A DNA stretch of 64,000 nucleotides from Octopus sinensis. Lineage: Eukaryota. The notes below the pieces were generated by a model. That model ran no database searches and was not told the DNA's origin. It saw only the letters and a list, made by a program, of their open reading frames with translations. Location of the stretch: positions 25,234,001 through 25,298,000 of the forward strand of contig NC_043005.1 of NCBI RefSeq assembly GCF_006345805.1, written 5' to 3'. Shown one piece after another: positions 1 through 64,000 of this stretch. Every line of letters starts with the position of its first letter. The stretch's first letter is position 1. The position numbers were made by a program, and so were the translations under genes.

Positions 1-1060
1 TACGAAATCAAATCGAAATGAAACTCAATGTGTAATTAGGGCCATGGGCGACGTTTCGGGAGCTTGGAAGTAAGACATGATCGACCAGTTTCCGTTTTAC
101 CTTTCAGTTAATCAGGATACGCTCATCCTCTTTCTTTTCGAAATACGAGCGAGTGTTCAGTAAAGCTACATGATATATGTAATTAAGAATACACTTATTA
201 AACACAATTCCATTTACATAATGGTACACATTTGGAAGTCTGACAATTTTTGCATGCAATCAAACACACTGTGGGATGTGAATAATGAAATATACAGACA
301 TATAACTTGTATATATCTAATCTAACTGTAGGCGGTAGTGGGTTATTGGCAGCAGGAGTATTATAGGTCCTATAATACAATCATGATGCCCAAGTTAGGG
401 AACACTGGAGTGGTTTAATTTGAGAACAGAGTTATGCTTAAATTTATATTGTTTAATGAGGAGATTTGGAAGGAGCACCCGTAGTCACTGTTGAATCTTT
501 ATTAATTGTATCGCACCAGAGAAGTACAATACGATTATTGTTAGTATTAACTGGAGGCTAAACATTTGAAGGTAATCGCCTATATTCTTAAAATCAAGCT
601 GAAAGGAATCAACGACTGGTTACAATTTTAGAGAGCAAGGATTTAAAGGAAGTTTTAGAGCTGGATCAGAATATTAAGACACTTCAGGAATATGAATGAG
701 TGGTGAGTCTATTGCATATATTGAGAGCTCTGAGAATCAGGAATCGTTGTGGTGCCACTTGAAAAGTTCAAGAATGGATACGGAATTAGCTCTGAAAGGA
801 AATGAATTGGTTGGTTTAACTGAGGAATGATTCTATTTCGTTGAAAGTATTTTAAATAAAATTGAAGTATTCTTTTGTGTTTGCCTTTAAATATCCCCTG
901 CTTAGAAAGAGCAAGTCCGATAGCTGCTGTACATATTGGCTGTTATTTCTGATATTGGCACAAATGTCAATGGTTTTTAATTTAGTTCATCAGTGAGAAG
1001 AATTTTTGCTGGCATATCTGCAAATAATTTGTGAATGAGTTATTCAAAGAAAGAAACTAA
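1..1060 (-). mobile_element. Possible decayed Penelope-like retroelement end
   Basis: GACGTTTCGG at ~50-59 reads CCGAAACGTC on the minus strand, the 3' half of a PLE-type hammerhead. Minus-strand 810-980 gives a broken helical peptide (LKTIDICANIRNNSQYVQQLSDLLFLSRGYLK...NEIESFLS). No RT or GIY-YIG motif is visible. Confidence 0.25.
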
Positions 1061-1268
1061 GAGAATTTAAACATGCTTAACTGAGCGAAAGTAACCGACA
1101 AAAAGAAAATAAATAAAGGAAAAACAGCCAAAACAAGTAAATCGATGAATAAATCTATTTTAACCCCAGTAAAGTAATTTACAATGGGTAATCAAAGGTT
1201 TTCCAAAGTTTCTATCAGTTTCTTTGTTCTTAAATGATTCAGGAAGACAGCCAAGACAGGGAGAAATT

Positions 1269-1273
1269 ACACA

Positions 1274-1316
<43 letters not shown>

Positions 1317-1490
1317 CACACACACACACACACACATACACACACAGAGTCATATATATAAACACATGTTATATACATAAGCATATAAATACATGCGCAT
1401 ATAAATACAATATGCAAATATATATGAGTGTATATGTGTGTATGTGTGTGTATGTATGTGTGTGTGTGTGTATGTGCGTATGTGTGTGAC
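1269..1490. repeat. (CA)n and (TG)/(TATG) microsatellites
   Basis: Directly visible dinucleotide runs. Confidence 0.95.
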
Positions 1491-2479
1491 TACAAAACGA
1501 CGAGCGAGTGAGACGTCGAAAATGAAAGAGAGAATAAAATAAAGAGGGAAAAGGGAAAGAGGAAGGGTAAAATGCCATTAAAAGCTACGAATATAAAGCG
1601 AGGAGTTACTAATTGTTGTTTGGGAGGCGTCTGTTTTGATTAAATTCCATAAGACAAATATAATATTGTGATGTGGATTTGACTTTGACAGCAGAAAGTA
1701 TGGTTATATTTAGGAAATGAAGCAATCGATAGGCTAATTGCTGATTATCAACGATATTTTAATATCTCAAGACCAATATTTGCTATTTAGATATAATTGA
1801 TATAACATAAGCATTAGGACATTTGCCAAAGTTCTTCCATTGCTTTAGTCGTGATCTACTCGAAAGAGCAATTATTGGTGTAGAAGAAAACTTATCTTTA
1901 TTGAAAAGAAGAAAACAATTATTACAAAATACTTTTTTTTCCCTTTTCATAGAACAAAAACAAATTCAGATTTCTCTCTCACAACTTTCGAGAGAGAGAG
2001 ACCGATAAAATCTATGCATTTGAACAAAAGCATCTTGTGGAATTTGGTCTTTCCGATCAGTCTAACAAAACCATCTTGACTTTGTTCATTGTAAATGTAG
2101 AGAGGCAGTGACTGGGCAGCCAATGAACGATATCTTTACAAAAATACGAGATAAAATAGAAATAGTGAACAAGATTACTCACAAGTGGCGAGATAAAATA
2201 GAAGACAGATATATAAACTTTAATGACAAAAGATAGGCATTGATATTTACGCTATTTTGATATCATTTCTCAGCTCATTTATTCGGTTTCTAGACAATGT
2301 TGATTGATTGATTGATTCTAGTTTCAGCTTATGAGCTGTGGCCATGCTGGGGCACCGCCAATTGTTGTAGAGTTTCGATTTTTTTAACGATTTTGTCCTG
2401 TCAATTTTTCGTCGACTTTGCCTCAGTTGTTCTATCACCAACAGTTTGCGTTTGTCCCTACCCACCACAGCTTGATAAC

Positions 2480-2820
2480 TAGAGCAAGTAAAGGATAAAA
2501 GATGTTACAGTATGACTGAAAGCTTGGGAAGGTCAAGTGGCATGGGCAGTAGCGAAATATCTTCATGTAATACAACACACATTTAAATTGATAGGGTTTT
2601 CCTAAGTGTGTGTGCAGTACATGTCAGAACAACCTTTTGGATTTCTCGGAGACATAGTTCTCCTGGAACATTATCTAAATGTTTTTGGCATCCCTTTCTT
2701 ATCATACAAAGGGCGCCCTCAATAATAGGAACAGTTCTTGCTTTAAGATGCCACATCTTTTGTATTTCAATTTCCTGGTCCATATATTTACTTAATTTGT
2801 CAAATTCCTTTACATACTTT
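2480..2820 (-). mobile_element. R4/Dong-like (restriction-like endonuclease) non-LTR retrotransposon, 3' fragment, copy 1
   Basis: Minus strand translates as KYMDQEIEIQKMWHLKARTVPIIEGALCMI...EIQKVVLTCTAHTLRKTLSI*, the KY..L..EI..MW...VP..IGALG / QK..L..TA.ILRK C-terminus of this clade. Probable 3' UTR lies to the left. Confidence 0.8.
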
Positions 2821-2859
2821 TTCTTTTATACTTTTTATTTGTTTCACATACAAATATAG

Positions 2860-3025
2860 AACGGGCTTCCGCACAGTTTCTCACTAGTATATTAACTCAC
2901 AAAGAATTGGTTGTCCAGTGGCTTTTGTAGAAGACACTTATCCGAGGAGCCGCGCCGTGGGACCGAACCCAATAGCATGTGGTTTACAAAACGAACTTAT
3001 CTGTCATACAACTAAGTCCGCACCT
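2860..3025 (-). mobile_element. SINE family A, old diverged head
   Basis: Reverse-complement similarity to the family A head (gtagaagacactt, gggaccgaaccc, catgtggtt). Confidence 0.7.
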
Positions 3026-3073
3026 GAATCCATCCCTCTGAGCACGCAGAGTAATCCGTATTTAATTATATAA

Positions 3074-3295
3074 GGGCGGCGAGCTGGCAGAAACGTTAGC
3101 ACGCCGGGCGAAATGCTTTGCGGTATTTCGTCTACCGTTACGTTCTGAGTTCAAATTCCGCCGAGGTCGATTTTGCCTTTCATCCTTTCGAGGTCGATAA
3201 ATTAAGTACCAGTTACGCACTGGGGTCGATATAATCGACTGAATCTCCTTGTTTGTCCCCTCTGTGTTTAGGCCCTTGTGGGTAGTAAAGAAATA
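3074..3295 (+). mobile_element. SINE family B, full length, 17-bp TSD
   Basis: A-box-like TGGCAGAAACGTT and B-box-like GAGTTCAAATT; central CCGAGGTCGA.TTTGCCTTTCATCCTTTCG.GGTCGATAA domain. Perfect direct repeat CGTATTTAATTATATAA at 3057-3073 and 3296-3312. Confidence 0.92.
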
Positions 3296-3689
3296 CGTAT
3301 TTAATTATATAATACTTTATTCCATTATTCTCCATTTTATCTCAACACACAATAAACTAAATAAATGCGCCCTTTTCCACTCCTTCTTTGGTGGTAACAT
3401 AAGAACGTAAAGAAACGACCGCCCGTGAGCTCTGTATTTTACCCAGGGCTTAAAAATAAAATCAAACAGAAAATTACTTGGGGAAATTGTAACCTTCTAA
3501 TATTACACCATGATAGATTCTTCTATCGTTTGAGAAAGGAATAACATGCCGCTTAAGGGTTAACCGTTATTGTTTTTATATTTCTGCGCTTTCATTCGTA
3601 GGCCAATATTTCTTTATATTATGTTTCATTATGCATTTCGGTCTGAGATATTTACTCACATAAAATGTCTTTTGGCAACGCAGTGAATG

Positions 3690-4445
3690 TTCTGTCTCTC
3701 TTTATCTCCTCTCCCACTCTGTCCCACACATGTACACGCTCACTCACTCACTCACTCACTCACTCGCTCGCTCGCTCTTTACCCCCCTCTCTGTCTAATG
3801 CACACGTACGTACAAGTACGCACACCTTCACACACATACACAGACTCTCTCCCTCCCCCTACCCTCACAAACATGCACAAGAGCACACTCACACATGCGA
3901 TTGCTTTCTCTCTCACTTATGCGCTCACACACACGCACAAGCACACGCACACATACATTTGCACAGACACGCACACACATGCAGATACACTTATACATAC
4001 ATATACACACATATGCTCTTTCTGTCTCTCCCGGTCACATACAAACACACACACATACTCACACTCACATATATATGCTCTCTCACTGTCTCTTTGTTTC
4101 TCTGTCTCTCTATCTCTCTGCCTCTCTGTCTCTCAGTTGCTCTGACTCTCTCTCTCTCTCTCTCTCTCAGTTTCTCTGTCTCTCTGTTTCTCTGTCTCTT
4201 TGTCACTCTGTTTCTCTGTCTCTCTATTTCTCTGTCTCTCTATTTCTCTGTCTCTTTATCTCTCTGCTTCTCTGTCTCTCAGTTTCTCTGTCTCTCTGTC
4301 TCTCTGTTTCTCAGTTTCTCTGTTTCTCTCTCTCTCTCTCTTTCTCTCTCTCTGTCTCTATATCTCTCTGTCTCTCTTTTTTTCTGTCTCTCTATCTTTG
4401 TCTCTCCCTACCTATTTCTCTGTCTCTCTGTCTTCCCCTCTCTTT
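3690..4445. repeat. Compound (CA)/(CACT)/(CT)/(TCTCTG) low-complexity tract
   Basis: Visible repeats; accounts for all of the 3665-4481 ORFs. Confidence 0.95.
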
Positions 4446-4983
4446 GAAGTGAAAATTTATGCAGTTTACGCAGAGTTATAAAATGTACCGAATCACCTAG
4501 AATCTTAATTAGAATCTGAAAAATTCCTGTCTAAATCATTTGCCGCATGCTGTTAATATAAAACACCTGAGGTCATTATTCACTCATGTATTGCGGTATT
4601 TCGGCTCAAAGTTCCAAGTTCTTAGTTTCAATGCTTCGAAAAGCGATAAATACCTGTAATAACTTTCTGTCATATCATTTAAATCAACCTACTTTATTAG
4701 ACCATGTCTAAAATTTATGATCTTTTGTATTAGATACAATAAGAAAGGAGCTTCATCCATAGAACTGGATCCCGTATAACATTGGCAGTTATTTTTTTAG
4801 ATCCGGAACCCCTAACGATTTAAGTCTACCATAGAAGAAGTGGAATAGTTTCTGAATTTTCACCCAAAAATGGTAGAACTTGCACAGAATTTCTGTTTAC
4901 CAAAATTTACTTACTGGATTTAGCCCTGAGGGCATTTGCCTAATGTCCCGTGCAGTGTGACTGAACTCACACCATAAAGTTTT

Positions 4984-5221
4984 TTGATAGGGTTTTCCTA
5001 AGTATGTGCGCAGTACATGTCAGAACAACCTTTTGGATTTCTCGGAGACATAGTTCTCCTGGAACATTATCTAAATGTTTTTGGCATCCCTTTCTTATGA
5101 TACAAAGGGCGCCAGCAATAACAGGAACAGTTCTTGCTTTAAGATGCCACATCTTTTGTCTTTCAATTTCCCGGTCCATATATTTACTTAATTTGTCAAA
5201 TTCCTTTACATACTTTTTCTT
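4984..5221 (-). mobile_element. R4/Dong-like LINE 3' fragment, copy 2
   Basis: Near-identical to 2588-2825; translates as EIERQKMWHLKARTVPVIAGAL...TAHILRKTLS. Confidence 0.8.
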
Positions 5222-5440
5222 TTATACTTTTTATTTGTTTCAGCCATTTGACTGCAGCCATGCTGGAGCAACGCCTTTAGTCGAACAAATCGACACTAGG
5301 ACTTATTCTTTGTAAGCCTAGTACTTATTTTATCGGTCTCTTACTACCGACCCGCTAAGTTACGGTGACGTAAACACACCAGCATCAGTTGTCAAGCGAT
5401 GGTTAGAGGACAAACACAAATATACAAACACTCATACACT

Positions 5441-5500
<60 letters not shown>

Positions 5501-5665
5501 TATAAATATATATATATATATATACGACGGGCTTCTTTCAGTTTCCGTCTACCAGATCCACTCACAAGGCTTTGGTCGGCCCGAGGTTTTTGTAGAAGAC
5601 ACTTGCCGAAGGTGCCACACAGTGGGACTGAACCCGTAACCTTGCAGTTGGTAAGAAGCTACTTA

Positions 5666-5668
<3 letters not shown>
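5222..5668 (-). mobile_element. SINE family A (tRNA head, CORE-like region, internal microsatellite, conserved 3' half)
   Basis: Reverse complement of the 16620-17060 copy, including CAGCATGGC.GCAGTCAAATG.CTGAAACAA near the tail. Confidence 0.9.
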
Positions 5669-5701
<33 letters not shown>

Positions 5702-6064
5702 TTAATAATAATATTATTATTATTATTATTAGTAATTGTAATAGTAGTAGTAATATCAGCTTTATCTTCGAATTTACGTTGGTGGTTGATATTACTAAAG
5801 ATGTGTTGTAGATTGAAAAAGAATAGTTGGGTGAGGGCTTGTTTCCTTGGTCACCATGGGTTAGGGTATTCCTGGGTTTGTGTGGTTCCTTGATTGGCCC
5901 AAGCTGAAAGTAATTGTATCACGGATGTGTTCATATGTTTTGTGCACCGGAAATGCTCTCTATCTTACTTCCTTCTCCTTTCAATTTCTTCCGCACAATT
6001 TTTATATAAACCTTAACACAAATTCTAAACAATCCTTTTTATATCCCCTCATCTGATATCCCTA

Positions 6065-6293
6065 CAGCATCATCAACATCACCACCACCACCACCACACA
6101 CATCATAATCAGTATTATGTTTTTGTTGTTGTTGTTGTTTTTGTTGTTGTTGTTGTTTTTGTTGTTGCTGTTGTTGTTGTTGTTGTTCTTCTTCTTCTTC
6201 TTCTCTTCTTCTTCTTCTCCTCTTCCTTTTTCTTCTCATCATTACCATCATCATAATCATCACCATCATTAATATTATTAGTTGTATCAACAT

Positions 6294-6340
<47 letters not shown>

Positions 6341-6417
6341 TACTACTACTACTACTACCATTATTATTATTATTAATATTATCATTATTAATATTATTAT
6401 TGTTGTTGTTGTTGTTG

Positions 6418-6468
<51 letters not shown>

Positions 6469-6490
6469 TATTATTATTATTATTATTATC
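6065..6490. repeat. Compound trinucleotide microsatellite (CAT/CAC/GTT/CTT/TAC/ATT)
   Basis: Directly visible. Confidence 0.95.
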
Positions 6491-6819
6491 TATCAATTGT
6501 TTTCTCTAGAATTGAGAACAGAAAGTGTTTGTTAAAAGAAGGCTCTGGAATCATCGATAATTTCGGTAAACAATAGAAATTGGAATTGATATGATACAAT
6601 CTAAAATATCGATCACTTAATTCTGTGTGAACGGCAAACGAAGAAAAACCAATAATTAACTTTCAATTGTTTAAGCATTTATTAAAAAAAAACAAAAAAA
6701 TGCTAATCGATTATTGTTCAAATACAAGGATTATTACGTAATTATCTATCGATTCTATATTGCGTTCACATATCAATTTTCTTTCGTTTCCATTTCATAT
6801 ATATATATATACATATATT

Positions 6820-7160
6820 ACGGAGATGTACTTGCATAGCAAGTGACCTGATCTGAGATCGTGTGCTGGAAGGAAAACAATTGCAGCGTGGAAGGTTGCA
6901 GCGGTCTCAAAACGACGGAAGCTATTTAGGAAACACACAAAATCCGTTAGATTCACATTTAAATATAATTTGTCAAAATATTTTCGTCGTTTTGAGACCG
7001 CGACCTGTTCATTGACAAAATTCCGATGCAGCACGGAATTTTATCAGTGAACAAGTCGCGAAAATATTTTGACAAATTTAAATGTTGAAGTAAATCTAAC
7101 GGTTTTGTGTTTTTCTTAAATGGCTTATAAACACCTTCCACGCTGCAATTGTTTTTGTGT
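6820..7160. mobile_element. Fold-back (palindromic) non-autonomous element between (TA)n tracts
   Basis: Perfect 23-bp inverted repeat AAAACAATTGCAGCGTGGAAGGT at 6874-6896 / 7133-7155. Further imperfect pairing inward, centred on AAAATTCCG-n8-CGGAATTTT at ~7017-7042. Confidence 0.8.
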
Positions 7161-7190
7161 GTGTATGTGTATATGTATAATGTATATATG

Positions 7191-7252
<62 letters not shown>

Positions 7253-7372
7253 TTTTTGTAATCGGCTGAAAGTTCCAGAAGTAACTCGCACACGGAAAGT
7301 CTCGTTCGAGGTATTCATAATGAATTCCTTAATTACCATGCACGAGAATTTCAGTCCTTGAGTCGGGGATCC

Positions 7373-7702
7373 CTTCGATAATGAATGACCATGGGATTTC
7401 ACCTAGAAAGTTACCCTTCGAGGCACAATTCCGGGTAAGGTTGTTTATAGAAGACCAGCAGTAACCCATGCGTACCAGCCTCTCCTCTCTATGCCACCGA
7501 TGTTATCCAAGGGAAGGGCAAAAGGGCCGATACAACTTGGCACCTGTGACGTCGCAACTCATTTCTACAGGTGAGTGAACTGACGCAACGTGAAATAATG
7601 TGTCTTGCTCAAGAACACAACACGCATCCCGGTCTGGGAATTGAACTCACAACCTCACGATCGTAAGCTCGACGGTCTAACCACTGACCCATACGCCTTC
7701 AC
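7373..7702 (-). mobile_element. SINE family C (tRNA-derived)
   Basis: Minus strand begins GTGAAGGCGTATGGGTCAGTGGTTAGA...GAGTTCAATTCCCAG (A and B boxes) then GTTCTTGAGCAAGACAC. Second copy at 34564-34890. Confidence 0.85.
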
Positions 7703-7899
7703 ACGCTCTTGAGTATCTTCTCTAATTTTCGATTAAAAGTATACACACACACAAGCGCGCGCCGACATGAAGATGTTTTAATACGTATCCGTGGAGGTAC
7801 AGCTTCTTAGGACGGATATAATGAAAAGGTACGAAATGAAGAATCACAAGAGTATATGTATTCTTAAGTACCATCATCTATTATAATAAAACAAACCTG

Positions 7900-8528
7900 T
7901 AACGCCGGGCGAAATGCTGCGAAGCAGCATTTCTTCTGTCTGTGTTCTGAGATCAAATTCCGCCGAGATCGACTTTCCCGTTCAATAAATTTCCAGGGTC
8001 AATAAATTAAATACCAGCTGCATACTGGCGTTGATCTAATCGACTGGCCTCCTCCCCTAAAATTTCGGGCCTTGTGCCTAGTGTAAAAAGAATATCTTAA
8101 GCCAGCGAAGTAGCAGAAATGTTAGCAAGCCGGGCGAAAAACTTAGCGGTATTTCGTCTGTCTTTACGTTCTGAGTTCAAATTCTGCCGAGATCGACTTT
8201 GCCGTTCATCCTTTCGGAGTCGATAAATTTAGTAGGACTTGCATCCTGTGGTCGATCTAATCGACTGGCAGCATCTCCAAAAATTTCGAGCGTTGTGCCT
8301 AGGGCAGGAAATAAAAATATTTTAAGGCAACGAGCTTGCAGAAACTTTAGCACGCCGGACTCAATGCTTAGTGGTCTGTCTTTACGTTCTGAGTCCAAAT
8401 TCCGCCGAGGTCGACTTTGTATTTCATCCTTTCAGAGTCAATAAATTAAGAACCAATTGCGTAATGAGGTCGATGTAATCGACTTGCCCCCTCCCCAAAA
8501 TTTCGGGCCTTCTGCCTAGAGTAGAAAA
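7900..8528 (+). mobile_element. Three head-to-tail SINE family B copies (~7900-8092, ~8098-8312, ~8325-8528)
   Basis: Each repeats ccgggcgaaa...gttctgag.tcaaattc.gccgag.tcgacttt...cttgtgcctag. Confidence 0.88.
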
Positions 8529-8959
8529 TAATAAAATACACCTATGTGTGTGTGTCTGCGTTCGCTTTTCACGCGAAAACGGCTGCGCGAATTGCTTCCA
8601 TACTTGGAATGCGTGAAGAATTTGACCTCCGATACCCAATAGCGTCATCGTTTTCTTTATTGAACATACATAATTTTTCTTCAAAATTATGATCCACTTT
8701 CCTCACTGTCATCTTCCGTTGTTGAAATTCTCCGTTTTAATTTGCGAGGTCTCTCTAATTTAATGTTTTAATTTCAAGTTTTAATTCGCTATTTGTAAGC
8801 AACTACGATAAATTACTGAAAGAATTATTTATTAAGTTCACGATTTTAAATATCCGGTACAAGATAGTTTTAACGAGCTTTATTTATACGATTTTAGCCT
8901 TTAATGTTTCTCTAAACCATTGTTTGCAATGTTCCCTCTCCACACCTCACTCTATCTTC

Positions 8960-8991
<32 letters not shown>

Positions 8992-9527
8992 ATACACACA
9001 CTCCAAGTTTGATTTCGTTATTAAACAAATATCACATTAAAATTTTGCAATTCAACATGGGGCGTCCCAAAAGAATATGGGCATTCTTTCACTTCAACCC
9101 GCACACTTTGTTAATTTCCGTAATGTTTTTTATTTATTTACTTTTTGAGCATCGTGTTACCTCTATGTGTTTGTAGCCAGTCACACATGCCCACGTGTGT
9201 CTTACTATGCACGTTTGTATACATTTATATATGTGTGTGTGTGTGTTTGTGTGTGTAAGAGAGAGTAAGTGAAGGAGTATGTTGTCATGCATACGTACAC
9301 ACATAAATACATATGCATACATCTTTTTGTATGTATGTGTGCGAGTGTGAGAGAGAGAGAGAGAAAGAGAGAGATGTCTAAGTGGCACTCAGTCTCTCTC
9401 TCTCATGCACACACGCACACATAGATACAAAAAAGATGTATGCTTATTTATTTGTGACAACACACCCCTTCACTCGCTCTCTCTCTCTCTCTCTCACACA
9501 TACGTCAATTTCATCTGATATTTGATA

Positions 9528-9561
<34 letters not shown>

Positions 9562-9649
9562 GTGCGCGCGTGTGTGTGTGTGTGTGTGTGTGAGTGTGTG
9601 TGTTTCTGTGTGTGCGTACGTGCGGCGTTCCACAATCGCCAGAAAAAAT

Positions 9650-10935
9650 CTGGGAAATTTTCTTTCTTGATGCTCCTGGTGGCACAGGTAAAACATTTGT
9701 AACAACATTGCTTCTCTCGAAGGTAAGCCAACAAAAAAGAATTTCAGTTGTTGTAGCATCGTCTGACTTTGCTGCCACCATTCTCCCAAGAAGACGATCA
9801 ACTCATTCTACTTTTAAAATACCGCTAAACCTAGTCACAAATGACAGTCCAATTCGTAACATTAGCAAAGATTTAGGTTCAGCAGAAGTGTTGCGTAATG
9901 TCACCTTATCACTTGGGATAAATACGCTATGTCGCATAGAGGTGCAATGGAAGCTCTTGTTAAGACCTTACAAAGCACAAGAGGCAACAATAAATATATG
10001 GGAGGAGTTACATTAGTTTTATCAGGAGACTTTAGACAGACATTACCAGCCATTCCGAGACGAACAAGACCTGATGAAATAAAAGTATGCATTAAGTTTT
10101 CACACCAACGGAATAAAGTGCAGAAATTCTTCTTTAATACTAATGTGCGAGCTTTATTATATGGGGACCAATGTACGTAACAGTTTTCAACATGATTCCT
10201 CCAATTAGGAAATGGGAAAGTACCATTTGATGGGAATGGAGATGTCAATTTGGCTCATATTGCTATCATGGTGAATTCCTCAGCTGAATTAAATAACAGG
10301 CTATTTCCAGATTTAAGTATTAATTATAATTCACATAAATGGTTGTGTGAAAGGGCGATTCTTGCTCCAAAAATAAACGAGACAAAAGCAAGGATTAACC
10401 ATGAATGAACAAATAAGATTCTAACAGTCATTAAAGAATACAAATCAGTTGATGCAGTCCTTGATGAAAATCAAACCGTCCATTACCAAACAGAGTTCCT
10501 TAATTCTCTTGAGCCACCTGGAACTCCTTCGTATAAACTTTTTCTGAAGGTCAGAGTCCTAATAGTGCTTCTAAGAAATTTAGATCTTCCTAAATTATGC
10601 AGTGGGACAAGGTTGATTGCGAAGACATTATCACCTAATGTGATAGAAGCTACCATCATTACTGGATGTGCCTCGGAGGAAGATGTTTTCATTCCAAGAA
10701 TTCCAAATCAAAACAACAAACTTGCCATTTGAGTTCAAACGAACACAATTCCCAGTGTGACTTTGCTTTGCAATGTCAATTAATAAAGCTCAAGGTCAGT
10801 CTTTAAAATCTACTGGCTTGCTTTTCTCATGGTCACCTTTATGTTGGTCGCTCCGGGTTTGGGAGATTGCAAGACTTATTTGTCTATGCTCCAAACCAGA
10901 ATGCGATGAATGTTGTTTACCCAGAAGCTCTTACG
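9650..10935 (+). pseudogene. Helitron RepHel PIF1-like SF1B helicase domain, frameshifted
   Basis: Motifs in order across frames: FFLDAPGGTGKTF (Walker A), VASSDFAATIL...THSTFKIP, GGVTLVLSGDFRQTLP, RAILAPK, VLLRNLDLPKLCSGTRL, IPRIP, FKRTQFPV*LCFAMSINKAQGQSL, FSHGHLYV. Multiple stops and frameshifts; no Rep domain. Confidence 0.92.
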
Positions 10936-11002
10936 TAACTTCTTCCAACATATGTCATAGAATTTATTTCCTTTCATAATAGCGGTAAATTTTCTATTTT
11001 TG

Positions 11003-11004
<2 letters not shown>

Positions 11005-11062
<58 letters not shown>

Positions 11063-11075
11063 TATTATTATTATC
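11005..11075. repeat. (ATT)n microsatellite
   Basis: Visible. Confidence 0.95.
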
Positions 11076-12239
11076 TTGTATTATGAATTCAAAATTGATT
11101 TCCCAATTAAAGAATAAATTGTATCCCAATTAAAGAATAAATGGAATTTACAATAGCAAATTTCTATACAATATATTTTGTATTTTTTCCCCAATATATA
11201 AGGAACAATTTCATTCCCGGGTAACGCCGGGTGCCTCTGCTATTATATAATAAATACACAAATACCTTTTTATTTCGAATTATACATCCCCGATGAATTT
11301 AATATGAGTTCTGAAATATTCGTAATTTTGTAAAAATTACTCAGCTTTGGCATTTACTACTTCTTATCTTTCCATGGATATACTCTTAATTTTGTTGTGA
11401 GAAATATATTTCTATTCATATATATTTGCTTCAAGTTCCAGAACGTTCTCCTTCAGAGAAAATTCCATTCCAATCCGATTTCGTATACACTTCTGGAGCA
11501 CCTCTTAGATAAGTTTTCTCTTATCACACTTTCTTTGTCATTCCTTAGAAATTTTATTTCCTTTGACGTCAGTCGAAAGTGAATCTGTGGAGATAAGTTT
11601 GCACTAAGTGATCGCTTAAACAATTACCTCATCTCATATTCATTTGTCACTATAAATTTCTATGAATAGCTTCAAGTACCAGGTTATTTCTTTAGGTATC
11701 AGTCATCTTCTTAAACCTATTCGTGAATGAATATCTGTTTTTCAGTACTCAATTACCTAGAAATTATAAAACGAACTACAACTGTTGCACACAGGTTGCT
11801 CTTATTCAGTATGTGTTTGTTGATATGATGACATTTAGAATATTTTTTAATGAAAAGTCCCACATTCTTTTGGGTTAAAAAGATTAACAAAAGAGTTATG
11901 CATTTGTCGCTAATAAATTACTCTCAATATTTTCAAAGATTTATTTAACGTATTTAATGGAATAAAAGATGCAAATAATAGCGATGCATTTCAACAGAAA
12001 TATTGTAATAAATGGTTCAAAAGAATAATTGTTTGTAACATTTTTAGAGTAATTCCAATAAAATAATTATCAAGAGTTTTCTGGAGGCATTCAGTGAGCC
12101 ATTTAAAAAAACAACAACTAGCATTGGTTCATATAAATTGAAATAACAGAAGATATGCATCGCAAAGTAGATTATAATGATTTTCTTTATAATATGGAAA
12201 ATAGTAAAATTGCGACTCAATCTCAGTATATTTAAAGAT

Positions 12240-12640
12240 AGAAGAAGCGGGGAGGAGGAGGGGGAAACAGAGGAAGTAGTAGTAGGAGGAGGGGGAAGAA
12301 GTAGAGGGAGAAGAGGAGGAAGAAGGAGAGGAATAAAAGAAGAGGGGAGGAGAAGGAAGAAGAAAAAGAAGTAGAAGAGGAAGAAGTAGAAAAGAGGAAG
12401 AAGTGACGAAGTAGAAGAAGAAGAAGAAGAAGAAGAGGGTAAGGGTGAGGAGGAGGAGGAGGAGGAGGAAGAGGTAGAAGAAGAAGAAGTAGAAGAAGAG
12501 GGTGAGGGTGAGGGTGAGGGTGAGGAGGAGGAGGAAAAGAGAGTAGAAGCACTAGAGGAAGAAGAGGTAGAAGAAAAAGAAAAAGTAAAAGAAGGAGAGG
12601 AAGGGGAGGAAGAAGTAGAAGAAGAAGAAAGAAAAAGCAG
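12240..12640. repeat. Purine-rich (GAA/GGA/GTA) low-complexity tract
   Basis: About 400 nt almost entirely A/G on the + strand. Confidence 0.95.
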
Positions 12641-13389
12641 CAAAGCAGCTATACATATGGCGCACTGTGCAGGATTACTCATAGACAAGAAATAGAGCCG
12701 AATGAAGATGAAAAAACATCATCCATGTCTCAAGTTTTTTTCCTAAATCGTCCCATGATCAAGAAACACTATTTTAGATAAACAATGAAGACCTGTAATA
12801 ATATGAACAAAATCCCCCCAGGAAACGACAAAACCTTTTACTACAGCAAGATAGTTAAATGCTGCATTCAATTATTCAGCGAACGTTTTTGTAGTCTATT
12901 GACGTGTAGACATTTAGCTACGTAGCAAAGGCTGGTCAACTTGAGAAAGAAAGAAATAGTAAAAGGGAAAACGCCATTATTATGTTGTCCTAATGATCAA
13001 GTTATTGGCAGAACCTCTAGAATTTCTAAAAAAAACTACTAGTAGACTGCTACTGAGCAGAATTCGATATCAGTATTCCAGACGACATCTTTTAAAGCTA
13101 AGGTCATTACAGAAATGGACTTGAAGCAAACGTTGATATTTTAAGTACAAGACTACCGTCGTCCTGGATCATTAAATCTCTAGATAAAAGAACCTTTCAC
13201 CGTACTTTTAACTTTACTTTGTTGGAAATATGCACAGAGAGGGAGAATGTTGTTGCAAAAGACTTGATATGAAAATGTGGTTTTAAATTATCCGTATTTC
13301 AAGCGACGATTTGGAAAACTTTACATCATGAATCAGAATCCATTTTGTATATAGTTCCGACGCTGCGTTTCACCTTAGCATTTCAACTT

Positions 13390-13700
13390 AGCATTTCACC
13401 TTTTGAAGGATTGATGGAGCTGTTAGAACGTAGAATCGGATACCTTGTTGTATTTGATTAGCTCTTCTCATTCTGATTTCAAATCTCCCAAAAGGTCTTA
13501 ATACGTCATTTCCGCCACTTAGTATTTTTGATGCCTTTAGTGAAGTCCAGCCTGTTACAAACACTCGAAGTAAGGTTGCAGTTGAAGGACATCTTTTTCT
13601 CTCCTTCCAACTAGTTTTGGAGGCCCCATAAATGATCATGGGCATTACCACAGTTATATGTAACCCATCCGTGTGAAAACACGATTAGGCTATAGATGAA
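13390..13700 (-). mobile_element. Very degenerate LINE (RTE-like) post-RT fragment
   Basis: Minus strand ...LHITVVMPMIIYGASKTSW...LLRV...W....N.VL loosely matches the Y..VV.P.L.YG.E.W motif downstream of RTE RT. Confidence 0.3.
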
Positions 13701-13826
13701 ATGATAAGACCGTTGGACACAAACATTTGTTGTCATTAATCTTCATCTGCTACGAACTCGGAACCAATCGTCCACAGCCCACTAAGAACAGGCTTTCATA
13801 TACTTAATATTTCTATGGCCTCATTT

Positions 13827-13973
13827 GTTCTTTTCTACTCTAGGCACAAGGCCCGAAACTTTTAGAGAGGGGGGGCCAGTCGATTAGATCAACCCCCTTA
13901 CGCAATTGGTAATTGATATATCGACCCCGAAAGAATGAAAGGCAAAGTCAACCTCGGTGGAATTTGAACTCAA
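13827..13973 (-). mobile_element. SINE family B, 5'-truncated, 12-bp TSD
   Basis: Reverse complement of the family B body; ATGGCCTCATTT at 13815-13826 and 13974-13985. Confidence 0.88.
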
Positions 13974-14914
13974 ATGGCCTCATTTATTTATGGGAAGGAA
14001 GAAATTATTCTTGGGCTGCAGACGTGGCAAGACTGTTACGGATTAAGGATATTATCTCAGGGCAAGAATGACCGCCCCTATGCAAGCAAGGAAAAAACAC
14101 CCACCCAGTGACAATATGAGTGTGTTAAACACGTTAACGGAATATATCTTTTATTGAAGGAAAGGAATGATTTTCTTTATGTCTGCAGAAAGCATCCATT
14201 GATACCTTAGCCTCTTGCTACTCTGATTCAAAGATCATTAAGTCTTCTCTCTAACAAGAACGTTCACTTTGATATAACTTCGATTGGTCAAATGCCATAC
14301 ATAAGGTTTTAGCCGAACCGAGACTAAGGTAGCAAAGACTTGCCCTAACTATTAAGCAGAAGTGCTATAACGAAGAAATCACCACACGAAGTATGTGAAA
14401 CAACTGTCTTCACCCTACAGTCAAATCTTGTACCAGTATTTGAATATAGATCCTAAAACAAAGCCGAAACTATTTCCTTGATCGTATTTCTCCACACCAT
14501 CACGTCCTTACTACATTATATATTACTTTTCATGTAACAAGACTTTCCACCGAATTTACAAAAATAAAACACTGAAGAAAGACAGAAATTTATTTTTCAA
14601 TTTGGATAGATTCTGGCGACTCTACACATTCACACTACAACAAAATTGGATTGGTGCATTATGAAAATGAATCAATACACGAAAATATAAAAAAAATGTT
14701 CTTTGATTATTCCAATTTATTATAAATGGTAAAAAGGAAAGAATTTTCATTCCAACGTCTTCATTTGTTTTACAGCCACACGTATCTGTGGCATGCTGGG
14801 AAACAAATTAAATGTCACATCTGATTCATTTGAATATTGCAATCTGATCTACTCGGTAGCTTGTTTCTTCTATTTTTACTTGTGTACATGTCATTATTAT
14901 AAGAAATGAAATTG

Positions 14915-15159
14915 TTCATACATACACATACATACATAGATACGTACATACATACATACATACACTTAATACGTATGTATGTGTGTGTATAAATATACAC
15001 ATATATCCACATATATACATACATAGTATATATATATTTTGTATATGTTCAAGTAATATGTATATATATATAACCGTACAAAGATGTATATGTGTGTGTG
15101 TATAAATAAATAAATAAATGAGTATACACATATTACATAAACGTTCATATATGTAACGC

Positions 15160-15243
<84 letters not shown>

Positions 15244-15946
15244 ACAACGTATACATATTTATGAATATGTAGATGTTGTTGAATGTATATACACTTATAT
15301 ACGTTTTTATCTTATATTCGCGCAGATATGCTCACATATGCATATACACACGCTGGCACATGTGAATACGAAAGAATTCAAGGTCAGGTGCATAGCCTAC
15401 GTGTATGTATATTTAAATGAGATAATGTCTATACGTATTAAAACATATCTAAATATTTCTTAGTAATAAGTTTTAATATTTCACATTGTCTATTGATTTT
15501 CCCCTTTACACAGTGTATATACTGCCTACAGTATAAAACGTACGTACACTCACGTCGTTTATTTTCTATCTTCATTTCTCTACGGATACTTATATTTTAT
15601 TGTATCACCAATAATAAAATAATGTAAATATAGGCATCTCCATGCGCATGTATCTTGACACGGTATATATAGCACACACACACACACACCGGCACACATA
15701 TACATACAAACACATACACACACAAACAAACATTTATATGTATACACATATAAATACATATACAGATGCATACGTGCATATATGCGTCTCTCCTTCTCTC
15801 GCTCTGTACATACACATACAGATACCCCCACACATGTATATTTATATATATATATATATATATAGGTGTGTGTGTGTGTGTGTATCTGTGCCTGTGTCTG
15901 TGTGTTTATAATAGATGCACATGCACAAACCCGGGAACAAACGCAG

Positions 15947-16019
<73 letters not shown>

Positions 16020-16020
16020 A
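14915..16020. repeat. Cluster of (TACA)n, (TA)n, (CA)n and (ATCT)n microsatellites
   Basis: Pure (TA)n at ~15161-15241; (ATCT)n at ~15947-16019. Confidence 0.95.
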
Positions 16021-16049
16021 CACATGTAAACTATATAGATACGTACATA

Positions 16050-16569
16050 CCGTAAATCCTCGAGTATAGTCCGCCCTTGAGTATAATACGCAAGGGATTT
16101 TTAGAGGGCTGTACTTCTGAAACACCTAAACCTTGTGTATAATACACGCCCCTTCTCTAACTTGAGTCATGCGTAATTAAGCCAGCAGGACCTAGTCGAA
16201 CAAACACTTCCGCGCATGCATAATACAATAAAGGTGATGTTCTTAACTGTTATATGGGAATGTAAATATGTTTCCAAATTGTTTTTGTTACATGTTATTC
16301 TTTGTTCTGAATACTTTTATTTTAATAAATGTTGCTTACTGCAAGTTATGGATGATTCTTTTATGACTTCATCGCTTTCAGGCTTAGCTTAAGGTATTTT
16401 CGCACCCGACATCACAAAATATGTCTGAATAAACATTGTCGGACAGCAAATAGAGACTCGGACATTGCTTAGAAAATATTTTTCATGTTTAACGTCGTAT
16501 ATAGTACGCACAAGGGATTTTGACCTTTAAATTATAGCAAAAACGTGGGGATTATACTCGAGGATTTAC

Positions 16570-16571
<2 letters not shown>
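16050..16571. mobile_element. Tc1/mariner-pogo type non-autonomous DNA transposon (MITE)
   Basis: Perfect 19-bp TIR CCGTAAATCCTCGAGTATA / TATACTCGAGGATTTACGG with TA on both sides. Internal sub-terminal repeats GTATAATAC.C. No ORF. Confidence 0.9.
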
Positions 16572-16612
<41 letters not shown>

Positions 16613-16619
16613 TATATAT

Positions 16620-16783
16620 AGGCGCAGGAGTGGCTGTGTGGTAAGTAGCTTGTTTACCAACCACATGGTTCCGGGTTCAGTCGCACTGCGTGGCACCTTG
16701 GGCAAGTGTCTTCTACTATAGCCTTGGGCCGACCAAAGCCTTGTGAGTGGATTTGGTAGACGGAAACTGAAAGAAGCCCGTCG

Positions 16784-16841
<58 letters not shown>

Positions 16842-17060
16842 GTGTGCATGTATGTTTGTGTGTCTGTGTTTGTCCCCCTAGCATTGCTTGACAACCGATG
16901 CTGGTGTGTTTATGTCCCCGTCACTTAGCGGTTCGGCAAAAGAGACCGATAGAATAAGTACTAGGCTTACAAAGAATAAGTCCCGGAGTCGAGTTGCTCG
17001 ACTAAAGGCGGTGCTCCAGCATGGCCGCAGTCAAATGACTGAAACAAGTAAAAGAGTAAA
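16620..17060 (+). mobile_element. SINE family A, full length
   Basis: AGGCGCAGGAGTGGCTGTGTGGTAAG (A box), GGTTCAGTC (B box), CORE-like ACCTTGGGCAAGTGTCTT, internal (TA)/(TG) tract, 3' half and GTAAAAGA tail. Resembles octopus OR-type SINEs from memory. Confidence 0.92.
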
Positions 17061-17089
17061 GATATATATATATTATAATCATTATATCT

Positions 17090-17770
17090 TTATCACAGGC
17101 TTTGTTGATACTCCTGGAGTCTTGCCTGCGTAGAGGGCTTACTACCTGCACACTACGGTACCATGCTATTCGTTTTTTTCAGCTCTTTTATACTTTCATG
17201 ATTATTTTGGCCGTGTTAAGGAGACAAACCTCTTGTAATAGTTCCTCTGGGCACTCTATTCCAATTTCCTTTATATTCCTCTTGATGTCTTCTGATACTG
17301 TTCCCAAGGACCCAATAATAATTGGCATTATCTTCACCTTCATTTTCCAAACCAGATCTGTTTGGATTGGGAAATCCCAGAGGATTTTGCTAGTCTCTGA
17401 CTCTGAGGTCTGTCCTCATACCACGTCTTGCCTCTCTCTAGCCCACTTTTCGCATAGTTTCCAATGTAGCACTTTCGCTACCTGGTCGTGTCCCCACAAC
17501 TTGTAGTGGTTTTGGGCAAGTTCAGGGCTTTGGTTCGTGATATGGGCAATGGTTTCATCTACTCAATTACAGATGCGGCACAGCGGAGACACTTATCCAT
17601 TTCTAAGAATGCCCCCCGCCAGAGGTTGGTCCCGCGCTGCCAGTATAGTCCTTGTGGTCTCATTTTTTAGGTTTCCTTTCATCAGCTAATCCCACCTATT
17701 TTTTCAGCGACTTCTGTTGTGGCTACATGGAATTGATCCCTTCTTGCGTAATTCTTCTTTATATCTTTTA
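17090..17770 (-). mobile_element. R4/Dong-like LINE 3' fragment with internal deletion
   Basis: Minus strand: LAARDQ, PLCRICN*VDETIAHI (CCHC knuckle), HDQVAKVLHWKLCEK, KILWDFPIQTD, then directly WKMKVKIMPIIIGSLGTV...LLQEVCLLNTAKII. The PD..D catalytic block is missing. Confidence 0.85.
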
Positions 17771-17774
17771 TATT

Positions 17775-17892
17775 TATAATTATAATAATGATAATTATTA
17801 TTGTTGTTGTTGCTCTTCTTCTTCTTCTTCTTCTTCTTCTTCTTCTTCTTCTTCTTCTTCTTCTTCTTCTCTTCTTCTTCTTCTTCTTCTTT
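17775..17892. repeat. (ATT)-(GTT)-(CTT)n microsatellite
   Basis: Visible. Confidence 0.95.
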
Positions 17893-18869
17893 CTTTTGCT
17901 TTTGCATAGCGATAGCAAAAGCCTGTAGTTGAAACCCAGTATGCCTATTTGTAAATCTGTGCGATTTGTTTGTGCGTATTTTGCGTTCTTGTGTATGTAT
18001 TCGTATCGTATGCTAGGCCATCTATCTAGTCTTTTGACTTATAGCGTCTAGTTTAAAATGCACAGAGATTCTTTTTTTTATTTCTATAACCACGAGTGTG
18101 CAACGTGTATCATGAAGAGATTGTGAATGAAACGAAGAAGGAGAGAAAAGAAAAAAAGAGAAAAAGACTTAAAGAAAAGTAAAATTACCGTATGAATTGA
18201 TTTCTTTGAAGATGTAATGTATTTGATACCTCACTGATACTGACGTGTTTTGAATCGAACTATTTTTCTATCAGGTGATAAAAAAACGGATATATAAAGG
18301 TGCTATATGAACTATCAGAAGCTTTTGAAGATTTCCAAGTGAGAATAATTTGGTAGACTGAGGAGAAGACTGCTAGTTTTGGAAGTGAAGTTAATGTGCA
18401 CTTTAATACTTTGAACATTACCATAATTTGTGTGGCGAAGGGGAGCCAAGCACATAAATAAATTGATTGGTGTATAGTTTAGACATATACACCTATATGC
18501 TTTTTTCTCCTTTTTCGAGATGAGCGACGGTTTGTCACTGGAAAAAGCATATATAGTATTTTGCGTTTGGAATGAGTTTTCATCACTAGCTGGTGATTGT
18601 CACACTCTGATGACGGGTTACTACTCAGAAACACTGGTCTGTGTGTATCACGATTTCCCTTCGCAAATACTGATCGGACACAGTGTGTCGTTAGCCAGCT
18701 GGAGGAGATCTCCTGGGGCTATAAACAACAGTTGCATCGTCCCATATAAGTCAGGCACATTTAGGTGGCAAATATACTTCATGATGTGCTGCTACAGAGA
18801 TTTATTATTGCTATAAATATAAGGGAACACAGACACACACACACACGCGCGCACACCCCATATATATAC

Positions 18870-18919
<50 letters not shown>

Positions 18920-18923
<4 letters not shown>

Positions 18924-19126
18924 GTGTCTGTGTTTGTCCCCCTACCGTCGCTTGGCAACCGATGGTGGTGTGTTTACGCGCCCTAACTTAGCGGTTCGGT
19001 AAAAGAAACGATAGAATAAGTACTAGACTTACAAAGAATAAGTCCTGGGGTCGATTTGTTCGACTAAAAGCTGTGTTCTTGCATGGCTGCAGTCAAATGA
19101 TTGAAACAAGCGAAAGAGTAAAAGAA
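18920..19126 (+). mobile_element. SINE family A, 3' half only
   Basis: Starts at the internal (TA)n/TGTG tract and matches the 16860-17060 half. Confidence 0.85.
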
Positions 19127-19328
19127 TATGTATACATACCGACTTGTTACTTACTGCAAATATGCTTGAAACATATTCGAACACGCAAGAAAGACAATCA
19201 CTGTATTTTGTTATCGTGGAGGATATTTCTCGATGCAGACAAATACGTGTAAATACACCGAGTCAACTCTTAGAAGTTATTTACGCTCTGTGCTTTTACC
19301 TGCTTTTTATATTATGTGTATGGAACAG

Positions 19329-19546
19329 AAGGCGGCGAACTGGCAGAAATGTTAGCACGCCGGGCGAAATGCTTAACGGCGTTTCGCCTCTCTTTAGGTT
19401 CTGAGTTCAATTTCCTCCGAGTTCGACTTCGCCTTTCATCCTTTCGGGGTCGATAAATTAACTACCAGTTACCTACTGGGGTCGATTTAATCGACTGGCT
19501 TCCTTCCCCAAAATTTTGGGCCTTGGGCCTGGAGTTGGAAAGATTA
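19329..19546 (+). mobile_element. SINE family B
   Basis: AAGGCGGCGAACTGGCAGAAATGTTAGCACGCCGGGCG through to the AAGATTAT tail. Confidence 0.88.
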
Positions 19547-19622
19547 TATGTATGTATGTGAGTATGCATACGGCTACAGATGCATGTACTTCTGAAAATA
19601 ATTAAAACTATGATTTGATCAG

Positions 19623-19906
19623 GTACAGATGTAAGGAAGGAAGTGCCCCCTATGTATTCGAATAATCGTGCGCAAAATGCTAATGATGTTAAGTGTTTTA
19701 TAGGAAGTGTCAAAGAATTTGGTCTTGAATGTTCGTATAGAGACTCATCACAAGACCGCATCGACAGATACATTAATGGCAAGCATATTGGGCTCTCTTC
19801 GAGAATGGGGATGCACCGAGTGAATTTCCCACCTTACCGTGGTACTTCGGTCGATGATGGTTGTTATTGTGCAGCTAAGACCCATACTTTGTCCTATCAT
19901 ATGTAA
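19623..19906 (+). other. Unique-sequence open frame with weak immunoglobulin-domain resemblance (candidate exon or pseudo-exon)
   Basis: Stop-free frame after CAG (19620-19622): LEC...IDRYINGK...DDGCYCAAK echoes Ig C..I.WY.NG..D.G.Y.C.A spacing, but the invariant Trp is absent. Confidence 0.2.
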
Positions 19907-20433
19907 TGATTTATTGTGTGGTTTCTCATGTAGCAGTATTATTATGTTTGTAGGCGAGAAGCGTACTGCACAGTAATATGTGTGGTAATTTATTTTGTTA
20001 TTTGTAGTGGCCACTTGTACAACAGAAAACCAAACTGCGTACTGCTATATATATAACGATACGGCAGTGTGACCATGTTGTACAGTGGCCACATTGTTCA
20101 GTCTGTTTAGATGTCTGAAGTTCTTTAGCTCAAAGTCGGAAAGTCAGCGCAAGACTTGTATTAATCTCGTTATCGAGCAAATGTATAGAAACTCTGATGT
20201 AGTTTTATCGTGTCTCTGTTCTAGATTCGTCTCAGGTTAGTTTTATGTTAGAAGATTTAAACTCAAAGGCTTTCTTGACGTGAAGATCCTTCATATTTTT
20301 CGGATTTTGTAAATATAGAACTTTATCACACACTATACATCTTTTCTTTTTAGTAATATAGTGTGGTTCAATGGCGATTTAGCTACTATATGAAGACCAA
20401 TGACCGCTTAGTGGCAACCATGCTAGGTGGTCT

Positions 20434-20816
20434 GTGTGGAGGTGCATTGGCCCAGTGGCTGGTGCAGCAGACTCGCGGTCATAGGATCGCGGTTTCGATT
20501 CCTAGACCGGGCGTTGTGAGTGTTTATTGAGCTAAAACACCAAAACAGCTCCACAAGGCTCCGGCAGGGGTTAGCGGCAAACCCTGATGTATTCTTTCAC
20601 CACAACTTTCATTCTTTCTTCCTGTTTCTATTGTACCTGTATTTCAAAGGGCCAGCCTTGTCACATTCTGTGTCACGCTGAATCTCCCCGAGAACTACGT
20701 TAAGAATACACGTGTCTGTGGAGTCCTCAGCCACTTGCACGTAAATTTCACGAGGAGGCTGTTCTGTTGATCGGATCAACTGGAACCCTCGTCATCGTAA
20801 CCAACGGAGGGCTACG
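20434..20816 (+). mobile_element. SINE family D (tRNA-derived), 9-bp TSD
   Basis: A box TGGCCCAGTGG, B box GGTTTCGATTCC. AGGTGGTCT at 20425-20433 and 20817-20825. Second copy inverted at 31262-31618. Confidence 0.88.
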
Positions 20817-21418
20817 AGGTGGTCTACGCATGTAATGCTGATCGGTTTTTAGATGGAAGGCATAACATCTGGACATAGTTTCAAATGTAGATGTCATTCA
20901 GTATGAAAGTTCTTAAATGTAGTTATTATAGTTAGCTTTATTTCATTGTTGTTGATAGTGTTTCTGTGGAACAAGAACATGGAAATATCATATTTACCTA
21001 GTTATAGATAGCAATTCGTTTATAGAGAAATAGGCCAAAGTCATGGGGATCAGGTAGTGATGTACTGTATCTGCAGATAACATCTAACAAACGTTGAAAA
21101 ACAAGATCCGACAGCATTTTCCGAGTTGTGGCGTTTTGGAACTACAGCCATCATTAAAAGGAAAAACAGGATGAACAATCGAGAAGTGCGACTGGAAGAA
21201 AGGAAATAAGAAAGTTCGGAAAGATTTTGAACTGTGTCAGCAGAAAATAGAAGAAACATGTGATCTCTTGATGTGAATAAGAACAAAAGAAAGTGGTGAT
21301 AACTCTTCACAAACACACTCACACAAACGTACACACGTGCGCACACACATATCTGTATATCTGTATATACAGAAATAGAGAAATAAAGAGGCAGAAAGTA
21401 AGAGAAAGAAAGAGAATA

Positions 21419-21461
<43 letters not shown>

Positions 21462-22118
21462 ATTGTACAGTGACCTACACATCTATGTATGTACTTACAG
21501 ACATAAGCGACAATAAAGTAGGTGAAAAATTCAACGGATTATACCGACATTACTTTGATGCTTGCTTCACACTTCAGGGCTCCTATTAACCCACGTTTCA
21601 ATACTGAATAGATGAATCTACAAATCACCCTTCTTTCAAAGAAACGTGACCATGCGCCACCTTTAAACTTTAATATTTCTGCAGGCATTACCGGACATGT
21701 TTCTTTCTCTTAATTCTCTCCTCTCCCTACCACAAACCACTCCCTCATTCTTCTTCAGATAGATTCTTCATTTTCAAATATGCAGGCGAGCGTGGTTTGT
21801 TGGTATGCTCGTGCTTGCGAACGCACGTGGATTGTGAAATTTTCTTACAATGATACCTCCATATCACTCCCCCACTCTACAACATTCCCTCATTACGGTT
21901 CTTTTCTCCCTTCTACTCTGTGTTTAACGATCCTTAATTTCATTTGCGACCCGTATCGTGGATACAGACTTCTATGAACGTTTGTTTATAGATCTATACA
22001 TATACATGCATACATATATCCACACATACATAGAAAGATACATACATACATTACATACATGTATCTGTTTAGTGTTAACTCGGAAAAATGATACTCAGTA
22101 CAACAGAAATATATAACG

Positions 22119-22149
<31 letters not shown>

Positions 22150-24444
22150 GTACACACGAGTGTGAGTACGTGTGTGTGAGTGTGTTAGTGTATATCCTCG
22201 GTCGATGTGTATCGAGGAAGAATATAATTATATGTAAACCAAAAATGTCCGTGTCTTCTAGTGAAGATCCCGGCACTATTTCTTCTGCACTGTGTTAAAA
22301 CTCGATTGTCATTCTTGTCAGCATTCAGTAGACAATGGCCGCCATAACCGGAGATGCTAGTGTCCACAAAAGCCTTATAAAAATAACATAAATGAAACTC
22401 AAGCAAGTACTATTGAATGCAAGGAGGAAGAAAATGGATGTTTACAGATAATGTCTTTCAAAATGGGAACAGATATAATCAGAAATTAAAACGATCGTTT
22501 TTGTATGAACTGAAATTACTTTCTGACTTCCCAGCTGTCGTTAATGTCTACTAAGTTGGGAGATTAACCCAGAAAATATCTGCTTTTGATTTCAGTAACA
22601 TTGTTTTCTAAATGTACTCTATTAACCTGTAGAAAATCCTTTAATACACAACCAGTTCTGGTAATAAAACTCTTCAGCCAACTGTACAGGTACTTAATCC
22701 TCAAGGTCCGTCAATAGAGTTTTAGTTTTAATCTTTAGTTAATTTTTTTCTCTTTGTTACATTTGTCTCCTCGCCAAGCTTTTGTGCCATCTTTTGTGTC
22801 TCGCTTTTGTCCCGTTTATATAATTTAAAACACGCATTGATATCCAATATTTCTCTTTATATAATATTTCAAGATATCTATCTTTTCCACTCTTTACACC
22901 CTCCTTACTCACAGCGTTTGTTTTCTCTTACTCTCTCTCTCTCTCTCCATTTGTCTCTCTTTCCCTCTCAGTCGGATCATATTGTTTAACAAAAACAGAC
23001 AAAAAAATAAAATATGTGACGCGCCAAGAAACAAGAGTGATTATATCTATATCGAAATTTCATGTCAATTTGGTTATTTGCCATTTTGGCATCGATTTTC
23101 TCAACGCTTGCCAAATTATAAGTACGGACGCGTGACACGTAGCATATGTCAAGATTTTAAAATTGAGATATACATCTCAAAACTCAAATTAAAAACAAGA
23201 TTACAGACACAAATTAAAAGCTTTTAGGAAAATTTATTTAAAAAGAAATTGATACATGACTATGCAAGGAAGTGCGTTGTGGGTGAGTTGGAAGTGTATT
23301 GTTAGCACTAGAATAACACTAGAGATGATAACCGTAGCCATCCGCCATTTTTAATGCTGTATACAACTACATTGCCCAATGTTCTTCTCCTTTATTCACG
23401 ACAGTGAGGTGATATGATATTTCAAGTAGAAGGAGAGATTATTTAAAGGCTGCCTCACTGATTGAAGAAGTGATATCTAACCTTAGACTAGCCATGATCA
23501 ATATGACATATGATTAAAGGTTTTCCAACCATGACTATCCAGTATTTTCAGTGGTATCATAGATATTATATTACCTACTGTATTTTTGCTTGCTACTGAT
23601 ACTCTTCATCCCAAATTCATTTCTCATCAAGCTGACGTTTGATCAATTGTGTTCCAGACGTGACCATCTCTTCTCTATTTCAAACATGACAATCCAGTGC
23701 GACTATCCTTTTTTAAAGCTGCTCTTTTAAGATGCTTTATTTACGGTTAGTATATTTCTGCATGATATTTGATGGAATTTTAAGAAGGTTTTTTTCATTC
23801 ACACAACTTCAGTTATGTTGTTGGCAAATGGCATGTTTCTATGTATTCATCTTTTCTTCTGTTCATATAAAATGTGGAACGGGTAGCATGTGGTCTTTAA
23901 GTTCGTTTCACTCTAGTAAATGCTCCATCTCTTGACATTGGAATCTTTTATCCGTCCGTTTAAGGCTTAATAAATAATATACTAACATGTAGGAGGGTGG
24001 CTTGGCCAAGTTGTCCGAATAATGGGCAGACTATGCCTTTAGTTATGCTTCTTTATTTTCAAGTTCTACTGAGATCAACTTTGCCTTTTATGCGCGAACA
24101 TTCACCTAGATTCATCTAGATTCAAATGTCGCTACATCAATGCCAGTATATACTCGTCTGAAGCGCCTATATTTGGATGTTCGGTTATTTTATTTCCTAA
24201 CATCATTCACCCTTATATGAACAGTAACACTAATGTATAAATATTTTCGTCACTTAAATGTAAACTAAATTTTCATATTGGTGCTGCTTTTCCTTTCGAT
24301 AAAATAAACCAGTTCACTTTTGAGCATTATTTAAATTGGCATTTATTATAGAACATTGCCGAAACGCTCACCTCCGAACGGTACATAATTACATTAGGTA
24401 TTTGAGGCAGTGAATTTGTGCGCTTATATTTATGTAATCTCAGA

Positions 24445-24645
24445 GGAGGTGAGCTGGCAAAACCATTAACATGCTGCACAAAATGCTTGGCATAATTTCA
24501 TTGATGAGTTCTAATTTTGCCGAGATCGACTTTGCCCCTCATCCTTTTCCGGGTTGATGGAACAAGTACGAGCTGAGCTCTGGAGTTGATGTAATCGACC
24601 AACCCCATTCTCCAAAGTTTCGGGCCTTGTACTTGTAGCATAAGG
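24445..24645 (+). mobile_element. SINE family B, degenerate
   Basis: gagctggcaaaa...gccgagatcgactttgcc.ctcatcctt...cgggccttgt. Confidence 0.75.
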
Positions 24646-24919
24646 GATTTTTACAATCTCCAAAGAGGTACCTGTGAAAGCGCATAGAGTATTAGTTAAG
24701 GTGTTCAGGTCGTGATCGCTAGTTAGTGGGTTCACTTCCTGAATGAGATGACATCTATGACCCGTTTACAAGGGACTTCATTTCAGGTCGCACCAGTCTA
24801 CTCAGTAAACGAAGCCTACCAGAAAGATCTCTTGAACTTACAGCTATTGTCTTATAAAAGTGTGACAATGTGTGGGAGGAACTGTTACATTGATCAATGT
24901 AGGTCTCGGTATTTGCTGG

Positions 24920-25143
24920 CAGAATCGTTAGCACGCCGGACGAAATGCTTAGCAGTATTTCGTCTGCCGCTACGTTCTGAGTTCAAATTTCGCCGAGGTT
25001 GACTTTGCCTTTCATCCTTTCGGGGTCGATTAAATAAGTACCAGTTACGCACTGGGGTCGATGTAATCGAATTAATACGTAAGTATGTCCTTGTTTGTCC
25101 CCTCTATGTTTAGCCCCTTGTGGGTAATAAAGAAATAGAAATA
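24920..25143 (+). mobile_element. SINE family B (same 3' subtype as 3074), 12-bp TSD
   Basis: GGTATTTGCTGG at 24908-24919 and 25144-25155; ends CCTTGTTTGTCCCCTCT.TGTTTAG.CCCTTGTGGGTA.TAAAGAAATA. Confidence 0.9.
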
Positions 25144-25869
25144 GGTATTTGCTGGTTGAAATAGAAAGAAACGATAGTCATGAGCGGAAAATTCCTTTGA
25201 CCATAAGCTAACAGGCCTCTCTAAAACGGCCGAGGTGGTGATGAACATAAACTAGTGTAATGTTCACGTGTCTTTGTTTCATAACAGTAGGAGAACAAAG
25301 AACGGCGGTTTGGAGAGGAGAAAGAGAGCAAGATATACAGAAATAAATAAAGAAGGAACTAGAAATGAGAAAGCAAATAAAAACAATTCCGAAATATTCC
25401 TTTTGCTCTACTCAAGGAAAAACACGTACGCACCGTTTTAAAGTCTAGGAACCCAACGAAGCTAGTCATTAACTTTTAACATTTACACTGTAAGAAATAT
25501 TATGAAGTATGTCCATTACGGGGGGAGAGAGAGAGGGGAGAAGAGAGAGGGAATCATAAAATATAATGCAATAACAAGTATGGTGAAATGGAAAACCAAT
25601 AATAATGAGCAGAGATATGTTTGTGTGGGTAAAAAGTTTGCACTTTGCTTGAACGTAGATCCGACAAAAAACACTCAACAATGCCGCACCACAGTGGTTA
25701 AAACTACTTAAAAAGAAATATAATATTTTTGCTTTAATGACGAGTGTATCATTAAAGTTAAGTAAGGTGAAATATGCAAATATATTATATCTAACTTACG
25801 AGACTAGAACCTATATCTTCTATAAAAAAACTAGCTATCACTAATGGATTCCACTATCTACGTTAGGGC

Positions 25870-26085
25870 AACATTTCGTGGTAAATCTAACTTTTGGTAT
25901 AATTTTGTTGCTAGTCCTAACTTTGTGCGGTAATTTTAGCTCCAGGCTGTAATTCTAGCTTATTGTGGTAATCTAAAATTTTTATGGTAAACCTAAATTT
26001 AATTTCGGTCATAATTCTGACATAATGTGGTGGCCCTCATTTTGTGTGGTAAACCTAACATTATATTTCCTTTTGGTAATGTTAA
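25870..26085. repeat. Degenerate ~20-bp minisatellite (TT.TGGTAA.CTAA-like units)
   Basis: Recurrent GTGGTAAATCTAAC / TGGTAATCTAA / TGGTAAACCTAA motifs. Confidence 0.55.
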
Positions 26086-26189
26086 TTGACCTTGAACACT
26101 GCTGTGCCTGCGTGCTAAGTTTTAACGTTGTAGCTCACTTCCGCTTGGAAGGAATGTGTATAACGTTTCATGGTCACATTGAACATGAC

Positions 26190-26613
26190 AGAGAAAGTTA
26201 TCATGGCGATACCTGGTCAAAGGCCCACGCAAATTTGCAGAAAGTGTATAGAGAGCAGTGTATGAGCCACACACAAGTGTACAAGTGGTTCAGACGTTTT
26301 CAAGATGGCCGAAAAATGTAGATATTGACGGACGTTCTGGGAGACCGGCAACCAGCAGAACTGAGAAAAATATCGCATATATGCGTGCAGCTGTGAGGGG
26401 AAATAATCGAATCACCATCCGAGAGCTATAAGGGGATGTGCCGATTAGTTGCGGTTCACTTCAGTCCATTATCACTGAAAATTTGTGTATGAGACACGTG
26501 TTTGTCAAGTTTGTGCCCAAACTGCTTCCAGCTGACCAAAAATGCATTCGTATATCAGTTGCACAAGATCGCCTTGATAGTGTCGAGAGCGATGAAAAAA
26601 GTTTGAAAAGTTT
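26190..26613 (+). pseudogene. Mariner transposase, HTH region and WVPHEL-type linker only
   Basis: LQKVYREQCMSHTQVYKWFRRFQDGR / DGRSGRPATSRTEKNI / RITIREL / SIITENLCMRHVFVKFVPKLL. Frameshift and stop; DDD catalytic domain absent. Confidence 0.88.
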
Positions 26614-26616
26614 CAT

Positions 26617-27053
26617 AGGCGCAGGAGTGGCTGTTTGGTAAGTAGATTGTTAACCAACCACATGGTTCCGGGTTCAGTCCCACTGCGTGGCATCTTGGGC
26701 ACGTGTCTTCTGCTATAGCCCCGGGCCGACCAATGCCTTGTGAGTGGATTTGGTAGAGGGAAACTGAAAGAAGCCTGTCGTATATATGTATATATATATA
26801 AGTGTGTGTGAATATGTTTGTGTGTCTGTGTTTGTTCCCCTAGCATTGCTTGACAACCGATGCTGCTGTGTTTACGTCCCCGTAACTTAGCGGTTCGGCA
26901 AAAGAGACCGATAGAATAAGTACTGGGCTTACAAAGAATAAGTCCCGGGGTCAATTTGCTCGACTAAAGGTGGTGCTCCAGCATGGCCGCAGTCAAATGA
27001 CTGAAACAAGTAAAAAGAGTAAAAAGAGTAAAAAGTGTAAAAAAGAGTAAAAG
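26617..27053 (+). mobile_element. SINE family A, full length, young subfamily
   Basis: Same architecture as 16620, with an extended (GTAAAAAGA)n tail. Confidence 0.92.
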
Positions 27054-27395
27054 AGGCCTCTGAGCAGGTATCGCCAAGATTTTAGCAAAATTTTGATTCA
27101 TGTTCTAGTTGTATATGTGTCATGGTCAAGCAACGATCACACGCTACACACCTTCCTTCCAAGCACTGCTGTATACAGCGGAGGTGAACTAGAACGTTCA
27201 AACGTAATGCATATGCAAAGCAGAGTTTAAGGTCAATCTGTGCTAAACGGCTTCACTTTGCGTGTTTTAGCTTCGTTCCTAAGGCAAAAGTCCGGATACT
27301 TATTGATCACACCTTAGATATATGATATAAATGATATATAAATATATGCATATATACATACATATATGTACATATCTACATAGAAAATACATTAT

Positions 27396-27803
27396 AGGCG
27401 CAGGACTGGCTGTGTGGTAAGTAGCTTGCTAACCAACCACATGGTTCCGGGTTCAGTCCCACTGCGTGGCATCTTGGGCAAGTGTCTTCTGCTATAGCCC
27501 CGGGCCGACCAATGCCTTGTGAGTGGATTTGGTAGACGGAAACTGAAAGAAGCCTGTCGTATATATGTATATATATATATGTGTGTGTGTATGTGTCTGT
27601 GTTTGTCCCTCTAGCATTGCTTGACAACCGATGATGGTGTGTTTACGTTCCCGTCACTTAGCGGTTCTGCAAAAGAGACCGATAGAATAAGTACTGGGCT
27701 TACAAAGAATAAGTCCCAGGGTCGATTTGCTCGACTAAAGGCGGTGCTCCAGCATGGCCGCAGTCAAATGACTGAAACAAGTAAAAGAGTAAAAGAGAGT
27801 AAA
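27396..27803 (+). mobile_element. SINE family A, full length, young subfamily
   Basis: Same architecture; shares diagnostic variants with 26617 and 32201. Confidence 0.92.
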
Positions 27804-27831
27804 ATGTATATATATACGTATATTTACATGA

Positions 27832-28112
27832 ATATATGGGTACAGGACATGAAACAAACGTAGAACACAATGAGAAACGAAAACATAAAAACAAAAACAT
27901 AGAAAACGAACTTTTCTTCGAACAACGAAAAAAAAAAAGAAGCAAACAGAGAAACGAGACAATCAACATAAAGCGCATTCCCCTTCATCAGTTGTCCCTA
28001 TTTCATCTACTCCGCGTTTCTCTGTTTTTTCTTTGTTCGGAAAAAGTTCGTTTTTTATGTTTTTGTTTCTAATTGTGTTCAACGTTTTTTTTGATGTCCT
28101 GTACCCATATAT
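27832..28112 (-). mobile_element. Fold-back element, GGGTACAGGAC-terminus family, copy 1
   Basis: Perfect 19-bp terminal inverted repeat ATATATGGGTACAGGACAT (27832-27850 / 28094-28112) and long imperfect arms. Central core on minus strand reads GAAACGCGG...GGACAACTGATGAAGGGG. Confidence 0.8.
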
Positions 28113-28114
28113 GC

Positions 28115-28156
28115 ATGTATATATACATACATACATACATACATACATACATACAT

Positions 28157-28221
<65 letters not shown>

Positions 28222-28263
28222 GGTATGTACATATATGATCGAAGGCCACGCATCTTTTCCAAG

Positions 28264-28295
<32 letters not shown>

Positions 28296-28453
28296 ATATA
28301 ATTGCAGCGACTAGGATGCATAGTTGCATACAGAGCAATGTCTAGTTGCCAGAGTAGAAACATATATTGGTCATTGCTATATAAGCTGAAGAAAAAAAAT
28401 TTAACACAAAAGGTTTTGGATGTGAATAAACCGCTACAGTTCTTATCGTTTTC

Positions 28454-28503
<50 letters not shown>

Positions 28504-28550
28504 TGTGTGTGTGTGTGTGTATGTATGTGTGTGTGTGTTTGTCTGTATAA
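28115..28550. repeat. (TACA)n/(TA)n/(TG)n microsatellites
   Basis: Visible. Confidence 0.95.
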
Positions 28551-29559
28551 GGCAATATAATCACTTCTCAAATTCCGAATTCCTATTGAAATTAGTACAT
28601 GCACAGTTCATGTTACTCAAATCAGCTTTTTGATTTGATTTCCACTTTATTTGGTTGTCGTCACTTCGTTTCTCCTTATAATGCTGACAACACTGACACG
28701 TCATCCATTTCATCCAGATCGCTTTACAGGTATGCAGCTGAAATGTTATGAATGATTCACCTGCTAAGGTTTTCAGCGTAAAATGATATTAGACACAATG
28801 TAAGAGAAATTGATCCTCAGTAGTTTGCTTCGGGAAATGTATGTTGAGCAGTAAAATTAAATAGGAGTAAGCTAATTGTTGGTTATCCTCGGATTGGTGA
28901 CATGTCAACAAATTACGAAGTAAATTGTGCAGTCGTAGAAATAGACTCTTGAGAATCCAGTTGATCGTTTCCTCTCTCTCTCTCGTTGATATCTCAATAT
29001 AATCGCCCATCAGGAATGTATTTTCTATGTTAATTCAGTTGATGTTTAAACTAAATGGCATGATGAAACTCAAACTACACGTACAACGAGAATTCAAAAT
29101 AATCGCATAATCAAAATGATGTGTGCTGATGTCCGAATTGATGGAGTAGACCCGTGATCAAAATAATTCTAACCCTGGCCATCCCATTTTGTTTTTATTT
29201 CGGATATTCTGTATCTTGGACTACGACGTGTTGTTCTCTTTTGTAATTGGGCAGGGTGTGTTTTGAGAGTGATTAGATTCAGTTGCTGTTTCTAGCACGT
29301 CGAAGGAACACAACGAACTCCCTTTGTTGGTTCTAGTATATATAAATTGATGCATGAGAAATGTGATATTTCGCGAGTCAAATGTAAATACCAGCTTGGT
29401 GTCTGTCGCAAATAAGTCCACTAAAAACTGCAAACGAAGGGCTTCAAAGAAACAACCACACTGCATCGTCGGTTGCCCGAATTAACAAGGGACACGTTCG
29501 ACTTTTAGGTAGAAGGGTCTGTTCGACAAATATATTGTTTTCTTCAGCAATATGCCTAC

Positions 29560-30420
29560 AACTTGTTCCGGAAGGCGTGGGGTGGAATGACGAAGGGAGC
29601 GTGTCCCGAGATCCCTAAGTGGGTGCAGGGGAGGACAACCGTTAATGATTGGAATGTCAAGAATTTTACAAGTACAGAGCAAGAACTAGTGGAAGAGGCC
29701 AAACGCTACCGGCTAGATATAGTTGGTGTTTCGTCTTGGAGGTCCTCTGGCTTTGATACCGAAGATTTGGATGGAGGGTGAACTCCACTATTCAGGTGTG
29801 ATACCACTGATGTTCGCAGAGGCCGGAATCGGGATACTCACAAGGCCCCGGATGTCAGATTATGTTATGGACTGAATCTTACTAGGTGGGAGAATTTGCT
29901 TCTTGAAGCTTACACGTAAAGAAAGCCCAATGTGGCTGTTCCATTCAAAAAAGCCAAACTAGCTATCTTCAATTTAGTTTTTGTGCCTATTCTCACTAAT
30001 GGCCATGAATTCTGGGTAATAACCGAGAGAGTAGGATCGCGAATGCAAGCCGCGGAAATGGGTTTTCTCCGAGTAACGTTAGTCGATAGTGTGTGCATCT
30101 CGGAGAAGAAAAAGTCTCTCACGATCGATCCACTACTTCTCAGCATAGAGAGGTCAACAGCTCTGCTACTACAGACATGTGATTACCATATTACAGAAAA
30201 TGAATGGAAGATAGATTCTCCAAGTTGAGCCAACAGACAAGAAACCTACGGGCAAAACTGCAGGATTACGTCTGAGAGTCTGTAGTCTCACTTGGAAATC
30301 CAGCCGGAAAACATAATAGTCGCCGCTTCTATTAGGACCCTTTGAAAGAGGTGCCTGAGAAGATTACACCCACCATCCTACAATGTATAGTTGGCGGAGA
30401 AGGTGGACAAGACGGAACCA
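29560..30420 (+). mobile_element. RTE-clade LINE with large internal deletion
   Basis: APE start WNVKNFTSTEQELVEEAKRYRLDIVGVS...LHYSGV...AGIGIL...GRICFLKL is joined almost directly to post-RT KAKLAIFNLVFVPILTNGHEFWVITERVGSRMQAAEMGFLR...DPLLLSIERSQL. Confidence 0.88.
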
Positions 30421-31261
30421 ATTAGGGATATGTCGTTCAGTGATCATTATATGGAGGCTTCAATAAGGCAACATATGTTCCAGCACTAACAGGTTACCTC
30501 ACCTCCATTTTCTTCCATATGTGCCTTACGCATTGGTTCGTTGGACTTGATTTAAATATTATCCATTTAACCATTCGCCAGTTAAATTAAACAAAGGAAA
30601 AAATAGTTGCGTAATTCATTAAAGGGAAGAAGCTGGCGAAGGCTTAGATCAGTAACAATTAAATCATAGGAAAAGTCATTGTCAAGAACCATAAATTTAA
30701 TTACTGATCGGAGAGAACAAGTTAACGTTTCCGACTCTTGTCCTTTGTCAGAAAGTAAGGAAAGAGATAAAGCTGTGATATCATGTTGGTTTTAGACAAA
30801 TAAATGATAGCAACTCAAACAACGACACTATTTCCTTCTGCATCCTCAGTCTTCTTACAATAGATGGACTCTATATGAAGCATTATTCATTTCAGAAACA
30901 TTGTTTGTTGACCGACAGAGACGTAGACTTCAATAAATATTACAAACACACTTTATTCTACTGTCCCTAAAAGTACGGAGTAGTGGTTAAAAGCAGGAAA
31001 ATACGACGCACAAGTCTCTCAAAGTCTTCCCTTTGATAAAGATTCCAGGAAATGATGAAAGACATAAAGATGTTCTCCGGAAAATCAGTATAAATGGTGG
31101 ATAAATGGTGTTTAAATAGTATTTGTTTACGAGAATTTCACCAATTTATATAATTAATAGAATCTAAAACTCAAAGCCTGCTATTTACAATTAATATTGA
31201 GAACTTTCGAAAATTTGCTTGGATAATAAAGTAATTCATTTTGTAAATTATTTTACATTTC

Positions 31262-31618
31262 ACTCCGTCGGTTACGACGACGAGATTTCCAGATCATCTG
31301 ATCATTGGAAGAGCCTGCTTGTGAAATTAACGTGCAAGTGGTTGAGAACTCCACAGACACGTGTACCCTTAACGTAGTTCTAGAGGAGATTCAGTGTGAC
31401 GCAGAGTGTGACAGGGCTGGCCCTTGGAAATACAGGTACAATAGAAACAGGAAGAAAGAGTGAGAGTAAATTGTTGTTAAAGAGCACAGCAGAATTCGCA
31501 ACCGCCTCCTGCCGGAGACTTGTGAACCTTTACGTGCTTTCGCCCATTAAAACTCACAAAACCGTGATCCTACGACCGCGTGTCCGCTGCCCTAACCACT
31601 GAGCCATTGCAGCTCCAC
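31262..31618 (-). mobile_element. SINE family D
   Basis: Reverse complement of 20434-20816; the B-box segment appears deleted. Confidence 0.85.
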
Positions 31619-31743
31619 TGTAGTTCATATATATTTATATTGTTACATGCTATAAATGAGTATATTTATGCGTGTGTATATACATACATACATACATACA
31701 AACATATATACATACATACATAGATACATACGTACAAACAAGC

Positions 31744-31795
<52 letters not shown>

Positions 31796-32200
31796 ATATA
31801 TATATATATGTATGTATGCTAGTATATATATACATAAATAACAATGCATATATGTATACACACACTGATACTCCCCCCAAATACATATAAACATATAGGT
31901 CAAGTTTGGAGAATTCTTGCCTCTTGAAATTATCTCCCTTACTCAAAAGGAGCTTTTAGCAACTACAATTTAGTAATAGTGATGCCCTCAAGAGGCAGAA
32001 ATAACTTCAATGAATCAGGATTTGGTGTGGTATCTTATTTAACACACTGGTATTTTTCTGTGTTGTTTACATACATACCTGTCGCCACTCTGAATCATTT
32101 CTCTTAGTTTATTTTGATTAAGTTATGAAAATTATATCAGTCATAAATGTGTTCTGCTTAAAGATATATATATATATATATTATATATATATATATATAT

Positions 32201-32620
32201 AGGCGTAGGAGTGGCTGTGTGGTAAGTAGCTTGCTAACCAACCACATGGTTCCGGGTTCAGTCCCACTGCGTGGCATCTTGGGCAAGTGTCTTCTGCTAT
32301 AGCCCCGGGCCGACCAATGCCTTGTGAGTGGATTTGGTAGACGGAAACTGAAAGAAGCCTGTCGTATATATGTATATATATATAAGTGTGTGTGTATATG
32401 TTTGTGTGTCTGTGTTTGTCCCCCTAGCATTGCTTGACAACCGATGCTGGTGTGTTTACGTCCCCGTCACTTAGCGGTTCGGCAAAAGAGACCGATAGAA
32501 TAAGTACTGGGTTTACAAAGAATAAGTCCCGGGGTCGATTTGCTCGACTAAAAGGTGGTGCTCCAGCATGGCCGCAGTCAAATGACTGAAACAAGTAAAA
32601 GAGTAAACGACTAAAGAGTA
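32201..32620 (+). mobile_element. SINE family A, full length, young subfamily
   Basis: Flanked by (TA)n tracts on both sides. Confidence 0.92.
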
Positions 32621-33072
32621 TATATATATATATATATTATATTATATATATATATATATATAAACAACTTATAAACAAAGGCAAAAGGAAAAGATTCTAA
32701 TGCCAAATATGCTGAAAATAGACAAAATGTCAATAACCATATAATTTATCAATATAAACACACGTTTCGAAGCAAGCCGCGGGAAATTTATAAAAAATTC
32801 TGTTATTATAGTATCGGTCCCAATTTCAGAGTTAATTCATAAGAATTTTCTCCTCGTCAGCGATAAATACGTAAGACATAAATGAAATACTTACACATAA
32901 CCATGGAAGAAGCAAGCACTAAGACATGAGCAGACCTAAGTACCCCAAATATATCCAAAATAGATATTTTCCAGCACATCTCGAGAAACGTGTGATTCGA
33001 ACTTAAAGCTCTAACAGAGTGAGAGAGTCCGGAAGTGAACACTATTAAATTTAATAGTAAATTTAATAGATG

Positions 33073-33113
<41 letters not shown>

Positions 33114-33129
33114 AGATATAGAAAGAGCG

Positions 33130-33317
33130 TATCTTGTTGTTAAATGCTCGAAATACGAGAAAAAACAGCCACCAACTGATGAAGGGTCGTTCTTTATGTT
33201 GTTTCTTTTGTTTTCCATTTAGGTCTTTCGTTTTTCGAAAGAATAGTTCATGTTCCATGCACTCGCGCTCGTATTATTTGTTCTACGCGATTTATGACGT
33301 CCTGTGCCCACATATGC
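33130..33317 (+). mobile_element. Fold-back GGGTACAGGAC family, half copy
   Basis: Core GCTCGAAATAC...CAGCCACCAACTGATGAAGGGTC and right terminus GACGTCCTGTGCCCACATATGC; left arm absent. Confidence 0.65.
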
Positions 33318-34169
33318 TTATATATATATATATATATGTATAGATGTATGTACATATACATATGTATATATACCTCCATCATATATATATACATTATTTA
33401 TATTATATTATATTATATTATATATATGTATGTATATATGTATATGAATATATATATATATATGTATATATATCGTGGCTCCAGTAAATAGGTTACGGCA
33501 ATTATCGTGCCGATGAGGCAGAATTACGCGTCCAGTATTGCTTCCTTATCCATAGAGAATAAGGCATTCCTTTTCATGAACGGCATGCCAGCTTGGGAGA
33601 AATACTTGATTTTTGAGATTATCAGCCTTCTTAATATAGAATTGTTCTCAATTGCCAATTAGTGATTGCAACACATTATCGGAAGGCAAACTTTTACTAA
33701 CTCAAAAATTAGGTATGCGCTTGATACAATTATTCTGAGCTGCTTAACTATTTTCTGTAACCGTCATATATATCATTTGTGCAATTGTAGCTATTCTATA
33801 TTATTGTTGCCCATTCATCGAGCATATTATAGTATTACGCCTTAGGGTAGGCGACCTGATTATTTTGTGTCGTGTGTATTATAAATACGTTCTCATATGT
33901 ACATCAATATTATATCTATGTATATACCTACGTACGTATGCATGTATGTATGTATGTATGTATGTATGTATGTATGTATGTATGTATGTATCTATCTATC
34001 TATATTTATGTGTGTGTATGCATACATACACGGACAGATACATATATACATGTATACATTCATACTTTTATATAAACACACACACACACACACACACAGA
34101 CACATATATATATACACACACACACATACATACATACATACATACACACACACATATATATCTTGCTAT

Positions 34170-34389
34170 ATTTTTACTTGTTTGAGTAATTTTGACTGCG
34201 GCCATGCAGGAGCACCACCTTTAGTCTAGCAAATCGACCACAGGATATATTCTTTGTAAGCCTGGTACTCATTCTATTGGTCTTGGTTGCCGAACCGCTA
34301 GGTTACGGGGGCGTATTACACACCAGCTTCGGTTGTCAAGCGATGTTGGCGGAGACGAACACAGGCACACAAACATACTCACACACACA

Positions 34390-34433
<44 letters not shown>

Positions 34434-34543
34434 CATATATACAACGGGATTCTTTCAGTTTCCATCTGTCATATCCACTCACAGGACTGAACCGGGAACC
34501 ATGTGGTTGGGAAGTAAGTTACCACACAACCACTCCTGCCCCT
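34170..34543 (-). mobile_element. SINE family A with internal deletion
   Basis: Reverse-complement match; the CORE-like segment is missing between ccactcaca and ggactgaaccggg. Confidence 0.85.
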
Positions 34544-34563
34544 ATATATATATGCTGAGATTT

Positions 34564-34890
34564 CTTCGGTCACGAATGACCACGGGATTGCATCTAGAAA
34601 GTTACCGTCCGAGGCACAAGTCTGAGCAAGTTTGTTTATGGAAGACCAGCAGTCGCCCATGCATGCCAGCCTCCGTTCTCCACACCACCGATGTTATCCA
34701 AGGGAAAAGCAAAGGCCGATACAACTTGGCACCTGTAACGTCGCAATTCATTTCTACAGCTGAGTGAACTGGGGAAACGTGAAATAAAGTGTCTCGCTCA
34801 AGAACACACCACGCTGCCCAGTCCGGGATTCTAACTCAGAAACTCAAGGTTGTACGTTCGACCCTCTAACCACTGAGCCATGCACCTCCA
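34564..34890 (-). mobile_element. SINE family C
   Basis: Colinear with 7373-7702. Confidence 0.85.
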
Positions 34891-35512
34891 ATTATATATA
34901 TATGCAAAGAAAGAATGGAGGTATAAATGAATGCAAGAAAGAATAAGATCAGTACTTATTACTCTACGACATATTTCCTTGATGATATTCTATCTTTTCC
35001 ATTTATTTCTTATCCAGAATCAAAGCAAGTAAAGAGAAGAATATAATGATAATGCAAGCCTTCATATATTGCCCGCCATTATATTATTTATATTTTCTAG
35101 TTTTTAGTGTGTGTGTTTTTTTACTTAGAATTCAACGTTAATATGTCGGAATAATTTGATATTTTAATTGCCAGATTTACTGAGGATTATCATGCCAATT
35201 TTCTGTAATCTTTATACTATAACAGAGCAGATATAATATTTGGAAATAAAAAGTAAGCCACGCACACGCATATTTAATCAACTCCGCTCAAATACGGGCA
35301 AGTACACACGCATATTTGCACACATGAACACACATGTATGCATATATAATACAGACACGCACATTCTCATACATACATAATACATACATATATACATACA
35401 TACATATACATACATACATATACATACATATATATGTGTGTCTGTGTTTGTACATCAAAATGTATATGTATAAATGTAAATATATATATATATATATGTA
35501 TATATATTCTCA

Positions 35513-35548
<36 letters not shown>

Positions 35549-36122
35549 TGTATGTATGTATGTATGTATGTATGCATGCATGCCTGTAGGTATATATGTA
35601 TGCATGTATGTGCCACGAGGAAATGTAATCAGATTATAAATTGCGCATATACCCGTGACTTCGTTTTCGAATGTTTCCTTTTTCGTCTGAATGTATTCGT
35701 AATTATTAATAAGGCAATTCCTTCTTAAGAGTCTTACAGAAGAATATCTTACGGGAAATAACACACAGAGCTGAAAAGAAAATTTTGTTCCGTTCGGTTT
35801 AATTAACTGAATCAATATAAACTTTAAATCGACATCTACGTATCATACTAAATATATATACACCATTGAAAAGCCTGGTGCTACGGAATTGTCTAAGGTA
35901 ATATTTTAAATTCTCTTTATAGATTTCTGTTAAAAAAACATATTGCTACAACGCCACACGAAACGGACAAACGCATTTCGCCTTTCTTGAGTTTGGTTAA
36001 AGTCATTTTCTCGATTTATTATGATACATAAATGGTGATTTGTTTTAGATAATGATATATTGAATACCATAATCTAAGCTGTATTTGAATTATTTGGATT
36101 TGTATTATGTGAATTTTTTGGA

Positions 36123-36286
36123 CAGGTATGGCTGGGTGCATGTTAGGCTATGTGGTAAAAATTTTGCTTCCCAGCCATGCGATTTCGGGTTCATCACAGC
36201 TGCGTGGTACCTTTGGCAAATGTCTTGTACTATAGTTTCGGGCCGGCCAGAACCTTGTGAGAGGATTTGGTAGACAGGAACTGAAA
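36123..36286 (+). mobile_element. SINE family A, old head (similar heads at 37470-37605 and 49402-49540)
   Basis: tgtggtaa...gggttca...ttggcaaatgtctt.tactatag...ggatttggtagac. Confidence 0.7.
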
Positions 36287-37399
36287 CATATTATTTAATG
36301 AACACAGCATATAATTTTATGATCTACTAATGGTTTCATGTAATTAAAACGACACAGAGAGCGTTTTATAGCACGTCTGGTGCCTTCAGGTTATGCTCAG
36401 ATGACATATGCAAGCAAGAACGGAGTGATAGAATAAGAAATAACAAGAGAAAAGTCAAGAAGGTAGATGTAGCAGGTGGAAGGGTGAGAACACTGGTATA
36501 TAAAAGTCAAAAAGAAAAAAGTAAAAAAGAGGGAAAAAATTAGATTTAGCTACCCTTTGAAAATAAAGCCAAAATAACGCTGACCGGGTGGGGATCTAGA
36601 CTCTGGGATGCAGTCGCGAAATCCGACGAGGGTAGTATTTTCCGATTACCAAAAATTCAGATCTGGAATTAAGCAGTGCGATGGTGTTCTTAAATCTGTA
36701 TTTTACCTATGGCTCAGATGTTTAAACTATTTTCCAATTGATTGTATGTGGTTTGGTGTTAGTTTTCGAACCCTTACGTGGCTAGCCCCGTATGTGGATT
36801 GAATAAGTGCCTGGCTTTAACAAAAATAAATACTAGGACCGATTCGTTACACCAGTCCTTGCCGCCATTTATAGCTAAACAGGCTTGACTATTATCATTG
36901 AAATATATATTATACGATGCTAGTAAGGTGTTGCAAACTGCCAATCCCTTTGTTTTCATGCCATCAACTGCAGCTTTTACATCGAATCCGTCCATTAAAT
37001 CTAAAAAAAGGGAAGAAATGAAAAAAAAAAAAATGTTTTAACCAAATCATTCCAAGATATTTCAATATTATTGCGATATGAAATACTTGAAAATTTCCAA
37101 TAAACACGAATTGCAAGTTTTTGAATATGTTTTTTATTTCAATATTTCATTTATTGTTTCCCTTTGTCTTATTCTTTTAATCATTTTAATGTTGAAATTC
37201 ACGTATTTGTTTCACCATTACAGAACAATTACAATCTCATTAACGTTACAATTTTTTTTGATAGTTTTTGTTGCTTATAATTTCACATAATTTTAATTTC
37301 CTGCTAATTTCTTTCTTTTGCCTAGCAACCCCTTCTTTAACCTTCTTTAGTCCATAGTAAATGAAGAAAACAATTATTTAACATTCCCTGCAAACCACA

Positions 37400-37450
<51 letters not shown>

Positions 37451-37739
37451 TTATTTAAATGTCTTGATAGTGGTGCAGACGTGACTGTGTCAATAAGTAC
37501 ACTTTCTACTGCGTGGTTTCGTTTCCCATCCTACCGTGCAACATCCTAGGGCGTGTATTCTATCACAGGCTCAGACAGAATAAAGCCTTGGTGTGGAAAT
37601 TGGTAGAGTCAGTAGAATACAGGGCAAAATGCCTTGCGGTAATTGTTTCTGGTCGTTATATTCTGACCTCAAATCCTTTTGTCATTATCCTCAATCCCTG
37701 GACATTACATTCTCGAGTCCCACAACTCATAGAACTGGT

Positions 37740-37942
37740 TATTCGGCTTCCATTTCTCATAAGTGATCGATATTCCTCCTGTACGGGGGTGGGTGCTAAT
37801 CCGTGGCAGGGTTACACAGTTACACTTGAGTGGACCGGAGCAATGTGAAATGAAGAGATGTGCCCAACAATACAATGCATCGCAAGGCTTGAAAATCGAA
37901 ATCACGATCTTGCGATTGTGATTGTGAATGCGACATCCTAAA
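37740..37942 (-). mobile_element. SINE family E, degenerate (related copies ~42200-42395 and ~57950-58135)
   Basis: tRNA-like head and GAGCAATGTGAAATGAAG.G..TTGC.CAA region, plus a minus-strand AACCCTGC.A.GGA.TAGC...CC.GT.CAGG motif reminiscent of the V-SINE domain. Confidence 0.55.
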
Positions 37943-39089
37943 CGAATCCAAGGGTCTATCGTCGTTCCGGAGTCGACAAAATGAAATGCTAGTCAAGTAC
38001 TTGTGTCACAGGCCCCAACGATTTCCCTCCCACTAAAACCCTTTTCCTTAAACCTAAATTTTAAAACAAAATAACTACCTTTGTCATGAAATTCTTGACG
38101 CTGTCACTTGATCAATATTTGGCTTTTAAATTGACAAATAAAAACGGTGAAAATGTTTACTACTTCTGAAATCCTAATTAAATACAGAAAGCAAATTAAG
38201 GTAGTGACGCAATTATGACTTCGAGATTGATCAATCAACGACTAAATATTGATTTGAGCATCAACAATACATTGATTATCGGTTATATAAGTATAATTTA
38301 TACACTTGATCTAAAGTAATAAATGATAGCTTTTACTTAAGATTCTCAGAGAAGGCTTTATAATTAATTTCCTTGTGGTAAAGATTTCCGGAAAATCGTT
38401 TTAAAGTGATACATAAGAATCAGTTTGTTAAATCATATTTGCGTTGTTGTTATTGTTGTTGTTATTGGATTTGATGCTGTTATTGCTGTTATTATGGCTT
38501 TCCATTTCTCCATTAATGCTGTTGAAACAATAAATAATTAAACGGAATCATTAGTCAGAAATAATACGAGATTGATTTTTATAGCTAAGTTCAATGAACT
38601 TGCAAAGTATGGATTTTTAAAACTACACTTTACGAAGCAGAACAAAGTTTCTGTAATATTTGAGCTTTCTGCATAAATATTACATATTTTTAAAGATGGA
38701 TGCTTTAGATTTTCGTATTCCTTCCGGTTGTTATCACGCAACGCTTACTACATTTAATGATTTCATTTTCATATCCACGGTTATCTAATTTATCAATATA
38801 TATTTGTTTGAGAAATATTTTGCATGAGTACGTGTGACTAAAAGCGTTTGTATATGTGCGCGCTTGTCTGTGTGTATACGCATAAAATATTTATGGTTTC
38901 CAGCTTTTATTTTTCGAATTTCTCACCGGTCTGTCCCTAGCCTAAAAACAAGGCTCCTTTATTGGAATTAAAATTACATCAACTGAATGTATGCATGTGC
39001 GTAGGAACGTATGGATTTTTATATGTATGTGCACGTTTATGCATACTAACTCGCACATAACGATATATACACGTGTATATATACACACA

Positions 39090-39153
<64 letters not shown>

Positions 39154-39171
39154 AACACACATACATGCACA

Positions 39172-39333
39172 TGGCTTCTTTCGGTTTCCGTCTACTTAAT
39201 CCACTCACAAGGCTTTGGTCGACCCGAGACAATAGTAGAAGACAGTCGCTCAAGGTGCCACGAAGAGTGGGACTGAACCCGAAGCCATGAGGCTGGGAAG
39301 CAAGTTTCTTACCACACAGACACGCCTGCGCCT
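39172..39333 (-). mobile_element. SINE family A head
   Basis: Reverse complement of AGGCGCAGG...GGAAAC.GAAAGAAGCC. Confidence 0.85.
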
Positions 39334-39376
39334 ACTAACACAGCCACACGCACACACACACATATGTATGTACATG

Positions 39377-39409
<33 letters not shown>

Positions 39410-39418
39410 TCATAATAC

Positions 39419-39500
<82 letters not shown>

Positions 39501-39551
39501 TATGAACAACATGCGGGTGTATTAGTTTGTCGCTGGGGAAAGTGAGAAAGT

Positions 39552-39587
39552 CTTTTACGTTTCGAGCCTACGCTCTTCAGCAGAAAG
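39552..39587 (-). ncRNA. Minimal type I hammerhead-like motif (Penelope type), one core substitution
   Basis: Minus strand: CUUU-CUG(C)UGA-A-GAGC-GUAG-GCUC-GAAA-CG-UA-AAAG. Helix I CUUU/AAAG, helix II GAGC/GCUC, palindromic ACGU helix III. Confidence 0.65.
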
Positions 39588-41014
39588 GATTAGGAGATAA
39601 TATACAGCGGGAGAATAAAAAAAAAATGTGGATTTAGCGATCAAGCATTTATACGTGCGGGTGTGTGCGTGCGTTCGTGTGTGTGTGTGTGTGCGTTGGA
39701 TTTAGCCACGAAAAGGTGCAGGCAAGGGATCATTGCATATATGAATGTAACTACATGTGAAAAGTCTTACATGTTTTACATATTCTTGGAGAGTAACCAT
39801 TATTGGCTTACAACAGAATTCTTTTGGTCAGATGTGCTACTCCTAGTTTCGTGTAGGACCCTGCTCCTCCAGGCTCGTGCTGATGTAGTCAGTCATATAA
39901 TTAAGTGCTCTAACGTTTAGAGATTAAAATCTAACTCTATTGTTCGGAAGTACTAACCATATAATACTCAACATCTTTGCATTATTTCGATTTCGTTTAG
40001 TCCTACTTTTTAGTATTATATCAAATTATTCTGGACTACCTGTTGTGTTAATCGCTGGAGTAACACCTCTCTGGGATCGATCTCATCGACTTACCGTCTT
40101 CCCTAAAACTGCTGGTCTTGTACCAAAATTTGAAATCACTGGCATAAATTTAAGGCTCTTTGAGTTGGGTGTTCAAATCTCAACTCGTAGACTTTGCCAT
40201 TCCGGCATTAGAATAATATTAAGTTAACCATACATGACCCTGACAAGCGATTATGACTTAGCAGTATGTACCATGTTTATGTTCGTTGATTTGAATGCCT
40301 TTGTTTTCAGCAGTACACACATACACACACTCTCAATCCTCTAACCCTTTCACAGAGGGAAATATGAAAATAAGGCATCCAGAAGGAGGGGTGGTGGCAC
40401 CAATAACAGGCTGTTACTCATTCCGCGTACATTGCCTCACACGAGAGCAAAATAGCCTTTAAGTCTAGGAAACGGACCTATGAGCTTAAGATCGTGATTC
40501 CAGCATCCGAGCCACTGGTAGATTCAATCAACTAAATTCTCTTCCTAAAAGATTGAGGTAATATTAGGTTCTTGTTTGTGTGGCTGTGTTTTAAAAAAAA
40601 TGGGCGTTTATATTCCTTATTAACAAGGGACACTTTTTCTGTCCGGCTATATGTCTGTCTGTCTTACAGTTTGTCAGTCTGTCTGCATCGTCTAAGGGAC
40701 AACAGGAATAGAAGTCCAAGTTAAATAAATACTGAATTGAAATTTTCATTTCTTTGCTTGTTTCATAAATAGTGGTCACTGGTCAGCCTCGGGGAGCAGG
40801 AATAACACTTTCTTTTCTGAATTACCGCACAGAGACATTGAACTCAAAACCACATGGTAGCGAAACGGAGCTATACATGTATGCATATATGCATGTATGC
40901 ATATATATATATATATCTCTCTCTCTATATATATATATAACATGTGACCTCGTGAGCACCGCCAGCAATTTTTTTTCCTCTGTCTTCCCTTCTTGGGATC
41001 TTTCCTTCTCCTTT

Positions 41015-41049
41015 GTTTCCGACGAAGAGCTCCGCTCGAAACTTTAGAC
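41015..41049 (+). ncRNA. Minimal hammerhead-like motif, degenerate, inside a ~210-nt insert in (TA)n
   Basis: GUUU-C(C)GACGA-A-GAGC-UCC-GCUC-GAAA-C(U)UU-AGAC. Confidence 0.55.
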
Positions 41050-41143
41050 CCTCCTTCTTCCCTTCTTTCCTGAGCGTCCAATAATACTTTATTTGTTCCA
41101 CGTCCTCGCGTTGCTGTGTTTTTTTGTGTTTTCTTGTTTGGAT

Positions 41144-41218
<75 letters not shown>

Positions 41219-42544
41219 GTGTATGTATGTATGTATATGTATATGTAAGTTTTAAAAAACACGCTCATATATGATATCATTTAAATGATCCAAAGAGGAT
41301 AATGAACTTATCCTCTATTAAATTGTAAATATGTAATGTGATTGTTGAAGTTTTAAAATTTTCTATTTCTCTTATGGTCGCTATGTGAGAGTGAGCGCAT
41401 GCATAAAAGCGCGCATGCATGTGGGTAGGACTGGCGTTGGTGAATGCATTCCATTGTTAACTTTAATTATTTCTTCTCTTTCTATTTTGTTTTCTGCGAT
41501 ATTCTTTCTGTTATATCAACTTTCTCTGCACGAAGACTACGCAACAGAATAGATCGTGTGACATTTGCTTTAAGCACTTAAACACAATTCAATTAGTATA
41601 ACAGCAGGAGGCAGTGAAATGTAACAAATTACACATCCATTTTCTTCAATAGTTCTTATTCAAAAACAATGAAATCAACTGACTTAACTTCATTCCCATA
41701 GCAAGCGTGTTTACATACGTTTAGAAATGGCGTTCATTTTTGTTGTTTGCCAGTTATGTATTTTCGTTCGTTTTTATATTTTGTTGAATTGCGGATTTGC
41801 ATTTTGATATAATTAATAAATATTATAGTATAATTACCACACACGGCTAACATTGTTAAATTTGTGAAGTCTATTTTTGATACATCCTCTTCGGTTTTAT
41901 ATAATATGATACTGTGTTGTGTCATATTTATAATAAAATAAATATTAGAGCTTATTGCTTGGTTTAACTGACGTCAATGTATGATGCTAATATAACAGTT
42001 GTTGTTGTTCCTGTTTAACCCCAGGCTAAGCCTGGTTTTACAAACCCGTGATCACAGGTATCCCAACCACGATCTTCTAATCCTCTCGTGCGTTAGGTAA
42101 CTAAGGCTTCATTAGTGAATCGACATGGTCAACTGCTGGACATTACTGACTCGAGTCATAGGGAACATAGCACCAGTTGCCCCGTTTTTGTGGGAAAATA
42201 AGCTACCAAGATGGTGACATTTTCCCTTGAACAAGACTTAAGTCCATCGCAAGGTTCGTCATTTGCGGCTCGGCGGACAAAAGCAATTTGAAATGAAGTG
42301 CTTTGCTCAAGAACACAATGCATTTCTCGGTTCAAGAATCGAAATCATGATGATAAGATCGTGAATGCAACTTCGTAACCACTGGTCCACACCCAATAGT
42401 GATGTGCCTTCATTTTCAGTTAGACAAATTTGTAGATTTGGTAACTATTTCTACCATGTTATGCAACCACGCACCCACTCTCACACACACGCGCACACAT
42501 ATGGATTACTGGTCACTCGCTGATAAATTTGCCTCCTGCATATT

Positions 42545-42590
42545 GTTGCTGTTGTTGTTCATGTCGTCGTCACCGTCGTAGTCGTCGTCG

Positions 42591-42622
<32 letters not shown>

Positions 42623-42669
42623 CTTCTTCTTCTTCTTCTTCTTCTTCTTCTTCTTCTTCTTCTTCTTCT
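42545..42669. repeat. (GTT)/(GTC)/(CTT)n compound microsatellite
   Basis: Visible. Confidence 0.95.
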
Positions 42670-43326
42670 ATTTCCGCCGAGGTCGACTTTGCCTTTCATC
42701 TCTTCGGGGTCGATAAAAAATGAAGTACTAGGGAAATGAAGTTCCAGTGAAAGACTGAGGTCCATGTAATCGACCGGTCCCCTCCCCACAAAATTCAGTC
42801 CTTTTGCCTTTAGTAGAAAAGATTAGTAGTAGTAGTAGTAGTAGTAGTATTGAGGTGGCGTGTAGTATTGAGCACGCCGGGCAAAGTGCTTAGCAATATT
42901 TCGTCCGTCTTTACGATCTGAGTTCAAAAATCCGTCTAGGTCGACTTAGCTGTCGTTAAAATAAGTACCATTTGAGCACTGGTGTTAGTGTAATCGACTT
43001 ATACCCTCCTCACAAATTGCTGGCCTTGTGCGAAAATGATTACAGTTGTAGCTTTTATTTCTGCTATTATTTTGAAACTGTTGAAATGTTGAGATATATA
43101 AGCGTTGAGATATACTAGAGATGACAGAATCGTTAGCACGCCGGGCGAAATGCTTAGCGATATTTCGCCCGTCGTTACGTTCAGAGTTCAAATTCCTCCG
43201 CGGTCGACTTTACCTTTCATCCTTTCGGGGTCGATAAATTAAGTAACAGTTAAGCACTTGGATCGATGTAATCGACTAGGCCCCTCTTCATAAAGTTCAG
43301 GCCTTGTGTCTATAATAGAAAGGATA
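42670..43326 (+). mobile_element. Cluster of three SINE family B copies (~42670-42822, ~42853-43040, ~43120-43326)
   Basis: Repeated family B body; the first copy is 5'-truncated and ends in (TAG)n. Confidence 0.85.
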
Positions 43327-43854
43327 ATTTTGAAACTATTGTTGTTGGCGGTACTGTAATTGTTAAGACTGTGTTTACTCTTCTTGTGCTTGATGCTGTT
43401 ACTATTGAATTTGATATTGTTGTTTATTGTAGCAGTTAGTCTTATTATTATAACTATTGTTGGTGTGGCTACTAAAGTTGCAATTCTTGCCTTCGTTACT
43501 CTTCTTACGTCATAAAGAAAACGCTGCAGAACAAAATATACTCTCGTTGCAAAGTAATGTAACGATGCTGTTTTACGCATTACTATATGAAACTCACCGC
43601 ACCATTTGCATATCTTCTGTTCATTAAATAGGCTCACACTTCAAAATATCCTACACCAGCTCCTGTTAACATTAAATATTATTTTTACTAATAATATCAA
43701 TTTTTCAGTACAAATTAATTTTCTTGCGTGATGTGATTTGGTTGTAGGAATGTGAAATTTATGCAAAAGAAAAAATGATGAATTGTATAATGTATGCAAG
43801 ATTTTCTGTTGTTAGATATGGCTCAAAATACGATATTGTTTTATAATTATGATA

Positions 43855-44052
43855 CAAGGCCAGTAATTTCTGAGAATGGAATAAGTCGATTGCATCGATC
43901 CACGGTATTCAGCTGGTACTTATTTTCTCGATCCGAAACTATGGAAGGTAAAGTTGACGGCTGCGGAATTTGGACTTAGAACGTAATGACGGACGAAATG
44001 CCGCTAAGCTTTTTGCCCGGTATGCTAACGATTCTGCTAGTTTGTCTCCTTG
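43855..44052 (-). mobile_element. SINE family B, diverged
   Basis: gacgaaatgccgctaagc...gcccgg..tgctaacgattctgc. Confidence 0.8.
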
Positions 44053-45346
44053 TTAAGAAAATATGATATTAATATTTTATAGAAAACATGATTCTATTGG
44101 CCTTACTGCTGTTCCAGCAAAGGATATAAGACTTTGCAGTGCATCGTGAGTATTGTAAAAAATAATTTGTTCCTGTGTACTGCAGTACCGCTGCAATTAA
44201 TCCCTTTTCGGAACACAAAGACTATAAGTATTGAAAGATACAAAAGTAATTTATTCTCAAACACATGATAATGCTAATAAAATAGCATGAACAGGATAAA
44301 CTGTCTATATATTGCAGGAAAAAAAATCGTTACCGGCTAACTGTGATTACGCGTCAATTGCTTTACCTTTTAGCTAAATTACCCAGTAGCGAATTGTTCT
44401 AAAATTTTAGGATTTATAAATCTAGGTTTATAAGATGCTAATGTTAAATTCAACATACGATGAAAGTAAACAAACTTTGCTTTAGAAGCGTTGAGATGTA
44501 TTGAAAGATACAGAAATAATTTATTCTCATACGCATAATAAACCATCCATATTTTGCAGAAAAAATCGTTACCGGCCAGCAATAAGACCGAACTCACATC
44601 GCTTTGTTTACTTTCAGTGTAAGTTGAATTTAACTGTAAGTATTATTTTATGAGAGATGTGGATGGAAATACATAGTTTGGTGGCTTTGTCCAAATCACC
44701 CTCCATCTCTTGTGGGGTGGCGTATATAGTTTACTTGAAGAAGTCAGCTGAGAATTGCTTGATTTCCCTATAATTAACTGGCTTGAAGTACCAGGATGTT
44801 TGAGGCTTAATGGGCGATGAGAGGAGAAAGTGAATGAACAATTGCAATGTTGCAGAGACAGTGATTCCTTGGTACTTTTTACCTGAATATTCAGGTAAAA
44901 AAATAAAATGCGAGATGAGTTATGAGTTAGAATGTCTATACAGAAGACTTGTGTAGAGCCAACTTGTAGATGTGGACAGTTTCGAAAACCAGACAATAAC
45001 GTCTGAGAGGAACATGATGTTAGGATGCTGATGGATAAGGTGAAAGAGAGGAGATAGATAGATAGAAAGATAGAGAGAGGGAGCAGTGTATAATAGAATA
45101 AAAGTGCAAAGTAAAGGGAGAAAGAGACAACAAATGGAATAGAGACAAAATGCTAATGAGATTGACAGATTTATATATATAGAAAAGTCATATATATATA
45201 TATATATAAAGAGAGAGAGAGAGAGAGAGAGAGAGTGACAGAGAGAAAGAGAAGGAGAAAGAGAGAGAGAAGGAAGTGTATAGGAGATAAGAAGTGCAAA
45301 GTAAAGGGGAGAGACAACAGAGTGAATAAATCTAGACAAAATGTTA

Positions 45347-45382
<36 letters not shown>

Positions 45383-48300
45383 GAGAGAGAGAAAGAGAGA
45401 GGGATAGATATATAGAGAGAGCGACAGAGAGAGAGAGGGAGTTTAGTATGTTTCGAGACATACGATAATAAGTAGTTGATGATTATCAGATTTAAAGTGT
45501 TTACTATTGTGGTGATGTTTCCAATAGTCTTTGAAAGTTTAAAAAGAAATGAATTGAAGAGTAGAAATGAACTCCTGTTGTGTGAATAGCTCTATATTAT
45601 CGCCACTACAAACACTCTGACTTGGCTCGATATAAGAAATCGTTATATCAGCAAGTTTTACAATGGAAGAGAAGAATATAATTTCAAACATCTGCTTAGA
45701 GATACTGTAAATTAGAACGGTTCCATCGATGTCTGCCGATGTGTATTGAAAATTTTTTGTCTGCCAAGTTATATCAGAGGCTAAGTTTAGAAGCGTTTGT
45801 GTATTTTAAATGAATCTAGTATCATCGATTAAAATTGATTAGGAATCTGCAAGTTGCTTCGCTAAAATAATTAAGATTCATTCAAAAGATGGGAATTAAA
45901 CATGAGTTCTTAATTAGAACCAAATCATTTTCCTTTTTTCTTTCTACGCAGCAAATTTTTGACGCCATATAAATTTCACAACGTTAATTCAAAATTGACA
46001 TAATAAAGATCAAAGGATTGAAATATATAAGCTTTCCTTCACAAAAGCAAGTCTATTATTTCAAAATAAATACATCTGAAATTCTTAGATAATTATCTTT
46101 TATACAAAATATTTCATTATTCTTGCAGTATATTAAATCTTTGTATAAGTATATAAGTTCACAATGTATCATAATGTTAATATCTAAAAGCGAATATATG
46201 TATGTTAGAATATGTAGGTTGCTCTCACGTAAATAAAATTTTGTACAGTACACGTCGCCTTTTCCACGACAGGTTTGTATGTCATATGTTGTGTTTTGAA
46301 ATTCGGTTTTTATAGATGCTGATGTAAACTCTCAGAATACTGCATCCCACCAATTAAACTTAAGCTTTGCAACAGATACTTTAAAACGTTTCCTTTTTAG
46401 AAAATCAATACATTTAGAATAATTATGTAAATTTGTATAGTATTTTGAGAATTTTTAGAAAATACAAATAATTGTAAAAGAAATATTCCATTGTAGGCTA
46501 TATATTTTGTTTCCCTCAAGTAGGCCATGATTGAAAGATCAATTATCAAACTATTTGACCATAAAATATTATGTTAAGGAACAATGCATCTCATTACGTA
46601 TATAAAGTATCCTTTAAAAGATGGCATGTGTAGTTTGGAGGATTGGCTTCCTCACAAATTTCTCTAGCCGTGATATATTATTAATTGTAGTGTTACCGAT
46701 GTATTACTGGTATCTATTTATTGCCAGCTAGAAGTAAAATACTACAGCGCAATTCCCGAGAAGAGATTAATTATAGTAATTTAAACTATTGTTCACTTGT
46801 CCCAGTTGTCTAGATGGCGCTCCTTCAGTAATATAGCTACAGTGTGACCAGGCACATCGGTGCTGTGTTTTTTAGCCGATGTTTTGTAAAGGTTATTCCA
46901 AACGTAAATGAAACGACTTTCAGTCAAGTGACAATTGAAACCGTATTGACTGTACAATATCGTAAACTCTGCTAAATGTTTTTCACTGTTATAAATTGAT
47001 TATTAATGACATTCATACAGGAATTACCTGATTATTCCAGTCTACTGCAATCGATTGATATGTCTACAGCATTTCAAGCATTTAATTTCTCGTGACTTCA
47101 AACAACAAGGAAACGTTTAGTAAAATTATTTCTGAGAAAAAACTGTTGGTTTTTGATTCTGGAATGCTTAATATAAAATCAAGTTCCGTACAGTAAAAGA
47201 AACATTTCTACCATCTTCAAAATTCAGCCATTTCTACAAGATTTTTAACAGTTCTTCATTTGTTATTTCTTTTGTTATTGTTGTCGTCGGTGGTGGTGGT
47301 GGTGGTGGTGGTGATGATGGTGTTATCAATCCTTCTCGAGTAGACACAGACCTACGGTCAATGGCAAGGCCATCTCGAACTATTTGACCGGTATCTTCAA
47401 ATTCAAGACATGACTGCAGAGACATTTGGTGCTTATCTTTAGTAAATCGTACGACCGTGTAACGGGTTTGTTTTTGGTTCGTTTTGGTGTCTTTTGTGTG
47501 TATATTTTATATTTTGTAACTCACGTATGTTTGTTAATGATTCTATAATTGAATGGTATGAACATTCCAAACCTCAAGGCTTGGTACTTCTTTTGTTCGC
47601 CTAACTGAAGGCAGTCTCACATGTAATATCTGACTGCTTTGTTTTTATTGATCCGCTCAAGAGCGCACTGGATTTTTACGTGGCTGAATCAGTAACAGCA
47701 CCTTAGAAAATAACTTGGAGCATTTAGTTATGTCCCTTCACTTTCTGAGTTCAAACTCCGCTTTAGTCGTAATTGCATGTTTTATCCTTCCCGAGTCGAA
47801 TGAATATGTACACTCCTGTACTGATAACAGTTGTAATCTGGGATCGATCTTTTCTCATTTATTGAGAATTTTTGTCTAATTGTAAAATCCCTGGTGGGTG
47901 GTGTCATTGATAGCTATTACTTAAACAGTGGGCCCTGTCCCTCTGTATTCATGTAGATTTCGGAATTACCATGCTTATATTCTGATCTGTTATTTGGTTT
48001 CCAGACACCCACAACCGGGGAGAGAAAGTACTTCAGTTTTCGGTTATATTTTCAATGAATATGATCTCATATGTAGTGTGTCTGCATTTGCTGTTGTTTT
48101 ATAGCAAACGGATTCGCTGAATATAACAAAAACATAAAAAGAGGAAACATTCTTTCATGTAAACACATTAAAACAGGTGAAGTGTTTCGCAACAATTCAC
48201 AGCCTTTAAAGGATCCAATATATAATATGGCTGCTTAAGTAAAGTCAGTTGTTGATAATGCAAAATCGCTCCGACACATACATATCAACGTTGTTTCCTT

Positions 48301-48981
48301 TTTCATCACGTTTATGCATATACCTACGCATTCGTAGAAACATATTCACGCCTACAGAAAAGCAAAACTTAGAATAAACATGCTATAAACCAAAATATAT
48401 ACCAGCTGCACAAATATTTAAATATCACGAGAGGTATGCAATGAAGAGAAGAGACAAAGATAGTGAGTGAGAGACAAAGGAGGAAAAAGAGAGGGAATGA
48501 GGGGAGTGTAAACGAAAGAACATAAGGGAATAACGATAAAGAACTGGGGTAGATTCGATTAAGCTAGTATTTTATTGATTAAAGCTGACGACAAATATTT
48601 ATTATTGGATTTTTCATTGCTCTGCAACTTGCAGTGAAATGAAATAGGTGCTGAGAGCTATTGGCCTGCATTATAATAGAATTAACTATTGCTGAAGGGT
48701 AAGCAATATTCTGCAACAAAATTAACGATGAGGAAAGAGCAGTGTAATTGAAACGTATCAGTTTACTATGAAAAATGGCGAGTTACTGTTGTGATTTCAG
48801 CAAGCATGCGCTAAGATACGATTTCAAATCTTTGATATGCAAATTCAAGAATAATTGTTTTATTTGTTAAATAAAGAAACTGTACCATTCTATATTTAAG
48901 AATTGATGAATTATGTACATTATTTAAATTATTTACATTATTTATATTGGACGGATATTTGTCCTCATCTTGTTTGTGGTT

Positions 48982-49027
48982 AACACAACGTTTCGGCTGA
49001 TATACTCTCCAGCCTTCATCGGGTGTC
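48982..49027 (-). ncRNA. Minimal hammerhead motif, left arm
   Basis: GACAC-C(C)GAUGA-A-GGCUG-n10-CAGCC-GAAA-CG-UU-GUGUU. Confidence 0.65.
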
Positions 49028-49075
49028 TTGGGGGAAATTTCGAACCTGGGTTCTCATTCCTAAGGTATTTTTCGA

Positions 49076-49154
<79 letters not shown>

Positions 49155-49203
49155 ACATGGAAAATACCTTAGAAATGAGAACCCACGTTTGAAATTTCCC
49201 CCA

Positions 49204-49249
49204 AACACCCGATGAAGGCGGGAGGGTATATCAGCCGAAACGTTGTGTT
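49204..49249 (+). ncRNA. Minimal hammerhead motif, right arm
   Basis: AACAC-C(C)GAUGA-A-GGCGG-n10-CAGCC-GAAA-CG-UU-GUGUU. Confidence 0.6.
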
Positions 49250-49564
49250 AACAACAAAGAAGATCAGGAGAAATATCCGTCACATGTAAATAATGTAAAG
49301 AAACTGTATATCATATCATTTTATTGTTGTACGTTGAAATCCCGAAGAAATTGACCTTATTTCAAATTTAACAGATATTTTGTGAGAAAAACTCTTAAAA
49401 ACGGCATGACTTTGTAGTTAAGAAGTTCGCTTCGCAATCACATGGTCTCAGGTTCGGCTCTACTGTGCAGCAACTTGGGTAGGTGCCTGCTACTAAAACC
49501 CCAAGCGACCAATGTCTTGTGAATCTGGTTGATGGAGACATGTGTGTGTGGATGCGTATGTATG

Positions 49565-49631
<67 letters not shown>

Positions 49632-49652
49632 GTATATGTATATGTATAATAT

Positions 49653-49813
49653 AAATATAGATTAGTGGTACAAGGCACAAATATGTACTGGAAATAGCAG
49701 TTAATACATTTTTCAGGTTTCTTGCAGTCACACGTCTTTGCCAGTATATACGCAGTGAAGCTTTACTATTTCCAGTAAATATTGGTATCTTGTAGTACCA
49801 CTAATCTATATTT
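49653..49813. mobile_element. Small fold-back element next to (TA)n
   Basis: AAATATAGATTAGTGGTAC...TACTGGAAATAG is mirrored by CTATTTCCAGTA...GTACCACTAATCTATATTT. Confidence 0.75.
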
Positions 49814-49885
49814 ATATTTATATTCATACTTCTACCTTTACGGTGCTATATTTTACTGGAAAGTAATACATTTATATTGCAAATT

Positions 49886-49949
<64 letters not shown>

Positions 49950-50089
49950 GTGTGTATATATATATATATTGGTACTTGCACATGGATAGGTTGCGTTCAA
50001 TGAATAATGAATAATATAATATAATATAAAATTATATAATATGATATATATATATATTATATATATATATGTTATATGTTTTATATATA

Positions 50090-50151
<62 letters not shown>

Positions 50152-50156
50152 CATGC

Positions 50157-50450
50157 ATACATAGGTACAGGACGTCACTAGCAGTACAAATAACAGGAAA
50201 TACGTAAACAGTCGAGGGAAACACGAGTGAAATACGTGAACAAAGAGTAAAAATGGAAAACAGGACTGGTAAACACAGAGAATGCTCGAAACGATAAGTA
50301 GATAAACAGCCGACAACTGATGAAGGGTCTTTTCGCTGCTTTTTACTTGTCCTGTTTTCTATCTTTTCACGTTGTTCACGTATTTCACTCGTTTTTCCCT
50401 CGTTTGCTTACGTATTTCATGTTATTTGCACAGCTGGAAACGTCCTGCAT

Positions 50451-50456
<6 letters not shown>
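50157..50456 (+). mobile_element. Fold-back GGGTACAGGAC family, copy 2
   Basis: Termini GGTACAGGACGT / ACGTCCTGCATCC. Arms include CGAGTGAAATACGTGAACAA / TTGTTCACGTATTTCACTCG. Core CTCGAAACG...GACAACTGATGAAGGGTC. Flanked by (TA)n. Confidence 0.8.
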
Positions 50457-50486
<30 letters not shown>

Positions 50487-51088
50487 ACAATAAGGGCTTA
50501 GCAACAAGTTGCTTGACCACATACCGAACACTTTAGAAATAGCAGCCAAAACACTACTATTTCCTTTTTCTACATAAATATGTCTCCACAGACAACAATA
50601 TTTGTAACTCACACATGGCAAAGAAGAAGAAAAATAATGAAATCAAACAGTCTTCGATTAATTATGGACACATTTCTGGATTATAATCATAAGACTCAGT
50701 TCCTTTGTCAACATAATATTTCGATATTTTTAAATCTGAAAATGCTAGGAGAACTTACCCCTTATATTTTGTGACCAAGCGTCACCGGAACATATAAAAG
50801 CTAGTTAGCATATCCACATTTATATAGACGAGTGAGTTCATATTTCCCTCCAATTTTCTACCATGTGCGTCACATAATAGTACTGCCGCAAAAAGATTCC
50901 TAGTTATGTCGTCGGGGAGTAAAATAATCGTTACAGATATAGGGTGAAAAATTACTAATTTGATAAAATCAACAAATTTCACCTAGTAGTTTTTCTGTAT
51001 GGAAAAGGACCATATTCGGTAAAAACTTATACAAAATGTTTTTTTTATATATAATTATAACAATAAGAGTTTAGCAACAAGTTGTTTA

Positions 51089-51191
<103 letters not shown>

Positions 51192-52315
51192 CATTGCGTG
51201 TGTTTGCGTTGTCATTGTATTTGCCCTGTTTGTTTTTTACTTGTCCGTAACTCATCATTTCCGCAAATGGAACAGAAGTATATGTACGAGACTTAAACTA
51301 AGCTCTGGAGTGTTCGAGTAACCATTGAAAGCAGTGTTCCAGCATGGCCACAGCCGAATGACAGATACAATTAGAAAATAATGAAATAATAAACACAGCT
51401 TTTCCACATTTGGGAACGTGTTATTTCTGCCTATATCGATGTCTGTAGAATGTGATATTGTATTATACCTCAACTTTATACAATTTACAAACACGATAGA
51501 ATAGTAATGGGATTACTAATTACAAACACAATTTCTTTTTTTATATATCCTTCTTTTCGACACATTCCTTAACAACCACAAAATCTTTCATTCAATAGTT
51601 CAGTGAGTATAGCTCTTAAGTTGTTCATCAAACTCATTTCTTCATAACATTACTTGTTCTTGTTAAGTGAATTGTTATATTTATTTCGCCGTTCACATTA
51701 TAGAAAACTACGTGCCTTCCGAGCGTTGAAATTCTATAGGACCTTTGGATTGTCGTCTTTTAAGCTTTCAAGTACGAAATTCCAGTGAGTAGCATAGAAC
51801 ACTTTTCTTTGGAGAGTTTAAACGGAGTTGCTAGGTGTTTGTCGAATAGATTTGCTTCATTGTATCCAAGCCATATTTGACAGTTATAATTGAATATCTA
51901 CATATGATAATAAGATATGTTATTTTACTATTCAGAAAGTATCTTACTAAGTTTGTCAACTACTCTACTGAAGTTATAAAGGCGGCGACGTGTCAGAGAC
52001 CCCACCTCGTTGGACAAAATGTTTTGCAGCACTTTTTCCGGTTTTTAACATCTTGTGTTCATATGCTACCAAGATCCAATTTACCTTTCAGAAGTGACAA
52101 AATAAGTACCATCTGTGCATTGGGGTCGATGAAATTAACTTGACGCCTTCTCGAAATGACAGGACTTGGGCCAAAATTAGAGAGATATTACCGAAATTTT
52201 AGATACCTCTTAATGTTTCTAATGAGGACGTCCACCCTCTACATGGTAAATTTCACTTTTGTTGCTTAGTTTAGAATGTACATGCTTATCAAGGCAAAGA
52301 GTTATATTATATCTG

Positions 52316-52544
52316 CAGTAATCTCTCGCCATATCACGGTTCACCTACTGCGGTTCACATATCGCGGTTTATTATTTAAGCTTACGTCGATTCCTCCGTA
52401 GTATTGTTTTACATTTATAATAAAATACATATATACAAATTATATAAATAAAAAGAAACATACAGTACTCTTTCTACTATGCGGATTTTCACCTATCGCG
52501 GGAGGTTTTGGACCGTAACACCTGCGATAATCGATGGATTACTA
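52316..52544 (+). mobile_element. pogo/Tigger-like MITE (CAGTAA..C.TCG termini), copy 1
   Basis: Imperfect TIRs CAGTAATCTCTCG / CGATGGATTACTA. Homologous copies at 58155-58373 (inverted) and 61368-61462 (partial). Confidence 0.8.
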
Positions 52545-52774
52545 TATATAATTATACGTGGGTATTCACTTACCGCAAGGGTTCGGCAACTTTATGGCTG
52601 TCGCTGCAGTTTCGGCCTGGGTTAGCTTTAATCATGCAAACTCTATGATCACAGGCAACCCAACCATAGCCACCTCGATTTTTGTTTATCTTGGGCAGCA
52701 TTGTTCAATATAACACTAATCTTTTAATGCAGTAATCTCTGATATGAGGGTATATAGATATTATACAAGCACAG

Positions 52775-52926
52775 ATTCAGCGGCTGGAAGACCACAGAAG
52801 ACGTTTATACAACACCTTGCAGAAGATGTTGGATGCCAAGCTGAAGATCTAAAAACACTAATGGAAGAACGTGAGGGATAGAGAGAAGTAGTCAAGCTGG
52901 CTCGGGCAATCAGCCTGATTGGATGA
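52775..52926 (+). mobile_element. RTE-type LINE extreme 3' end
   Basis: GRPQKTFIQHLAEDVGCQAEDLKTLMEEREG*REVVKLARA fits the GRP..T....L..D.G....L...M.DR..W C-terminus. Confidence 0.75.
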
Positions 52927-53239
52927 CACCTCAATCAAAAGAAAAAATGGATATTATTGCTTGATGCAGTATCTCATCATGGCTGAAATTCCCTCCTTCA
53001 CCGAATCTAGGTACAAGGATAGTATTAATCCTTTGAGTAGGGTTACCTATTTGCCAGCTTGTATTTTTTATCATTCACGTCACACCTATTACTTTTGGGA
53101 GATTGTTTCTGGTTTCAACCCCACCCAACCCACCTTCCATCTATCTCTAATTGACGATCATTACATTTGGATAATTTCTCCATTTCTTTAAGAAACGTAT
53201 TATTATGTATTAGGATTGAGGCTTCGACATACAGGTACG

Positions 53240-53580
53240 TCTCTTCATGAGTACCCGGTGAAATGAGTTGCGGTATTTATCGAGTCACTTCAGGGACTGG
53301 GTTCAAATACCACCGCGATCAAATCTGCCTTTCATCCCTCGTGGATCGATAAAATAAAACACTCATTTAGTATCGATTAACCTCTTCGCTCAAAACTGAT
53401 GGCATTGTTATAAAATTTGAGACCATTATAGCAGAATCGTTAGCGCATTGGACAAAATACTTAACGGAATTTTGTCCGACGTTACGTTCTGAGTTCAAAT
53501 CCTGCAAAGGTCGACTTTGCTTTTCATCTTTCGGCTAGTTCCCTTCCCCCTAAATTCCAGGCATTGCGCCAATAGTTGAT
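53240..53580 (+). mobile_element. Two degenerate tandem SINE family B copies
   Basis: gcctttcatcc and gcagaatcgttagc...gttctgagttcaaat...gtcgactttgc. Confidence 0.7.
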
Positions 53581-54209
53581 CGGATCATGATCGTGATCAT
53601 GATCATGATCATTATTTTTGTTTGTTTTTCAACGACCGCGAACTTGTAGACTCGTTCTCATATCGTACAAAATGCCGAGCAATATTTCGTGCTAGGATCG
53701 ATTTTATCGAACACTCGTACCTCTTGAAGACTGCTGGCTTTGTACCAAAATCTGAAACAGTCATTATTACCATAAATATATTACGTTCTAATTTAATTAG
53801 CATGCATGTTATATTGATGTCTGGTGACAAGAAATCTCTTCAAATCTCTAGAGTGTTTCTGCAGAATAGAGGACGTCACATAAGTAGCTGTTGAGAAGCG
53901 TCCTGTTTGCGCCAATTTTCAAAGAATCAATTGCCATATTTGTCTTCCTTAAGCTCTTCCTCTCTCTTTCTCTGGTTGTGTCCTAATAGCTCTCATTTTC
54001 CTCATTGCCTTCGCTATCCATTCATCTATCAACGAAACGTCTATGATTTTACAGACTAAAATTATATGTGGTCTTCTGGCTTCAGTAGCCTTATCAGTCT
54101 CTATGCCGGAGCCGTAAAATCCTGTAAATATTAAGTTCCGTCACGGTCTGTTTAAATATCACCGTGTTCGTTAATATAATTAACTACCTGGTATAAATTC
54201 CTTTCTATC

Positions 54210-54412
54210 AAAGCACAATGACTGGCATTTTACGGGCGGGGCTAGTCGGTTGCACTAACCCCAGAGTTCAGCTGGTTCTTATTTTATCAACCCCAAAAGG
54301 ATGTAAGGCAAAATCGACTTCGGCGGAATTTGAACTCGGAACGCAAGAAAGGATGAAATACCGCTGAGAATTTAACCCGGCGTGCTAACGGTTCTGCCAG
54401 TTCTCCTCCTTT
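54210..54412 (-). mobile_element. SINE family B
   Basis: cggcggaatttgaactc...cccggcgtgctaacg.ttctgccag. Confidence 0.85.
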
Positions 54413-54513
54413 CCGTTTGATGTATTTTATGACTGTGAGAGACATGCATCAGTGCAAGAGAACAGACCTTTAATATAATTATTATAAACATCGTACAGTA
54501 TACAGGGCATTTA

Positions 54514-54576
<63 letters not shown>

Positions 54577-54577
<1 letters not shown>

Positions 54578-55624
54578 GACGTTGCACAATATATAATATC
54601 GTGAGGTTATTGATTGAATATATTTTATCTACTAGGGGTTTGTACTGTTTGTCAAGTCACAACAAGGAACTCAGATAGACAGTACTTTACTCAATATGCG
54701 TGCAGTTCCAAGTAATGCCGACTTTTGCAAAGCATCTAGACTGCAGGTTATCTCTAAGATTTTCAGATGTTTTTTTTTTTCAGATTGGATGGTTTGAGCC
54801 CAATGCTCCGATGACAGTAGGGATAAGCTTTATGTTCGTCCCCCGTAGCTGCCGCAACTTAGCGATCTCAATTCTCAGGTTTCCATGTTTATTAACTTTT
54901 CCTCTTTCTTTTATGATGATATGTTGATCTCATGGCATTGCTACGTCGATTATTAGACACTCTTGTTTGTCCCTCCTAAAGATTACTATATCCGACTTCG
55001 GTGCTCTAACACTTTGTCTTCTGGAAATTTAAGTCCCAGAGGATTTTTCTCTTCCACTTTTCGTCCATTACCTTTTTCGGTGTATATTGGTACCATGCAC
55101 CCGTAACCTCATATCCATAATTACGGAATATTAGCCAGTGGACATTTTGGGTTACTTTATCGTGTCTACGCTTGTACTTTTTCAGCGCAAGACTTTCACA
55201 AGCACTAACATGTGATTCACACTTTCAACCCTCTTCACACACAGAGATCTGATGAACTTGTGTGATGTATATTCTTTTTCACTGAGCTGGTATTCAATGC
55301 CCGGACCTGGGTCGCAATGATTAGGCTTTCAGTCTTCTTTTTTAGGTCACCTTCTGGGGCCATCTCCACGATGCTCCCGGGTATTTTAATTTGTTGGTTT
55401 CACAGTGCAACTGACCATGTAATTCCATATGGAGTAGGGTTTCTTCTCTCTCGTTGGCTGTACTAGTTCGGAATTTTTGAGCACTCTCAAGTCTATTGTT
55501 GTTAAATCCTTCTGCATTAGCAGCATTCTATAGCAGGACTTTGCTGTTTACCAAATATTCTGCCATGTTTCTTCTTACGCTGTTGGTGCACTCCCGTACG
55601 CCAGTCAGCCCACGTCCACCTGTC
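54577..55624 (-). mobile_element. R4/Dong-like LINE, 5'-truncated, 3' end abutting (TAA)n
   Basis: Minus strand: GGRGL (end of RT thumb), YKRRHDKVTQNVHW, KILWD, DIVIF...CLIIDVAMP, LRIEIAKL, PTVIGALG, LQKSALLGTARILSKVLSI*, then a short 3' UTR and the 54515-54576 repeat. Confidence 0.88.
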
Positions 55625-55743
55625 GCTTACAGCCATATAGCGTTGAATGCACCGGTTCTCGTTCGATCACCGAAGTTAAGCAACGTCAAGCCTAGCAAGT
55701 ACTTAGATGTGTGGCCGCTTGGGAAACCCAGGCGTTGTAAGCA
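55625..55743 (+). pseudogene. 5S rRNA full-length copy, probably a pseudogene
   Basis: GCTTACAGCCATA...CCGGTTCTCGTTCGATCACCGAAGTTAAGCAACGTC...AGTACTTAGATGTGTGGCCGCTTGGGAAA...TGTAAGC. 5' GCTTAC pairs with 3' GTAAGC. Box C deviates from TGGATGGGTGACC, and there is no oligo-T terminator or tandem array. Confidence 0.9.
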
Positions 55744-55756
55744 TCTCAAGCACAAT

Positions 55757-55972
55757 AAGGCGGCAAGCCGGCAGAATCGTTAGCACGCCGGGCGAAATGC
55801 TTTGCAGCACTTCATCAGTCTGCACGTTCCGAGTTCAAATTCTGCCACGGTCGACTTTACCTTTCATCCTTTCGCGATCGGTAAATGAAGTACCAGTGAA
55901 ACACTGGAGTTGATGTATTCGACTAAGCTCCTCCCCTAAAATTTCAAGCTTTGTGCCTTTAGTATAGAAAGG

Positions 55973-55975
<3 letters not shown>
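55757..55975 (+). mobile_element. SINE family B with (ATT)n tail
   Basis: AAGGCGGCAAGCCGGCAGAATCGTTAGCACGCCGGGCG...GAAAGGATTATT; (ATT)n continues to ~56070. Confidence 0.88.
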
Positions 55976-56009
<34 letters not shown>

Positions 56010-56786
56010 TATTATTATTATTATTATTGTTATTATTATTATTATTATTATCATTATTATTATTATTATTGCCTGCCATATTATATTCACTCCCCTCGAA
56101 CCGTGTTAACCACCTGGCTCATTCGCTTCTCCTCAGGAATAAGCTCTATGTCCATACATCTTATACGATAAACAACTAAGATTATCTTAGGATTTACATC
56201 GACCCCCATCGACCTCACCGGTTTGAGAAGCTTTAGAAAACTCTTTTGGCCAAATCCAAATCATTAAAATGAAATAAATAAATAAATAAATAACTAAGTA
56301 AATAATAAATAAAGCTATTAAATCCCATGTTTTAAGTCTTATTTTTTTAAAATTGCGATGCTTATTTTTAAATATGGCTGAAATGTCAGCTAATGATTGC
56401 TTAAAAATCGTCTACAGCATTCATTCAACTCAAACGACATCTCAATATTACTTAAAGACGATTTAAAAATACACTCACTCAAACATTTATTAAAACAACA
56501 AACCTCAGCTAGGAAAGAAAATAAATCGATTTAGACATTGGTAATACGGCCTAGGGAAGAAAAAAAAACGAAGATTTCAAAATAAATTTAAGACGGACAG
56601 ACTGATTTGTGCGATTTATCAATAAGCAGTGTTGAGAGGGACTACTTAGTTTATTAATACGAAGTTCGAAGAAGTGGAATTGGTGAAAATGAGACTCATC
56701 AATTTTCGTAATGAGGGTAAATTTCCTCTTCAATATGACACATAATTAGCGTCATTTGCCAATATCGGATTTTTTAAAATACAAAA

Positions 56787-56808
56787 TCATCATCATCATC
56801 ATCACCAT

Positions 56809-56855
<47 letters not shown>

Positions 56856-56994
56856 GCATCATCATCATCATCCTAACTTCCACTTCTCACCACCTCTCAC
56901 CATCACTACCACCACAACTGCTATAATAACCAACACCACCACAACTAACACAACCACCACTACCACCTCTATCACCACCACCACCACCACCACT

Positions 56995-57026
<32 letters not shown>

Positions 57027-57138
57027 CAACACCATTATCATCATCATCATCATCATAGACACCATCTCTCACCACCACCACCACCAACACCACCACCGTC
57101 GTCTTAGTCGTCGTCATCGTCGTTTGGCTCCTCATCAT
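56787..57138. repeat. (CAT)/(CAC)/(CAA)/(CGT) compound microsatellite
   Basis: Visible. Confidence 0.95.
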
Positions 57139-57530
57139 AATCAGCTGTCAGTTTTCTTGATATAGTTGATCGTTCTATTGCTAGTAGCCATTCTCTAATC
57201 AGTCTGAATAATTACCACGGTGCTTGAAGCTATATTAATCTCATACCAGGACAGTTAAATACGTAACCACTTCTATTGCAATTATATGTTCTTCATATAA
57301 TGTAATACCGTGAAGAAAAAAACACTAAAATTACTGAAGCTTTAACCTGCACACAACTGTGATGTTCTCTCGTAATTCCCTCATATTTAACTAGTCTTAA
57401 AGTACATATTCTTTAAACGAATAGGGTAATTGGGAATCGTTTCTATATCAAAGCTATTAACACCGTTTTAAGAGAAGTAACCTTGTACCAAACGGAATCG
57501 TGATATCAGGTTAGCCTCCATATGTTATTA

Positions 57531-57711
57531 CGAAGTCTGATCAATAAGTATCTGGAGTTTCGCCATAATAAGGAAGCTAAACCACGCATAGTGAAGCCGC
57601 TTGGAAAATATTAACCCTGAACTCTGCTGTGCATATGCACTGAGTTTTAACATTCTTAGCTTTAGCTTCGTTACTATGTCAACAATCCGGATACTTACTG
57701 ATCAGACCACG
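57531..57711. mobile_element. Mariner-derived MITE, same family as 26088-27316
   Basis: TA-CGAAGTCTGATCAATAAGTATCTGGA ... TCCGGATACTTACTGATCAGACCACG-TA; interior matches the 5' non-coding part of the mariner remnant. Confidence 0.85.
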
Positions 57712-58154
57712 TATGTTCTGCACTGCACGTAATATTTGGTATTCATGTTTTACGTGTTTAAAGTACTGGTAATAGACGATTCGTTCTCTTTCTCTTGTTC
57801 TACTACCGTTTAAAACACACTTGGTTTCACACGACTTAAGTGTACTTAATGCTGTCAACAATATCAAAAGCCGGTACTTAACTTCGTTATAAACGAACGA
57901 GTGCCTGATAGCATAAGCTAAATTTCACCGAGGTTGCATTTTCTCCTTATTTCCGGAACGGTACACCATTCCGTCGCAGATTTGAAATCCGGCTCCCACT
58001 GGTACAGAGATGAGCGAATTGAAGCAACGTGGAAAGAACATACCTTATTGGATGACGAAATGTGCCACCCAGCTGGAGAATGGATACCCCACACTAATGA
58101 CTAAGAGCCCAGCACACTTACCATTAAGACATGCGTATTTAAATAAAACATATA

Positions 58155-58373
58155 CAGTAAACGCTCGACTATTACGTGTGTTACGTTCCAAAACCTCCCG
58201 CGATAGGTGAAAATCCGCGAAGTAGAAACAGTACTGTATATATATTCTAAAACATTTTTATAATTTGTATATATTTATTTTATTATAAATGCAAAACAAC
58301 ACCAAGGAGAAATCGGCGTAAGCTTAAATAATAAACCGAGATTGGCGAACTGCAATATGTCGAGGGGTTTCTG
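58155..58373 (-). mobile_element. pogo/Tigger-like MITE, copy 2
   Basis: TA-CAGTAAACGCTCGAC ... GTCGAGGGGTTTCTG-TA; reverse complement of 52316-52544. Confidence 0.8.
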
Positions 58374-60819
58374 TAATATAATATTTGAAGCTATTTCTAA
58401 CAACTTACATAGAATGGGTTGTATACTCTGGAGTTTTCTCTCAATCGAGTTAAAAAAGCATTTTCATGTTTGACATAAACGACCCTCAACCGATTCATTA
58501 CGTTTCATTTTACTTCAAGATAACATTCAGACCAACACACCTCAATATGTGTTACCATGTAGTTTTCTACTGAACAGAGTAGGACACGAAGAGAGATGTC
58601 GATCCAGTGATACCTCGCATTTCTTTTAGAACTCATCATTGTTTAGACATTTGTAAGTCCACAATCCATTGAAAAATAAGAAAAAGGAATTGACTTTTAA
58701 ATTTATATTTAGTCCACTCAGTAGAGCTCATCACTTTCCAAGGCATATCATACAAAGTGTTAACTCAGCGGTATGAGCTAACGATTAACTCGGTAATTAC
58801 TATTTCATCAAGTTCAATTCTGAAGGAACATACTATTATTAGAAGTGATAAGATTGTGACCATCTAGCTTCTGATACATAGATCGTCGCAGACTACAATA
58901 TCCAGTACGTTTCTCCTTAAATAAAAGAAAGTGTAAAATGTAAAGTGTATAAGAGAGAATTGACTGCTATATTTTAGCCCATTGAGTAACTACTTAGAAC
59001 GTAGCCATTCGATAAAGCGAAGGCTGGTTTGAGCCGTGATTTATATATAATAGGCCACATCATATTTGCAGCTAAAAACTGGAGCGTGGATATATTGGAT
59101 ATTGTATTTCCAGACAAGCTATGCCTCAGAAAACTTTATCGCTATGACTGGATTATCTTTGGTATTGATAATATCCAGCCAAGACTAACATTGATTTAAA
59201 CACCTGCAATGCACAGTCATCAGTTGGTATTAATACGTAATCTGGCTATTTTTGCAATGATTTGATTGTTGAATTTGATGTCACCATTGTTGTTAGTGTT
59301 ATTCTCATATGAATCCTGACTGACAAAGAAAAAAAACGTATCACCAAAAGCATTTTAACCGTGACCGTTGTCCCTTTAAGGAGGAGGCTAAGGTTGCCTT
59401 TTCTATCTAAGACAGTAGATAGAAATTTGATGGAAATTTTTGTAGCTATTTCCAGCTGCTCGTGGGACTGCGAAATGGTTTCTCTTTGGGGATTCGAGCA
59501 TTGGTTCCTCTTGTTATTTCTCTACAAAAACTTAAAGAACAATATATTATTTTGACTTACATTTTATTATTCTCCTTAGATACATCATTTTTAGTTCGTC
59601 TCAGTAAGTACGGCAGTAATAAAAAAGAAATTCCGCTTCATGATATATTTGATTGGTCAGTCACATTATAGATATCTATCTGGAATGCATTAAACCATAA
59701 CGTCTGTATACTTAGATGCGTTAATCTATTCTTGTTTATCGACTTCTAGAAGAAGAAAGATATACTATTTACGTCAAGCTATATCTATTAATGTAAGTCA
59801 ACAGAGCATGTATATCTTAAACTGTTTTGACAATGATTAGAAGAAAATAATATAATACGAATAAATAAATGAAAAGAATGCGAATACGAAACAACAAACT
59901 TTACATGCTTCCGAAGTAAGACAGCGTTTCTCTAATGTATTTGACAAAGAAAATCATTCGATCAATACATCTAGATCTTATCGTATGTTTTTAGATGTCC
60001 ATCTTCTTCGGGCAAATATTGACTTGTGAAACATTTAGATTCGAGTAAATATATATGCAATACTAATGTAGAATGGAGTTTGATTTGAAATGTGTACAAA
60101 GTGCACATAACAAAACACACAGGCATTCTTAGCAATCTTTTAAAAAACAGCATCGGATTCGTGTAAAAATAAGGACATCATGCTGAGATACGAATTAGTT
60201 TGGTAAAGACCAAAGATCAGTAATAAGATAAAAAATTGAATGAAAATTGGATGAAAATTGTGACCCCCATCTGTGATAAAAAGGAGGTTGATGTTGTAGA
60301 CTGGAAGCAATAATGGAAAATTAGATACGCTAAGATATTCTTGAGCTCCCCACAGACTGTCTCATTTAGAGAAGACTTATGGATTTCATAGCATACAGCT
60401 TTTTTTCTTCAAAGCTCAGACACATATGATGTTACAGAAGTATGTTTCGTACATTTACATGCTACATGGGATCGAATCCGAATTTTTAATTGCCCTTTAT
60501 CCTGCAGTGAAAAACACATTTAATTTTCTAGAAGGTGCAGGAAAATCCAGAGTACTGTCGATTAGCTGCATCAAATTGAATATCACATTAAAATGCTACA
60601 ATAACAATAACAATAGCAGCATTCTATAATTTCCAGGAATATTGACATATTTCTTAAATTCATAGTTTTTCTGCATTTTGTTCCATCTTATTTGTTGTAA
60701 TGTGAACAAATACTGCAATCTCTTGTAAATACTACAGTATAAAAACTCCAAATTCCTAGCCGTTGTTGCAATCCACGTTATCAAAATACGCTCAACACTA
60801 CCATTTCTCGTTAATGTTA

Positions 60820-60997
60820 CAGTCAACAAGGCCAAATTGCCAAGCATGGTCGATAGTGCCTAATTACTAACCATGAATCAACACTGCCAAATGGCTAACC
60901 ATGTGTCAATAGTGCCGAATTTCTAGCACGAGTCAACACAGCCAAATTACTAACCATGAGATGATAGTGCCAAATTGCTAACCATGAGTCAACAATA
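60820..60997. repeat. ~28-bp minisatellite, about 6.5 units, alternating subtypes
   Basis: Units of the form GTCAAC(A)CAGCCAAATTRCTAACCATGA alternate with GTCGATAGTGCC.AATT.CTAACCATGA. Confidence 0.85.
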
Positions 60998-61004
60998 TCA
61001 ATTG

Positions 61005-61095
61005 GTACCTTGGGCATGTGCTTTCTACTATAGCCTCGGGCCGACCAAAACCTTGTGAGTGGATTTGGTAGACGGAAACTGAAAGAAACCCGTCG

Positions 61096-61126
<31 letters not shown>

Positions 61127-61367
61127 ACGTTTGTATGTGTGTGTGTGTGTGTGTACGTTTGTATGTCTGTGTTTGTCCCCAACATCACTTGACAACCGAC
61201 GTCAGTGTGCTTATGTGACCGTAACTTAGTGGTTCAGCAAAAGAGACTCGTGGAATAAGTACTACTCTTACAAAGAATAAGTCCTAGTGTCGATTTGTTC
61301 GACGGAAGATGATTCTCCAGCATGGCCGCAGTCAAATAACTGGAACCAATAAAAAATAAAGGAATAA
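61005..61367 (+). mobile_element. SINE family A, 5'-truncated
   Basis: Starts at GGTACCTTGGGCA; internal microsatellite and 3' half are present. Confidence 0.88.
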
Positions 61368-62421
61368 AAGTACTGTCTTTACTTCGCGGATTTTCCCCTA
61401 TCGCAGGGGGTGGGGTTGAGGGGTTGGAACGTAACACCCGCGATAGTTGAGGTATTGCAGTATTTAGTACTGGCATATTTCATCATACATGTTCCTCTCA
61501 TGCAAAATCCCCTTTACGAAATTTAGTATGGTCTGCTTTGTATTACCGTTCATTTTTATTGCGTGAAATATATTTGCATATATTTCACTATTAACGCCTT
61601 CTTTACACCTTTCTAAATCTCTCCATAGGAGAATTTTAGTTAGTTTTTGATACATTTTATCGAAACACTTCACGTAAAACAAGTTATATATAAACATTAA
61701 CATATCTCTAATCTAAAGAATATTCAGAGAATTACCCACCTTTAATACACGCTAAATATTGTGGAGAACACTATATTCCCTGCCAACATCAACAACGATA
61801 TACAAAGATAGTTAACCAGCTACATGTCTTTTTCTGTTATAACTAATTTCTGAAATTTATTTCTGAATATTTTATACTATACAAATTATATATAAATTTT
61901 ATACAATATATTATTTATAATCCGCTTATATGACCATTGTCATGATAATTAAACGTTCATCAATATTTAATGTAATTAGTTTTGCTTAAAGTTTCCACAA
62001 ATTCAATCTTAAAAGTAACAAACGTAAAATGTTTTCTTCTTAGGTTTAGTCATTTTCTACAGTAATTTTTACTCATTAAGCATATAATATTTGTCATTAT
62101 AATTCGCGTTTTTTTTTTCTAAAATAAACAAACAAACGAAAAAACGAAAGAAGCATATCCAAGAAAACCAGCTTGCATCATATGTTCATTCTATTATTTT
62201 GGGTTATTTTAAGTCTACTGCCAAGTATTGGTTCAGACCCTGTAGTACTCCAGAAAACGAATCATAAAAATTTGTGTTACAAGCTACAGGAGACAAGAAT
62301 TTTCTAATGTTAAGATGAATATTAATAATGCTTACTTCATATAAAGTAACATTAGTCATGAAGAATATTAAATGACAAAAGGTGACCATACACATGAGCA
62401 AATACTCTTTAAGTTCTACAC

Positions 62422-62586
62422 CAGTGGTTCCCAACCATTTCACTAACAAGGACCCCTTTTATTTAAATGAGTTTTCCCACGGTCCCCTTTTAATATGCTT
62501 ATCATTATGTATATGTATATGAAATTTTGAATTTAGTTCACAGACCCCCAGTAGTACCCTTGCGGACTACAGGTTGGAAAATACTG
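62422..62586. mobile_element. hAT (Charlie-like) MITE with 8-bp TSD
   Basis: Termini CAGTGGTTCCCAACC / GGTTGGAAAATACTG; TSD TTCTACAC (62414-62421) / CTCTACAC (62587-62594). Confidence 0.85.
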
Positions 62587-64000
62587 CTCTACACTATTCT
62601 GACGTTAATTTATTAGTATGACTAACAGAAAAACTGCCCTCCGGGCTGTTTTCTGCTGGGCACTTTATTACATTTTCACATTTGATTACCAATTCTAATA
62701 ACTTTAATGATTTTTTACGTCTAATTATTTCTTTGTATAATAGTGCTCACTTGTGTAGTAACTATTGCTGTCATTATTTTATAACAGTCATAATCTCTCT
62801 TTCTTTTAAACAAACATCAAGGTAGTCCATCTACGGGGAGGGGAGCAGTTTGTCTAGTTTTACGTTCCCCTCAAAGCAACATACAGATTTCAATTCAGCA
62901 GCCCATCTGTAAGCTTTGTAGTGTGTGTGTGAGAGAGAGGGGGGAGAGAGAACATTGCAGACAATGAATGAAATAAACATGAAATGAAATAATCATATAA
63001 ATAAAAGGGCATTACTGCAGATGTATACGCCCCAGATTTTGTTACCTCATAACAACCAGGAAAATCGATACCTTTTTTTACAAAATTCTCTATATAGATA
63101 TTTATGAGTAAAACCTTTTTCCGAGGGGCTGCAGAGAGGAGTTTCAGAAAATTCACGCGATCCGAATTTTTTCCCTCATAACTTTCAGGGAAATGGCTAT
63201 CTTTTAATGGAAGTTTATACAAATCACTTTCAATCGGCATAGATTATGATTATAAAGAAATTTGTGGGGAAAATCTTTTCCGGGCGTGGGAGTGGGAAGA
63301 TGAGTTTTGGATCAAGAAGACGAAATAAGTTAGAACTACTCTATTTTGAGAGGGGTTTTCCACATTATTTGTAACCGACAGCCTTAAAATTGATAGGGTA
63401 TGGGTGGGCATCTTTGTGCAAAGGAAGTTTTGAAACATTTTTTATCAACGCCATCCTTCTTCATTCCTCTCTAGACATATTTTGGCCAATGATTTTTTGC
63501 ATTTCAAAACCATTGGAGGAGCCTTTTCGGTTAAAGAAAAGAAAATTCAGTATTTTCAGAGGGAAAAGTGATTGATTTGAGATTTAGCTGTTGCTTCTAG
63601 CACATCCAAAGACAAACTTCTTCGTTTCTTTATTGCTCTTGCATGTTTTGATGTTTTTCAATATACTCCCCCCTAAATATATTTATATGCTATAGAAAAG
63701 AAAATTTGAGAAATTATAAAGTTTTTGAAATCCCACTCCCTACCCCCGATTGTTTCTGCTTAGAAATTAAAATTCATTTTAATAGCATACTGTTATGTTA
63801 GAAAATATTTTTTCTTACACACACACACACGCCTTCGCTTGTTTGAGTTAAGGGTAAAAATTTAGATTTCAATTTTTTTTTGTTGCTTATATTCCACCAA
63901 AGGTCCATACATGTGTTACTTCGGCATCATATTCCATAAAATGTGTTTAATGAGATAAAAATATTGAAAAAAAGCGGAGGTTGGTTGCGTTTGTGCTAGA

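What the first reader, a model, noticed from the sequence alone, without database searches (positions are those of the whole stretch)
48872..49308. TSD-bounded fold-back unit with two outward-facing hammerhead motifs around an (ATT)n core
Seen: two ~145-nt inverted arms separated only by (ATT)n, bracketed by a perfect 13-bp direct repeat, so the whole structure looks like one insertion. Each arm folds as a minimal type I hammerhead (5-bp helix I, GGCUG/CAGCC-type helix II, GAAAC-GU-U). Established: Penelope-like elements carry minimal hammerheads with a palindromic helix III in their pseudo-LTRs and often leave inverted pLTR pairs. Inference: this is a protein-free, retrozyme-like unit that would present a ribozyme whichever strand is transcribed, and it carries its own microsatellite. 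If intronic, it also forms a long dsRNA stem, a candidate ADAR substrate in a lineage known for heavy A-to-I editing.
Basis: partly seen in the sequence, partly recalled or inferred. Interest (0 to 1): 0.75.

Follow-up and report, generated by a model that had tools for sequence, protein, structure and literature searches.

The report
Inverted tip of tRNA-headed Penelope retrotransposon

Summary
The structure is real: a 13-bp direct repeat, two arms about 90% identical, and (ATT)24. It is not a protein-free retrozyme. Each arm is the pseudo-LTR of a 2.6-kb Penelope/Poseidon-type retrotransposon (RT plus GIY-YIG) and holds the ORF's start codon and a minimal hammerhead. The microsatellite is internal to that pLTR. 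Head-to-head pairs are the family's usual insertion (55 of 90 position-ordered loci), with the 3' tail on one arm only (83 of 90 pairs) and TSDs (67 of 83): the published PLE signature. Both hammerheads here carry U4C, one has a broken helix II, the arms would pair with each other, and two related runs appear to have lost the left one, so a ribozyme function here is unlikely. The interest lies in the parent. A tRNA-like A/B-box head precedes the (AAT)n, 72 of 88 arms that reach it stop there, and the whole unit has no T4 terminator. That suggests Pol III transcription (inferred; a TATA-driven Pol II start is a rival). An unrelated metagenomic PLE shows the same layout. This scan found this family before on other DNA.

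The parts
48872..48884 (+). Left copy of the 13-bp direct repeat, very likely the target-site duplication
   Evidence: family: 67 of 83 asymmetric pairs have >=10/12 matching flanks vs 1.6% of 1660 mismatched controls
48885..48931 (-). PLE 'tail', present on this arm only; in longer copies it abuts the rest of the ORF
   Evidence: tail directly precedes the ORF in 25 of 30 loci with the ORF 5' part; four of them are one segmental duplication
48885..49151 (-). Tailed arm: pLTR copy, 5'-truncated inside the internal (AAT)n
   Evidence: 87-91% identical to pLTR copies at ORF-bearing loci L268, L295, L299
48982..49027 (-). Minimal type I hammerhead, U4C; helices I and II intact; predicted cut between 48987 and 48986
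49055..49057 (-). ATG of the element's ORF in the left arm (frame shifted shortly after)
   Evidence: the same ATG opens a frame running into the RT ORF in L299
49080..49151 (-). (AAT)24, internal microsatellite of the pLTR, lying between the tRNA-like head (absent here) and the ATG
49150..49155 (.). Inversion junction, palindromic TTATAA microhomology
   Evidence: sequence
49154..49299 (+). Tail-less arm: pLTR copy ending in the AAATAATGT repeats; its last 4 nt (TAAA) overlap the direct repeat
49175..49177 (+). ATG of the ORF in the right arm
49204..49249 (+). Minimal type I hammerhead, U4C plus a G-A mismatch in helix II (49220)
49296..49308 (+). Right copy of the 13-bp direct repeat

Best explanation
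The unit is a 5'-truncated, head-to-head double copy of the pseudo-LTR of an abundant protein-coding Penelope/Poseidon-type retrotransposon, likely made in one insertion event by the element's own enzyme priming reverse transcription from both cut target strands at two sites about 35 nt apart in its RNA. SHOWN: the parent unit is [tRNA-like head]-(AAT)n-[ATG, hammerhead, tail]-RT-GIY-YIG ORF, joined head to tail; short copies are usually inverted pairs with a tail on one arm and a TSD of about 12-14 bp; the two arms of a pair share derived bases more often than shuffled pairs. INFERRED by analogy to the Anolis Poseidon enzyme (PMC11167929): both DNA strands are nicked, one cDNA starts at the tail end and one about 35 nt upstream, both copy uncleaved RNA through the hammerhead toward the RNA 5' end, stop early (here in and just after the (AAT)n) and are joined by microhomology. 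INFERRED, less secure (about 0.6): the RNA 5' end is set by a Pol III-type promoter in the tRNA-like head, which explains the excess of ~300-nt SINE-like copies. This copy is a decaying passenger that lacks the head.
For: Parent found: the GIY-YIG C-terminus lies directly upstream of the head (2198 candidates); near-full-length copy L268; RVT_1 hit E=1.2e-9; CCHH endonuclease without a linker Zn finger, aligned to PF01541-bearing homologs; arm ATG in frame with the ORF. Geometry: 55 of 90 position-ordered loci have an inverted partner upstream, 0 convergent, 5 tandem; 83 of 90 pairs have the tail on one arm only; TSD in 67 of 83 vs 1.6% of controls; shared derived bases 27 vs 9.3+-2.9, maximum 21 in 1000 permutations. 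The same architecture is described in PMC3846280 and PMC8557442 (passages) and PMC11167929 (parts 1-2 of 4). Decay: CpG columns mutated in about 20-30% of arms, mean non-CpG divergence 4.5%, core intact in 23 of 87 unselected arms. Contigs of runs X8 and X5 leave the left flank at 48859 and continue with sequence matching 49041 onward, best read as a 181-bp deletion of the left TSD, tail and hammerhead.
Against: No empty site was recovered in 6 distinct runs laid. No intact full-length ORF was seen; the longest copies have stops and frameshifts. Pfam did not detect GIY-YIG in the C-terminal segment, so that assignment rests on alignment. Neither arm is consistently the longer at the centre (41 tail-less longer, 30 tailed longer, 7 equal of 78 junctions); this fits twin priming but does not exclude fold-back in some copies. 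Shared derived bases could also come from subfamily structure or gene conversion. Short copies could come from internally deleted masters: 8 of 30 loci jump from ORF nt 228-265 back into the pLTR.
Confidence: 0.85

Rival explanations
1. The short copies, including this one, belong to a separate non-autonomous SINE-like lineage (tRNA head plus pLTR) that borrows the PLE enzyme in trans.
For: Exact 18-mer counts fall from 5447 in the head to 1065 just upstream; 72 of 88 arms reaching the head start stop there; mini-units of head-body-ORF(1-~250)-head exist (L290, L305).
Against: Head, (AAT)n and arm are contiguous with the ORF end and the ORF start in autonomous copies. In the Anolis enzyme the template needs the first 172 nt of the ORF (PMC11167929), which short inserted copies lack. 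No diagnostic short-only subfamily stood out, though this was not tested formally.
Confidence: 0.12
2. On the promoter only: the RNA 5' end is set by a Pol II TATA-type promoter at the ORF end, or by a reverse-transcriptase stop at the GCCCACGGGC hairpin, and the tRNA-like head is a passive captured SINE.
For: A TATA-like TTTATAAG (overlapping the stop codon) lies about 30 nt upstream of the upstream part of the stop cluster, with an Inr-like TCACT between (sequence); TATA/Inr motifs are reported in rotifer Penelope pLTRs (PMC3846280 passage). A T4-free ORF also occurs in one PLE family without A/B boxes (L362/L381). The synonymous-codon shuffle of T4 absence is not significant (p=0.08).
Against: A and B boxes at tRNA spacing are retained in 79 of 108 heads; the largest single class of stops is at +2 of the tRNA-like sequence; 0 T4+ among 25 T3 runs in 2.57 kb against a pooled fraction of 0.29 in 45 related loci of similar T content; a second, distant PLE has head + AAT + hammerhead and a T4-free ORF beyond its first 360 nt.
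Confidence: 0.35
3. One reading: a protein-free retrozyme-like unit that works as a two-way ribozyme or an ADAR substrate at this locus.
For: Both strands carry a hammerhead motif; the fold-back is predicted to be very stable; the left junction is shared with runs whose flank differs by about 7% (X12, X14).
Against: The arms are ORF-bearing pLTR pieces; non-LTR retrozymes are defined as tandem repeats (PMC7229834 passages; bioRxiv 10.64898/2026.07.22.740005 parts 1-3); both cores are U4C, which lowers activity in vitro (PMC3088659 passage); the duplex would sequester the cores; the left hammerhead appears deleted in runs X5 and X8.
Confidence: 0.04

Closest known systems
Penelope/Poseidon-clade EN+ PLEs, in particular PAc (Poseidon_Ac) of Anolis (Frangieh et al. 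2024, PMC11167929; parts 1-2 of 4 read)
   Same: Single RT + C-terminal GIY-YIG ORF; pLTR overlapping the ORF start with the hammerhead inside the first codons; two 3' end classes 30-40 nt apart; partial tandems; copies run through the hammerhead, as expected if uncleaved RNA is the template.
   Different: The pLTR here contains a tRNA-like A/B-box head and an (AAT)n; 5' ends pile up at the head; the sense strand lacks T4 runs. None of this is mentioned in the parts read.
Adineta vaga Penelope insertions (PMC3846280, passages) and the general PLE structure (PMC8557442, passages)
   Same: Inverted 5'-truncated pLTR, tail on one end only, palindromic junction, TSDs (8-10 bp there), pLTR containing the first codons.
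   Different: TSD about 12-14 bp; very high copy number (9,345 exact 18-mer matches); tRNA-like head.
Minimal hammerheads of metazoan PLEs (Cervera & de la Pena 2014, PMC4209133; parts 1-2 of 4 read)
   Same: Short helix I, unpaired base after A9, G10.1-C11.1, palindromic AACGUU; dual motifs 100-700 bp apart on opposite strands were already noted in Schistosoma.
   Different: This locus has U4C in both arms, and helix II is 5 bp rather than 7-8.
Schistosoma Sm-alpha/Sj-alpha SINE-like elements (review PMC6765202, passage) and metazoan non-LTR retrozymes (PMC7229834 passages; bioRxiv 10.64898/2026.07.22.740005 parts 1-3 of 5)
   Same: Pol III-type promoter followed by a type I hammerhead (Sm-alpha); PLE-related hammerhead repeats (retrozymes).
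   Different: Those are non-coding tandem repeats; here the promoter-like head and hammerhead are part of an autonomous coding element and the copies are inverted.
TRIMp3 elements Cassandra, Helenus, Ajax (PMC10886601, passages)
   Same: A small-RNA-derived Pol III promoter placed inside a terminal repeat.
   Different: Non-autonomous LTR elements under 1.3 kb; that paper argues their autonomous partners must use Pol II.

Membership tests
EN+ Penelope-like element | Single ORF with RT and C-terminal GIY-YIG endonuclease linked to the arm | tested here: met
   RVT_1; endonuclease by alignment; Pfam missed it
EN+ Penelope-like element | pLTR in partial tandem and inverted 5'-truncated copy | tested here: met
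EN+ Penelope-like element | 30-40 nt tail at one end only | tested here: met
   83 of 90 pairs; two 3' end classes
EN+ Penelope-like element | Target-site duplication | tested here: met
   67 of 83 vs 1.6% control; no empty site seen at this locus
Penelope/Poseidon clade | CCHH in the endonuclease, no CX2-5CxxC linker finger, C-terminal EN | tested here: met
   criteria from PMC8557442 passages
Penelope/Poseidon clade | RT tree placement with named Repbase references | tested here: inconclusive
   quick tree without named references; 40% identity to an unnamed Anolis PLE protein P0043
Minimal type I hammerhead | Core CUGANGA / GAAAC-GUH with helices I and II | tested here: met
   family majority CUGAUGA; helix I compensatory changes across 5 sequences from 3 PLE families (small n); this locus deviates by U4C
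Minimal type I hammerhead | Self-cleavage | not testable with these tools
   needs an in vitro assay
Non-LTR retrozyme | Non-coding tandem repeats with a hammerhead in each monomer | tested here: not met
   5 of 90 loci tandem, 55 inverted; arms are ORF 5' sequence
tRNA-derived SINE | A and B boxes at tRNA spacing at the 5' end | tested here: met
   parent family only, not this copy; best local match among own-genome tRNAs fetched is Arg(TCT), z about 7, but few isotypes were sampled; no ARAGORN or Rfam tRNA hit for the head
tRNA-derived SINE | Non-autonomous lineage distinct from its partner | tested here: not met
   the head is part of the autonomous pLTR; a short-only sublineage was not formally excluded
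Pol III transcription unit | No sense-strand T4+ terminator within the transcript | tested here: met
   0 in 2572 nt; dinucleotide shuffle p 0.02-0.04, synonymous shuffle p 0.08; one control family also T4-free
Pol III transcription unit | Pol III-dependent RNA starting at the head | not testable with these tools
   no raw RNA reads for it were available

The most novel reading that the evidence does not exclude
The parent is an autonomous, protein-coding Penelope-like retrotransposon whose whole 2.6-kb RNA is made by RNA polymerase III from a captured tRNA promoter in its pLTR, with terminator runs purged from the ORF. Internal RT initiation then makes one RNA yield both SINE-like inverted tips (this locus) and full copies. 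A second, distant PLE (L337) has the same head-AAT-hammerhead layout, pointing to a repeated route by which coding retrotransposons switch to Pol III.
Probability: 0.4. Interest if true: 0.75.

Novelty: new variant of a known kind. Interest (0 to 1): 0.5.

Why it matters
The locus itself is ordinary PLE debris, and this removes the case for a bidirectional ribozyme device. The family matters for two reasons. First, its many insertions give in vivo statistics for the two-site internal initiation reported in vitro for one Poseidon enzyme, including the unexplained inverted step. Second, if the head is a working Pol III promoter, this is a protein-coding retrotransposon transcribed by the polymerase that normally serves non-coding SINEs. 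That raises a testable question of how an uncapped RNA is translated and whether the hammerhead inside the ORF start plays a part. The element also scatters (AAT)n tracts into which other retroelements insert.

Tried and rejected
Rfam over the locus and over family copies gave only microsatellite-driven or chance hits, no hammerhead; an RF00163 genome search found other PLE hammerheads. ARAGORN found no tRNA in 12 family loci, and Rfam none in the L337 head. The first partner hunt through PF01541 (5029 candidates, 30 loci plus 20 extended regions) found only other PLE families with no DNA match to the arm. PF26215 is not in the Pfam copy. My early reading, a tRNA-headed SINE parasite of PLEs, was dropped. 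The idea that 5' pLTR remnants stop at the hammerhead cut site was rejected: many run through it. A strict cDNA fold-back model (tailed arm always longer) was not supported. Empty-site search: none in runs X5, X6, X8, X10, X12, X14. No RNA holder was listed, so expression and editing were not examined. No host gene was identified; ORFs of 120 aa or more in the window look like simple-repeat or transposon fragments by eye and short exons were not searched. One search used a mis-registered structure string; one search is the corrected count. The A/B-box pattern was too strict and was corrected. The tree is the quick one; the careful search did not finish and L409 was left out. The Fisher test (p=8e-4) overstates significance because three of its four control ORFs are one family.

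Full report
OBSERVATION. The structure is as described. An exact 13-bp direct repeat at 48872-48884 and 49296-49308 brackets two inverted arms, 89.9% identical over 148 nt, around (ATT)24. The left arm continues about 45 nt beyond the right one. Both arms have the minimal type I hammerhead layout, but both read CCGAUGA (U4C) and the right one has a mismatch in helix II. Rfam reports no hammerhead here.

A HIGH-COPY FAMILY. A 34-nt core motif has 1,928 exact matches, and 96 of the first 100 listed have canonical CUGAUGA. An 18-mer of the arm has 9,345 exact matches; at the 4.5% non-CpG divergence measured that implies roughly 20,000 arms (my estimate). Four runs of other samples each hold 11,000-23,000 contigs that lie on the stretch. 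In most copies the arm is preceded by (AAT)n and a tRNA-like head with A and B boxes, so the microsatellite is internal to the element.

INSERTION GEOMETRY. I took 90 of the first 100 listed core matches on one chromosome (left out: one pair already held and the last eight). Of these, 55 have an inverted arm upstream, 64 some inverted piece, 0 a convergent arm, 5 a tandem arm and 65 a head. Among 90 divergent pairs found in 175 loci, 83 carry the tail on one arm only. Of those 83, 67 have flanks matching at 10 or more of 12 positions, against 1.6% of 1,660 mismatched controls. The arms of 82 pairs share 27 derived non-CpG bases, against 9.3+-2.9 in permutations (maximum 21 in 1,000). Neither arm is consistently longer at the centre (41, 30 and 7 of 78 junctions). 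Inverted pLTR, one-sided tail, palindromic junction and TSD are the published PLE pattern (PMC3846280 and PMC8557442, passages).

THE PARENT IS AUTONOMOUS. Upstream of the head, several loci carry the C-terminus of a GIY-YIG protein (2,198 candidates). Locus L268 is a near-full-length copy: inverted tail-less pLTR, partial 5' pLTR, ORF, 3' pLTR. The ORF has RVT_1 (E=1.2e-9) and a CCHH endonuclease with no linker finger (Pfam itself missed this domain), which fits Penelope/Poseidon by the criteria in PMC8557442. In 25 of 30 loci with the ORF 5' part the tail directly precedes it (four are one segmental duplication). An ATG inside the arm opens a frame that runs into the ORF in L299, and in frame with stops in L289 and L295. 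So the hammerhead lies in coding sequence, and U4C is synonymous. No intact full-length ORF was seen.

MECHANISM. For the Anolis Poseidon enzyme, PMC11167929 (parts 1-2 of 4 read) reports nicking and extension of both strands, internal RT initiation at two sites that delimit the tail, and use of uncleaved RNA. By analogy (inferred), one cDNA began at the tail end and one about 35 nt upstream; both ran through the hammerhead, stopped in and just after the (AAT)n, and were joined at TTATAA.

NO SIGN OF FUNCTION AT THIS LOCUS. Copies decay neutrally: CpG columns are mutated in about 20-30% of arms and the core is intact in 23 of 87 unselected arms. Of 18 pairs with C at position 4 in an arm, only this one has it in both, so it probably came from the template. 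U4C lowers activity in vitro yet allowed viroid infectivity (PMC3088659 passage). Minimal hammerheads showed no activity as monomers (PMC4209133). A read-through RNA is predicted to form one duplex of -220.8 kcal/mol. Runs X12 and X14 (flank about 7% diverged) keep the left junction, so the insertion is old. Runs X5 and X8 (2-3% diverged) leave the flank at 48859 and continue with sequence matching 49041 onward, best read as loss of the left hammerhead. Selection on the ribozyme acts on source elements: N7 varies (13 of 92 arms), and helix I covaries across three PLE families (five sequences only).

THE UNUSUAL PART: THE HEAD. Exact CpG-free 18-mer counts run 9,345 (arm), 5,447 (head), 1,065 (52 nt upstream of the head 18-mer) and 760 (105 nt further). 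Of 133 arms reaching into the head, 45 stop between +6 and +60, 72 between -19 and +5 (the -19 to -10 class reflects a local palindrome) and 16 go further. A and B boxes persist in 79 of 108 heads. The 2,572-nt unit has 25 T3 runs and no T4+, against 9-13 T4+ in five other PLE ORFs of this genome (at least three of them one family) and a pooled T4+ fraction of 0.29 in 45 related loci of similar T content. Against this reading: shuffles give only p 0.02-0.04 (dinucleotide) and 0.08 (synonymous); one family without boxes also has a T4-free ORF (L362/L381); and a TATA-like TTTATAAG sits about 30 nt upstream of part of the stop cluster, so a Pol II start is a live rival. Among 36 related metagenomic loci with enough 3' sequence, one (L337) has A and B boxes after the ORF (shuffled rate 0.4%), followed by AAT repeats and a minimal hammerhead. 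Its only two T4 runs per unit lie 235-355 nt after the A box, which would stop Pol III early unless read through. L337 is about 37% identical in RT and sits on another branch of a quick tree with a weak backbone, so an independent origin is likely but not shown.

LITERATURE AND PRIOR NOTES. Searches found no description of this family or of a Pol III-driven autonomous PLE. The library is open-access only, no supplements were read, and Repbase and Dfam could not be checked; the supplement of PMC8557442 or Repbase may list the element. One search was seen as a listing only. PMC6962438 and PMC8967140 (passages) mention cephalopod hammerheads, Penelope, Dong-R4 and SINEs only in general. After I had reached this reading, scan notes showed the same family on other DNA: four with the same autonomous/Pol III reading and three calling it a SINE-like parasite. 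They are not independent support.

VERDICT. The family is a new variant of a known kind because of the tRNA-like head. A Pol III start for the short copies is about 0.6 likely, Pol III for the whole coding RNA about 0.4. Interest 0.5.

Noticed in passing
L337:2820-3030 (metagenome contig): A distant Poseidon-like element in a 2,791-nt tandem unit with an A/B-box tRNA-like segment ending in CCA, then AAT repeats and a minimal hammerhead; its ORF is T4-free beyond the first 360 nt after the A box.
   Followed up: partly
L029, L090, L180, L011, L154, L165, L122, L123, L129 and L007, L119, L171, L174, L191, L207: Other (AAT)n-tailed retroelements sit in or against the element's internal (AAT)n. 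One group ends in a restriction-like endonuclease C-terminus (R4/Dong-like; label recalled), another is non-coding.
   Followed up: partly
L280, L290, L293, L296, L298, L302, L304, L305: 8 of 30 loci jump from ORF nt 228-265 back into the head or arm, suggesting template jumps or internally deleted mini-elements; the query covered ORF nt 4-246, which biases this.
   Followed up: no
L283/L284, L287, L292, L294: Copies whose 3' ends lie 310-420 nt into the ORF rather than at the tail, one pair with ends 57 nt apart: possible further RT start sites.
   Followed up: no
L035, L060, L354: Hammerhead-like motifs with CCGAUGA or CCGACGA (U4C) near other PLE ORFs, so U4C may be tolerated in some families.
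   Followed up: no
L362:3001-4906, L381:3001-5123: A PLE family whose ORF has no T4 run in about 2 kb but whose 3' region is T-rich and lacks A/B boxes.
   Followed up: partly
window 49400-49535: A degenerate tRNA-headed SINE-like fragment about 90 bp right of the unit; high depth in all four runs.
   Followed up: no
window 50225-50390: A second, unrelated inverted repeat of about 165 nt (chance Rfam MIR847 hit).
   Followed up: no
window 9594-10016: ORF fragment with a Walker A-like motif (DAPGGTGKT), resembling a Helitron/PIF1 helicase (label recalled, not tested).
   Followed up: no
L268-L271: The near-full-length copy lies in a segment of at least 7.7 kb present four times at 98-99.8% identity (segmental duplication or assembly redundancy).
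   Followed up: no
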